Virus record (IMG/VR): IMGVR_UViG_3300035673_000078
Span: 1-44,818 of that record
Origin: a virus
Lineage: Duplodnaviria; Caudoviricetes
Length of the DNA: 44,818 nucleotides
Direction: 5' to 3' (one strand)
Numbering within the stretch: position 1 is the first letter of the stretch; every line of letters begins with the position of its first letter. The position numbers and the translations under genes were made by a program. Below, one piece after another: positions 1 to 44,818 of the stretch. Under the pieces are notes generated by a model. The model had not been told where the DNA came from. It searched no databases and saw nothing but the letters and a program-made list of their open reading frames with translations.

Positions 1-174
1 GAAACCGTCAAGACCGAGTTCGGAGCAAAAACCCTGGGACTGGACAGCAAGACCCACCATCTCTTCGTGGATACTGCTGATTTCGGTCCGGCCGCAAAAC
101 CCACCGCAGACCGGCCCCGCCCCCAGCGGACTGCAATTCCCGGCACATTCCACGTCCTGGTATATGGCAAATGA
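1..174 (+). CDS. 3' end of a host gene, probably a YncE/YVTN-type beta-propeller protein (partial)
   Basis: Frame 1 is open from base 1: ETVKTEFGAKTLGLDSKTHHLFVDTADFGP...IPGTFHVLVYGK, stop TGA 172-174. Resembles C-termini of YncE-like proteins. Lies outside the att repeat. Confidence 0.7.
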   Translation, partial: ETVKTEFGAKTLGLDSKTHHLFVDTADFGPAAKPTADRPRPQRTAIPGTFHVLVYGK

Positions 175-214
175 GTGAAGTCGCGCGTGCGAGGAGCGCA
201 AGTGATTGAAAGAT

Positions 215-290
<76 letters not shown>

Positions 291-311
291 GGGCGGATCT
301 GTCAGTTGTTC

Positions 312-479
312 TTACGTGGAACGCTTGGGCCTTTTTGAACGGCTTCGAGCAGCACGGCGCGGAACATTCCAATATGGCGATTTACACTTCCCGCAGCGCG
401 TAGGGTTCTCTCTGGCTGAGTGAAAACCCTGGTCGCACCGAAGGCAGCGAAATGGGCGAAGAATGATCTCACCGGTCAT
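312..479 (-). CDS. 55-aa Zn-ribbon protein with basic tail (not in ORF track); candidate directionality factor or regulator
   Basis: Hand translation MTGEIILRPFRCLRCDQGFHSARENPTRCGKCKSPYWNVPRRAARSRSKRPKRST; CxxC-x13-CxxC followed by SPYWN; a promoter-like sequence lies just upstream. Confidence 0.8.
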   Translation of the reverse strand: MTGEIILRPFRCLRCDQGFHSARENPTRCGKCKSPYWNVPRRAARSRSKRPKRST

Positions 480-490
480 GCTCGATTCCA

Positions 491-520
491 ACTATGCACC
501 AAGGTGTCGAATGTTGTCAA
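491..520 (-). promoter_or_regulatory. Putative sigma70-type promoter reading into the Zn-ribbon gene and tRNA-Lys
   Basis: Minus strand TTGACA (520-515), 18-nt spacer, CATAGT (496-491). Confidence 0.6.
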
Positions 521-527
521 CCACAAA

Positions 528-1736
528 CTAGCCTTTTTTTTGCTCGTTTATTTGCGGCGAGTTAGGCGCGCTTTCAGCCGCGATATCCACGTCTTCCACA
601 GTTTGCACAATGGGCCGTGGACGCGGGAACTCAAGGGTCTTCATGGCTTCCTGCTTGGGACGGCGCCGGATGGACGAATAATCCTTCCACTCCTGCTTGC
701 TGACGTGGCCGGCACTTTCAATGATCGTGCGCTCGCTGATTTCCGGGTTCTCCAGGAGCCGGGTGAGAGCGATGTGGCGCATGTGGCGCATCTGCAGATC
801 AGGCATGCCGGCCTTTTCGCGGAGCTGGTCCCAGGCGGTGCGCCATGATCCCATGGGCTTATTCAGATCGTAAGGATGGCCGCTGTTGAGGGTGCGACCA
901 GGCAGGATGTAATGCTCAGGATCGGGCTGGACTTTGAGCATACGGCAGATGCGGTAGTACCGCTTCAATATGTGCCCCAGAGCCCAGAAAGCGTTTTCAT
1001 TGAGTTCGGCTACGCGATCGCGATGCTCGTTCTTGAGACCATCGCGTATCCGCATGGTGCGCTTGGCCAGGTCGATGTCATTGAGGTGGAGGTGGCAGAC
1101 TTCACCGCGGGCGGAGCAGGTGCTGATTTGGAGCATCGATCCCCAATAGGCCACGCGCCAGCGAGCATTAGAACAGGCAACCATGAAAACGCGCGCGAGA
1201 TCTTCGTCTTCGGGGACTTTGTTCTCCAGCTTCTTCTTGGGCAGCTTGGGCGGTTTGTAGTCGACCTTGATGGGCTCCCAGAGGCCGCCGCGATCCATGA
1301 TCTGGCTGAGCATGCTGATCTCTTTACGCACTGAGTTGGGGCCAACCAGCGCGTTGAAATTCAATACTTCCACGCCGGGAAGCTCGCGCTGCTGCGAGGT
1401 TGTAACCTTGCGCGGCATTTGCAGCCGCATATCCACGTAACACTGCACGTGGCCGATGTGTATTTCATTGAGCGGGAAGTCGCCGAAGAACATAAGCAGC
1501 GGATTCAGCATATAGCCATAATCGCGCAGCATTTTTGGGCCGATGCCCTCTTTGTGCTCTTTTAACCAGAGCGGAGCAGCATGCTTGAAATACAGGAGAC
1601 CAAACTTCTTGGGCTCAAGCTTGTCTTCGCGGGCCGCATTGCAGACTGGGCAGTTAATGCGTCCGTTCGAATCGGGGCGGTGATCGTGACCTAAGGGCAA
1701 TTTGACTTCCCGGGGAGGTCCGTATGTTTGGGCCAA
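528..1736 (-). CDS. int: Tyrosine recombinase / phage integrase
   Basis: 402 aa; box I-like STCSARGEVCHLHLNDIDL, GLKN, HMRH (HxxR), AGHVS and catalytic Tyr in KDYSS; adjacent to the att site. Confidence 0.92.
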   Translation of the reverse strand: MAQTYGPPREVKLPLGHDHRPDSNGRINCPVCNAAREDKLEPKKFGLLYFKHAAPLWLKEHKEGIGPKMLRDYGYMLNPLLMFFGDFPLNEIHIGHVQCYVDMRLQMPRKVTTSQQRELPGVEVLNFNALVGPNSVRKEISMLSQIMDRGGLWEPIKVDYKPPKLPKKKLENKVPEDEDLARVFMVACSNARWRVAYWGSMLQISTCSARGEVCHLHLNDIDLAKRTMRIRDGLKNEHRDRVAELNENAFWALGHILKRYYRICRMLKVQPDPEHYILPGRTLNSGHPYDLNKPMGSWRTAWDQLREKAGMPDLQMRHMRHIALTRLLENPEISERTIIESAGHVSKQEWKDYSSIRRRPKQEAMKTLEFPRPRPIVQTVEDVDIAAESAPNSPQINEQKKG

Positions 1737-1782
1737 TGGCAGCTCTTTCTAAAAGGGACTGCCAAGGGGGCGGTGAGTCAGA

Positions 1783-1812
1783 TTAGTACAGCAACTCGGA
1801 ATAGATTGTCAA
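1783..1812 (-). promoter_or_regulatory. Putative integrase promoter
   Basis: Perfect TTGACA on the minus strand (1812-1807) in an AT-richer intergenic region; the -10 match is weak (TGTACT/TACTAA). Confidence 0.4.
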
Positions 1813-2083
1813 GCCATCGCGCGGAGATGCATCTAGATTACTAATTACCAACCATTTTCGGAAACTAGAACGGCATTGCATTCAGCCTGGGGCAACTAGC
1901 GGATTGTAAAGTGTTTCGATAGATCACCAGGTACAGGGACTTTAGGAAAGTAAACCATTGCATGGAGCGGTCGGAAAAGAACGGAGCGACGGGCCCAACC
2001 GCCGCCCCGATTCCAGTGCTTGGCGCCCTGGCGGGTGCCAATCGGAGCATAGCACGGCTAAGAATTGCTAACAAATTTTGTCG

Positions 2084-2113
2084 TTGACGCGGGCGGGTAC
2101 TCTGGATTAGGGT
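2084..2113 (+). promoter_or_regulatory. Putative rightward (late-region) promoter
   Basis: TTGACG-N18-TAGGGT upstream of the first rightward ORF. Confidence 0.4.
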
Positions 2114-2217
2114 CAAGGCTCCTCCCACATAGCTTTATTCCTTCCCAAAGCTGCACCGGTCCGCGCCGCGGTGACGACACAGGCGTGGCATTCGCATCTG
2201 ACGGCGGTAGCTCACCT

Positions 2218-2559
2218 ATGTCCAGGAATAAAGTCTGCGTGCTCCGGGATCCTCTGGAGATTGAAGCTCTTTCCAGGTTGGAGTACTTCAAGCACGCGAT
2301 TCTAGCCCGCTACATCACGAATGCCGAAGCATCGATAGAATTCCAGCCTTTTGCGGGCAATCTGCCCGATTGCGATCACCACATCCACAAGACCAAGCGC
2401 GAAGCCAACCGGCTGGAGCGCCAGGGCTGTCTCCATTTTCTGCCCGGATTTGAGGACCATTACGCGCAGGAGCAGAAGCGCGATTGGAGCGTGTTGCCGC
2501 GGGCCTGGCAGAAGCGTCCGAGCGGCGGTGTGCACGTGATGCAGCTGGTGGAAGCGTGA
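2218..2559 (+). CDS. Hypothetical phage protein
   Basis: Part of ORF 2065..2559; the ATG at 2218 lies downstream of the putative promoter; GTGA overlap with the next gene. Confidence 0.6.
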   Translation: MSRNKVCVLRDPLEIEALSRLEYFKHAILARYITNAEASIEFQPFAGNLPDCDHHIHKTKREANRLERQGCLHFLPGFEDHYAQEQKRDWSVLPRAWQKRPSGGVHVMQLVEA

Positions 2560-2885
2560 GATGGCTGAAATATTTCAGTCGGAAGCGCTCGACCGAGCGG
2601 TCAGCAATTAGTCGCCTTTCTGGGACAGGTATTTGCGCGATCAAATTTGGAGACCAGCAGGTTTTTCCAGTCTACGGAGCGAGCGGCGGACTTCAGGCCG
2701 CAAACATCGCGTACCTGACGGTAGGAGCTATTCCTCGGAACTATGGGGGAGATTTGGGCCGCAGTGAACGCTGCCCAGGATTCACGATTCGAGATGGCAT
2801 CGCTGCTGTCGAGTGGATCCCGAACACAGATCCTTGGCCGTTGTTCGAGAAGGCAGTACAGGCACTGAGAGGGATGCATGGCTGA
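2556..2885 (+). CDS. Hypothetical protein containing a major-capsid-like segment
   Basis: GTG start overlaps the previous stop; contains FGDQQVFPVYGASGGLQAANIAYL, 14/24 identical to the capsid segment encoded at 18481..18552. Confidence 0.6.
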   Translation: MRWLKYFSRKRSTERSAISRLSGTGICAIKFGDQQVFPVYGASGGLQAANIAYLTVGAIPRNYGGDLGRSERCPGFTIRDGIAAVEWIPNTDPWPLFEKAVQALRGMHG

Positions 2886-3273
2886 GAAGATCACGATCAA
2901 GGAAGTGAAGTTTGCGCAGAAGGCATGCGCGGATGCATCGGCAAAGACGAAGGAAGCCGACAACCTGAACGAGATCAAAGCCGCCGCGATGATGGGAATA
3001 TTTGAACGGCTGCTGGGTGTGAAGTCGATGGACGACGTGGCGCGCTGCTCGCCGGCGGACATTGCCGGGATCGCCAAGCGTCGGCTGAAGCGCGGCGACG
3101 TGGAGTTGGAAGGCTTTGATCTGGAACTGCTGTTGAAGGTGATCAAGCAGAGCCAGTGCAAGCGGAACGTGAGCTGGAAAGACGAGTTCGTCAAGGCGCT
3201 GGGTGAGTCGAAGGCGACAGAGATCATCAACTCGACGCCGGAGCGGTACAGCTACAAAGCGGTGATGGTGTGA
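2878..3273 (+). CDS. Hypothetical phage protein
   Basis: 131 aa, RBS-like GAGGGA, GC3-rich codons, overlaps neighbours. Confidence 0.75.
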   Translation: MAEKITIKEVKFAQKACADASAKTKEADNLNEIKAAAMMGIFERLLGVKSMDDVARCSPADIAGIAKRRLKRGDVELEGFDLELLLKVIKQSQCKRNVSWKDEFVKALGESKATEIINSTPERYSYKAVMV

Positions 3274-3407
3274 ACAGAAAACGTTTCAAAGCAATCCGCG
3301 CGCTGGCAAACATCCTGAAGAAGCGGTACGGCTATCGTCGGCGGGAACGCTGGCAGATCGCAAGGATGCAGTACGAGCGGCAAAGAGCTGGAACCGCCAC
3401 GCGGTAA
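3270..3407 (+). CDS. Small basic protein, 45 aa (not in ORF track)
   Basis: GTGA overlap with the upstream stop; MNRKRFKAIRALANILKKRYGYRRRERWQIARMQYERQRAGTATR; fills the gap. Confidence 0.5.
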   Translation: MNRKRFKAIRALANILKKRYGYRRRERWQIARMQYERQRAGTATR

Positions 3408-3478
3408 CAATCGAGGAAACCCTTGATGGATGCTGATAAAGCGAGAGCGAAGCGGCGGCATGAGAGGTTTGGGGAGCT

Positions 3479-4138
3479 GTGGGCCTTCGTCGGCGGCCGC
3501 GGCGCGAAAGAATTGGTTGTGCCCGTGAATGCGGACACAGCGCCGGCGTTGGAGGGATTTTGGTCCCTGGTGAATTACAGGCTGAACGAGGCGCCGGCAA
3601 GGGTAAGAAGGTATCGTCGACCAAGAAAGCTGAAAGGCTGGCACTCTTCGTCGCTGAATACCTGATTGACATGAATGCCACCCGAGCGGCGATCCGCTGC
3701 GGGTATGCGGCCAACTCTGCCGCGGTGACAGCCAGCCGGCTGATGAAGGATCCGTGGGTCAAAGCGGAGCTGAGACGCGCGCTGCAGGAACGCAAGAAAC
3801 GGTTGAAGCTGACTGCGGAACGGTTCGATGAAGAAGTGGCCAAGCTGGCTTATTCGAACGTGCTGGATTACTGGGACCGCGCAACCGGTGGAATCAACCT
3901 GGCGGCGGTGGATCGGGACCAGGCAGCAGCGATCTCAGAGCTGAAGGTCAACACTATCGAGCTGCCGGCGCACGGTCCGGCTGACCAGTTTGGGAACGGG
4001 CCGGTGCTGATATCGCGTACGGTGAAGTTCAAGACTCACAGTAAGCCGCAGGCGCTGATGCTGATGGGGAGACGGCTCAAGCTGCTGAAGGAAGAAGTTG
4101 AGCTGAAGGGCAAAGTCACTCTCGTGGTGGACATGTGA
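3479..4138 (+). CDS. terS: Terminase small subunit (start possibly TTG 3560)
   Basis: FVAEYLIDMNATRAAIRCGY...ASRL signature of HTH-type TerS; directly precedes TerL; GGAGG lies just upstream of TTG 3560. Confidence 0.9.
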   Translation: MGLRRRPRRERIGCARECGHSAGVGGILVPGELQAERGAGKGKKVSSTKKAERLALFVAEYLIDMNATRAAIRCGYAANSAAVTASRLMKDPWVKAELRRALQERKKRLKLTAERFDEEVAKLAYSNVLDYWDRATGGINLAAVDRDQAAAISELKVNTIELPAHGPADQFGNGPVLISRTVKFKTHSKPQALMLMGRRLKLLKEEVELKGKVTLVVDM

Positions 4139-4139
4139 C

Positions 4140-5834
4140 ATGGGCCTGGTTGTCGCCGATCGCACTCTCCGGCTCTCTGAGCTGATCACGCCACATGAGC
4201 GGCAACGCGCATGTTTAAAGGCGCTGGAAGAGTTCTCGTACGTTCTTTACGGTGGCGCGGCGTTTGGAGGCAAGAGCCACCTGGCGCGATGGTATCCCGT
4301 GATGCTGGTGGTGAAGTGTTTTGCTCTTCACCAAGTGCGGGGAGCGAAATCGTTTCTGTTTTGTGAAGACTTTCCGGCATTGCGAGCGCGGCACCTGAGC
4401 GTGTGGGACGTCCCGAAAGAGCTGGGCACGATCGGCAAGAGCGAGACGGAAGGCCTGCGCTTCAAGCTGGTGGACGAGCTGGGCGGCGGCATGGTGCTGC
4501 TGGGCAACCTGGACGATCCCAGCAAGTACGACTCGGTTGAGTTTGTTGGCGGCGCGGTTGATGAATGGACGCGCAATCGGTGGGCGGTATTTGACCACAT
4601 ACGGAAGAGGCTCAGAGCGGCGATCATTGCCGGCGAGCCGCATTTGCCGTGTGGCGGACAAGCGGCCAGCAGGCCGTTATATCAAGGCGGCAAGCTGATC
4701 CGGGAAGCGGTGAAGATCCCGTGCCCGATCGAGCTGCACCACACGATTCCGGCGTGGAACTTCACGATCCTGAAGACCACGAACCCGGGCGGTGAGTGCC
4801 ACGCGGAGACGAAGCGAGTTTATGTGGATCCGGCGCGCGGGGACTGGTCAAACTTTCCCAGCGAGCTGGAGCCAATCAAGCACAAGTTCTTCTTTGTGCC
4901 GGCGCTGGTGAGTGACAACCCGTTTGCTCCGGAAAGCTACAAGCGGGACAACCTGGACACGCTGCCGGAAAAGATGCGCAAGGCATATGCCGAGGGAAGC
5001 TGGGACGAGTTTGAAGGGCAGTACTTCTCAAACTTTGACCTGGCGAAACGGCAGCTATCGCCGGCGCAGATTGCCGAGCTGGTGAACGAGTGGGACCCGC
5101 GGTGGGGAAGCTGGGACTGGGGCTTCACGCATCACGGCGTCTTTCAGTGGCATGTGGTCACGACGGTCACACCAAAGCAGGCGGCGGAAATACTGGGCCG
5201 GGCGGATGGCGAAGGCAATCCGCTGTGGCTGGCTCCGAAGAAGGTGATGGTCACCTATCGCGAGCTGGTGAAGAGCGGGCTGTCGGAACGAGCGTTTGCG
5301 GAGCAGATAGTCACGGCCACGCCGGTGCAAGAGCGTGGGCAGCTCAATCACATCTTCCTGAGTCCGGAAGCTTTTGGCGAGCGCAAGGCGCAGTTCAAGA
5401 ATTCAATCGCGGATGAGGTGGGCGAGGTCCTGACCAAAGCAGGCATGCCCTTCCCGACGCGAGCAGATAACGGCCGAATCAACGGTTGGCGATTTATGTA
5501 CGGCCTGATCGATCGGGATGAGTGGTTTGCATCGGCCAGGTGTCCGGTGCTGCTGAACGCGATCCCGGTGCTTAAGCACGTGGATCCGAACAAGGGCGAA
5601 ACGGGCGACGAAGAAGACGTCCTGAAGACGGAAGACGTTTCCGACGATGCCGCGGACTGCTGGCGATACGGCGGGAAGTCAATGCTAGCGCCGGGGAAGA
5701 AGCCGCTGCATGCCGAGCGGGCTGAGCTGCTGAGTCAGTTCGCCGATCCGCACGCGCAAAGCATGGTGGACCGCATGTTCATGGAAAAGCAAAAGGGCAA
5801 GCGGACCAGGTCGATCAATTTGAGGCGCAGATGA
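4140..5834 (+). CDS. terL: Terminase large subunit
   Basis: Walker A YGGAAFGGKS, Walker B GAVDEW, TTNPGG coupling motif, nuclease DWGF and DDAADCWRY. Confidence 0.93.
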   Translation: MGLVVADRTLRLSELITPHERQRACLKALEEFSYVLYGGAAFGGKSHLARWYPVMLVVKCFALHQVRGAKSFLFCEDFPALRARHLSVWDVPKELGTIGKSETEGLRFKLVDELGGGMVLLGNLDDPSKYDSVEFVGGAVDEWTRNRWAVFDHIRKRLRAAIIAGEPHLPCGGQAASRPLYQGGKLIREAVKIPCPIELHHTIPAWNFTILKTTNPGGECHAETKRVYVDPARGDWSNFPSELEPIKHKFFFVPALVSDNPFAPESYKRDNLDTLPEKMRKAYAEGSWDEFEGQYFSNFDLAKRQLSPAQIAELVNEWDPRWGSWDWGFTHHGVFQWHVVTTVTPKQAAEILGRADGEGNPLWLAPKKVMVTYRELVKSGLSERAFAEQIVTATPVQERGQLNHIFLSPEAFGERKAQFKNSIADEVGEVLTKAGMPFPTRADNGRINGWRFMYGLIDRDEWFASARCPVLLNAIPVLKHVDPNKGETGDEEDVLKTEDVSDDAADCWRYGGKSMLAPGKKPLHAERAELLSQFADPHAQSMVDRMFMEKQKGKRTRSINLRRR

Positions 5835-6145
5835 ATCGACGTGATGCACTTAAAAGTCTGTGCGTTCTAGCTGGTTCGGCACTCTTGCCAATCGCTCTGA
5901 TTGATTTTGAAGGCGAACCACGAATTTACGACCACAGCCTACAGGCCGCAGGCTGGTCCTGGGACGAGAGTGGGTTGATGTCCCGCAATGGGCAATCGTT
6001 CTTCCCGATGTATGCACAGGACGGCAGTTTAATGACCGGGATACATTCTGGCGTGTTCGCGGCTTACTACTATCGTGGCAATGGCGTCGTCGAATGCCTG
6101 ACAAAGACCTATCCAGAAATCCGCGATTTGATGCGAATGTCATGA
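5831..6145 (+). CDS. Hypothetical protein with twin-arginine-like N-terminus
   Basis: MNRRDALKSL followed by a hydrophobic stretch; ATGA overlaps at both ends. Confidence 0.65.
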   Translation: MNRRDALKSLCVLAGSALLPIALIDFEGEPRIYDHSLQAAGWSWDESGLMSRNGQSFFPMYAQDGSLMTGIHSGVFAAYYYRGNGVVECLTKTYPEIRDLMRMS

Positions 6146-6585
6146 GCTGGGGAGATTCAGTTGATCGCGTAATGGAGATGAGGCGGCGGACTGCGCTGGA
6201 GCGGGAGAAAGCGGAGCTGATCGCGATCTTGCAGGAGCTGGAGAAGCGCTGCCAGGTGGTGGTGAATCGCGATGTGTCGGCGGTGCTGAAAGATGTGCCG
6301 TCATGGAAGTCTCAGCCGGGATCGGACGAGGTCCGCAAGCAGCCGCGGTTCCGTGGCGGGATCAGGACGTGGCAGGAGAGCAAACGCCAGCTGGAGAAGA
6401 AAGCCCGCGCCGGCAGCGAGAAGCTGAAGCGTCGCACACAAGAGATTGAGCAGGTGATGAGCGGCACGTTCGGAGCATTGCATGCAGCCTCGGCGGCTCC
6501 GCCGCAGGATTCAGGCAATTCAAGCAATTCAGAGAGTCGACAAAGTTCAGAGACAAACGAGGAGAAATCAGATGGATCAGCTTAA
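6142..6585 (+). CDS. Hypothetical coiled-coil protein
   Basis: In-frame ATG at 6142 overlaps the previous stop (ORF 6094..6585). Confidence 0.65.
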   Translation: MSWGDSVDRVMEMRRRTALEREKAELIAILQELEKRCQVVVNRDVSAVLKDVPSWKSQPGSDEVRKQPRFRGGIRTWQESKRQLEKKARAGSEKLKRRTQEIEQVMSGTFGALHAASAAPPQDSGNSSNSESRQSSETNEEKSDGSA

Positions 6586-7312
6586 GTTTGGCGAGCCGGT
6601 GGAGTGGAAAGGCAAGAACGCAACCATCGTGGGCATCAGGCAGATTGGCACGGGCACGGTGGTGGACCTGCTGCTGGTGAAGGAAGTCAGGAACGGCGCC
6701 GACCTGGTGCAGAACGTGATCGGCACAGCCCGCCAGGTGGAGCTGGTCCACTTTGAGCATGACATTCCGGCCGAGGAAATTGAGCGCGCGGAAGACTGGT
6801 TCTTCTCGCTGGACGACGAGCAGCTGGACAGTCTCTTAAAAGAGAAAGCCCGGCGCGATCATGAGAAAGAACAGGCCTTGCAGGCCGCGGCCACGCAGGC
6901 CGACGAGAAGCAGTTGCTGCAGGACGTGAAGATCCGGCCGAGCGACCGGGTATTGCAGACTGCGGAAAAGTTGTGGAAAGACGCGATCCGCAGAGACAGC
7001 CATGCCGACGAGCATGAAGAGATTGAGCTGCCCAGCTTTGAAAGCAAACCTGAGCTGTGGAAGCCGTGGATCGACCAGGCGAAGAGCGTGGTGTCGATGG
7101 CGGACCGGAGCGCCAAAGTCGAGACGATCAGCGGCGGACAGGCGCAGACCAAGGGCTTCAAACCACCCATCGGCGCGGTTGGCGGTTTCTTTAATCCGCC
7201 GCCCGCAGACACGAGCCCGCTGCCGACAGCGAAAGAGGGCGACGAGGCTGAGCAGGCGAAGGGTGCCGATCCGAAGGATGATTCCGACAAGGGATCCGGC
7301 TCGATCAAGTAA
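6572..7312 (+). CDS. Hypothetical acidic phage protein
   Basis: GAGGAG RBS before ATG 6572 within ORF 6482..7312. Confidence 0.75.
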   Translation: MDQLKFGEPVEWKGKNATIVGIRQIGTGTVVDLLLVKEVRNGADLVQNVIGTARQVELVHFEHDIPAEEIERAEDWFFSLDDEQLDSLLKEKARRDHEKEQALQAAATQADEKQLLQDVKIRPSDRVLQTAEKLWKDAIRRDSHADEHEEIELPSFESKPELWKPWIDQAKSVVSMADRSAKVETISGGQAQTKGFKPPIGAVGGFFNPPPADTSPLPTAKEGDEAEQAKGADPKDDSDKGSGSIK

Positions 7313-7433
7313 GTGGGCCGCGGCGACGCAACGCCACCAGGCTGGTTTGCGCCGTTCCTGAAGCCTGAAGACCAGGAAGAGCTGATCGCGCAGGCGTACA
7401 GAGACGCGCCGAAGATCAGGAAGGACAAGAATT

Positions 7434-7892
7434 ATGGGCTTCAAAGGAAAGTCGGGAAAGTATTTTGCCAACCCTGCGATCGGACGGCAGCACGAGCGGG
7501 AGTCATCGGCGAAGCAGCCGGAGCCGCAGGAGTCAAGCGCGGCCGAGGACGGCCACGGCAGCAACGTGCACTCGGTGACGATGCACCATCCCGACGATCC
7601 GAAGAACCCGTCTCCGGGGAGCCATCACTCGGTGACGCGGCAGGCTGACGGGAACGAAGAGCATGCGGACCATGCGTCGGCCGAGGAGATGCATCAGCAT
7701 GCCGGCGACGCGATGGGCGTGGGCTCTGATGATCACGAGCTGGGCGGTCCGGAAGAAGAGGATCCGGACGCGACGGAAGAGATCTGTCCGGAGTGCGGCG
7801 CGGAGATGCAGGGCGGAACGTGTCCGGAGTGCGGTTACAGCGCGGACAAAGGCGCGATCGCCGGGCAGCACGAGGAAGAGGAGCAAGTTTAG
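7434..7892 (+). CDS. His/acidic-rich protein with C-terminal Zn ribbon
   Basis: CPECG-x7-CPECG; His-rich middle; AAGGA upstream. Confidence 0.75.
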   Translation: MGFKGKSGKYFANPAIGRQHERESSAKQPEPQESSAAEDGHGSNVHSVTMHHPDDPKNPSPGSHHSVTRQADGNEEHADHASAEEMHQHAGDAMGVGSDDHELGGPEEEDPDATEEICPECGAEMQGGTCPECGYSADKGAIAGQHEEEEQV

Positions 7893-8354
7893 TTGAGTTC
7901 GCTTGATGACATGGCGGTATATGTGTTTGTCCGGCAGGATCTGAGTGAGCAGGATCAACGCATCCAGATTGCCCATGCCGTCCTGAAGATGGCCACCATA
8001 TTCAACCCAGCCGACGCGAACTATCGCATCGTGGAACTCGACGGTGGCGAGAGCAAGAAAGCATTTGATCGCACTGTTCGCAAGATGCCAGAACGCGGTG
8101 TCGCTCATGTGATTTACCAAGATTCAGATCGCCCAGAATGGGGAGACACAGCGATATCTACCATTCCCCTTGCTGGACGGCCGTTGCCGCACAAGTTGCG
8201 GCGTTATTCCCCGCCTGCCGAAGCTAGCGCGGCGGTGGGTTCAAAGCCCAGCGGGGAGCCATGCTCACATAGCTCAGAGAAAGAGCACCAGCCTACGAAG
8301 CTGGAGGTCGGTGGTTCAATTCCATCTGTGAGCTCCATTTTGAACTGTTCGTAA
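7893..8354 (+). CDS. Peptidyl-tRNA hydrolase type 2 (Pth2/PTRHD1)-like protein; last ~48 codons overlap tRNA-like elements
   Basis: YVFVRQDL...QIAHA...RIVEL...QDSD...GDTAISTIP follows the Pth2-fold motif order; GAGGAG RBS before the TTG start. Confidence 0.7.
   Translation: MSSLDDMAVYVFVRQDLSEQDQRIQIAHAVLKMATIFNPADANYRIVELDGGESKKAFDRTVRKMPERGVAHVIYQDSDRPEWGDTAISTIPLAGRPLPHKLRRYSPPAEASAAVGSKPSGEPCSHSSEKEHQPTKLEVGGSIPSVSSILNCS
8208..8261 (+). ncRNA. 54-nt D-arm-less tRNA-like element ending in CCA
   Basis: Acceptor-like stem TCCCCGC/GCGGGGA + G + CCA; T-like arm TGGG-TTCAAAG-CCCA; one other arm CTGCCG/CGGCGG with loop AAGCTAGCG. Confidence 0.6.
8263..8337 (+). tRNA. Phage tRNA, anticodon ACG (Arg), atypical body
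   Basis: GCTCACA/TGTGAGC acceptor stem, GCTC/GAGC D stem, CCAGC-CTACGAA-GCTGG anticodon arm, GGTGG-TTCAATT-CCATC T arm, T-CCA end. Confidence 0.88.
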
Positions 8355-8400
8355 AGTACGACTTCTCATCCTCCCCGATGAATTCACTCGGGAGTACTCC

Positions 8401-10164
8401 ATGAAAAAGATTCTGGCGACATTTTGTGCCTGGCTGATGCTGGCCGGGCTGGCACCGATGACGGCGCCATTTGCATTGGCGCAGTCAACGATCGGCGCGT
8501 CACGCGTGGCGGGCCGCTTTGTTGCGGTGAACTATAACTACGGCGCTTCAGCTCCGTCGATGGGCTTTGGCAATCCCGCGGGGCCCAGCATTCCGCCGTT
8601 GCGCATCTTCAACGGCAATTCCGCGGCGGGAGCAGGGACAATCACGCTGGCTAGCGGCTATATCACCATGCCGGACGGCCGCACGTTCTTTCCGCTGTGT
8701 GCCGGCTCGACGGTAACCGGGTCGATCACCTGCGGAGGCGCAACGCCGATCACGGTGAATCCGGGCGGATCCAATTCTGAGACAGTCACGCCGACCGCGG
8801 TGTCCGGCTGCAACCTGTTTCCGCAAAACGCCAGCGCTCCTTCATGCCAGGTCACGGCGACATTCGCCAACGTGCATGCCCAGGGCGAGTACGTTGCTTC
8901 AGGAAGCGCAGGCCTGCAGGAAGCGATCAATGATGCGATCGCGTCGGGCGGAGGCATGGCGGTAATCGATACGCTATGGACCAAAGCCGGCGGCACGCAA
9001 GCTCTGGCCACGGCCTGGACCGCTCCCAGCGGATCAGTGGGCGTTGCGGTGGAAGATCAGCGCAGCGCGAACTTCGGCTACCTGGTTCCGGCGCCTGGAC
9101 TCACGCGCATTGCGGCTCCGACCGCGCTGACCACGGCTGCCACGGCCACGCTGACAACTGCGACCACCGGCGGCACGATCGCCACGGCGCAGACGCCGCG
9201 ATTTACCGTTACGGCGGTTGATCAGTTTGGCGGAGAGAGCGCCGCAGCGGATGATTCAGGCGCAACCGCAACTCTGGTGGACGGCGCCGGCTCAACGAAT
9301 AGTTACACGATCACCGCCGCGGGCGTTCCCACCGGCACTGGAATCGTGGGCTATCGCCTGTACGTCAGTGCCACGGGTGGCGCCACGCAAACCGAGACTC
9401 TGGCGGCCGCCGCACAAGTAAGCGGAACCGCTGCTCCACTCTGTCCGCTGCCTGCCTGCTGGGCCCCGGGCGTGGCGATTGTATTGACCGCCCTGCCGGC
9501 GACGACCGCTGCCGGTCCTCCGCAGGGAACCGCCGCCGCTGCAACTTCTCTGGCTTCGGCTCATACCACGGTGGTGATCAAGCAAACGGGAATCCCTCCG
9601 ACCATGCTTCCGTTCAACGATACGGCAGCTCCGGGATTCTTCCCGGTGACTGTGACTTCCGCCACTACGCTGGCCGCGGGCTTTGATGTGATGGGCGAGC
9701 TGCAGTATCAGGCGGGCTTCTTCAACAACCTGGGCGGCAAATATCAGATCTGCGGTGGCGGCGTGACAACGCCTTCAGCCGCGACCGTGGCGGGAACGTG
9801 GGCGCTGCGTATCGGGCCGCGAGAGAATTCAGCCGGCACGTCGGGCGAGCACATCGCCGTTCCCTGGGGATTTGTGGCATCGCGGCAATGGACCGCCGCG
9901 GCCAGCGTGTTCACGTTCTGTACCGATTTGACGGTGACAACCATAGGAACGTCCGGCGTGGTGGAAGGCGGCGCCTCGAGCTTCTGCGTGGTAGTGGCCG
10001 CGGGCGATGATGGCGCCGGTGTGGATACCTGCGTCGGCGCGTTCAATGCGGCGGCAACGGCGACTGATCTGACCGCCCAGGGCGTGATCCAGCTGTCATA
10101 TGTGCAGACGGCCGCGAGCTGGACCGTGCCACAACTGCGGTACCTGACGATTCGCAAGCTGTAA
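8401..10164 (+). CDS. Ala/Thr/Gly-rich beta-rich virion-like or exported protein with Sec-type signal peptide
   Basis: MKK + hydrophobic core + ALA cleavage motif; GLQEAINDAIASGGG resembles tailspike neck motifs; Fn3/Ig-like segment (TVTAVDQFGGES...GYRLYVS). Confidence 0.75.
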   Translation: MKKILATFCAWLMLAGLAPMTAPFALAQSTIGASRVAGRFVAVNYNYGASAPSMGFGNPAGPSIPPLRIFNGNSAAGAGTITLASGYITMPDGRTFFPLCAGSTVTGSITCGGATPITVNPGGSNSETVTPTAVSGCNLFPQNASAPSCQVTATFANVHAQGEYVASGSAGLQEAINDAIASGGGMAVIDTLWTKAGGTQALATAWTAPSGSVGVAVEDQRSANFGYLVPAPGLTRIAAPTALTTAATATLTTATTGGTIATAQTPRFTVTAVDQFGGESAAADDSGATATLVDGAGSTNSYTITAAGVPTGTGIVGYRLYVSATGGATQTETLAAAAQVSGTAAPLCPLPACWAPGVAIVLTALPATTAAGPPQGTAAAATSLASAHTTVVIKQTGIPPTMLPFNDTAAPGFFPVTVTSATTLAAGFDVMGELQYQAGFFNNLGGKYQICGGGVTTPSAATVAGTWALRIGPRENSAGTSGEHIAVPWGFVASRQWTAAASVFTFCTDLTVTTIGTSGVVEGGASSFCVVVAAGDDGAGVDTCVGAFNAAATATDLTAQGVIQLSYVQTAASWTVPQLRYLTIRKL

Positions 10165-10370
10165 TGAAACGGCTTCTCAGGAAGTGGAAGTTTAGACGTC
10201 TGTGTATGGGGCCGATTGTGGCCCTTTACTGGACTCATGAGTTTGCCAGCAACCGCGTGTACCTGCGTATCTGGACATGGCACTCTGGGCCGTGGATTGT
10301 TCCCCGGCGCGGCTTGCGCCGCATCGTTGCTAATCGATTTGGTAGGCATTCGATGATGAACGTGGATTGA
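10164..10370 (+). CDS. Small basic hypothetical protein
   Basis: TAATG overlap with the upstream stop; 68 aa. Confidence 0.45.
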   Translation: MKRLLRKWKFRRLCMGPIVALYWTHEFASNRVYLRIWTWHSGPWIVPRRGLRRIVANRFGRHSMMNVD

Positions 10371-10477
10371 GCGAGCTTTAGGAGATTCCCGGTTCGGTAA
10401 CACCACAGTGAGCTGAGACGGGATAACGATCGGGCGTGCTTCGGGGGAGGACGCGCCCGGTCATTCATTTTCTGCGC

Positions 10478-10714
10478 ATGAAACATCGCTGGCGCAAATC
10501 GGGTCTGCTGGTCTTGATGCTGGCGACGTGTGTGCTGGTTGCCGGATGCCACGCAAAGAAGCAGCAGCCGGTGAACTATCGCTTTGCCGCGTGCCAGATC
10601 ACGCGCACGTGGATCGATGAGCAAGGCAAAGAGCGCAAGGATTGTGACTGCAAGAACGGCCGCGAGATCGGGTTCGACGCCAAGACCCGGCTGCGGATCA
10701 TCCGGTGCGAGTAA
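10478..10714 (+). CDS. Small lipoprotein (possible o-spanin-like or immunity protein)
   Basis: Basic N-terminus, hydrophobic core, lipobox-like LVAG-C; directly upstream of the peptidoglycan enzyme genes. Confidence 0.65.
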   Translation: MKHRWRKSGLLVLMLATCVLVAGCHAKKQQPVNYRFAACQITRTWIDEQGKERKDCDCKNGREIGFDAKTRLRIIRCE

Positions 10715-11104
10715 ATGTGGGTCTATCAACAATCGAGCGGAAACCTGTTTCGCAACATGAACGGCGCGGCGGGTGATTCGCAGCTGATGGCCAAAGGCTA
10801 TTCCGGGAACGGCAAGGGCCTGAACAATCCCGAGATGCAGAACGTGCATGACGTCGGGCCGCTGCCTTGCGGTGACTGGTATATGGGTGCGGCGTATGAC
10901 CATCCGGAGCACGGGGCGGTGGTGATTCCGCTGACGCCGGAGCCTGGGACCGAGACATTCGGGAGAAAAGACTTTCTCTGCCATGGCGACCTGGTGCACG
11001 CGCCGGGACAGTTTAAAGCGTCGAAGGGCTGCATGATCATGCCGCGGTGGATCCGCGAGCGCATGAACGAAAGCGGAGACCATCTGCTGAGGGTGATTCG
11101 ATGA
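10715..11104 (+). CDS. Tlde1/DUF2778-like L,D-transpeptidase-fold peptidoglycan enzyme (candidate endolysin)
   Basis: GYSG...NNP...GPLPCG...FGRKDFLCHGD...ASKGCMI; His and SxGC catalytic motif. Confidence 0.8.
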   Translation: MWVYQQSSGNLFRNMNGAAGDSQLMAKGYSGNGKGLNNPEMQNVHDVGPLPCGDWYMGAAYDHPEHGAVVIPLTPEPGTETFGRKDFLCHGDLVHAPGQFKASKGCMIMPRWIRERMNESGDHLLRVIR

Positions 11105-11595
11105 CCAGCGTCACACTGCAATTCTCGCGGCCGGATTTTGCCAGCGAGCAGCCATGGAACCGGCTGATCAGCGAAGGCATTTGTAAAGAGACGCGGAGCG
11201 AGATTTGCCACGTCGATGCGGTGATGCCGGAAGGCACGCTGATCGGGGCGCATATTGGCGGCGGAATTCAGGAACGGCCCGCGGACTATCAGAAGTGGGG
11301 CCTGCGGATCCGCGTGACCATTCCCGCGACCGAAGGACAAGCCTCAATCTTTTATGCCTATGCGCGGGCGATGCTGGGCACGAAGTACGACGTCAAGGAC
11401 ATCTTTGGGATCGCGCTGAGCGATGCCCGGCTGCACGACGCCAACAAGATGATCTGCTCCGGCTTTGCCACGGTGGCCACGCTGAAAGCCGCGCTGGGCC
11501 GCGTAGCCAAGGACTGGTGGCTGATAAGCCCGGAGGAATTGCGCATCGCGTGGACCGCGTTCGCCGGCGCGATAGAAGCGAGGACTGAGGGATGA
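11101..11595 (+). CDS. Permuted papain-like NlpC/P60 (YiiX/YebB-like) enzyme
   Basis: His before Cys order: SEICHVD...GTKYD...MICSG; ATGA overlaps. Confidence 0.72.
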   Translation: MTSVTLQFSRPDFASEQPWNRLISEGICKETRSEICHVDAVMPEGTLIGAHIGGGIQERPADYQKWGLRIRVTIPATEGQASIFYAYARAMLGTKYDVKDIFGIALSDARLHDANKMICSGFATVATLKAALGRVAKDWWLISPEELRIAWTAFAGAIEARTEG

Positions 11596-11801
11596 ATTTC
11601 TGGAAAGACCATTTCGATCACGTCCTGCTGGTGGTCCTTGGCGTTCTGGGCGGCATCGGCGGGATCATCTGCGCGATTTACAAGCTGGATAAGCCGAGCG
11701 AGTGGTGCTTCGTGGAAGCCGCCGCGGCGCTCTCCGCGTTGCTGATGCGCATGAACGGCCCGAGGGCCCCGGCAAGCCCAAACTTACCTCCGCAGCCATA
11801 G
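11592..11801 (+). CDS. Small two-TM membrane protein, candidate holin
   Basis: 69 aa with two hydrophobic segments, inside the lysis cluster. Confidence 0.55.
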   Translation: MNFWKDHFDHVLLVVLGVLGGIGGIICAIYKLDKPSEWCFVEAAAALSALLMRMNGPRAPASPNLPPQP

Positions 11802-11851
11802 ACGCTGCGGTCATAGATTTCGAAGTAATAGATTTTCGAGGAGAACACAAC

Positions 11852-12232
11852 ATGTCATTTCTGAAAGCCTTCAGCTTTAAAAACCTTGGCCACTATATCG
11901 CCGTGGCCGCGCGGGACATCGTGAAAGCGGCTCCCACCATCCAGAAAGACATTCAGGTGGCCGGGGACATCGCAGCGCTGGCTTATCCGGAAGCTGCGCC
12001 GGCAGTACTGGAGATCGAGCGCGCCAGTAACGCTGCACTGGGCTTCGTGGTGGATGCCGCGCAGCATGTGACGGCAGTAGCCGATGGCACCAACACGCTG
12101 ACCATCCAGGGATTGACCGCAGCTGAACTGGCCGATTTCAAGAGCCTGGCTGACTACTTCAGAACCCATGCGTACAAGAACGGCGTCTCGCTGCCGCCAA
12201 GCGCGGCTCCGGCGCAGGTAGCAAAGACGTAA
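11852..12232 (+). CDS. Hypothetical Ala-rich helical protein
   Basis: GAGGAG RBS before ATG 11852 (ORF 11702..12232). Confidence 0.7.
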   Translation: MSFLKAFSFKNLGHYIAVAARDIVKAAPTIQKDIQVAGDIAALAYPEAAPAVLEIERASNAALGFVVDAAQHVTAVADGTNTLTIQGLTAAELADFKSLADYFRTHAYKNGVSLPPSAAPAQVAKT

Positions 12233-12294
12233 GACGGATTTCAGTCTGGCAGCCGGGAAAGACCGGCACTAATTTCTTGTCCAGGAGTACTTCC

Positions 12295-12492
12295 ATGCAA
12301 CGATTCAGCTTTGTCCTGGCGGTCGCGTTGGTGTTTGCGATCGCATTTCCCGCGCCGGCATCCGCCGGTGTGTTCCGTCACGTGGTGAAACCGGCCAGCA
12401 AAAAGGCCTTTCACGGTGCGACCAAAACCGCCCACGGCGCTAAGAAGGCCGTGAAGGCCAGCGCCCACGTCACGAAGAAAGTTCTGTACTAG
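12295..12492 (+). CDS. Small exported basic (Lys/His/Ala-repeat) peptide
   Basis: AGGAG RBS; signal peptide ending ASA; KKAFHGATKTAHGAKKAVKASAHVTKK. Confidence 0.65.
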   Translation: MQRFSFVLAVALVFAIAFPAPASAGVFRHVVKPASKKAFHGATKTAHGAKKAVKASAHVTKKVLY

Positions 12493-12502
12493 ATCGAGCT
12501 GA

Positions 12503-15037
12503 ATGGAAGACGTCCTCGATCAGGCGGCCGCAGCAGACACGGACGAGCAATCTGCGGCCGGGGACCCGAAAGATTACGGCGATCCGAAGCGGCTGGAGAA
12601 GCTGCCGGACCGACTTCAGCGGAAGCTGCATGATCTGCTGAAGAAGGCGCAGGAGCGGGACGTGTTTGCCCGCCGGCGCGAGCTGATGCGGGTGCAGAAA
12701 AACCGGTTCTTCGAGCTGGGATTTCAGCACACCTGGTGGGACGAAGACCAGGGCATCTTCCAGGTCGGGCAGAACGGCGGAGGCATTCAGAGCGACGAAG
12801 ACGGCGATGGGCCGCTTTACCAGCGGGACATCATGCTCTATCGCGCGTTTATGAACAGCTTTCGCGCGGTGTTCTGCCAGAACCAGGCGACGCCCCGCTT
12901 TCAGGCCAAGGACCCTAAGAATGGCAACGACATCACGTCGGCGCAGGAAGCGAACAAGCACAGACGGATCGTTGAGAAGTTCAACGATCCCAGCGCGCTG
13001 CAGGACGATGTCGGGCGGCTCTTGTGGACTGACGGTTCGGTCATTGCGATCTCCAGCTTCGTCCGCGACGCGAGGTTCGGTTATGAGGAAGAAGATGAAG
13101 AGATCGCCGCGGAAGAGCAGCAGGAAGCTCAAGCTCAGCCCGCGGCCCAGGATGGTCCGGCAGCGGGTATCGCTGGAGGAGGCGATCTTTCTGGAGCAGG
13201 TGGATTGGCCGGGGCTGGTTTACAGACCGACGCAGGCAACGAGCTTTCGCCCGCTCCCGAACTTCCAGATATCGAGGGACAAGAGTCTGGCGGAGATTCT
13301 GGGCGCACCCCCAAGGGCCAGGAAGTAATCGAGATTGTTGGCGTGTTGGAGCGGAAAGCTCCGCTGTCGATTCGCGACATGGCGCGCTGGCCGTACCTGA
13401 TTGTTTCCACGGAAGACGATATCTCGATCTCAAAAGGCGAGTACTCGGAGATCGAAGAAGAGATCAAGCCAGGAGCCTCGGCGCCGGGAGCGGAGCACAG
13501 AGCCAGGCTGGCGCGGATCGCGTGCTCGCAGGGTTCAAGCTGGGAAGGCAATTCAGAATCGACGCTGGAATACCTGGTCACGAAAGACCGCGCCTGGTTC
13601 CGGCCAAAATTCTTTACCGAACTGGGAAAGAAAGACGATCCGGACCGCAAAGAGCTGGAGCGCATCTTCCCCGACGGATGCGCGTGTGTGTTTATCGGCG
13701 AGACCTACTGCGAGAGCAGGAACGAGTCGATGGACAAGCACATCAAGGTGATGCAGGCGGTCAAGTCGAACGGGCAGAACGTCCCCGGGCTGGGCCAGGG
13801 CGCCGTCGATCCGTGCGAGGCCTTTGACGACATGTTCAACATGTCAGAAGAGGCGTTTAAAGGCACGATCCCGGCCAAGTTCTTTCGCCATGGCGTGCTC
13901 GATCTGGAAGCGCTGAACGAGCAGACGTCGGGATATGGGCGTTATTACGAGTCAAACCCGAACGCGGACGGCAATCCGGAAACGCCGTTTTCCGACAACT
14001 TCTTTGAAGAGACCGCGGTCGAGCCGCCGGCGATGATGCAGGAAGCGATGGGGCAGATCCAGGGCCCGCTGCTGCAATTTCTGACCGGCCAGCTGGCGCC
14101 GCTGATGGGCCAGAGCGACGAGCATAACGAGACTGCCAAAGGCATCTCGATATTGCGCGACCAGGCGCTGGGCCTGATGAATTTAGTGTGGAAGCCGTTC
14201 ACCAACTTTTACGGGCTGGTGATGACGGACGCGATCCGCTGCGGCGCGGAGAATCGGCCGGAAGATAAGCCGTTGAGCGCCGAGGTCGGCGTGCCGGGCA
14301 AGGAAGGCAAGGAAGAGACGATCGACGTAAGCATTGAGGACCTGAAAGCCGGCGACTTTGGCCCGGTCCCGATCGTGGATTCAAATTTCCCGGAAAGCTG
14401 GACCGCGAAGAGCAACCGGTTCCTGCAGATCTTCCAGGAAGCGGCGCAGAACCCGCTGCTGCTCAAGTTGATGTCGCACCCGGACAACCAGGTGCAGGCC
14501 AAGAATCTGGTTGGCCTCGAGGACATGGAATTTCCCGACGCCGACGCCGTCGACAAGCAAGTGGAAGAGATTTCGCGGCTGAGCAAAGCCAGCCCGATCC
14601 CGCCGAGCCCGGAAGAAGTGCAGGCGACGGTCGAGCAGGAAATGCAGCAGCTGCAGACCGTTGTCCAGCAGGGCGCAGCCGCGGGCGCGCCGGTACCGCA
14701 GATCGATCCGGAGCAATTGCAGCAGAAGCTGGCGCAGGCCGCAACGCAGAAGCTGACGAAGTCGAGCGTGGAAGTGGATCCCATCTGCGACAACCACCAG
14801 GTGGAAGCGGAAGAGTGCCTGCGGTGGATCAATTCACCGACGGGACAGAAAGCAAAGTATTCGTCGGATGATCAGGTGAAGCTGGGCTACCAGAACGTGC
14901 GGCTGCATTTGCTGGAGCATCAGGCAGTGATGAAACAGCAGGCACAGGACGCCGCTCAGGCCGCGATGGCGCAAGCCGCGGGATCGCCTGGTGGACCCGG
15001 AGCAGCGCCGCCGGCAGCGGCGGGAGCGAGCGCATGA
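12503..15037 (+). CDS. Portal protein (long, podovirus-type)
   Basis: 844 aa, acidic, ETAKGISILRDQA motif and Q/A-rich C-terminal tail typical of P22-like portals; lies upstream of scaffold and capsid. Confidence 0.82.
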   Translation: MEDVLDQAAAADTDEQSAAGDPKDYGDPKRLEKLPDRLQRKLHDLLKKAQERDVFARRRELMRVQKNRFFELGFQHTWWDEDQGIFQVGQNGGGIQSDEDGDGPLYQRDIMLYRAFMNSFRAVFCQNQATPRFQAKDPKNGNDITSAQEANKHRRIVEKFNDPSALQDDVGRLLWTDGSVIAISSFVRDARFGYEEEDEEIAAEEQQEAQAQPAAQDGPAAGIAGGGDLSGAGGLAGAGLQTDAGNELSPAPELPDIEGQESGGDSGRTPKGQEVIEIVGVLERKAPLSIRDMARWPYLIVSTEDDISISKGEYSEIEEEIKPGASAPGAEHRARLARIACSQGSSWEGNSESTLEYLVTKDRAWFRPKFFTELGKKDDPDRKELERIFPDGCACVFIGETYCESRNESMDKHIKVMQAVKSNGQNVPGLGQGAVDPCEAFDDMFNMSEEAFKGTIPAKFFRHGVLDLEALNEQTSGYGRYYESNPNADGNPETPFSDNFFEETAVEPPAMMQEAMGQIQGPLLQFLTGQLAPLMGQSDEHNETAKGISILRDQALGLMNLVWKPFTNFYGLVMTDAIRCGAENRPEDKPLSAEVGVPGKEGKEETIDVSIEDLKAGDFGPVPIVDSNFPESWTAKSNRFLQIFQEAAQNPLLLKLMSHPDNQVQAKNLVGLEDMEFPDADAVDKQVEEISRLSKASPIPPSPEEVQATVEQEMQQLQTVVQQGAAAGAPVPQIDPEQLQQKLAQAATQKLTKSSVEVDPICDNHQVEAEECLRWINSPTGQKAKYSSDDQVKLGYQNVRLHLLEHQAVMKQQAQDAAQAAMAQAAGSPGGPGAAPPAAAGASA

Positions 15038-15234
15038 AGTGTCCGTGTTGTGAAAATCAGATTGTGTACTGCGGCATTCCTTACGCTCATTTTGGAAGGG
15101 TGCTCCCGATACACGAAGCAAAGGCGCCATTTGAGCGCCATGGCCAGGGCGGGTTTGGGCTGCCGCGCGAACAATTCATTGTTCCCATGTACGACGGCGA
15201 GCTGATCCTCTGCATGGACATCAATCAGAATTAG
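15034..15234 (+). CDS. Small Cys-containing hypothetical protein
   Basis: ATGA overlap; MKCPCC; fills the gap. Confidence 0.55.
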   Translation: MKCPCCENQIVYCGIPYAHFGRVLPIHEAKAPFERHGQGGFGLPREQFIVPMYDGELILCMDINQN

Positions 15235-15241
15235 GAGTTTT

Positions 15242-16750
15242 ATGAACTTTCACGTAACGGGAATCCTTGGATGGTTGCTGAAACCGCTGTTCGCGCTGTG
15301 CATGCTGGGCTTTGCAGCCGGCGGCACGGCGCTTGGCGGTGATTCGGGCGGCGGGCTTGGGCTCGACGACGGAGGCGGTGATGAAGGTGCTGGTGGTGGG
15401 GAGTTTGACGGCGGCGGAGACGAAGGCGATGGCGGCGGATCAGAGGAAGATCTGGGCGAGTCTGATGAAGGCCTGGAAGAACATGGTGGAGATAACACCG
15501 GCCAGAGAAGCCAGCTCACGCCGCAACAGAAAGCCGATGCGGCCCGCGAGAAAGCACTTTCGCCGGAAGTCAGAAAAGCCCTCAAAACCATAGCAGAAAC
15601 CGATTCCAAGGCTGCTGCCAAGTTGCGCAGCGCGGTGTTTGCCTCGCAGGCCTGGGCGCAGGTGATGCCCGGAGGAATTCGCCAGGCCCGCGAGATGGCC
15701 ACGGCGTTCGAAGAAGTGGGCGGCGTCGAGGGAATACAGACGCTGCGGGACGAGACGCAGACTCTGCAGGCCGAGCTGGATGGCGTCGACGAGAAATGGA
15801 CTGCCGCCGATCCGCAATTCTTTGCCACGCTGGCGGAGAACGATCCGGACGCGTTTGTCCGGGCAGCGCCGGTGGTGGTTGAGCAGCTATTGAAGACCGA
15901 TCCAGCAGCGTACAGCTCGCTGATGGGCCGCATCTTCCACAACACGATGACGCAAAAAGGCGTGGTCCGCACGCTGGAAGCGCTCCTGCATCATGCCAAT
16001 GCCAACAAAGCTACCGCCGGGATGGCGCCCGTGGTCCAGCAGATAGAAGCGCTGCTGAACTGGACCGACTCGATCCGCGACCTGGCGCAGAGCCAGCCCG
16101 AGCGCAAACCGGACAAAGGCCTGGCCAAGCTGAAAGAGAAAGAGACCGCGTTTGAGGCCAAGCAAGCGACAGCGTTCAAAGGCGAGGTTGGCCGGGAGAT
16201 CAAAACCCACCTTGAGGGCGGGATCATGCGCGAAGTGGGCAAGCTGCTCAAGGCGCGCAACGTGAATCTGGCGCAGCTCAAGGTCAAGGACAAAGAACGC
16301 TTCATGGCCATGGTGGCGGAAGCCGATCGCCAGCTCGCGCAGGAGTTCAGCAAAGACAAGGCGTTTCACGCGCAGAAAGACCGATTGATGCAGACGCGGG
16401 ACAAAGAGCGCGTGATGCGGCTGTATCAGCAGAAGATCGATTACCTGCTGGCCGATGCGCGTGGGCCCCGGATCGCCAAGAAAGTGGCAAATATCTTTTA
16501 CCGCGGAGCAGCTCCGGCGCCGAGGACCGGCGCCCAGGGCGGACAAGATCGTCAGCAGGGTGAACGGCAGAATCAGGGTGATCGCGGCCAGCGACGTGAT
16601 GCCGGCGGCGATCGGCAGAATACGCAGGTTCAGCGCGTAGGCGCCCGGCCGGATCCGTCGACCATCGATTACTCGAGGACGACCGACGACATGATCCTGG
16701 ATGGCCAGGCGGTTTTGAAAGGCAGCGGGAAAAAAGTTCAGTGGAGGTAG
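15242..16750 (+). CDS. Putative capsid scaffolding protein
   Basis: AGGAG RBS; G/D/E-rich N-region, long helical body, position between portal and capsid. Confidence 0.7.
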   Translation: MNFHVTGILGWLLKPLFALCMLGFAAGGTALGGDSGGGLGLDDGGGDEGAGGGEFDGGGDEGDGGGSEEDLGESDEGLEEHGGDNTGQRSQLTPQQKADAAREKALSPEVRKALKTIAETDSKAAAKLRSAVFASQAWAQVMPGGIRQAREMATAFEEVGGVEGIQTLRDETQTLQAELDGVDEKWTAADPQFFATLAENDPDAFVRAAPVVVEQLLKTDPAAYSSLMGRIFHNTMTQKGVVRTLEALLHHANANKATAGMAPVVQQIEALLNWTDSIRDLAQSQPERKPDKGLAKLKEKETAFEAKQATAFKGEVGREIKTHLEGGIMREVGKLLKARNVNLAQLKVKDKERFMAMVAEADRQLAQEFSKDKAFHAQKDRLMQTRDKERVMRLYQQKIDYLLADARGPRIAKKVANIFYRGAAPAPRTGAQGGQDRQQGERQNQGDRGQRRDAGGDRQNTQVQRVGARPDPSTIDYSRTTDDMILDGQAVLKGSGKKVQWR

Positions 16751-16759
16751 GAGATCGCC

Positions 16760-16987
16760 GTGATCGCGCGTGACCGCCGACATCGCCGTGATCGGGAGCA
16801 GCTAACGCTGCCTGGTATTCCTCAGCCTCATGGATTGCTCGAGCTGAGAGATTTCATCCGCAAGCATCAGCGGCGGCAGTGGCGCAGGCCGTCGCAGCAA
16901 GAGCGGAGATTGATGGCCGCGCGGCGCGATCCGCGGCAGGTTTCGATTTACGGATCGGAACACACAGAAGAATTGATCACCCCATAA
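16760..16987 (+). CDS. Small Arg-rich hypothetical protein
   Basis: AGGAG RBS before GTG; N-terminus encoded by a short repeat. Confidence 0.45.
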   Translation: MIARDRRHRRDREQLTLPGIPQPHGLLELRDFIRKHQRRQWRRPSQQERRLMAARRDPRQVSIYGSEHTEELITP

Positions 16988-17292
16988 AGATTTTACGGGG
17001 GTGTAAAGATTTAGCCGTCATTGTCAGAGGGATCCGGACACCCTTCCTGCGGGAGAAACCGGGGCAGCGACGGCGGGCCAGGCGATCAGGCCAAAAATCG
17101 CGTAATCGCATTTTAATGCGTTTATGCGAGTTCGCAGGCGGGGCTACCGCCTTAAGAGAGCGAGACTGAAAGTCCTTCCCAATCGTCCCCACCTCGCTCC
17201 GTAGCTTGCTGTCAGGGACAACAACGTCAGCACGGTCCAGGCTGTAAACAACGGACACCTGGCAAGCCCAAATGCACACGCTCGACGTGTGC
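16978..17292 (+). ncRNA. Candidate structured RNA / capsid mRNA leader
   Basis: About 300 nt without a convincing ORF, packed with stems and three potential pseudoknots found by eye. Confidence 0.5.
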
Positions 17293-17304
17293 CCAAGGCA
17301 TGTC

Positions 17305-18633
17305 ATGTTCAATTTAATGCGGCTCCTGCGGGGCGTCTCGCTTATTCAGCTGGGCAACTGGCTGATGGGCGCGTTCAGCTTCTTCGTTCAGGGCCAGAAC
17401 GCACAAACAGTCGCGTATCAGCGTGAAGAGCTGGGCAAGGACATCCACTTGCTCTTCCAGCGAGACTCAACCCTTTACGGTCGAATCCAAAAAGGGAAGA
17501 ACCTCACGGAAATCAGCTCGCGCGCCATGCGCATCCCGGCAGATCTACTGGCGGGCGGAATCTTCTCCCAAGTTAACCCCGACGGCGGCGATTTTGGCCG
17601 TGGTTCGGCGATCACTTCTGATTTCTTCCAGGTCACCAGCGTGTACTTTGCGCATGCGACCGAGTGGAGCAAGCTGGCGGAGAAAGCCACCGACAGCGAC
17701 AAGAAAGCCGTTGCGCCCGCAGCCAAGCGCAACCTGGAAGCTGCCACCAAGCAGATCCGGACCAACATTGAGGCGCTGCTCAACACTGACGGATCGGGCA
17801 CGCTGGATACGATCGTCAGCGTCTCCGGCAACACCTTAACCGTCAACAACGCCAACCAGTTTTACGATAACCAGCCATTGCAGATCCTGCCGTCCCTGGG
17901 CGGAGTCAGCCGCGGCAACGTGCAAGTGCTTTCGGTCGACGCGAACAGCAAGCAGATCATCCTGAACAATGCCGCGCCGGCCGGTACCGCCGCCAACGAT
18001 CTTCTAGTGATCGCGGGCGCTCCGGGCATCGCGGCTTCGTCCTTGTTCGGCGTGCGCACCTTCCAGGTCGACAGCAACACTGGAACGTATCTGCAGCTGG
18101 CGCGTTCGGCGTATCCGGGCAAGCTGAAGACACCGCACATCGCCATGAACGGCCAGGCGATCACCCCGCAGGCGGTCCGCGCCGGCGAGATGATTTATCG
18201 CCGTGCGTTGGGCGTGGACTCAACCGATCTGCAGGGCGCCGTCGCGCATTTGGGCGTGGACCAACTGCTGGCGTGGGAGAACGTGGGCCTCGTCGTCAGC
18301 CAGGTGATCCAGAACCAGATGAGCGGTAACCGCTCTGAGAACATGCTGAAGGAAAAGCCGCCCGGAGATCTCGGGCCGTTCCCGATCCTGCTCAGCAATC
18401 ACGCAAAACCCGGCGTGATTGACGTGCTGGGCCTCAAAAACTGGGGCCGCGCTGAAACCCAGCCGATCGAGGACCTGGATTACGGCGGACAGACCTTCTT
18501 CCCCGTTTACGGCGCGTCCGGCGGCGTGAGCGGCGCAACCATCAACTACATCTGGACCGGTTTCCAGGTGTACAACGCCAACCCCAGAGCTGGAATTTTC
18601 TGGGACGGCGCGGCAATACCGAACAGCTTGTAA
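17305..18633 (+). CDS. Major capsid protein (start uncertain; ORF opens at 17272)
   Basis: ~440 aa after the scaffold gene; capsid-like layout with an inserted beta domain; strongly biased codons. Confidence 0.8.
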   Translation: MFNLMRLLRGVSLIQLGNWLMGAFSFFVQGQNAQTVAYQREELGKDIHLLFQRDSTLYGRIQKGKNLTEISSRAMRIPADLLAGGIFSQVNPDGGDFGRGSAITSDFFQVTSVYFAHATEWSKLAEKATDSDKKAVAPAAKRNLEAATKQIRTNIEALLNTDGSGTLDTIVSVSGNTLTVNNANQFYDNQPLQILPSLGGVSRGNVQVLSVDANSKQIILNNAAPAGTAANDLLVIAGAPGIAASSLFGVRTFQVDSNTGTYLQLARSAYPGKLKTPHIAMNGQAITPQAVRAGEMIYRRALGVDSTDLQGAVAHLGVDQLLAWENVGLVVSQVIQNQMSGNRSENMLKEKPPGDLGPFPILLSNHAKPGVIDVLGLKNWGRAETQPIEDLDYGGQTFFPVYGASGGVSGATINYIWTGFQVYNANPRAGIFWDGAAIPNSL

Positions 18634-18641
18634 AAACTATT

Positions 18642-18728
18642 CACCGCAAAGGGCGCGAAGGACGCAAAGGAAAACGGGGGTTGGTACCGATCCCTGGGTT
18701 CTTTGCGATCTTTGCGTCCTTAGCGGTG
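18642..18728. repeat. REP-like inverted repeat of 9-bp units; possible terminator or mRNA stabiliser after the capsid gene
   Basis: caccgcaaagggcgcgaaggacgcaaagg ... ctttgcgatctttgcgtccttagcggtg; a related copy is at 26270..26375. Confidence 0.8.
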
Positions 18729-18745
18729 GAAAAAGGATCCTCCTC

Positions 18746-19231
18746 ATGAAGAAAGAACCAGCAGTAAAAGACACGCGCAGGTTTGCGCAAGCTGACCAAA
18801 CGCCGCCGACAACGGATATCGCGACTGTGCCGGGGATGTCGCTCGAAGGCCGCGCAGCGCTGGCGGAAGCGAGCCCGGGCGCGGAGTTTGCGGTTGCGCC
18901 GATCGTCTCGGCCAACGCGATCGCTGAGATCAAGAAAGTTGTCGACGAATACAAGATCAGGCCGCCGCGCGGCTGGATCCTGATCAAAGAATTGCCGGCG
19001 GCTGAGCGGATCGGGCTGATCCTGGTACCGGAAGTCTGCCAGGAGCCGCCGAAGTTTGGAATTGTGATCGCCGTCGGCGCAGGCGAGTGGCAGATGGGCC
19101 ATGAAATCCCTCCGGAAGTAAAAGCCGGAGACCACGTCACGTTTGCATCGTTCGCCGGGGAGCAGCGCGAGATTCTGGGCCAGAAGCTGATCCAGATGCG
19201 CACCGACGAGATCATGCTGATCGCGGGGTAA
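18746..19231 (+). CDS. groES: GroES/Cpn10 co-chaperonin with ~70-aa N-terminal extension
   Basis: IRPPRGWILIK...GLILVP...GIVIAVGAG...EVKAGDHVTFASFAG...IQMRTDEIM matches Cpn10 motifs. Confidence 0.9.
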   Translation: MKKEPAVKDTRRFAQADQTPPTTDIATVPGMSLEGRAALAEASPGAEFAVAPIVSANAIAEIKKVVDEYKIRPPRGWILIKELPAAERIGLILVPEVCQEPPKFGIVIAVGAGEWQMGHEIPPEVKAGDHVTFASFAGEQREILGQKLIQMRTDEIMLIAG

Positions 19232-19236
19232 CTTCG

Positions 19237-19422
19237 ATGACAGTCGCCAATGTTGTGCATAACGCAATCATTCATCCGTTGATGCCTCTCGCTGAAATGC
19301 TGTCACGGCACGGATGGAAGAAGCCAGCAGTCGCTATCTGGAAATGGCACGAAGGCAGCAGAGACGACTTGCGAGAATTTGAAAAGTGGTATGCATGTAA
19401 CGAAAAGAAGCCAGGAACTTAA
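19237..19422 (+). CDS. Small hypothetical protein
   Basis: 61 aa, fills the gap between neighbours. Confidence 0.55.
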   Translation: MTVANVVHNAIIHPLMPLAEMLSRHGWKKPAVAIWKWHEGSRDDLREFEKWYACNEKKPGT

Positions 19423-19424
19423 AC

Positions 19425-20138
19425 ATGTTCCAACGACAGACACCATCGTGGATCGAGAAGCGACTGACCGCATACGGGAAAAACGCGTGGGGCGGGCCGC
19501 TGTTTCGCATTGTCTGGAGTGACACGCGCCGCGCCTGGTCGCTGCTGCATAAGACCATGTGGCTGCGGTATCCGGGGCATCATTGCTGGGTGCTGGAGCG
19601 CTGGTGCCCGCCGTTGATGTACGGATCGCGCCACGCCTGGGAAAACATGCGTGACTGGGAGCCAGGCTCGCCGACGTTTGGCGTGCCGGTGCTGGGACCG
19701 TATCCCGCGCGCGGCGATTATGAGCCGGTTTACAAGTTTGAAGAGCTGCCCAGCTCGGCGGCGCTGCCGCGGCCGGTGATGGAACTGGTGTGCCGGCTGA
19801 TCGAGGCGGGCAAGGCGCATACCAAGAGCGAGCGCTGGGCCGCCATCAAGCACAGCGCGGAGAAAGCCGATCGCGACTGGCAGAAGTTCTTTGACGATTA
19901 CTGCGCCGACAAGCTCAGCGCGATCAGCTGCCGCAGCGGGCTGCGTTTCGGCCTGGGCAAGAATGCCGGGACGTATCGCGGCGAGCAGCGCGGTCCGGAC
20001 CAGATCAAGTTTAAGCGGTCGACCAAAGACCTGCCGACGGCCGTCCGGGCGATGCCTCACGGCTTCGGCCAGCTGGAAATCCCGGCAGAAGTGAAAAAAC
20101 GGCTGCTCAAACAGCAGCCAGGAACAATGGTGCAATAG
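19425..20138 (+). CDS. Hypothetical Trp-rich phage protein
   Basis: 237 aa, AGGA RBS, operon context. Confidence 0.75.
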   Translation: MFQRQTPSWIEKRLTAYGKNAWGGPLFRIVWSDTRRAWSLLHKTMWLRYPGHHCWVLERWCPPLMYGSRHAWENMRDWEPGSPTFGVPVLGPYPARGDYEPVYKFEELPSSAALPRPVMELVCRLIEAGKAHTKSERWAAIKHSAEKADRDWQKFFDDYCADKLSAISCRSGLRFGLGKNAGTYRGEQRGPDQIKFKRSTKDLPTAVRAMPHGFGQLEIPAEVKKRLLKQQPGTMVQ

Positions 20139-21007
20139 TGAAATCAGCTTCAGACGCAAAGAACTTCATTCAATCCATGAATTCGCGCCAGCGCTCGCAG
20201 CGGCCGGCGTTCATCAACAAAGTGCCCAAGGTGTACGTGTTCAGCCTTTACTGGCATCCCTTCAGCGTGAGCCTGGGGCATATGGGATCGTTCATCATCC
20301 CGGCGCTCGATCGCGAGAACCCCAGGCACGTGGCGCGCGGGTATTCCGATCCGCTGGTCCTGCCCGGCATCATGGCCGAGGAATATGACCAGCTCAGCGG
20401 CAAGCTCGGCCTCACCATGTGGGACACGCTGCCGGGTGAAACCGAATCCGCCGACGATCCCGAACAGACTGTCGCCGATCCGGACCAGCCGGGCGTGATC
20501 AAAGATTTGCTGGGCATTGGATCGAGCCAGAGCGGGCTGCATGCTTTCACCACCGACCGGACCTGGTTCGGCGTGTTCGTCGCGAACGGCCTGGGCGCCA
20601 CGCGCGAGGAAGCGGCCCGGGCGGACAAAGCCGGCTGCTGGAATTTCCCCACAAAAGCGGAGTTGGAGCAGGCCAGAGCCAGGCTGACCAAGCTGATGAT
20701 GGTGCTGTTTCAGGACGCGGAGAAAAAAGCGCTGCAGGGACCGAAAGGCACCGCGGAGATCCAGGCGCCGGAACGCGAAGCCGCAGATTTTCTCGGCCTG
20801 AACGCCGACTGGGCACGGGCGAAGACGCCGAAAGGCGCATGCCCCGAATGCGGCCAGCCGGTCAATCCGGGCTTGCCGGTTCACTTCATCGCGCAGGGCG
20901 GCTGCGGCGCGGTCCTGGACGTGGACAAGGTGATGAAGAACCGCACGCCGGGATACGAGCATATTTGGGCAAAGCCTCCGGCACCTGCGGTGCCTCCGAG
21001 CAAATAG
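20138..21007 (+). CDS. Hypothetical protein with C-terminal CPECG...H...CG metal motif
   Basis: 289 aa, coupled to the upstream stop. Confidence 0.75.
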   Translation: MKSASDAKNFIQSMNSRQRSQRPAFINKVPKVYVFSLYWHPFSVSLGHMGSFIIPALDRENPRHVARGYSDPLVLPGIMAEEYDQLSGKLGLTMWDTLPGETESADDPEQTVADPDQPGVIKDLLGIGSSQSGLHAFTTDRTWFGVFVANGLGATREEAARADKAGCWNFPTKAELEQARARLTKLMMVLFQDAEKKALQGPKGTAEIQAPEREAADFLGLNADWARAKTPKGACPECGQPVNPGLPVHFIAQGGCGAVLDVDKVMKNRTPGYEHIWAKPPAPAVPPSK

Positions 21008-21072
21008 CAATTAGCACTTAGCAATTAGTCAGATAAAGCAGACCGCGGCTTCCTCCCCAGGGAAGAAATTCA

Positions 21073-23157
21073 TTGATTTCGAAATTTGGTAGTTGGGTAA
21101 TTGCGGTACTCCTGGCGGTGTGGCTGATCGTTTCGTGGCTGTCGGGGAATCTGCGTTTTAAGGTTTTCCGATCACGGCGGTCACGCGCGATCGCGGCGAT
21201 GTCGGCGATCTTGCTGGCCAGCGCGCTAGCGCATGGCCAAGGCACGCTGATGCAGCTGCCGCCGCTGACCACGTCCCTGGGGCAACCCATTGCCGGGGCG
21301 ACGATCTCAGTGTTCACCACCACGGGCAACCTGCCCAACCTGGTCTGCGCGAGTCCCGTGACGGTCTTCAAGGACGTGGCTCTGAGCATTCCTTTCACGA
21401 CCCTGACCACCGACGGCGCGGGCAACTACCCGTTTTTTATTCAACCGACGGCCAATCCCTACGGACTGATCGTGAGCGGCGCCGGTACGGCCACCAGCCA
21501 GTGTTACGGATTTAGTGCTCCCATCCCGCCGACTGGAAGCCCGACATTCACAAATTTAACAGTAACCGGTGCCCTGACAGCCAGTTGCCCCAAAAATTTG
21601 GGGGGCGTTCAATACGCCTGCAACTATGTGGTCGGATCGACGACATGCGGCGTGCAGGAAGCGTATAACGCCCTGCCGGCGACAGGTGGAAAAATTGTTT
21701 TGCAGCTCGGCAATTGCTCTGCCGCGGGCTGGCCGGTCAACATTCAAAAGCCTGTAGTCATTGAAGGTCAGGGAATGGGCGGCCCGAACGATCCAGGAAC
21801 AAATGCCAATGTCGTAGCAGGCTCATCGCTCACGAATACATCGACTGGTAACAGTTTCTTTGTGATTTCACTGGGCGCAGGAACTTCGCTCGAGGGCGTG
21901 ACGTTTAAAGACTTTGCCATGATTGGCAATAAGGCCGTTGGTGGTGCGACGGCAGGCGACTGTGTGGATGTAAACGGCGGAGGTGTCTCTCAGCAGGTGC
22001 GCGCCATCAGCTTCCAGAATTTGCAGTGCAACCAGCCCAAAGGCTCCGGCTTCGTCATCAAAGACAACGCCTTCATGATCAACTTCCTGAACGTGCATGT
22101 CGATCAATCAGGCAGCCACTGCTACGTGCTAAAAGACGGTGTTAACTCAGGCGTAAACAGCCAAATCCACTTTCTGCAATCCACTGGCGACCTGTGCGGC
22201 GGCAACAACGCTTCATCGAATCCAGGGACCGCGGACGGCTGGAATATCTCAGGATCAACTTCGCGCACACTGGACATCATCGCTTCTACGCTCGCGGATT
22301 CCAACAACGGAATAAACGTTGTGGTCGGGGCCATCAACACGAATGTCCACGTAACCAACAGCGATTTTGAAACCAACACGACCTGTGACATAAGCCTTAA
22401 TGATGGATTCGGACACGTCATCATAGGGAGCACGATATTTGGGACTACCGTGGGAGCACGCGGAATCTGTACGGCTATGCCAGCCGGGGCAGCGGTTCAG
22501 CCCAATCAGTTGCTGATGTTTGGCAATAATATCAATGGCCACACCGTGCAGGATGTGACCATCGGCGCGAACCAGAAAACTGGATTCATCCTGCCGCAGT
22601 CAGCCAACAATTATTCCTACTCTGATGCCAGCGGCCATGTGGTCAAAATGGATGTTAACCAGTTCGGAGCCTTGTCAATCACGGCGGGCGAAGTTACGCC
22701 AGCAGCCAGCGGAACCACATTATCGGGTGATCCAGCAGCTCCATGGAGCACAGTAAACACATTTGCAGCCTCCTTGAGTGAATTTACAGCGCCCTCGGGA
22801 ACATCCGGGAAGGACATTTGCTACGGTGACTCTACGGCTCACGCAATGGAGTGCTCTTATAACAACGGAGTATTCTTCAGAATTCCTCAGGTGATTGGCA
22901 GTGGAGCCGCAGCCATGACCACGGCGGGAATCACAACCGGAGCTTGCGGAACAACCGTGACTGTGGCTGCTACCGGAGTGCTGACAACGGACACGATCAA
23001 CACTGCAAGGAACGCAGCGGCAACCATCGGCAACGGCGGCGGATTGACTCTGAACGCATGGCCCACGGCGGGAAACGTGAATTTCAATTACTGCAATTCC
23101 GCAGCGGGAACCATCACGCCAACGGCTATGACGATCAATTGGAATGTGACGCGGTAA
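21073..23157 (+). CDS. Tailspike / receptor-binding protein with predicted right-handed beta-helix
   Basis: Head-binding-like N-domain (GQPIAGATISV...TTDGAGNYPFF), VQEAYNALPATGGKIVL cap and N/S/T/G-rich beta-helix repeats; start uncertain. Confidence 0.8.
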   Translation: MISKFGSWVIAVLLAVWLIVSWLSGNLRFKVFRSRRSRAIAAMSAILLASALAHGQGTLMQLPPLTTSLGQPIAGATISVFTTTGNLPNLVCASPVTVFKDVALSIPFTTLTTDGAGNYPFFIQPTANPYGLIVSGAGTATSQCYGFSAPIPPTGSPTFTNLTVTGALTASCPKNLGGVQYACNYVVGSTTCGVQEAYNALPATGGKIVLQLGNCSAAGWPVNIQKPVVIEGQGMGGPNDPGTNANVVAGSSLTNTSTGNSFFVISLGAGTSLEGVTFKDFAMIGNKAVGGATAGDCVDVNGGGVSQQVRAISFQNLQCNQPKGSGFVIKDNAFMINFLNVHVDQSGSHCYVLKDGVNSGVNSQIHFLQSTGDLCGGNNASSNPGTADGWNISGSTSRTLDIIASTLADSNNGINVVVGAINTNVHVTNSDFETNTTCDISLNDGFGHVIIGSTIFGTTVGARGICTAMPAGAAVQPNQLLMFGNNINGHTVQDVTIGANQKTGFILPQSANNYSYSDASGHVVKMDVNQFGALSITAGEVTPAASGTTLSGDPAAPWSTVNTFAASLSEFTAPSGTSGKDICYGDSTAHAMECSYNNGVFFRIPQVIGSGAAAMTTAGITTGACGTTVTVAATGVLTTDTINTARNAAATIGNGGGLTLNAWPTAGNVNFNYCNSAAGTITPTAMTINWNVTR

Positions 23158-23174
23158 GGCGGTCTTGCGCGGAT

Positions 23175-23366
23175 CTAGTTCGGCTCGCACAGTGGTGTAA
23201 CTCCGGGATGCTCTTTTTCATAATGCATTTTCACAAAGTGCGCGCCACCGTAAAGCAGCTTAGTTTCGGAGATATTCTCAATGATTTTTGCTTCACAGAG
23301 CGGGCAGATTATGTCAAAGCCTCCGTCTGGATTGTCGCGATAGTTTACGAGTTTTGTTCTTAGCAT
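23175..23366 (-). CDS. Small CxxC/His protein (C2H2-like)
   Basis: CPLC...HFVKMHYEKEH; AT-richer; opposite strand within the late region. Confidence 0.5.
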   Translation of the reverse strand: MLRTKLVNYRDNPDGGFDIICPLCEAKIIENISETKLLYGGAHFVKMHYEKEHPGVTPLCEPN

Positions 23367-23569
23367 TTTTGAGCACCTCCAAGACCAGAGTGGGTGAGCC
23401 GTTCATGAGTATTTCCAGCAGCCGCGGCAGGGGCTGGCATGGCACTTTTGGCCGCAATGGGCCTTTTTGCAGTACTTCGAGTGACAGCCGTGATGGCAGA
23501 CGGATCGGGACATCTGGATATCGGCGAATCGGGGCATCGGGAAGGCCAGGGCGAGGATGAGCATTAATT

Positions 23570-24097
23570 TCAAGGGCGAGCCAACTCGCGTACCAACTGA
23601 GAGCGAACGATAGAGTCTGCAATCTCGCGGTCTTTACTGCTCATTGCCAGATCAGAATCGATCTGGGAAAAAGTGGTTTCCAGTCGTTGGAGTTTGTATG
23701 CGGAGCGATAGATTTCAAACGCCAGGTCAATGTAGGGCTGGTACCCGTGCCCGAAAATGTCTGTTTCCAGGATGGTCCGGGAAAGAAGTTTTTCGGCTTC
23801 CTCGGCGCGCTTCCGCTCCTCCCTTTTTTCGCTCTGGTGGTTTTCATGCTTGATGTCGCGGGCTCTTTGAAGGTCGGCACGGAGAGTCTGCATTCTCGCA
23901 ACATACTGCGGGTTGTTCATGGCCGCACCGATTAGCGTGGCTGCGATCTGGGCCACTTGCCGAGCATGTGCATCGACCGACGGGCCTGTTTGTTTGGGAA
24001 TGGCGGCCTCCGCGCCGGCATATTCGATCTTTTGACCGATGTACCAGAACGCATAGACCGCGAAGAAGCAAAGAATCAGGAATTGGTAGAGAGCCAT
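23570..24097 (-). CDS. Membrane-anchored hypothetical protein (moron-like)
   Basis: AGGA RBS; N-terminal TM segment and helical body; inverted relative to the late genes. Confidence 0.7.
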   Translation of the reverse strand: MALYQFLILCFFAVYAFWYIGQKIEYAGAEAAIPKQTGPSVDAHARQVAQIAATLIGAAMNNPQYVARMQTLRADLQRARDIKHENHQSEKREERKRAEEAEKLLSRTILETDIFGHGYQPYIDLAFEIYRSAYKLQRLETTFSQIDSDLAMSSKDREIADSIVRSQLVRELARP

Positions 24098-24158
24098 CGG
24101 ATCCTCCTAGCTGATCTGATGTGGGCCTGGTTATTTTAAGCGAAAAACAGCGAATTTT

Positions 24159-24422
24159 ATGGACTTCTTACATCAATTTTTCACGTCGTTCACGGCGACG
24201 CACGTGGTGGCGCTGGCCGGGCTGGTGTGTGCGCGCTATGTGGCCAAGACCGTCGGCGAGCACTTTGGCAAGCGGGTGATCCAGCTCAATGACAACCTGG
24301 AGCGCCTGAATTCGACCATCCTGAAAGTGGATATCTTGTGGGAACGCGGCGCCGACGTGGCCATGTTCCGCGAGCTGGAAATGCGCGAACGCAGGAAAGC
24401 CGCTTCGGCTGCAAAAGCGTAA
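24159..24422 (+). CDS. Single-TM coiled-coil protein (holin/antiholin-like)
   Basis: 87 aa; one hydrophobic helix followed by a charged coiled coil. Confidence 0.6.
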   Translation: MDFLHQFFTSFTATHVVALAGLVCARYVAKTVGEHFGKRVIQLNDNLERLNSTILKVDILWERGADVAMFRELEMRERRKAASAAKA

Positions 24423-24450
24423 GAAACACCCACCACGGAGGCACGGAGAA

Positions 24451-24825
24451 ATGCCAGCTTACAATGCAGCACCGAACGTACCAGCCATCTGGGCGGGAGA
24501 CCCGCCCGCGGTGGTGGTCAACGCGGAAAAGCCCGTTGCGGGCACCAAGCATCAGCAGGTGGCCCTGGGGTCGGTCTCTGGCGATGGCGGCCAGCACCAG
24601 TGCTATTTAGCCACCGACTTTGCCGCCGCTCCCAGCGCCGTGGGCGTCAAGGCCCAGCACGCCGCCGTAGACAAGGACGCCGCGTACAGCGATGTCGCCG
24701 GCGCCAGCAGCGCTTCCACCTCCGACGACAACGTGATGTTTACCACCAACCTGCCGTTTGTCCGGCTGGTGACCACCACCGCCCCCGATCAGAACATGAC
24801 CGCGCGGATCGGAAAGCGCTCATAA
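24451..24825 (+). CDS. Putative virion protein
   Basis: 124 aa, beta-rich, GGAG RBS. Confidence 0.7.
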   Translation: MPAYNAAPNVPAIWAGDPPAVVVNAEKPVAGTKHQQVALGSVSGDGGQHQCYLATDFAAAPSAVGVKAQHAAVDKDAAYSDVAGASSASTSDDNVMFTTNLPFVRLVTTTAPDQNMTARIGKRS

Positions 24826-24828
24826 TCC

Positions 24829-25584
24829 ATGCCAGCAGTCCTAACAACTCCGTACGACACCTTCGAAGACGTCATGAACCTGGCGCGCGCGCTGGGCAAT
24901 GATCAGCAGGTGTCGATTGCCGGCGAGCTCCTGGCGGACACGCAGCCGTACGTCCCAATCCTGGGCAACAAGGCGTATCGCGATCTGCAGCGCGACCTGA
25001 CGGCCAAGGGCGTGGAAACGCTGGCCAAGGAGACCATCATCACCGGGCTGCCGGCCGTCGCAAGTCCGGACCCGGGGGTGAATGTGAGTCTGAGTTTTAC
25101 CGGATTCAACAATGGCACCACGAACACGGCGCTGCCCGCGCTCCCGGCCGATCTGCTGGGACCGCTGCGGATCTGGGAGCGTCCCACGGGCCAGGTGAGC
25201 CAGTTTATTCCGATGCACAACCGGCTGGACGGCCTGCCGTCGGTGACGCAGTCAAGCTGCCTGAAATGGTGGCAATGGTTGCAGGACCAACTGGTGATGA
25301 TCGGAAGCCTGCAGTCGAACGATATCAAGATGCGCTACAACCAGCGCCTGCCCGCGCTGGTGCTCTCGCCCGTGCCCAGTCCGGTGCTGATCATCAATGC
25401 CATGGACGCGATGGCGTGGCGCGTGATCGCGCTGTTCTGCCAGGCCCGCGGCGGTGAAGGCGCGGTCTATGCGGACCAGCAATATGAGATCGAGAAAAGC
25501 CGGCTGATCGCGCCGACCACGAAGCGGCGTCAGCGCGCCGTGGCCATGCGCAAGCCGTGGGGCGGACGCCGCTCTCGCCGCTAA
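24829..25584 (+). CDS. Putative head-tail adaptor
   Basis: 251 aa with helical ends and beta middle (LPADLLGPLRIWER), basic C-terminus; precedes the nozzle gene. Confidence 0.65.
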   Translation: MPAVLTTPYDTFEDVMNLARALGNDQQVSIAGELLADTQPYVPILGNKAYRDLQRDLTAKGVETLAKETIITGLPAVASPDPGVNVSLSFTGFNNGTTNTALPALPADLLGPLRIWERPTGQVSQFIPMHNRLDGLPSVTQSSCLKWWQWLQDQLVMIGSLQSNDIKMRYNQRLPALVLSPVPSPVLIINAMDAMAWRVIALFCQARGGEGAVYADQQYEIEKSRLIAPTTKRRQRAVAMRKPWGGRRSRR

Positions 25585-25673
25585 AGCGGCTTCGCGAGCT
25601 CCTAGCCTCTAGCTACTAGCTAGAAGCCAGCAGCTTTAACAATTTCGAGAATTTGAATCGGGGGAGTTTATCT

Positions 25674-26249
25674 ATGTTGGAAGCAAAAGTAATTGCAATC
25701 GTCGAGAAAAAAGGCACGCTGATCAGCTGGCGGAAAGCCATCGAGCGCGCGCCCAGGCTGATCGGGCGTGGTTTGCTTGATCTGATTCGCGGCGCGGTTT
25801 CATGGGCTGAAGTTCCGGACGTGCTGCGCGTGGCGTTCAGCCGCTCGGCGCTGGCGTCCAGCGTTTCGCCGCTGCCGAATGCCGGCGGCGTGGCCATCCA
25901 GGCGGAACAGAAATTTCTCAACATCATCGGCACCATTGCGCTGACGGGCAACTATCCCGGCGCTCCGGGCGAGATCTTCGATATCACGAAGCTAACGCTG
26001 CCTCCGGGCTGGACTTTACCCGCGGTGGGCGCGATCGTCTGCGGCTGGGCCTGGTCCATCAACCCACTGGGCTCGAGCGGATTCAGTTACACCATTATTC
26101 CGGGATCCACGCAACAGAACGGCAAGCTCGATGTCCAGCAGGGCGGCGGCGCCTCTTCTCCCAACGGCGAGATCTCCACCGCGGCTTATCCTGCCGGCGT
26201 GCTCAGCGACACGATTCAGTTTGAAGTGTTAGTTACTGTCGCCGGATAA
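25674..26249 (+). CDS. Putative virion protein
   Basis: GGGGAG RBS before ATG 25674 (ORF 25653..26249); beta-rich C-terminal domain. Confidence 0.65.
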   Translation: MLEAKVIAIVEKKGTLISWRKAIERAPRLIGRGLLDLIRGAVSWAEVPDVLRVAFSRSALASSVSPLPNAGGVAIQAEQKFLNIIGTIALTGNYPGAPGEIFDITKLTLPPGWTLPAVGAIVCGWAWSINPLGSSGFSYTIIPGSTQQNGKLDVQQGGGASSPNGEISTAAYPAGVLSDTIQFEVLVTVAG

Positions 26250-26269
26250 GACCTTTTTCACCGCAAGAA

Positions 26270-26375
26270 ATTTAACCGCAAAGGACGCGAAGGACGCGAA
26301 GGGAAACGAGGGTGCTGCGCTCGCGAGAGTGAAACCCTTCCTACCTTTGCGCTCTTTGCGACCTTTGCGGTAAAT
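26270..26375. repeat. REP-like inverted repeat of 9-bp units
   Basis: accgcaaaggacgcgaaggacgcgaagg ... cctttgcgctctttgcgacctttgcggt. Confidence 0.8.
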
Positions 26376-26408
26376 CCGCTCTTTCCCCCCCCCTCCCTGC
26401 TGATTTCC

Positions 26409-29400
26409 GTGGCCAACAACAATCAACAACCCGCGGTGGACATTCCACTCGACGCCTTCCTGGGCCTGGTGACGGAAAGCGATATCACCAGTCTGCCTCC
26501 CGGAGCCAGCCCGGACCAGCAGGACCTGATCTTCACGCCGGGCAGCGTGGACACGCGTCCGTGCCTGCATCGCATCTTTCCCGCCGGCGCGACCACGACT
26601 TACACCTACGAAAAGACTTTCATCCAGCCCAACGGGCAGCCGCTGAATCTTTATCTCGATTCGGCCGGAATTTTCTGGCAGGAAGACGTCACCAACAATC
26701 CAGGAGTTAAAACGCAGGTGGCTGCGGGCACGCCCGGGCTCTACGCGCAGAGCGTCACGGCCTTTGGACGCGAATACATCGCATTCTCTGACGGCCTGCA
26801 CGGCGCCGACATCCCGCGGCAATACGACGGCACAAATTACGATCGCGTAACGCAGGAAGGTCCCGCGGCCGCGCCTTCCATTGCCGACATCATCGCCAAC
26901 GTCAACATCACCAGCGTGACGCTGGCGGTCGCGGTGAATATTTCCGGCATTGCCAGCGTTGCGGGAACGGGCGGCGCGCTCAATATCGCCACGTTCACCA
27001 CGGCTGCGCCGCACGGACTGGTGGTGAACCAGGCCATTCTGGTCCAGGGCGCGACGGTGGCGGGATACAACGGCGTATTCGCGCCCACCACGGTTCCCTC
27101 GGCCACCACGTTCACCGTGGTCTATGCCGGGGCCGTTCTGGGAGCTTCAGGGGCGGCGGGCGGCGTGGGACCGGCATCGGCCACCATCATTACCGCAACC
27201 CCGCACGGCATGTTTCAGGGCGATGCCTTCACCTTCACCGGCAATGCCGGCACGCTGAACAACAGCGCTCAGGGCAATCCGACGAACTGGGTGGTTAGCG
27301 CGGTCACGAACGCCACCACATTTACTTTTGCGTTATCGAACCAGTTTGGCCTTGTCCAGGGTGGCCAGGCGGCCACCACGGGCGGCGCGGGCGGCGTGCT
27401 GACCACCGGCGGCATGATCACGGTGGGCTTGCACCAGATGGTCTGCATGTTCCTTACGCGGTCCGGCTACATCACCGCGCCATCGCCTTCCGTGAGCTGG
27501 AGCGCGCTGGGCAACAAGCAGGCCACGGCGACGAATATCCCGATTGGGCCGGCCAACGTGGTGGCGCGAATCCTGGCCTTCACCGGCACCGGCGGATCGC
27601 ACTATTTCTATATTCCGCTGAACGTCGCCGGCGGGGCGCAGTCCACGGTGATCAATGACAACACCACCACGTCGCTGACTATTGACTTTTCAGACAACAC
27701 GCTTTTCGCCTCGATCGGCATCGACATTCTGGGCAACAACCTGTTCGCGCAGCGCGTGCTCGGGCCGTGCCTGGGCTTCACGGTTTATGGCAGCCGCCTG
27801 GGCGCGTGGGGCGAGTATCGGCGCGTTGAGAATTTCCTGAACATGGGTTTTGACGGCGGCTTTCTTTCCGCGACGCCCACCGTGCCGCTTTACTGGACGA
27901 TTCCCGGCGCGGGCGGGGCTCTGGTGACGGGAGCGGCGAATTTTGGAGGCGCATGGCAGATCACCGGCGACGGAACCAATGCCGTCCGCGGGCTGATCAC
28001 GCAGACCGCGTTTCAGGACCGCTTCAACATCGCTATCATCGCGCCGAACACGCAATACAGCCTGCGCGTGTGGGCCAAGGCGTCCGCCGCGGGCCTGGCG
28101 GGAAATCTCCAGGCCATCCTGAGCGGAACCGGCTTTACCGCGACCGCCTCGATCCCGGTGATCAGCTGCTCCACGCAGGGCGGGTTTGTGCAGGCAAAAT
28201 TCAATCTGCCCACGCCGGCGGTGATTCCCGCCGATCTGATTCTCAGCATCCAGGAAGCGGGCGGGCTGAACAACCTGGCCACCATCACCATTGACGACGC
28301 TGAGCTGATCTTTACCAACCAGCCATATATCGACAGCGCGGCATATTTCTCTTACATCAACAATCCCGAGGGCTTTGACGCGATCACCGGGAAGTTCCAG
28401 GCCAGCGACGATGACACGCCGATCCGCTTCTTCACCACGCTGCGCAGCTGGCTGATCATGGCGACGGCGGGAGGCCTGCATCGGTCAATTCAGTCGGCGG
28501 GCGAGCCGGCATTCTGGTCGATCGACACTATTTCCGGCGCGGTGGGTGCGCTGAGTTTTCGCGCCGGAGATCCCGGCAAGTTCGGCAAAGGCGATACCGG
28601 CGAAGAGTGGATCATCATAGGCGGCTACGGCGGCGCGTATCTTTACGGCGGCGGTCCGCTGTGGAAGATCAGCCAGGAAAATCAGCCGATCTGGGACCGC
28701 ATCAACAAAGCCGCGCAGCATACGCTGTGGATCAAGAACGATTCCGCCAATCGCCGGATCTACTTCGCGCTGCCGCTGGACCAGGCCACGTCGCCCAACG
28801 CGCTTTATCCGCTCGATTATCGCGAGCTCGATACCGATCAGCAGATTGCCGCCGCGCCGCCGGTGCGGACATCAGGCTACAGCGGCAAGACGATTGCCAC
28901 TGACATGGCGCGCAAGTGGACGCGCTGGAACATCAGCGCGAATTGCGGCGAGATCATGGCCCGGCCGGGAAACACGTTTCAATTCTGCCTGGGCGCCGGC
29001 AACGGCGTCACGCCGGGACAGCAGAACGGCTTTGGCAACATCTATTTTCTGGATTCGGCCAAGCTCACTGATGACGATTACGGCGGCATGGTCCCGTACT
29101 GGGTGAGCCATCTCTTTCCCACGCACGACCAGGAGCAGCAGTTACAGCTCGGGAGTTATCAGCACCTTTTCCAGTACTCGGCATATTTCGTGAGCGGCGT
29201 GGGCCAGCTGGTGATCACGCCGTATGCCGGCAGCCTGGTCAATCCCCGGCCGGCCAGCGTGGCGCGCACGCTGAATTTGAATCCGCTGACTGATATCGAG
29301 ATCCCGCTGAACGTAACGGCCGCGCGCGTCGCCTTCAAGATCGCGGTGATCCCGCTGCAGGGGCAGACCGACGTGAAGATGAGCCTGAGCAAGATGATCA

Positions 29401-29447
29401 TCACCATCCGGAAGAACGCGATGGCGCAGGTCAGAGGAGCGAAGTAG
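26409..29447 (+). CDS. Putative tail nozzle/hub (packaged-DNA stabilisation) protein with inserted domains
   Basis: 1012 aa; N-terminal FLGLVT...LPPGASP motif typical of podovirus nozzle proteins; position between adaptor and ejection genes. Confidence 0.7.
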   Translation: MANNNQQPAVDIPLDAFLGLVTESDITSLPPGASPDQQDLIFTPGSVDTRPCLHRIFPAGATTTYTYEKTFIQPNGQPLNLYLDSAGIFWQEDVTNNPGVKTQVAAGTPGLYAQSVTAFGREYIAFSDGLHGADIPRQYDGTNYDRVTQEGPAAAPSIADIIANVNITSVTLAVAVNISGIASVAGTGGALNIATFTTAAPHGLVVNQAILVQGATVAGYNGVFAPTTVPSATTFTVVYAGAVLGASGAAGGVGPASATIITATPHGMFQGDAFTFTGNAGTLNNSAQGNPTNWVVSAVTNATTFTFALSNQFGLVQGGQAATTGGAGGVLTTGGMITVGLHQMVCMFLTRSGYITAPSPSVSWSALGNKQATATNIPIGPANVVARILAFTGTGGSHYFYIPLNVAGGAQSTVINDNTTTSLTIDFSDNTLFASIGIDILGNNLFAQRVLGPCLGFTVYGSRLGAWGEYRRVENFLNMGFDGGFLSATPTVPLYWTIPGAGGALVTGAANFGGAWQITGDGTNAVRGLITQTAFQDRFNIAIIAPNTQYSLRVWAKASAAGLAGNLQAILSGTGFTATASIPVISCSTQGGFVQAKFNLPTPAVIPADLILSIQEAGGLNNLATITIDDAELIFTNQPYIDSAAYFSYINNPEGFDAITGKFQASDDDTPIRFFTTLRSWLIMATAGGLHRSIQSAGEPAFWSIDTISGAVGALSFRAGDPGKFGKGDTGEEWIIIGGYGGAYLYGGGPLWKISQENQPIWDRINKAAQHTLWIKNDSANRRIYFALPLDQATSPNALYPLDYRELDTDQQIAAAPPVRTSGYSGKTIATDMARKWTRWNISANCGEIMARPGNTFQFCLGAGNGVTPGQQNGFGNIYFLDSAKLTDDDYGGMVPYWVSHLFPTHDQEQQLQLGSYQHLFQYSAYFVSGVGQLVITPYAGSLVNPRPASVARTLNLNPLTDIEIPLNVTAARVAFKIAVIPLQGQTDVKMSLSKMIITIRKNAMAQVRGAK

Positions 29448-29594
29448 CTTCCACCACGGAGGCACGGAGACACGGAGAACAGCCCGGAGCGGAAAAACGG
29501 GCGAAGCCGACTTGCGCGCTGAGCCCCCGCTGCAACAGGCGCAAAACGACTGAACGCAAGGCGATAAGTTAGAGCGGTTTTGGAGCAAAGCGAC

Positions 29595-30137
29595 ATGCAA
29601 AAGTTAGACATTCAGAATATCGAGAAAATCCGCCAGGAAAATCCGCTGCTGGCCGAGGCGCTCGAATCGATTGCCAACGAAGTTGCGCACGTGGCTGATC
29701 AGACCACGGCGACGATCGGCGGAAGCACGGCCGCGCCTCCGGCGCCGACCAGCGTGAACGTGGTGGCCTCGGGCGGGATCCATGACATCGCCATCACCGA
29801 TCGCAATCCGGTGAATCGCGGGATCAACTATTTTGTGGAGTACTCAGACAGTCCCAGCTTCGTGGCGCCGCGGGTGATCGATCTGGGCGCTTCGCGCAAC
29901 CATCGCACCGCGCTGGGAAACCAGACGCTGTATTTCCGCGCTTATTCGGCTTATCCCACGTCCCCGCGATCGGCGGCGGTATATCACGGCGGATCGGCGT
30001 CGAGTCCTGCGGCCGTGATCGGCGGCGGATCAGCCACCGGCCCGGCTCCGCAAGCGAGCCAGGGATCAGGAACAACCAACGGGGCGAACGGCGGCGATGG
30101 CGGCTTCGGCAATCAGCCGTCGCGAGGACCGCGGTAA
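29595..30137 (+). CDS. Putative virion protein with Fn3-like domain
   Basis: GGAG RBS; PPAPTSVNV...YFVEYSDSPSF...YFRAYS. Confidence 0.7.
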   Translation: MQKLDIQNIEKIRQENPLLAEALESIANEVAHVADQTTATIGGSTAAPPAPTSVNVVASGGIHDIAITDRNPVNRGINYFVEYSDSPSFVAPRVIDLGASRNHRTALGNQTLYFRAYSAYPTSPRSAAVYHGGSASSPAAVIGGGSATGPAPQASQGSGTTNGANGGDGGFGNQPSRGPR

Positions 30138-30527
30138 ATGCACGGACGCAAAATGACCGCGGCTGACCTGAATCGGGTCAAAGCTATGTTTGCCGCGAAG
30201 GGTGCGGACTTTCAGTTTCCGAATTTTGGCAACAACATCATGGCCAAGCGCGTGGTGGAGAGCGGCTCGCTGATTGTCGCCGGCGCCGCCGCCAGGGTCA
30301 CGACCGAGATTTATCTGTTCACCGATCCCAGCTGGGAATCGCCGCGCTGGCGGCTTGAAGCGATCAAATTTTTACAGCGGGAAATGTGCGCGGAGTTGAA
30401 GGAAAAAGGAATCACTGAAGGCGTGGCGTGGATCCCGCCGGCGATGGAGCGCGCGTTCGGCAAGCGATTGGTGGATGACCTGGGCTGGGATCGCTGCAGG
30501 GGAACGGATTTCGTGATTCACACTTAA
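30138..30527 (+). CDS. GNAT-fold-like protein, as often found before podovirus ejection genes
   Basis: 129 aa; size, position and KRLVDDLGW ending are consistent. Confidence 0.5.
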   Translation: MHGRKMTAADLNRVKAMFAAKGADFQFPNFGNNIMAKRVVESGSLIVAGAAARVTTEIYLFTDPSWESPRWRLEAIKFLQREMCAELKEKGITEGVAWIPPAMERAFGKRLVDDLGWDRCRGTDFVIHT

Positions 30528-30531
30528 ATTT

Positions 30532-31098
30532 ATGCCTAAAGCAAATAAAAAAGGCGTTCAGGCGGGTAATGACGCGGCGGATACGGCGTCGAGTACAGGC
30601 AAAGCGCTCAACTCGCGCGCCATGAGCCTGCAGGACACGCTGGAGCCACAGCTCGAAGGCGATATCGCCAATCCCCAGGGCTTTGGCACAACCGGGCTCA
30701 ACTCCATGAACACAGCCATCCAGCAATCCACGGGTGGATCGACGGGCGGGATCGTGGGCCAGGGCAATCTCACGGCGGCGCGCACGCGCAATGCCGGAGC
30801 CTTCACCGCGGCGGCGCAGGAAGCCAGCCGCGAGGGCACACGCACTGCCGCCGACAACACGCTCAAAGTCCAGGGCATGAATGAGAACCTGAAGGCCGAG
30901 CAGCGCGCGTCGGCGCTTCGCGCCAAGCAGGGACTCTTTGGCAGCGATCTTTCCGGCAGCTTGCAGGCCATGGGCCTGGTTCCGGGCGACATCAACGCCG
31001 CGACGAAGGCTGAAGGTCCCAGTTGGCTGGACCAGCTTAGCCAGATGAGCGGGATTGCCGCGAACGCAGGAAAGGCTTATTCCGGATTCCACGGCTAA
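30532..31098 (+). CDS. Putative DNA ejection (pilot) protein
   Basis: 188 aa, A/G/Q/S-rich, no Cys. Confidence 0.65.
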   Translation: MPKANKKGVQAGNDAADTASSTGKALNSRAMSLQDTLEPQLEGDIANPQGFGTTGLNSMNTAIQQSTGGSTGGIVGQGNLTAARTRNAGAFTAAAQEASREGTRTAADNTLKVQGMNENLKAEQRASALRAKQGLFGSDLSGSLQAMGLVPGDINAATKAEGPSWLDQLSQMSGIAANAGKAYSGFHG

Positions 31099-31101
31099 TC
31101 T

Positions 31102-32703
31102 ATGTTTGATCTTTATGAAGACGATGATCAGGACCTGCTGAATCCGCGGCGCTCTCGCCCGGGCCAAGAGATGATTGCCGGGCCAGGTCCGCAACGCACG
31201 CCGGCCGAGCTTCCCGCCATCGATGCGCCGGAAGTAGGCAGTCAGCGCTCAGCACTCAGCGCTCAGCCCGAGGAAAGCAATGTTCCACGTGCAACCATGG
31301 CTGCGCCCGATGCAAGTGTTGCAAGTGCAACAAACGCAACAAGTGCAACACGTCGATCTTCCGATTCTCCCGGGTCTGTGGGCATTGCCGGGCCGACGGC
31401 GCCCGGAAGCGCTCCGGCCTCGGCAAGATCTTCCGCGATCGCTGGACCGTCAAGCACCGGTCCCACGCTCGACCAGGACATCACGATGCACCGCAACCGG
31501 CGCGATTACATGAACGAAACCGGATCCGGCATTTCGCAGATACATAATCCCTTTCTCCGCGGACTGGCGCACGTGGCCGACATTGCCGGCAGCACGTTAT
31601 TTCCTTTTCAGACGGCGATGATCCCCGGCACTGAAGGGCACCATCGCCAACTGATGAATCAGGAAACCGGCGCGATCGACCGGGACCTGTCCGAGCAGAC
31701 TTCGCGCGCGGCCACGGCCCACACCAGCGCCGAGACTTCGCATCTGGGCGAGGAAGACAAGAAGATCGAGCATGACCTGAACGCGCCGGACAGTCCCACG
31801 GACAAGCCTATTCATTCTTACGTCGACAAGGATGGCCAGCAGGCCACGGTATTCCAGCGTCCCGACAACACTACTTACGTTAAGCAGTTTGGCGCGGTGC
31901 AGCAGAAGCCGGAAAAGCCCGACACGTCGACGCAGCTGAAAGAGCAGTTCATGGCCACGTTGAAGAAAGCGGCGCCGGGCGGGAACATCGATCCGGCCGC
32001 CATGACCGACGTGCGCAAGCTGGTTAACATCATCACCCACTCGCCCACGCTCACGCCGGCGGAGAAGGAAAGCGCGGTCTCTTATCTGATTGCCAATCCC
32101 ACGCCCAGCTCGTCGGGCACGAACGTGGTGATCAAAGAAGCCGGAGCCAACGCCCGGGCGGAGAAGTCCGGCGAACGCGCAGACCAGCGCACGTCCACCG
32201 CGCGCGATGAGCGCCGCATCGACCAGCATGACAAAGCGTATGTCCAGCCGGCCGAGGCGGTGGAGAAAAGTTACGAGATGATGGACAATGCGTATCGCGA
32301 ATTCAAAGATGCGGAAGCGCACGGGCAGAAGCTGCCCACCGGCGCGCAGAGCATGGTCGCGCTCTCCACGCATCTCTCAACCACGTTTGGCAACGTCAAG
32401 GGCGCCCGCATCACCAAGGACATGATCCAGGAGCATCTGGGCGCGCGCAGCATCAGCGACGCCGCGCTGGTGGCCATGCAGAAATTTACCAACGGCGACG
32501 TGCTCTCTCCCGAGCAGTGGAACGCGTTTCACGACCTCATCAAGCAGTCGCGCGATCTCAGCTGGAAGACCGCGGTAAAAGAAGCGCAGCGCAAGAAAAT
32601 TCCCGTCGACTTCCTGCCTCCCGATCTTCAGGGCCTGAGCTCTGACGGCGGCGGCAGCGTGACCGCGGATGAGCTGCTCAAGAAATATCCTCCCAAAAAA
32701 TAG
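31102..32703 (+). CDS. Putative internal virion / ejection protein
   Basis: 533 aa, low-complexity N-half, no Cys, position. Confidence 0.65.
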   Translation: MFDLYEDDDQDLLNPRRSRPGQEMIAGPGPQRTPAELPAIDAPEVGSQRSALSAQPEESNVPRATMAAPDASVASATNATSATRRSSDSPGSVGIAGPTAPGSAPASARSSAIAGPSSTGPTLDQDITMHRNRRDYMNETGSGISQIHNPFLRGLAHVADIAGSTLFPFQTAMIPGTEGHHRQLMNQETGAIDRDLSEQTSRAATAHTSAETSHLGEEDKKIEHDLNAPDSPTDKPIHSYVDKDGQQATVFQRPDNTTYVKQFGAVQQKPEKPDTSTQLKEQFMATLKKAAPGGNIDPAAMTDVRKLVNIITHSPTLTPAEKESAVSYLIANPTPSSSGTNVVIKEAGANARAEKSGERADQRTSTARDERRIDQHDKAYVQPAEAVEKSYEMMDNAYREFKDAEAHGQKLPTGAQSMVALSTHLSTTFGNVKGARITKDMIQEHLGARSISDAALVAMQKFTNGDVLSPEQWNAFHDLIKQSRDLSWKTAVKEAQRKKIPVDFLPPDLQGLSSDGGGSVTADELLKKYPPKK

Positions 32704-32705
32704 TC

Positions 32706-34880
32706 ATGGCCGACGACAATCCAATTTTTCAGATGGTGGCGGACCCGGACTTCGCCAGGATGCCGGTGTCAGAACAGCGTAAGGCGCTCTCTGCCCACGA
32801 TTCCAGCTTTGGCCAGGTGGGCGATGATGATCTGACAAAGTTTGTCCAGGCGCATTCGCCCACGCACACCGGCATGCCGCGCGGCGATGTCTCTGCCGCG
32901 CACGATCTGGCCGCGCACACCGCGCCCGGTACCGGCACCGACGCGGGTTCGCGCATGCGGCAGATCTCCGGACCGCCCGGCGCGCTGATGAATCCGCGCG
33001 AATTCCTGAACATGAACCAGGTCACCAGCACCATGGGACGGCGCACGCCCGGAATTGAGAACGTGGATCCGTACACGCCGCTGAAGGAAGAATCCAACCG
33101 GCGCTTTGCCGCGGGCGAGCCGCGCGGCGCTGCCGGCATGATCACTGACACCGCAGACATGGCCAGCGGCATGACCACGCCTGGCAACCTGGCGCTGATG
33201 GCGGCCGGTCCGCTCACCAAAGCTCTGCCCGCTGCAGGCCTCATCACCAAGCCGCTGATGGCCGGAGCCAGCGCGCTTTTCGGCGCGGAGGGCGGGAAAG
33301 ATATTTACGATGCCGCGACCGACACCGAAGCCGAGCCTGCCGATCGTGTGCGCAAAGGCCTGCTCGGCGGCGCGGGAGTCGCAGGCGGCATTGCCGGACT
33401 GGGCGAGATCGCGCCCGGTCCGAAAACTATCGGCCCCATCGAGAGCGGCATGGGCGAAGCCGGCGTGCGCGGCATGTTTAATAAGAAAATGGATATCGCC
33501 GCGCCCAACGAGCCGTTCACTCCGCGGGAGCTGTTTGAAGGCGCGCGTGATCATGGAGTGAACCTTGACCTGGCCGATGCCAGCGGCGCAGGCCTGCCGC
33601 GCACCGCGAAGAAATATGTTTCGCGATCGCTGGGCGGCGCCAACACGTTCAGCAACGCGCAGCAGGGCAACGTGGCCGCGCTGGACCAGTGGGGCAGCGA
33701 TTATCTGAATAAATTCTCCAGCTACTCCGGAGAGAACGCCGGCGCGCGCATCCAGGACTCGCTGAAGAACGATTACGCGCAGCGCAAGAATTCCGCCAGC
33801 CAGGAGTTTGAGGACCTGGACAAGCGCGTCGGGCCGAACACCATTGACGGGACCGCCACGGTCGAGGCGGAAGCGCTGAAGATCCGCGACGGCATGAAGC
33901 AGTATTACGAGCGCCATCCTGAGCTGGTACCGCGCCAGGCGTGGTCGATCATTGAAGACCTGGCCGAGCGGCCGACGGTCACGGTGAAAGGTCCCACGGC
34001 CGGCAACACGCAGGTTCCCGCGAAGTCGAACAATTTCAGCTGGAGCGAACTGCATCAGCTTCGCTCTGACCTGATGGATATCTATCGCAACAATCCTGAT
34101 CTGGTAAAGTCACGCGCCGACGCGTGGCTGCAGCAGATGGTCAAGACCATTGACGACACCATGACCGGCGCGGCCAGCCAGCTCTCGCCCGCCGACAAAT
34201 GGCAGTTCCGCGCGGCCAATGAGACCTGGGAAGGCCTCAAGCAGACCTATGACAACCCGGCGCATCCGCTGTATCACGCGGTGCGGGCGCAGCAGCCCAG
34301 CCAGGTCACGAACATGCTGCTGAACATGAAAGCTCCGGAATTTGCGCGACAGATGAAGTCCGTGCTGGGCCCCGAGTTTGGCGATTTGCAGCGCGCCGCT
34401 GCAGAAAGAATTCTCGGCCAGGACCGCACCGGCGCCGGATACGATTTCAAATCCATGCCCGGGCGGCTGAAGAATTATCCGTCGGCATATATCAACGATC
34501 TGCTGGGACCGCAGGCCGCGCGCGATCTGCGCATGATGTCGCGGACCGGGATGACGGTGTTGTCGAATGAGAATCCCAGCGGGACGTCCGCAGTGATGGT
34601 GCCGGCGGCGGAAGCGGGATCGATTGTGAGCGGGATCGGCACCGGCCTGTCGACCGGACATCCGCTGGCGCTGGGAGCGGCGGCCATTCCTCCCGCCGAA
34701 TACGCCGTCGCCCGGGGCATGAACAGCCCGCGCGTGGTGGACCATCTCACCGATCCCCGAACAGCGCGTGCCATGCCGCGGGGTCTTCCGATCGCTGCCG
34801 GCGCGACCACGATGAACGATGCCGAAGACACCCTGGCGCAAAGATTGATGCGGAAACGAGCGGAGATCGCGGGGCCTTAA
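32706..34880 (+). CDS. Putative large ejection protein
   Basis: 724 aa, G/A-rich hydrophobic segments and helical body; last rightward gene. Confidence 0.7.
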   Translation: MADDNPIFQMVADPDFARMPVSEQRKALSAHDSSFGQVGDDDLTKFVQAHSPTHTGMPRGDVSAAHDLAAHTAPGTGTDAGSRMRQISGPPGALMNPREFLNMNQVTSTMGRRTPGIENVDPYTPLKEESNRRFAAGEPRGAAGMITDTADMASGMTTPGNLALMAAGPLTKALPAAGLITKPLMAGASALFGAEGGKDIYDAATDTEAEPADRVRKGLLGGAGVAGGIAGLGEIAPGPKTIGPIESGMGEAGVRGMFNKKMDIAAPNEPFTPRELFEGARDHGVNLDLADASGAGLPRTAKKYVSRSLGGANTFSNAQQGNVAALDQWGSDYLNKFSSYSGENAGARIQDSLKNDYAQRKNSASQEFEDLDKRVGPNTIDGTATVEAEALKIRDGMKQYYERHPELVPRQAWSIIEDLAERPTVTVKGPTAGNTQVPAKSNNFSWSELHQLRSDLMDIYRNNPDLVKSRADAWLQQMVKTIDDTMTGAASQLSPADKWQFRAANETWEGLKQTYDNPAHPLYHAVRAQQPSQVTNMLLNMKAPEFARQMKSVLGPEFGDLQRAAAERILGQDRTGAGYDFKSMPGRLKNYPSAYINDLLGPQAARDLRMMSRTGMTVLSNENPSGTSAVMVPAAEAGSIVSGIGTGLSTGHPLALGAAAIPPAEYAVARGMNSPRVVDHLTDPRTARAMPRGLPIAAGATTMNDAEDTLAQRLMRKRAEIAGP

Positions 34881-35161
34881 TTGCGGCGTAACACGCCAAC
34901 AGCGGCGTGGAGGAGAACATCGAGCGGCGTGCCATTTGGATAAATTTTGCCGCCGATGGCAAAGTTAGATTTCCCGCCCAGCATTTTTACAATTTGTTCC
35001 GGATCGACGCAAGAGACGCATCGCAGCTCGATTTTTTTTGTTTCGATCAGCGATAGGTTCATGGAGTCGACGCAGATATCGCGGGCACACTGGGAACACT
35101 GCCTCTTCGTCGAAGGGACTCTTTGCTGTCCCCAATAGCAACAGATCAAAATTCCGCTCAC
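34877..35161 (-). CDS. Small Cys-rich (Zn-binding) protein
   Basis: CSQC...C...CVSC; GGAG RBS; overlap-coupled. Confidence 0.65.
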   Translation of the reverse strand: MSGILICCYWGQQRVPSTKRQCSQCARDICVDSMNLSLIETKKIELRCVSCVDPEQIVKMLGGKSNFAIGGKIYPNGTPLDVLLHAAVGVLRRN

Positions 35162-35466
35162 TCTTCAACTCCTTCGTCAATTTCCAACACGTCGATGTTG
35201 TAATTCGCTCGGTGGCCATCGGCGAAAAGCACTGGCAGAAATGTCAGCGGCCCGACGTTTTTCCCGCAATGGGTGCAGCGCACTATCTCATCGGTCCAGG
35301 GAGGACCTATTACCTCCACGATCGTTCCTAAAGGAATCGCGCCGGGCAGGTCTTCTGGGCCAGTGCAGTGAGGCCAGCGACGCGCGATCTGCGCTCTGAT
35401 CTTACGTTCCGGCCGCTCGCTAGCTCTCCGTGCCTCCGTGTCTCCGTGGTGAGGATTCTCGGTCAC
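35158..35466 (-). CDS. Hypothetical protein with CTHC motif
   Basis: 4-bp overlaps on both sides. Confidence 0.65.
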   Translation of the reverse strand: MTENPHHGDTEARRASERPERKIRAQIARRWPHCTGPEDLPGAIPLGTIVEVIGPPWTDEIVRCTHCGKNVGPLTFLPVLFADGHRANYNIDVLEIDEGVEE

Positions 35467-35747
35467 AGTTTCGCCACCACCCGGTCAATGGTCTCTTCGC
35501 AGCTGCCCAGGCCGTCGACGATCTCCTGGATCTCGCGCGTGGCGGGATACTGGCTGAATTCGTCGCGGGCCGTGCGGATCTCCCAGCGGATACGCTTCAA
35601 GATCACCTTGGGCTGCGTGGCCCGGTGCTCAGCCAGCCGTCGAAATACGAAGGCAAAGATCACGACGAACGCCCCGGCGCCCAGCGTCAGAAGCACCGCG
35701 GGCTTATTCTGCGCCACCAGATCAAGAACACTCTCAGCGTCCATCAT
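35463..35747 (-). CDS. Small single-TM protein
   Basis: Hydrophobic VLLTLGAGAFVVIFAFVF; overlap-coupled. Confidence 0.65.
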   Translation of the reverse strand: MMDAESVLDLVAQNKPAVLLTLGAGAFVVIFAFVFRRLAEHRATQPKVILKRIRWEIRTARDEFSQYPATREIQEIVDGLGSCEETIDRVVAKL

Positions 35748-36391
35748 TTCGCTCCTAGCTCCGCGCGCGCCTGGTCGCGGGCGGCATTCAATTCCTGCAT
35801 CGCGGCTTCGCTGCCGCCGCGGTCGGGATGCGCATTCATTGCAAGTTCCCGATAACGCTGCTCCACGCGGTCCATGTTGCAGACAGGCGGCAACGCTAAA
35901 ACATCACGCCATGGCCGACCGGTGTTTTGCGGCAGAGCGGCAAAGCCGGTGAAGGCACGGTCCAGAATCTCCGCGCCGCCATGGCGTTCGATAGTGCGCA
36001 TGGCTTCCAATGTGGTGGCGATTGCGGCCAGGTTGTCGGCTACGCGGTCATAGCGATCAATCGCCATGCAGCGCATCGGAGCGTTCTGGCTTTTGCGGAA
36101 ATAAGCCGCCGCGCCCGGATCGCTGGGGTTCGCGGAATCGCTGCGCGGCAGGCCGTCAAGGCGCGTGGGGACGTTGGTGGAGATGATCACGTCATCACGG
36201 CGGATTCCCATACGCTCCAGCTCGGCGAGTACTCGCTGCACGGCATCCATGACCGATAGCTGCTTGTTCTTCTTCCATGACACATCGCCCTGGCGCTGCG
36301 TTTCTACCCGGCCAAAAGCAGCACGTTTGCGCGAATAGCCTGGAGTTCGTTTCCAGCCTTCCGGCCAACAAAGCGGAAAAGCGTTGATCAT
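35744..36391 (-). CDS. Phage protein with C-terminal DnaJ (J) domain
   Basis: AFPLCWPEGWKRT N-terminus; YRELAMNAHPDRGGSEAAMQELNAA (HPD motif); GGAGG RBS before ATG 36391. Confidence 0.88.
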   Translation of the reverse strand: MINAFPLCWPEGWKRTPGYSRKRAAFGRVETQRQGDVSWKKNKQLSVMDAVQRVLAELERMGIRRDDVIISTNVPTRLDGLPRSDSANPSDPGAAAYFRKSQNAPMRCMAIDRYDRVADNLAAIATTLEAMRTIERHGGAEILDRAFTGFAALPQNTGRPWRDVLALPPVCNMDRVEQRYRELAMNAHPDRGGSEAAMQELNAARDQARAELGAK

Positions 36392-36669
36392 GCAGCCTCC
36401 GGCGTGAGCTGGCCTTCTTCCACCAGATGACAAACAACGCACAGCAGGACGGTGAAATGATCGTCGCGCTTGCCGCCACCCATGCCGCGTTTGCCTGGGT
36501 GATGGCGATGGCCGTCGCCAGGTGAATCCAGCGGACGTCCGCAGACGCACGCGCGGTCCTGGTCCAGCCACATGCGGCGCTTGGTGCGCGAGTACTGCCC
36601 CGACGATTCCACGGTGCGTCCGATGGCGTGTCCGGGCTTGGGCAGCGCGAAGGCGGAGGTGTCGATCAT
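36388..36669 (-). CDS. HNH-like / Zn-binding putative nuclease
   Basis: CVCG...HRHH...RGMGGGKRDD...LCVVCH. Confidence 0.6.
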   Translation of the reverse strand: MIDTSAFALPKPGHAIGRTVESSGQYSRTKRRMWLDQDRACVCGRPLDSPGDGHRHHPGKRGMGGGKRDDHFTVLLCVVCHLVEEGQLTPEAA

Positions 36670-37130
36670 GAAACACCGGCCTTGAGCTTTTGGCTCTTCG
36701 ATTCGGGCCGGAATGGGATTACTTTGTTTTGCGGCGTTGGCGGCGCTTCTGCCTCCGAGCTTTTCTTTGCGCTTTCGACCGCGTGGTGAGTTGCGGGTGC
36801 GTCGCTGTGGGCACGCCGCGAAATTCCGGTTTCAGCCATTTTCTGCTCATGGTTTCCTCTGTGTTCCTCTGTGACCTCTGTGGTTGAGAACTTGCGGGCA
36901 CACTCCACGCAGAGCGCCCAGCCAAAGCCCAGCATGTCGGCGTAGAAGGCGACGGCGCGGGTTGGGAAGTGAAGATCACACGGCCCCAGTTTGGGCGTTG
37001 TGTAAACCGGGCAGGCCGTCAGAATCAGCCGCAGCTCGCCCCACGGCTTCTCCGGACGCCCGAATTTATGCTCGCCGGTCTCATGCTCTTCCAGCACGCA
37101 GTTGGGGAAGAAGCAGCGCGCGGGCGTCAT
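36666..37130 (-). CDS. Cys/His-rich hypothetical protein
   Basis: ATG 37130 overlaps the upstream stop; C-x4-C...H-x4-H and CVEC. Confidence 0.65.
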   Translation of the reverse strand: MTPARCFFPNCVLEEHETGEHKFGRPEKPWGELRLILTACPVYTTPKLGPCDLHFPTRAVAFYADMLGFGWALCVECARKFSTTEVTEEHRGNHEQKMAETGISRRAHSDAPATHHAVESAKKSSEAEAPPTPQNKVIPFRPESKSQKLKAGVS

Positions 37131-37354
37131 GAGATGATCGCCCTCACCATCTCGAACGGGATCCAACCCACCGAGACAGAATTACCATCCTTGTCGGGAG
37201 GCTCTATTGTGAAGTTGAACGCGGTCGGCGTTTCAGGGCTGTCACCCGAACCATCCGCATATTCCAGGTTGCAATCATCAGCATTGACCTTGAGCGTTGA
37301 ATCTGTGGCGGCCGCCTCAGGTGTTATGAAATGGATGGTGTAAGTGCGGCTCAT
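37127..37354 (-). CDS. Small acidic hypothetical protein
   Basis: 75 aa, overlap-coupled. Confidence 0.6.
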   Translation of the reverse strand: MSRTYTIHFITPEAAATDSTLKVNADDCNLEYADGSGDSPETPTAFNFTIEPPDKDGNSVSVGWIPFEMVRAIIS

Positions 37355-38688
37355 GCGCCCACCAGTTCTTTCTCCGCTTCCTGCGGCTTGCCCTCGATCT
37401 GCTTCAGGATCTTCTGCTCGAGTTCAGCCAGGCTGACGAACTGCACCGCCTTTTTCGGGACGCGGATGAGAATCTCTTGCGGCTCGTAAATTTCGGCGGT
37501 GGCGGTCTCGGGGAATCCGGCGGCCACCAGAATCACTGACGGGATCGCGAGCGGCGGATCCTCGGGTTGCATGGCGTCGACCAGTTCATGGAGTTTGGCG
37601 ATCGCGCCCTGGCTGCGCTGCACAGTTGCGATCACCTGGTCCACCGCGGTCTGAGCACCGCGTCCGGCATTGACGAACTTTTCCAGGCTGCCGCGCTGCG
37701 GGGGATTGTTGATGGCCGTCTCGAACTCCTTGGCACTGAGCACCTTCGTCTCGTCCTCGCCATACCGCGAGAGTTGCACCCGGTTGTCTTTCAGCACGAA
37801 CGCCGAGTCGATGGTGGGATAGGTTTTGCGCAGGGCTTCCACCAGGTAGTTGCCGAGCGGTCCGTGTCCGAGCGTGAGCTGCTTGCCCTGATACTTCACG
37901 ACGAGATGTTCCCGGGCGGTATTGTCGCCGCGGCTGGATTGCTTCTTTTTTGCCGCGGGCTTTGCCTTCTCGACGGTGACTTTGAGCGTGCCGGTCACGA
38001 TCGGCTTCTCCGCGGCGGCGGGTCGCACCGAGCGCTCGAAATCGAAGATGAAATTTGTGAAGACGTCCAACTTTCCCGCCGCCACATGGCCGATCAGACC
38101 AGAGGCCTGGGCTCTCAGAGAACGGATCTGCTCGCCGAGCTCTTGCCAGAGTTGATCGGTATACGGAATCAATGCCTCAACGCCACAGCCTCCGTCGAAC
38201 GAGTTTCTGTCGCGCTTGAAGATCGGCGCGTTCAATGCACGCGGCTTCGTATTCGCCAGCGTGCCATAAGCTTCCTGGGAGGCATTGTTCCGCCCTGTCT
38301 CTTTAACGTCCCAATCGCAAAACCTTAGCTTCCCGCCCTTGCCAATGCAGAAATACCGGCGTTCGATGTCAACATCGAAATCGAGATCGAGCGCCTGCTT
38401 GTACCCGGTGCGGCCATGAGCGATGTTGATGCCAAGCTGGATCATCGGCACCCACACGGGCGACGGCGTCACGCCGGCTTTGATGGCGGCCTTGATCTTC
38501 TGCTCCAGGCCGGGGACCGAGGGCGACTCATACTGCTCAAAGCCGAAGCCGGCGTAGAAGCAGCGCTTGGTGGTCTCAAAAAAGACCGGGACGGGTTTGT
38601 CCGGGAACTTGTCAAATTTCAGCTTCAAAAGCGGCGTCGGGCCTTTGGCCGCGACAGATTTATTTGCTGGTTTTTTCTTGGTCGACAT
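37351..38688 (-). CDS. Hypothetical protein (445 aa)
   Basis: GGAGG RBS, long ORF, no family recognised. Confidence 0.8.
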   Translation of the reverse strand: MSTKKKPANKSVAAKGPTPLLKLKFDKFPDKPVPVFFETTKRCFYAGFGFEQYESPSVPGLEQKIKAAIKAGVTPSPVWVPMIQLGINIAHGRTGYKQALDLDFDVDIERRYFCIGKGGKLRFCDWDVKETGRNNASQEAYGTLANTKPRALNAPIFKRDRNSFDGGCGVEALIPYTDQLWQELGEQIRSLRAQASGLIGHVAAGKLDVFTNFIFDFERSVRPAAAEKPIVTGTLKVTVEKAKPAAKKKQSSRGDNTAREHLVVKYQGKQLTLGHGPLGNYLVEALRKTYPTIDSAFVLKDNRVQLSRYGEDETKVLSAKEFETAINNPPQRGSLEKFVNAGRGAQTAVDQVIATVQRSQGAIAKLHELVDAMQPEDPPLAIPSVILVAAGFPETATAEIYEPQEILIRVPKKAVQFVSLAELEQKILKQIEGKPQEAEKELVGA

Positions 38689-38713
38689 ATCAGTCCTCCG
38701 TCTTCCTCGGGAT

Positions 38714-38908
38714 TTAGCGGATCCCTTCGCGTTTAATTAACTCGGCGATCTTGCCCATCTCCTCGAAGCTTAGGGCGCGCAGCTTGAGATCGTATGTATC
38801 GCGTCCCCGCGCATCGATTTTGGGCGCGAGGGTGCTTGGGAACATGGCCTGGATGTGAATCCGGCGCCAAGGTGTTTGGTCTTCAATCGACGGTCGTTGC
38901 GTGCTCAT
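38714..38908 (-). CDS. Small hypothetical protein
   Basis: GGAG RBS, overlap-coupled. Confidence 0.6.
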   Translation of the reverse strand: MSTQRPSIEDQTPWRRIHIQAMFPSTLAPKIDARGRDTYDLKLRALSFEEMGKIAELIKREGIR

Positions 38909-39741
38909 GCTTTCTCCGTTCTCACCTTGGCCGGCGTGACCGACTCCACCGGCTTGCGGCTTGCCAGCCTCGATTGATAACTTTCCATGGCCAGTTCCTT
39001 CGCGACGTGCTCCCAGATCCCGGCATCGAGCGCGGCGGCATAGACCGTGTCGCGCCAGTCTTCAGCCAGGTCTGCGTCCGTCCAGCCGTAAGTGTTGCGG
39101 CCGCCCCGGCCTTCTTTCACCTGCTCAAGTTTGGCGTTCAGCTTGGCCAGCAGATTCGGGTGGAGTTTTCCCCAGGCTGACTTCCCGGACTGATCACCAC
39201 CATCAGCCGTTGTGGTGTTTTTAACGGTGTAAGAACGGTTCTTAACGGTCTTCCTTATTGCGTGCTCGAAAATTTCACCCCTGACGTTCGAAAATTTCAC
39301 CCCTGACCTATCAGGAATTTCACCCCTGACGTTCGAAAATTTCACCCCTGCGGACGGCGTGCACAAGGAATCCACAGGCTGAGCTGTGGAAGTTGCGGAT
39401 TTCCTGACATTGGCAGAAAAAGGCAGCTGAACATTCAGCCGATACGTGGCCGGAACATGCTGGCGCTCCGGCTCCGTCTGTACCAGGTGGCCCAGCGCCT
39501 GCAGCTCGCGCAGGATCTGCTGGACGCGGCGTTCGGATTTCAGCCCCGCCTTCTTCGCCACCGTGGCGATGGAAGGCCGTGAACCGGTGCCGTCCCAGTA
39601 GTTTGCGTGCTTGGCATACACGATCATCACCGCCTGCAGCCTGACCGGCAGGGAAAGACCGTAGATCCACTCGAGTAAAACACCCAGACCATGACTACCT
39701 TTCTTCGCACTGCCCGCGGACGACGCTGAATTCGTTGACAA
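38905..39741 (-). CDS. Replication initiator-like protein with N-terminal winged HTH
   Basis: SRPSIATVAKKAGLKSERRVQQILRELQALGHL...YRL; contains internal iterons as lambda O-type genes do. Confidence 0.8.
   Translation of the reverse strand: MSTNSASSAGSAKKGSHGLGVLLEWIYGLSLPVRLQAVMIVYAKHANYWDGTGSRPSIATVAKKAGLKSERRVQQILRELQALGHLVQTEPERQHVPATYRLNVQLPFSANVRKSATSTAQPVDSLCTPSAGVKFSNVRGEIPDRSGVKFSNVRGEIFEHAIRKTVKNRSYTVKNTTTADGGDQSGKSAWGKLHPNLLAKLNAKLEQVKEGRGGRNTYGWTDADLAEDWRDTVYAAALDAGIWEHVAKELAMESYQSRLASRKPVESVTPAKVRTEKA
39221..39350. repeat. Putative replication origin: four iterons plus adjacent AACGGT repeats
   Basis: AATTTCACCCCTG at 39271, 39293, 39316 and 39338 (period 22/23/22 bp); three AACGGT copies within 39221-39252. 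Confidence 0.85.
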
Positions 39742-39795
39742 TAGTTGGCTCCCTGAGGCAAAGTGACCTTAACTCGAGCGATGTACGTAAGAAGA

Positions 39796-39846
39796 GGGGT
39801 CGGCAGCGGCATTCCTGGGAGGGAGCCTGTCGACCTTGTCTTTTTT
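39796..39846 (+). terminator. Intrinsic terminator-like hairpin antisense to the initiator leader
   Basis: GGGGTCGGCAG/CTGTCGACCTT stem (three G-U pairs valid only on the + strand) followed by GTC-TTTTTT. Confidence 0.5.
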
Positions 39847-39852
39847 GTGTGA

Positions 39853-40119
39853 TCACCACGAATAATTCTTCTCTTTCGGTTCGTCGACTGGCAGATAGGA
39901 TTTACCCGCCAATTTCTGCATCTCGGCATGAAGCCAAGCGTCCAGCATCATTCCTGAATTGGCCTCGAACTCGAAAAAGTTATGGACGGCAATCAACGTC
40001 TGCATGTCCAGCGGGTTGCCTGGTTGCACCATGACCCAGCGGTACATATCGGCGTAGTATTGATCAACCTGCTCGTGAGTGAATGGTTCGGTAAGAATTG
40101 GTGCTTGTTTAGTGTCCAT
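39853..40119 (-). CDS. Hypothetical protein
   Basis: 88 aa, GAGGGG RBS. Confidence 0.7.
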   Translation of the reverse strand: MDTKQAPILTEPFTHEQVDQYYADMYRWVMVQPGNPLDMQTLIAVHNFFEFEANSGMMLDAWLHAEMQKLAGKSYLPVDEPKEKNYSW

Positions 40120-40161
40120 CCGTGTCCCCTCTTTTTAAGCTTGCCGCGCTGCCTTTGATAC

Positions 40162-40443
40162 TCATGCGACCAGGCCTTCTTCCTCCTCGTCGTCGTCCAG
40201 GAGCACGCCCTGAGTCTCGGCTTCGAAGGCCTCGACACAATCCGGGTTGGAGCACAGCCCGGGTTTGATCCAGCCGCATGGTTGTGGCCCGTCCGGACCT
40301 TCCACGATGCAGGCATTGTTTTCGGTGCAGCCGCAGACGATGCAGCTCAATGCGGACTGTTGCAGATGCCGTTCTAGTAGCCAGCTCACAAGTTCCTTCC
40401 TTTCGTGGCTTATGGATTGCGGGGGGCTCAATTTCGCGGCCAT
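40162..40443 (-). CDS. Cys-rich Zn-binding protein
   Basis: CIVCGCTENNAC...CGW...CSNPDC; GGAG RBS. Confidence 0.75.
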   Translation of the reverse strand: MAAKLSPPQSISHERKELVSWLLERHLQQSALSCIVCGCTENNACIVEGPDGPQPCGWIKPGLCSNPDCVEAFEAETQGVLLDDDEEEEGLVA

Positions 40444-40686
40444 TTAGAGATCTCCTTCGGAGCGGACCAGGGCGCGGCGGCCCCACTGATACATCGTCAT
40501 GCGGAAACTGCTTTCGTACTCGCGCTGTTGGTTGTGCCGCTCCTGCACCATGGCGGTGTGCTCGGCGATCAGCTCATGCAGCGGCGGCAGGCTTTCGTCG
40601 AGCACCAGTTTGTAATTTGGGCCGCGTTCCATCGCGACCGCTCGCTCGGCCTGGTGGACGTCCTGCGCTGTGATTGGCTCATGCAT
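40444..40686 (-). CDS. Hypothetical protein
   Basis: GGAG RBS before ATG 40686 within ORF 40444..40845. Confidence 0.6.
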   Translation of the reverse strand: MHEPITAQDVHQAERAVAMERGPNYKLVLDESLPPLHELIAEHTAMVQERHNQQREYESSFRMTMYQWGRRALVRSEGDL

Positions 40687-41698
40687 GGGCAGGCTCCGAC
40701 GCGGCATGCAGCGCTTCGCTCGCCGGCTGCGTTTCCGTGGGGAAGAGCAGCTGGGCTTTTTCTTCGGCGTCGAGCTTGGCCCAGATGCGGTCCATCGCCA
40801 GCTCGCTGACCGAGCAGAGAACTTTGTGGTTGCGGCCGTTGCCATTCAGCAGCCCGACTGGCGGCAGTTGATGGATCTGGATTTCAGGCTTTACGCCGTT
40901 GGTTTGCTGTGGGCGCGGATCGTCGTTGCGAGTGTCGCCTGCGCGTTTGTCATGGCCCTTGATGTAGGGATGGCGGTTGACCAGCGGCGTCCCGCAGCCA
41001 CACGCGCACACGCGCTTGCCATCGGCATTGCGAAGCTGTTTGTCTGGAGTTTTGCTGCTGGCTTTGTCAACGTAATTATCGACCGCGCGGCTGGCGTGTC
41101 CACGTTTGACATTCCACGGGGATCCGGGCTTCAATGTTTCGCCGCATCCGCACGCGCATTGCTTGGCCATGGGTGGCTCCTTTCGAGGTTGTGGTTGAAT
41201 GGATACCGCGGAGGGTGACCTTGGTGGCGCTGGCTGAGTCGGGGAATGAGCCCTATCCTGCCCGCCCTCCGCGGGTGGCGCAACGGTGCTGTCAGGCCGC
41301 TGCGAAGTGTTAGAAATCGGTTGATCGGAAGGTGTGCGGGAAGGCCTTTCTGTACTCAACTTTGCCTTCGCGCCGTTACCGGCTCCGGATACCACTCCGG
41401 AGATTGAGGAACCGCGGTGTTGCAACGGCGCTACCTGAGCCTCGGAAATAGCAGGCCTTCCCTTCGGGGTGGCTTCTCGTAGAACTTGTTTGGCCGAATG
41501 CTGAGTGCTGACTGCTGCCGGCTTCTTCTCCGGCTCGATGCCCATCTCTTTGCAGAACACCTGGTAGTGGTGCTCACAGAAATCGTCGTCTTTGAATTTG
41601 CGCGTGGCCACGGTGACGCGGCTGCCGTCAGCGTAGCAATCAACGCAGTAAGCTGCGCGGGTGGGCGACGCCGAGTGAGTGTGGGGGGAGGCGTTCAT
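40679..41698 (-). CDS. Protein with N-terminal CxxC...CxxH and two CACGCG...GH repeats
   Basis: KQCACGCGETL...KRGH and RVCACGCGTPL...IKGH; internal AAGGAG + ATG at 41170. Confidence 0.7.
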   Translation of the reverse strand: MNASPHTHSASPTRAAYCVDCYADGSRVTVATRKFKDDDFCEHHYQVFCKEMGIEPEKKPAAVSTQHSAKQVLREATPKGRPAISEAQVAPLQHRGSSISGVVSGAGNGAKAKLSTERPSRTPSDQPISNTSQRPDSTVAPPAEGGQDRAHSPTQPAPPRSPSAVSIQPQPRKEPPMAKQCACGCGETLKPGSPWNVKRGHASRAVDNYVDKASSKTPDKQLRNADGKRVCACGCGTPLVNRHPYIKGHDKRAGDTRNDDPRPQQTNGVKPEIQIHQLPPVGLLNGNGRNHKVLCSVSELAMDRIWAKLDAEEKAQLLFPTETQPASEALHAASEPAHA

Positions 41699-41700
41699 AT

Positions 41701-42066
41701 TTACTCGATCTTGGCCTTCAGCTCATGGAGGCCGCGGCTTCTGATCGCGCTGGGATGAGCCACCAGCCAATCCAGCACTTTTTGCGCGAGGTCGGGAACG
41801 TCACTGGCGCGGAGAACGATGGTCGCGTCCACCGCCACGATGGTTTGCCGGTGCGGATGTGAGATCGCGATGAAGCGCACCGCGTCCCCCTGGAAGCGCG
41901 GCAGGGCTTTCTGGTCAGCGATCTGCTTTTGCAGATCGGCAACTTCAGCGCGGGCGGCGTCGCGATCGCGGACGACAAAGCCCTGCCTGATCGCGGTTCC
42001 GATCCAGAGCGCAGCAAATAAGACGGCGACGGCAAAGAAACCCTCAGAGGTTGACGGCTTGCTCAT
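41701..42066 (-). CDS. Membrane-anchored coiled-coil protein
   Basis: GGAGG RBS; N-terminal TM segment. Confidence 0.7.
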   Translation of the reverse strand: MSKPSTSEGFFAVAVLFAALWIGTAIRQGFVVRDRDAARAEVADLQKQIADQKALPRFQGDAVRFIAISHPHRQTIVAVDATIVLRASDVPDLAQKVLDWLVAHPSAIRSRGLHELKAKIE

Positions 42067-42275
42067 TCATCCTCCGGGAGATGCTTTACCAGCAGAATTG
42101 TTTTGAGGCTGTTTTCAGCCTGGATCGCCTTGATCAGCTCTTCCGCCGCGCGGGCGTATTCTTGATCAGCGGCAGCTTTTGCTTCGCGCGCCTCGTTCAC
42201 TCGCCGAACCGCATTGATGAAGCTGTTTTCGCCATAACTTAGATCGACGTTCACGCTGCCTCCTCCCCGCTGCAT
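42063..42275 (-). CDS. Small coiled-coil protein (start may be a downstream GTG)
   Basis: Overlap-coupled, helical heptads. Confidence 0.6.
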   Translation of the reverse strand: MQRGGGSVNVDLSYGENSFINAVRRVNEAREAKAAADQEYARAAEELIKAIQAENSLKTILLVKHLPEDE

Positions 42276-42553
42276 GCAATGCCCTCCTCGATGAACACGC
42301 CATGATCGGGATCATGGAGCGGGCAGCGGACCATGTCGGGGCCCAGGTGGAGCGTGTGACGCTCGCAGATGCCGGCGCCGCATTTCTTGCCGAGCCCGTT
42401 GAAATAATTGCAGGTGGTGGCGGCCAGCATGCGTCGATTGACCGCGCGGCAGAACTTACAGAACTTCTTTTCCGGCGCGGGCGCTTTGCCCGGACGCGCG
42501 ACGATCCGGCCGTTGATGGAGAAAGTTTTGGCGAGGCTCGATGCAATCGTCAT
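42251..42553 (-). CDS. Cys-rich Zn-finger protein
   Basis: CKFC...C...CGAGICERH...CPLH; GGAGG RBS before ATG 42553. Confidence 0.7.
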   Translation of the reverse strand: MTIASSLAKTFSINGRIVARPGKAPAPEKKFCKFCRAVNRRMLAATTCNYFNGLGKKCGAGICERHTLHLGPDMVRCPLHDPDHGVFIEEGIACSGEEAA

Positions 42554-43068
42554 GCCTTGAGTCCTCCACACTCAACCTCGAAGTCGAGGAAGGGATCAAC
42601 GCAGGGCGGCTTACGATCTTGTGCCAGATGAGCGGTCGGTCCGCCCCGCGATGGCTCTGACGATTCTCCGCGACCTCCTTCCTCACCGAATACCGGCAGT
42701 GGTCTGCCGGAGCTTGGCGCCAGCGCGGAGTGGCCCGCTGCTTGTTCCCCACTTTCGGGTCGTTCTTTGCTGGCATAAAGTTGTTTGCGCTGGACGCGCC
42801 TGGTCCCGGGCCGGCTGAATTTCCAGGTATGAATCTTGAGCTGGGCAATGTGGCGATCGAGCGTGTTGCGATGCATGCCCATGGCGCGCGCCGCCGCGCA
42901 TTTATTGCCGCCGTGGGCTTCCAGCACACACATGATGAAGCGCTTCTCAAACGCATAGGCGGCTTCGGTGAGCGTGATACCGCTCTGGTATAGCGCCATC
43001 GCCATGGAGTCCATGAGCTGGCCGGTTTCTAGCGGAGAGACTGGGATCCGGGGGAGGAGGTAAGTCAT
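42550..43068 (-). CDS. Fis-type (HTH_8) DNA-binding protein
   Basis: FEKRFIMCVLEAHGGNKCAAARAMGMHRNTLDRHI is a Fis/NtrC-type HTH. Confidence 0.85.
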   Translation of the reverse strand: MTYLLPRIPVSPLETGQLMDSMAMALYQSGITLTEAAYAFEKRFIMCVLEAHGGNKCAAARAMGMHRNTLDRHIAQLKIHTWKFSRPGTRRVQRKQLYASKERPESGEQAAGHSALAPSSGRPLPVFGEEGGRGESSEPSRGGPTAHLAQDRKPPCVDPFLDFEVECGGLKA

Positions 43069-43271
43069 GGCCGCTGGACCCCGCTCGATGCAATCGCGCT
43101 CGGTGGTGTGAAGCCGGCGCGGGCAAAGGCTGCGTCGACGGCCAGTTCGCATTCGATGATCGTCATGTCCAGCGCGGCTTGTTGCAGGCTGGCGATCAGG
43201 TCACGGCGATGCATCGCGACCAGGAAGGCTTCCGCCTGGGCAGGGCTGATGGGTTTAACGGGACGGTTCAT
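43065..43271 (-). CDS. Small hypothetical protein
   Basis: AAGGAG RBS before ATG 43271; overlap-coupled. Confidence 0.65.
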   Translation of the reverse strand: MNRPVKPISPAQAEAFLVAMHRRDLIASLQQAALDMTIIECELAVDAAFARAGFTPPSAIASSGVQRP

Positions 43272-43561
43272 AAGGCTCCTTCTGCACTGGCAGGGCCGCT
43301 GCATGCCGCGTCTGCTCCAGACAATGGCGCTCCAGGCAATGGCTTTGAGAGCCGGACGAGGAAGACCACGCCGGCGACTTTCTGCAATACTTCTGCGCGC
43401 TTCGCATCTTCACGCGCGACGACGTATGCCGGCGGGCACGCTTCTCCGGGATGCTTCGCCGTGCACATCACTGACGTTTCCGACAGCTTGTTGTTGATGG
43501 CGTCATAGAGACGCACCATCACGTCCCACGAGGAAGGCGGTTTGGGCGTGAGTTCGGGCAT
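43268..43561 (-). CDS. Hypothetical protein
   Basis: 97 aa, overlap-coupled. Confidence 0.65.
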   Translation of the reverse strand: MPELTPKPPSSWDVMVRLYDAINNKLSETSVMCTAKHPGEACPPAYVVAREDAKRAEVLQKVAGVVFLVRLSKPLPGAPLSGADAACSGPASAEGAL

Positions 43562-43791
43562 CAGTTAAAGCCCTCGATCCACTTCCGCATTGCGGCAGGA
43601 TTGCGGACGATGCTCTGGCTTCCAGGAAGCATCACCATCGGAAGAGCGAGGCCAGCTGCAGGATGGTTTGCCGTCTCGCTGTGTTTACCGAGATCGGAAA
43701 GCATGGACGCCAGGGCCTGATTGAGATCGCCACGGTCGACGTACTCGAGAGCTCGCTGTTTGCACCACGCGATGTGTTCTGCGCGCGTCAC
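43561..43791 (-). CDS. Small phage hypothetical protein
   Basis: MTRAEHIAWCKQRALEYVDRGDL...SMLSDLGKHSET...WIEGFN; overlap-coupled. Confidence 0.75.
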   Translation of the reverse strand: MTRAEHIAWCKQRALEYVDRGDLNQALASMLSDLGKHSETANHPAAGLALPMVMLPGSQSIVRNPAAMRKWIEGFN

Positions 43792-44453
43792 AGGGCCACC
43801 AGCCCACCGGCCGCGAGTTCCAGTTCTTCAGGCGCGACGGGAGTGACCATGAATTCGAGATAGATACACTTGGCGCCGGTCGCGTGGACGTTGAACTGCA
43901 CGCGCTGGATCTGGTGATGGCGGATGGGGCGGTCCCGGGACGTCTGCTCGCGGTCATGCAGGAACCAGCTGATCTGCTCATACGGGGCGCGGGAGAGATA
44001 ACCGGCTTTGACCTGGTCAGCGATCTCAGCCAGACACGCCCGCGCCGGCACGCCGGGATTCTGCAAGCGATCGGTGACCAGGAATGCGGCATGTAGGCCA
44101 CGCTTGGCCAGAGTCGCGGGATTCAGAAACGCCTGGTCTTCGGCGCTTGGCTGGGCCAGCTCAGTGATCAGGACGGCCCACTCCACCGCGCGTCCTAGAG
44201 TTCCGTTGCGGAAGATGCGCAGGCGGCAACGGCAGAGGACCTGGCCGGTGACTGCGACGGCCGGCGGCACGGCGGGGGCCCAGTGAAAGATGCAATCAAG
44301 GAACGGGCGGGCGACGGGGAGTGTGAAGTCGGGCTGATCCCCGCCCTTGCAGTCCTTGGGCTGGAACTCGATGGCGGAAAGCGGGACCGGCGTGCCCGGC
44401 TGGGCTTCGTCGATGGGCTGAGATTCTGGTGCGGAAGACGGCGTTGTGGGCAC
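43788..44453 (-). CDS. Hypothetical protein, first gene of the leftward operon
   Basis: 221 aa; GTG start with AAAGGGA RBS inside a hairpin. Confidence 0.7.
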   Translation of the reverse strand: MPTTPSSAPESQPIDEAQPGTPVPLSAIEFQPKDCKGGDQPDFTLPVARPFLDCIFHWAPAVPPAVAVTGQVLCRCRLRIFRNGTLGRAVEWAVLITELAQPSAEDQAFLNPATLAKRGLHAAFLVTDRLQNPGVPARACLAEIADQVKAGYLSRAPYEQISWFLHDREQTSRDRPIRHHQIQRVQFNVHATGAKCIYLEFMVTPVAPEELELAAGGLVAL

Positions 44454-44520
44454 TGGAAAGTCCCTTTCCAGCGTTCAACGGGGAAAAACTTATCAGTTGC
44501 TTGCGGGTCGTACAGGAAAG

Positions 44521-44565
44521 CTACTGATTAAGAGTCAGTTGCTCTGCCAGTTGAGCTACGCGCCC
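44521..44565. repeat. att core, right copy; 5' 45-nt fragment of tRNA-Lys
   Basis: Identical to 246..290; lacks the T arm and 3' acceptor strand. Confidence 0.95.
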
Positions 44566-44610
44566 TTTGTCAGGGAATCATCGATGAGGGACGTCACAGG
44601 AAGCAGTATC

Positions 44611-44619
44611 AGTGTAACA
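44611..44619 (-). promoter_or_regulatory. Putative native host tRNA-Lys promoter (extended -10)
   Basis: Minus strand TG-T-TACACT about 45 nt upstream of the tRNA 5' fragment; no well-spaced -35. Confidence 0.4.
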
Positions 44620-44818
44620 CAGGGTCTTTATCTCAAGCCGAAGCTCGCGGATTCACAGAAGCTTAACAACTTGTTCATCGGACATTAAAGCGGCTCGGGT
44701 ACAACAATCTCAATCGCTTCATCAAGGAGAAATTCGAACCTGTTTTTCTCTCGTAACTCGCGAAAACAGGGCCCTTCTCCGGGCCCATTTTCATTTTCCT
44801 GTGATCAGGCGTTTTGTC

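Follow-up and report, generated by a model that had tools for sequence, protein, structure and literature searches.

Bacterial immune sensors aim at capsid and terminase proteins because phages cannot easily mutate these, and terminase is sensed by Avs proteins. A capsid-derived interference protein is also found in the satellite SaPIbov5, where Ccm is a whole homologue of the HK97 fold. In the staphylococcal Thoeris system, ThsB1 is described as needing the capsid E-loop in order to bind, and ThsB2 as needing the P-loop in order to be recruited (PMC12578639, accessible part). Avs7 is described as contacting the A-domain, the P-domain and the E-loop of the capsid (PMC13581612, accessible part). 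Within the shell, P-loops are reported to meet at the three-fold axes and the E-loop to touch the P-domain of the neighbouring subunit (10.1101/2022.09.09.507160, accessible part). Here we describe small phage genes which carry copies of what are predicted to be these loops on otherwise unrelated proteins.

The window, i.e. the whole stretch of 44,818 nucleotides that was analysed, is the complete genome of a temperate soil phage of 44 kb. An integrase is encoded at 528-1736 and the attachment site is located in a tRNA-Lys(CTT) at 215-290, with a matching repeat at approximately 44520-44567. A terminase and the phage's own capsid are both encoded in the window, which separates it from satellites of the capsid-interference type (Ccm/Sid) that are without head genes of their own. 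For this donor capsid, 171 homologues were recovered at E <= 0.001, related capsids P0002-P0008 show 76-95% identity, and none of 50,697 records of isolated phages contains it. Six of the nine genome loci bearing a relative belong to Acidobacteriota and the host is therefore likely to be an acidobacterium, as judged from these related sequences. One run (X1) matches the window across 2354-3582 and is possibly the window's own source. Other features noted were a tRNA-Arg(ACG) within the late region (8263-8337), a Tlde1-domain protein (Pfam PF10908, 10715-11104) that is a probable cell-wall enzyme, a 175-residue opposite-strand gene without a family match amid the tail region (23570-24097) and short direct repeats, possibly iterons, in a replication-initiator-like gene (39266-39349).

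The gene under study, ORF 2556 (2556-2885, plus strand), encodes a carrier of capsid loops with 109 residues. Its GTG start overlaps the stop of the preceding gene and its own stop overlaps the next gene, and it looks operon-coupled. No plus-strand sigma-70-like site was found in the region 1700-3600, and the minus strand held one against 0.7 expected. An 8-bp direct repeat flanks the cassette on the plus strand, with the right copy (2878-2885) forming the start of the downstream gene and the left copy (2561-2568) containing an ATG. The start of ORF 2556 is uncertain because this nearby ATG opens only 16 codons. In a relative, represented by one contig at a depth of 2.8, 127 different bases replace the stretch 2559-2876 and the slot is thus variable. 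The GC3 of ORF 2556 is 0.555 compared with 0.72-0.81 in its neighbours. With its patchy presence between conserved genes and its atypical codon use, ORF 2556 is an accessory, moron-like gene.

The residues encoded at 2646-2717 had been matched in the earlier note to capsid residues encoded at 18481-18552. We observed 14 of the 24 residues to be identical and the quoted codons to be correct, and at 43 of 72 identical nucleotides the claim of a copy at the protein level, not a recent DNA duplication, holds as well. FPVYGASGG is the sole exact match of nine residues in a six-frame translation of the window besides the attachment repeat and the replication-gene repeats. The local alignment of ORF 2556 with the capsid scores 82, where 2000 shuffles gave a mean of 30.8 (sd 4.9, maximum 55). 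An HMM of 121 capsids, run on 1322 frames, matches ORF 2556 at E 2.6e-8. The match spans 2637-2726 (plus strand, including 2646-2717) and covers HMM positions 365-394, which form the predicted P-loop hairpin and the strand that follows it. Just 30 of the 417 HMM positions are matched, so that ORF 2556 is not a full-length capsid homologue. The remainder of the protein had been considered unlike the capsid, which needs a small correction as residues 64-69 match the predicted E-loop tip at five of six positions. This second copy (residues 62-70, 2739-2765, plus strand) is weak when taken alone (shuffle p 0.028).

Outside its loop, ORF 2556 has weak similarity to other carriers (E 0.009-0.07). 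Over its first 30 residues, none of the frames showed similarity to another carrier, and a frameshifted N-terminus was found to be without support. No homologue of ORF 2556 was found among nine candidates, nine stretches or, at E 0.001, 1.84 billion proteins, and no family of Pfam, PHROG or NCBIfam matched at E <= 1. The ESM Atlas gave no usable match to ORF 2556 and only TM values under 0.5 for its relative P0126, neither of which proves novelty. The AlphaFold model of ORF 2556 was poor (pLDDT 49.6) and was left unused. A lack of intact homologues had been named beforehand as a sign against a functional gene, and half of this applies here, in that the searches with ORF 2556 found nothing closely similar over its full length.

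The major capsid protein is encoded at 17365-18633 on the plus strand (the longest ORF starts at 17272) and is predicted to have an HK97 fold that includes an insertion domain. By sequence, it has no match in the PDB under E 0.5. Its model (pLDDT 81.8) aligns with the A-1(L) capsid 7f38 over 305 residues (Z 21.5, rmsd 3.8) and with HK97 1ohg over 255 residues (Z 16.7, rmsd 2.8), and the predicted fold spans most of the chain. Mapping of the copied motif on this model, as had been proposed, places it in a hairpin between two long C-terminal strands (360-370 and 388-404; source segment 18475-18552, plus strand), which is a P-loop by topology. The source of the E-loop tip (17578-17604, plus strand) lies at the end of the loop that joins strands 55-62 and 84-102, again by topology. 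The copied pieces are therefore named as predicted P-loop and E-loop tip from the strand order of the model, the fold comparison having given ranges and not residue pairs. Immediately 3' of the capsid gene, a phage GroES homologue is encoded (18746-19231), which is extended by 70 residues at its N-terminus. We also noticed a capsid gene with an in-frame stop inside the P-loop at L025:11134-11140, and likewise in L173 and L218, which are perhaps one assembly.

Copies of two loops on one protein were also observed in other carriers. A profile search with 12 carriers recovered 12 proteins from 1305 candidates, four of which were the queries themselves. Two of the database proteins, P0131 and P0132, hold a P-loop copy which is followed at the C-terminus by a near-exact E-loop tip (HMM E 3e-5 and 2e-7 respectively). 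The E-loop copy of P0132 is cut by the stop of the protein, where a 9-column score misses it (p 0.98) but the HMM finds it. In L025, a weaker match to the E-loop tip follows the P-loop at the same position as in ORF 2556. Its p value of 0.006 and the p value of 0.028 for ORF 2556 are both generous, since the E-loop-tip motif had already caught attention when the scoring was done.

Carriers of the P-loop recur among related phages. A 34-residue P-loop HMM built from capsids only was run on 83,625 frames from 261 loci (2.68 Mb, with 252 capsid frames), where the unpublished genome G101 contributes to the denominators only. At E <= 0.14, after a capsid tail piece in L025 and weaker matches over this value were dropped, twelve distinct non-capsid ORFs remained. 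All of them are located on the capsid strand in frames of 104-214 codons, and frames of 95-220 codons hold just 23% of the residues in non-capsid frames. In the DNA covered, a P-loop ORF was present in 11 of the 121 capsid clusters (95% clustering). Of the 69 clusters that are represented by 10 kb of DNA or more, 11 have a P-loop ORF and 16 have some piece of capsid or terminase. When whole virus records were searched, additional copies were recovered from 6 of 50 records in one search and from 2 of 48 in another. The carriers occupy almost all gene junctions in the head operon without one fixed locus, and most of them overlap or abut the adjoining start or stop codons, while some adjoin the phage GroES gene. 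No carrier was found among 401 Acidobacteriota genomes, two of which have the capsid, or among five host genomes. Prophages of this phage group are present in Granulicella, and these too showed no carrier. A possible third copy in the window, at 8677, was rejected as it has no match to the loop HMM.

The choice of donor was also observed to be specific. In a screen of HMMs of 30-residue windows over 21,862 small frames, the 39 capsid windows gave 17 off-gene matches, i.e. eleven to the P-loop, three to a second loop (residues 245-256) and three others. One of these (L064:4192) was dropped because it is a capsid-gene start separated from its gene, which leaves 16 of the 17; this gene start (L064:4192-4527) lies approximately 660 bases ahead of its remainder, with a possible intron or insertion between them. 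The 46 terminase windows gave two off-gene matches and both are to Walker A. Nine other conserved proteins gave zero to three matches each, the best at E 4e-4, with two weak antisense matches for portal, none for scaffold and 0, 0, 3, 2, 1, 0 and 0 for the seven other genes. Seven window matches to protein 29580 were dropped as they were read as short orthologues. The HMMs of these controls contain fewer rows (26-120 compared with 309) and their reach is therefore lower. The P-loop window ranks 33rd of 399 in conservation, and windows that are better conserved have no such matches. Separately, a short ORF of approximately 52 residues after the terminase at L040:1302-1502 was found to copy capsid residues ~11-57, and it matches its own capsid at E 1e-9.

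A second carrier of the same capsid segment is located in the window at 5831-6145 (plus strand, 104 residues), directly 3' of the terminase large subunit, and is matched by the capsid-family HMM at E 0.0085. Its P-loop copy (5975-6037, plus strand, E 0.0027) is a variant from another capsid subtype and is preceded by a twin-arginine-like leader. This leader is common to 14 ORFs that include 5831 and exclude ORF 2556, and it consists of an RR-x-F/A-L pattern with a hydrophobic stretch. Six of the 14 leaders match the Tat signal model TIGR01409 at 12.7-16.0 bits, below its cut-off of 16.7 bits. The cargo is the P-loop in three of these ORFs, the 245-256 loop in four (one at E 0.003), an A-domain helix in three (one by homology only), the E-loop tip in one and terminase Walker A in two (one duplicated), with one weak case. 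A capsid or terminase origin was thus traced directly for 12 of the 14, through a homologue for one and weakly for one. The two leader ORFs with terminase Walker A are L042:10624-10923 and L047:11766-12215, the latter with a tandem duplicate in L047. In L045, L047 and L042, a single slot after the capsid gene is occupied by cargo of one of two kinds, P-loop or Walker A, and the flanks of this shared slot are 85-91% identical between L045 and L047. Beyond such shared slots, no flanking DNA common to the leader ORFs was found. The second carrier type has a constant leader with swappable cargo, taken from other capsid loops or from the terminase Walker A. GC3 is below that of the resident capsid in 12 of the 14 leader ORFs. 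Three leader ORFs (L023:8197-8616, L026:13062-13394 and L015:12916-13572) are inserted within the late operon in antisense orientation, for which expression in the lysogen fits better.

Six comparisons between carriers, in which ORF 2556 is not included, gave dN values of 0.20-0.59 and dS values of 1.4, 2.4 or saturated, which shows purifying selection on the pairs tested. In an eight-member carrier family, the G-Q and F residues of the loop are invariant and the synonymous sites are saturated. The expectation in the earlier note that the loop copy might co-vary with the cognate capsid was not borne out, as the test was not significant (mean rank 0.37, Fisher P 0.19). In this test, the capsid of a relative was substituted for that of L025, whose own gene has the stop in this segment. 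One row, L262, does track its capsid (rank 3.5 of 182). The copy in ORF 2556 is identical to other capsids of the family at 17 of 29 positions and to the resident capsid at 14 of 29, with the resident capsid at rank 61 of 182. At the DNA level, the best match of ORF 2556 to any capsid scored is 53 of 87 nucleotides, and a 33-nt core is identical at 30 positions to the capsid gene of another phage. The loop of ORF 2556 may derive from an unsampled donor.

We consider that carriers of the ORF 2556 type would act as decoys for immunity that senses capsid or terminase, a reading which we hold at about even chance. Accessory mini-genes of 68-170 residues carry in-frame short copies of the capsid or terminase loops of their phage group, and they would be expressed with the late operon. 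The carrier would then bind the host immune sensor of the copied loop without completing its activation, and this occupation of the sensor would protect the phage. The decoy reading was chosen on the precedents of Thoeris and Avs7 together with the presence of ThsB-type TIR domains in the order to which the host likely belongs (29 of 201 genomes), which indicates opportunity only. The element types that ORF 2556 and its relatives are predicted to copy, P-loop and E-loop, are those sensed by a Thoeris system. A decoy, an assembly modulator and a superinfection inhibitor had all been offered in the earlier note. Of that interpretation, the copy at the protein level is supported, as is a recurring class of such genes, the covariation is not, and among the three functions the Walker A cargo favours the decoy. 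In our analysis, cargo from both capsid and terminase would fit the ligands of sensors better than a role in assembly. A wider form, to which we give somewhat less than an even chance, is a modular library of self-epitope decoys, where small constant carriers, one of them with a twin-arginine leader, present interchangeable copies of conserved capsid and terminase loops read by bacterial pattern-recognition receptors and the two-part mimics are included. That the leader additionally drags bound sensors to or through the membrane is speculative and very improbable.

Several observations count against the decoy reading. A copy of a ligand could activate the sensor rather than block it, and a Tat-type leader would remove the protein from the cytoplasm, which is the site of the sensors. 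As far as the accessible part of the Avs7 report goes, recognition of shape is broad and lies mostly in the A-domain, and mimicry by a short loop may not be sufficient there. The low GC3 of the leader ORFs, the antisense position of three of them, the fewer rows of the control HMMs, the uncertain start of ORF 2556, its lack of a close homologue and its 30/33-nt core were also counted against this reading. Plain one-off debris is unlikely because the carriers form a recurring class of small genes, some of them under purifying selection.

The 33-nt core match to another capsid gene counts in favour of an explanation in which microhomology recombination would move short pieces of capsid and terminase genes into small morons, where they are kept for their good folding, so that their origin says nothing of their function. 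The 8-bp repeat around the 2556 cassette, the different filler in the relative, the low GC3 and the missing close homologue of ORF 2556 are all consistent with such non-specific gene birth, and conserved segments are also the easiest to detect, which biases a search toward conserved loops. However, the P-loop window is only 33rd of 399 in conservation and the better-conserved windows are left unmatched, all 12 P-loop matches fall into long frames that run in the direction of the capsid gene, the loop residues of the eight-member family are invariant over saturated synonymous sites, and hardly any donor is a portal, scaffold or tail gene. We regard this explanation as quite unlikely. Conflict between phages is unlikely to a slightly smaller degree. 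Here prophage-expressed carriers would be dominant-negative, capping the growing shells of superinfecting relatives or blocking their terminase. The copied loops are reported as assembly contacts, at the three-fold axes for the P-loops and from E-loop to P-domain (10.1101/2022.09.09.507160, accessible part). The copies resemble other capsids above the resident one, as the rank of ORF 2556 illustrates, and the three antisense carriers fit expression from a prophage. On the other side, the majority of carriers run in the same direction as the late operon, with ends that overlap the start or stop codons of their neighbours, so that they would be made together with their own capsid, to whose loop they are as similar (14/29), and a short Walker A peptide would be a poor assembly poison.

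A third explanation, which is improbable, makes the carrier an assembly helper or minor virion protein that binds its own capsid at the three-fold sites, where it would serve as chaperone, size regulator or decoration. The location in the head operon, in some cases beside the phage GroES gene, and the composite contact surface formed by P-loop and E-loop tip would suit such a role. Its patchy occurrence in 11 of 121 capsid clusters, the variable position, the failure to track the resident capsid and the terminase cargo on the same leader argue against it. Weighing these points, we retain the decoy as the preferred reading of ORF 2556 and its relatives.

In the full texts searched, mainly of open-access papers, we found no description of phage mini-proteins that copy loops of their own capsid. 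If phages do make expendable copies of the loops that are sensed, this would be an anti-defence class not found in the literature searched, and the list of cargo would, under the decoy reading, be a map of the surfaces sensed by host immunity even in uncultured hosts. If the carriers instead act against superinfecting phages, they would represent a new peptide-mimic route by which phages block each other's assembly. In either case, the screening of small ORFs with short-window HMMs of core genes is applicable to any phage group.

Among known systems, Ccm is similar in being a capsid-related protein that acts outside the normal role in the shell, but it is a whole fold encoded in a satellite, whereas the carriers are pieces of 10-40 residues on unrelated proteins inside the phage itself. 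The HK97-fold capsids of A-1(L) (7f38), Mic1 (6j3q) and HK97 (1ohg) share the fold of the donor, while the carriers hold loops only. Ocr of T7 is likewise a small phage mimic that serves as a decoy against defence and is able to trigger defence itself, as described in the accessible part of the report, although it mimics DNA and the carriers mimic the phage's own structural protein with homology in sequence (PMC12409349). Avs7/Dsr1 also sense core phage proteins and touch the P-domain and the E-loop, but they recognise a whole fold, mainly the A-domain, and binding of short loops is not reported in the accessible part of that work (PMC13581612). The Sau-Thoeris system consists of a host sensor and its true ligand in another host phylum and capsid family, and no phage decoy is named in the accessible part of its report. 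Its determinants in Mhp of phage 80alpha, a capsid protein with the HK97 fold, are nevertheless the E-loop and the P-loop, the two elements that the carriers are predicted to copy (PMC12578639).
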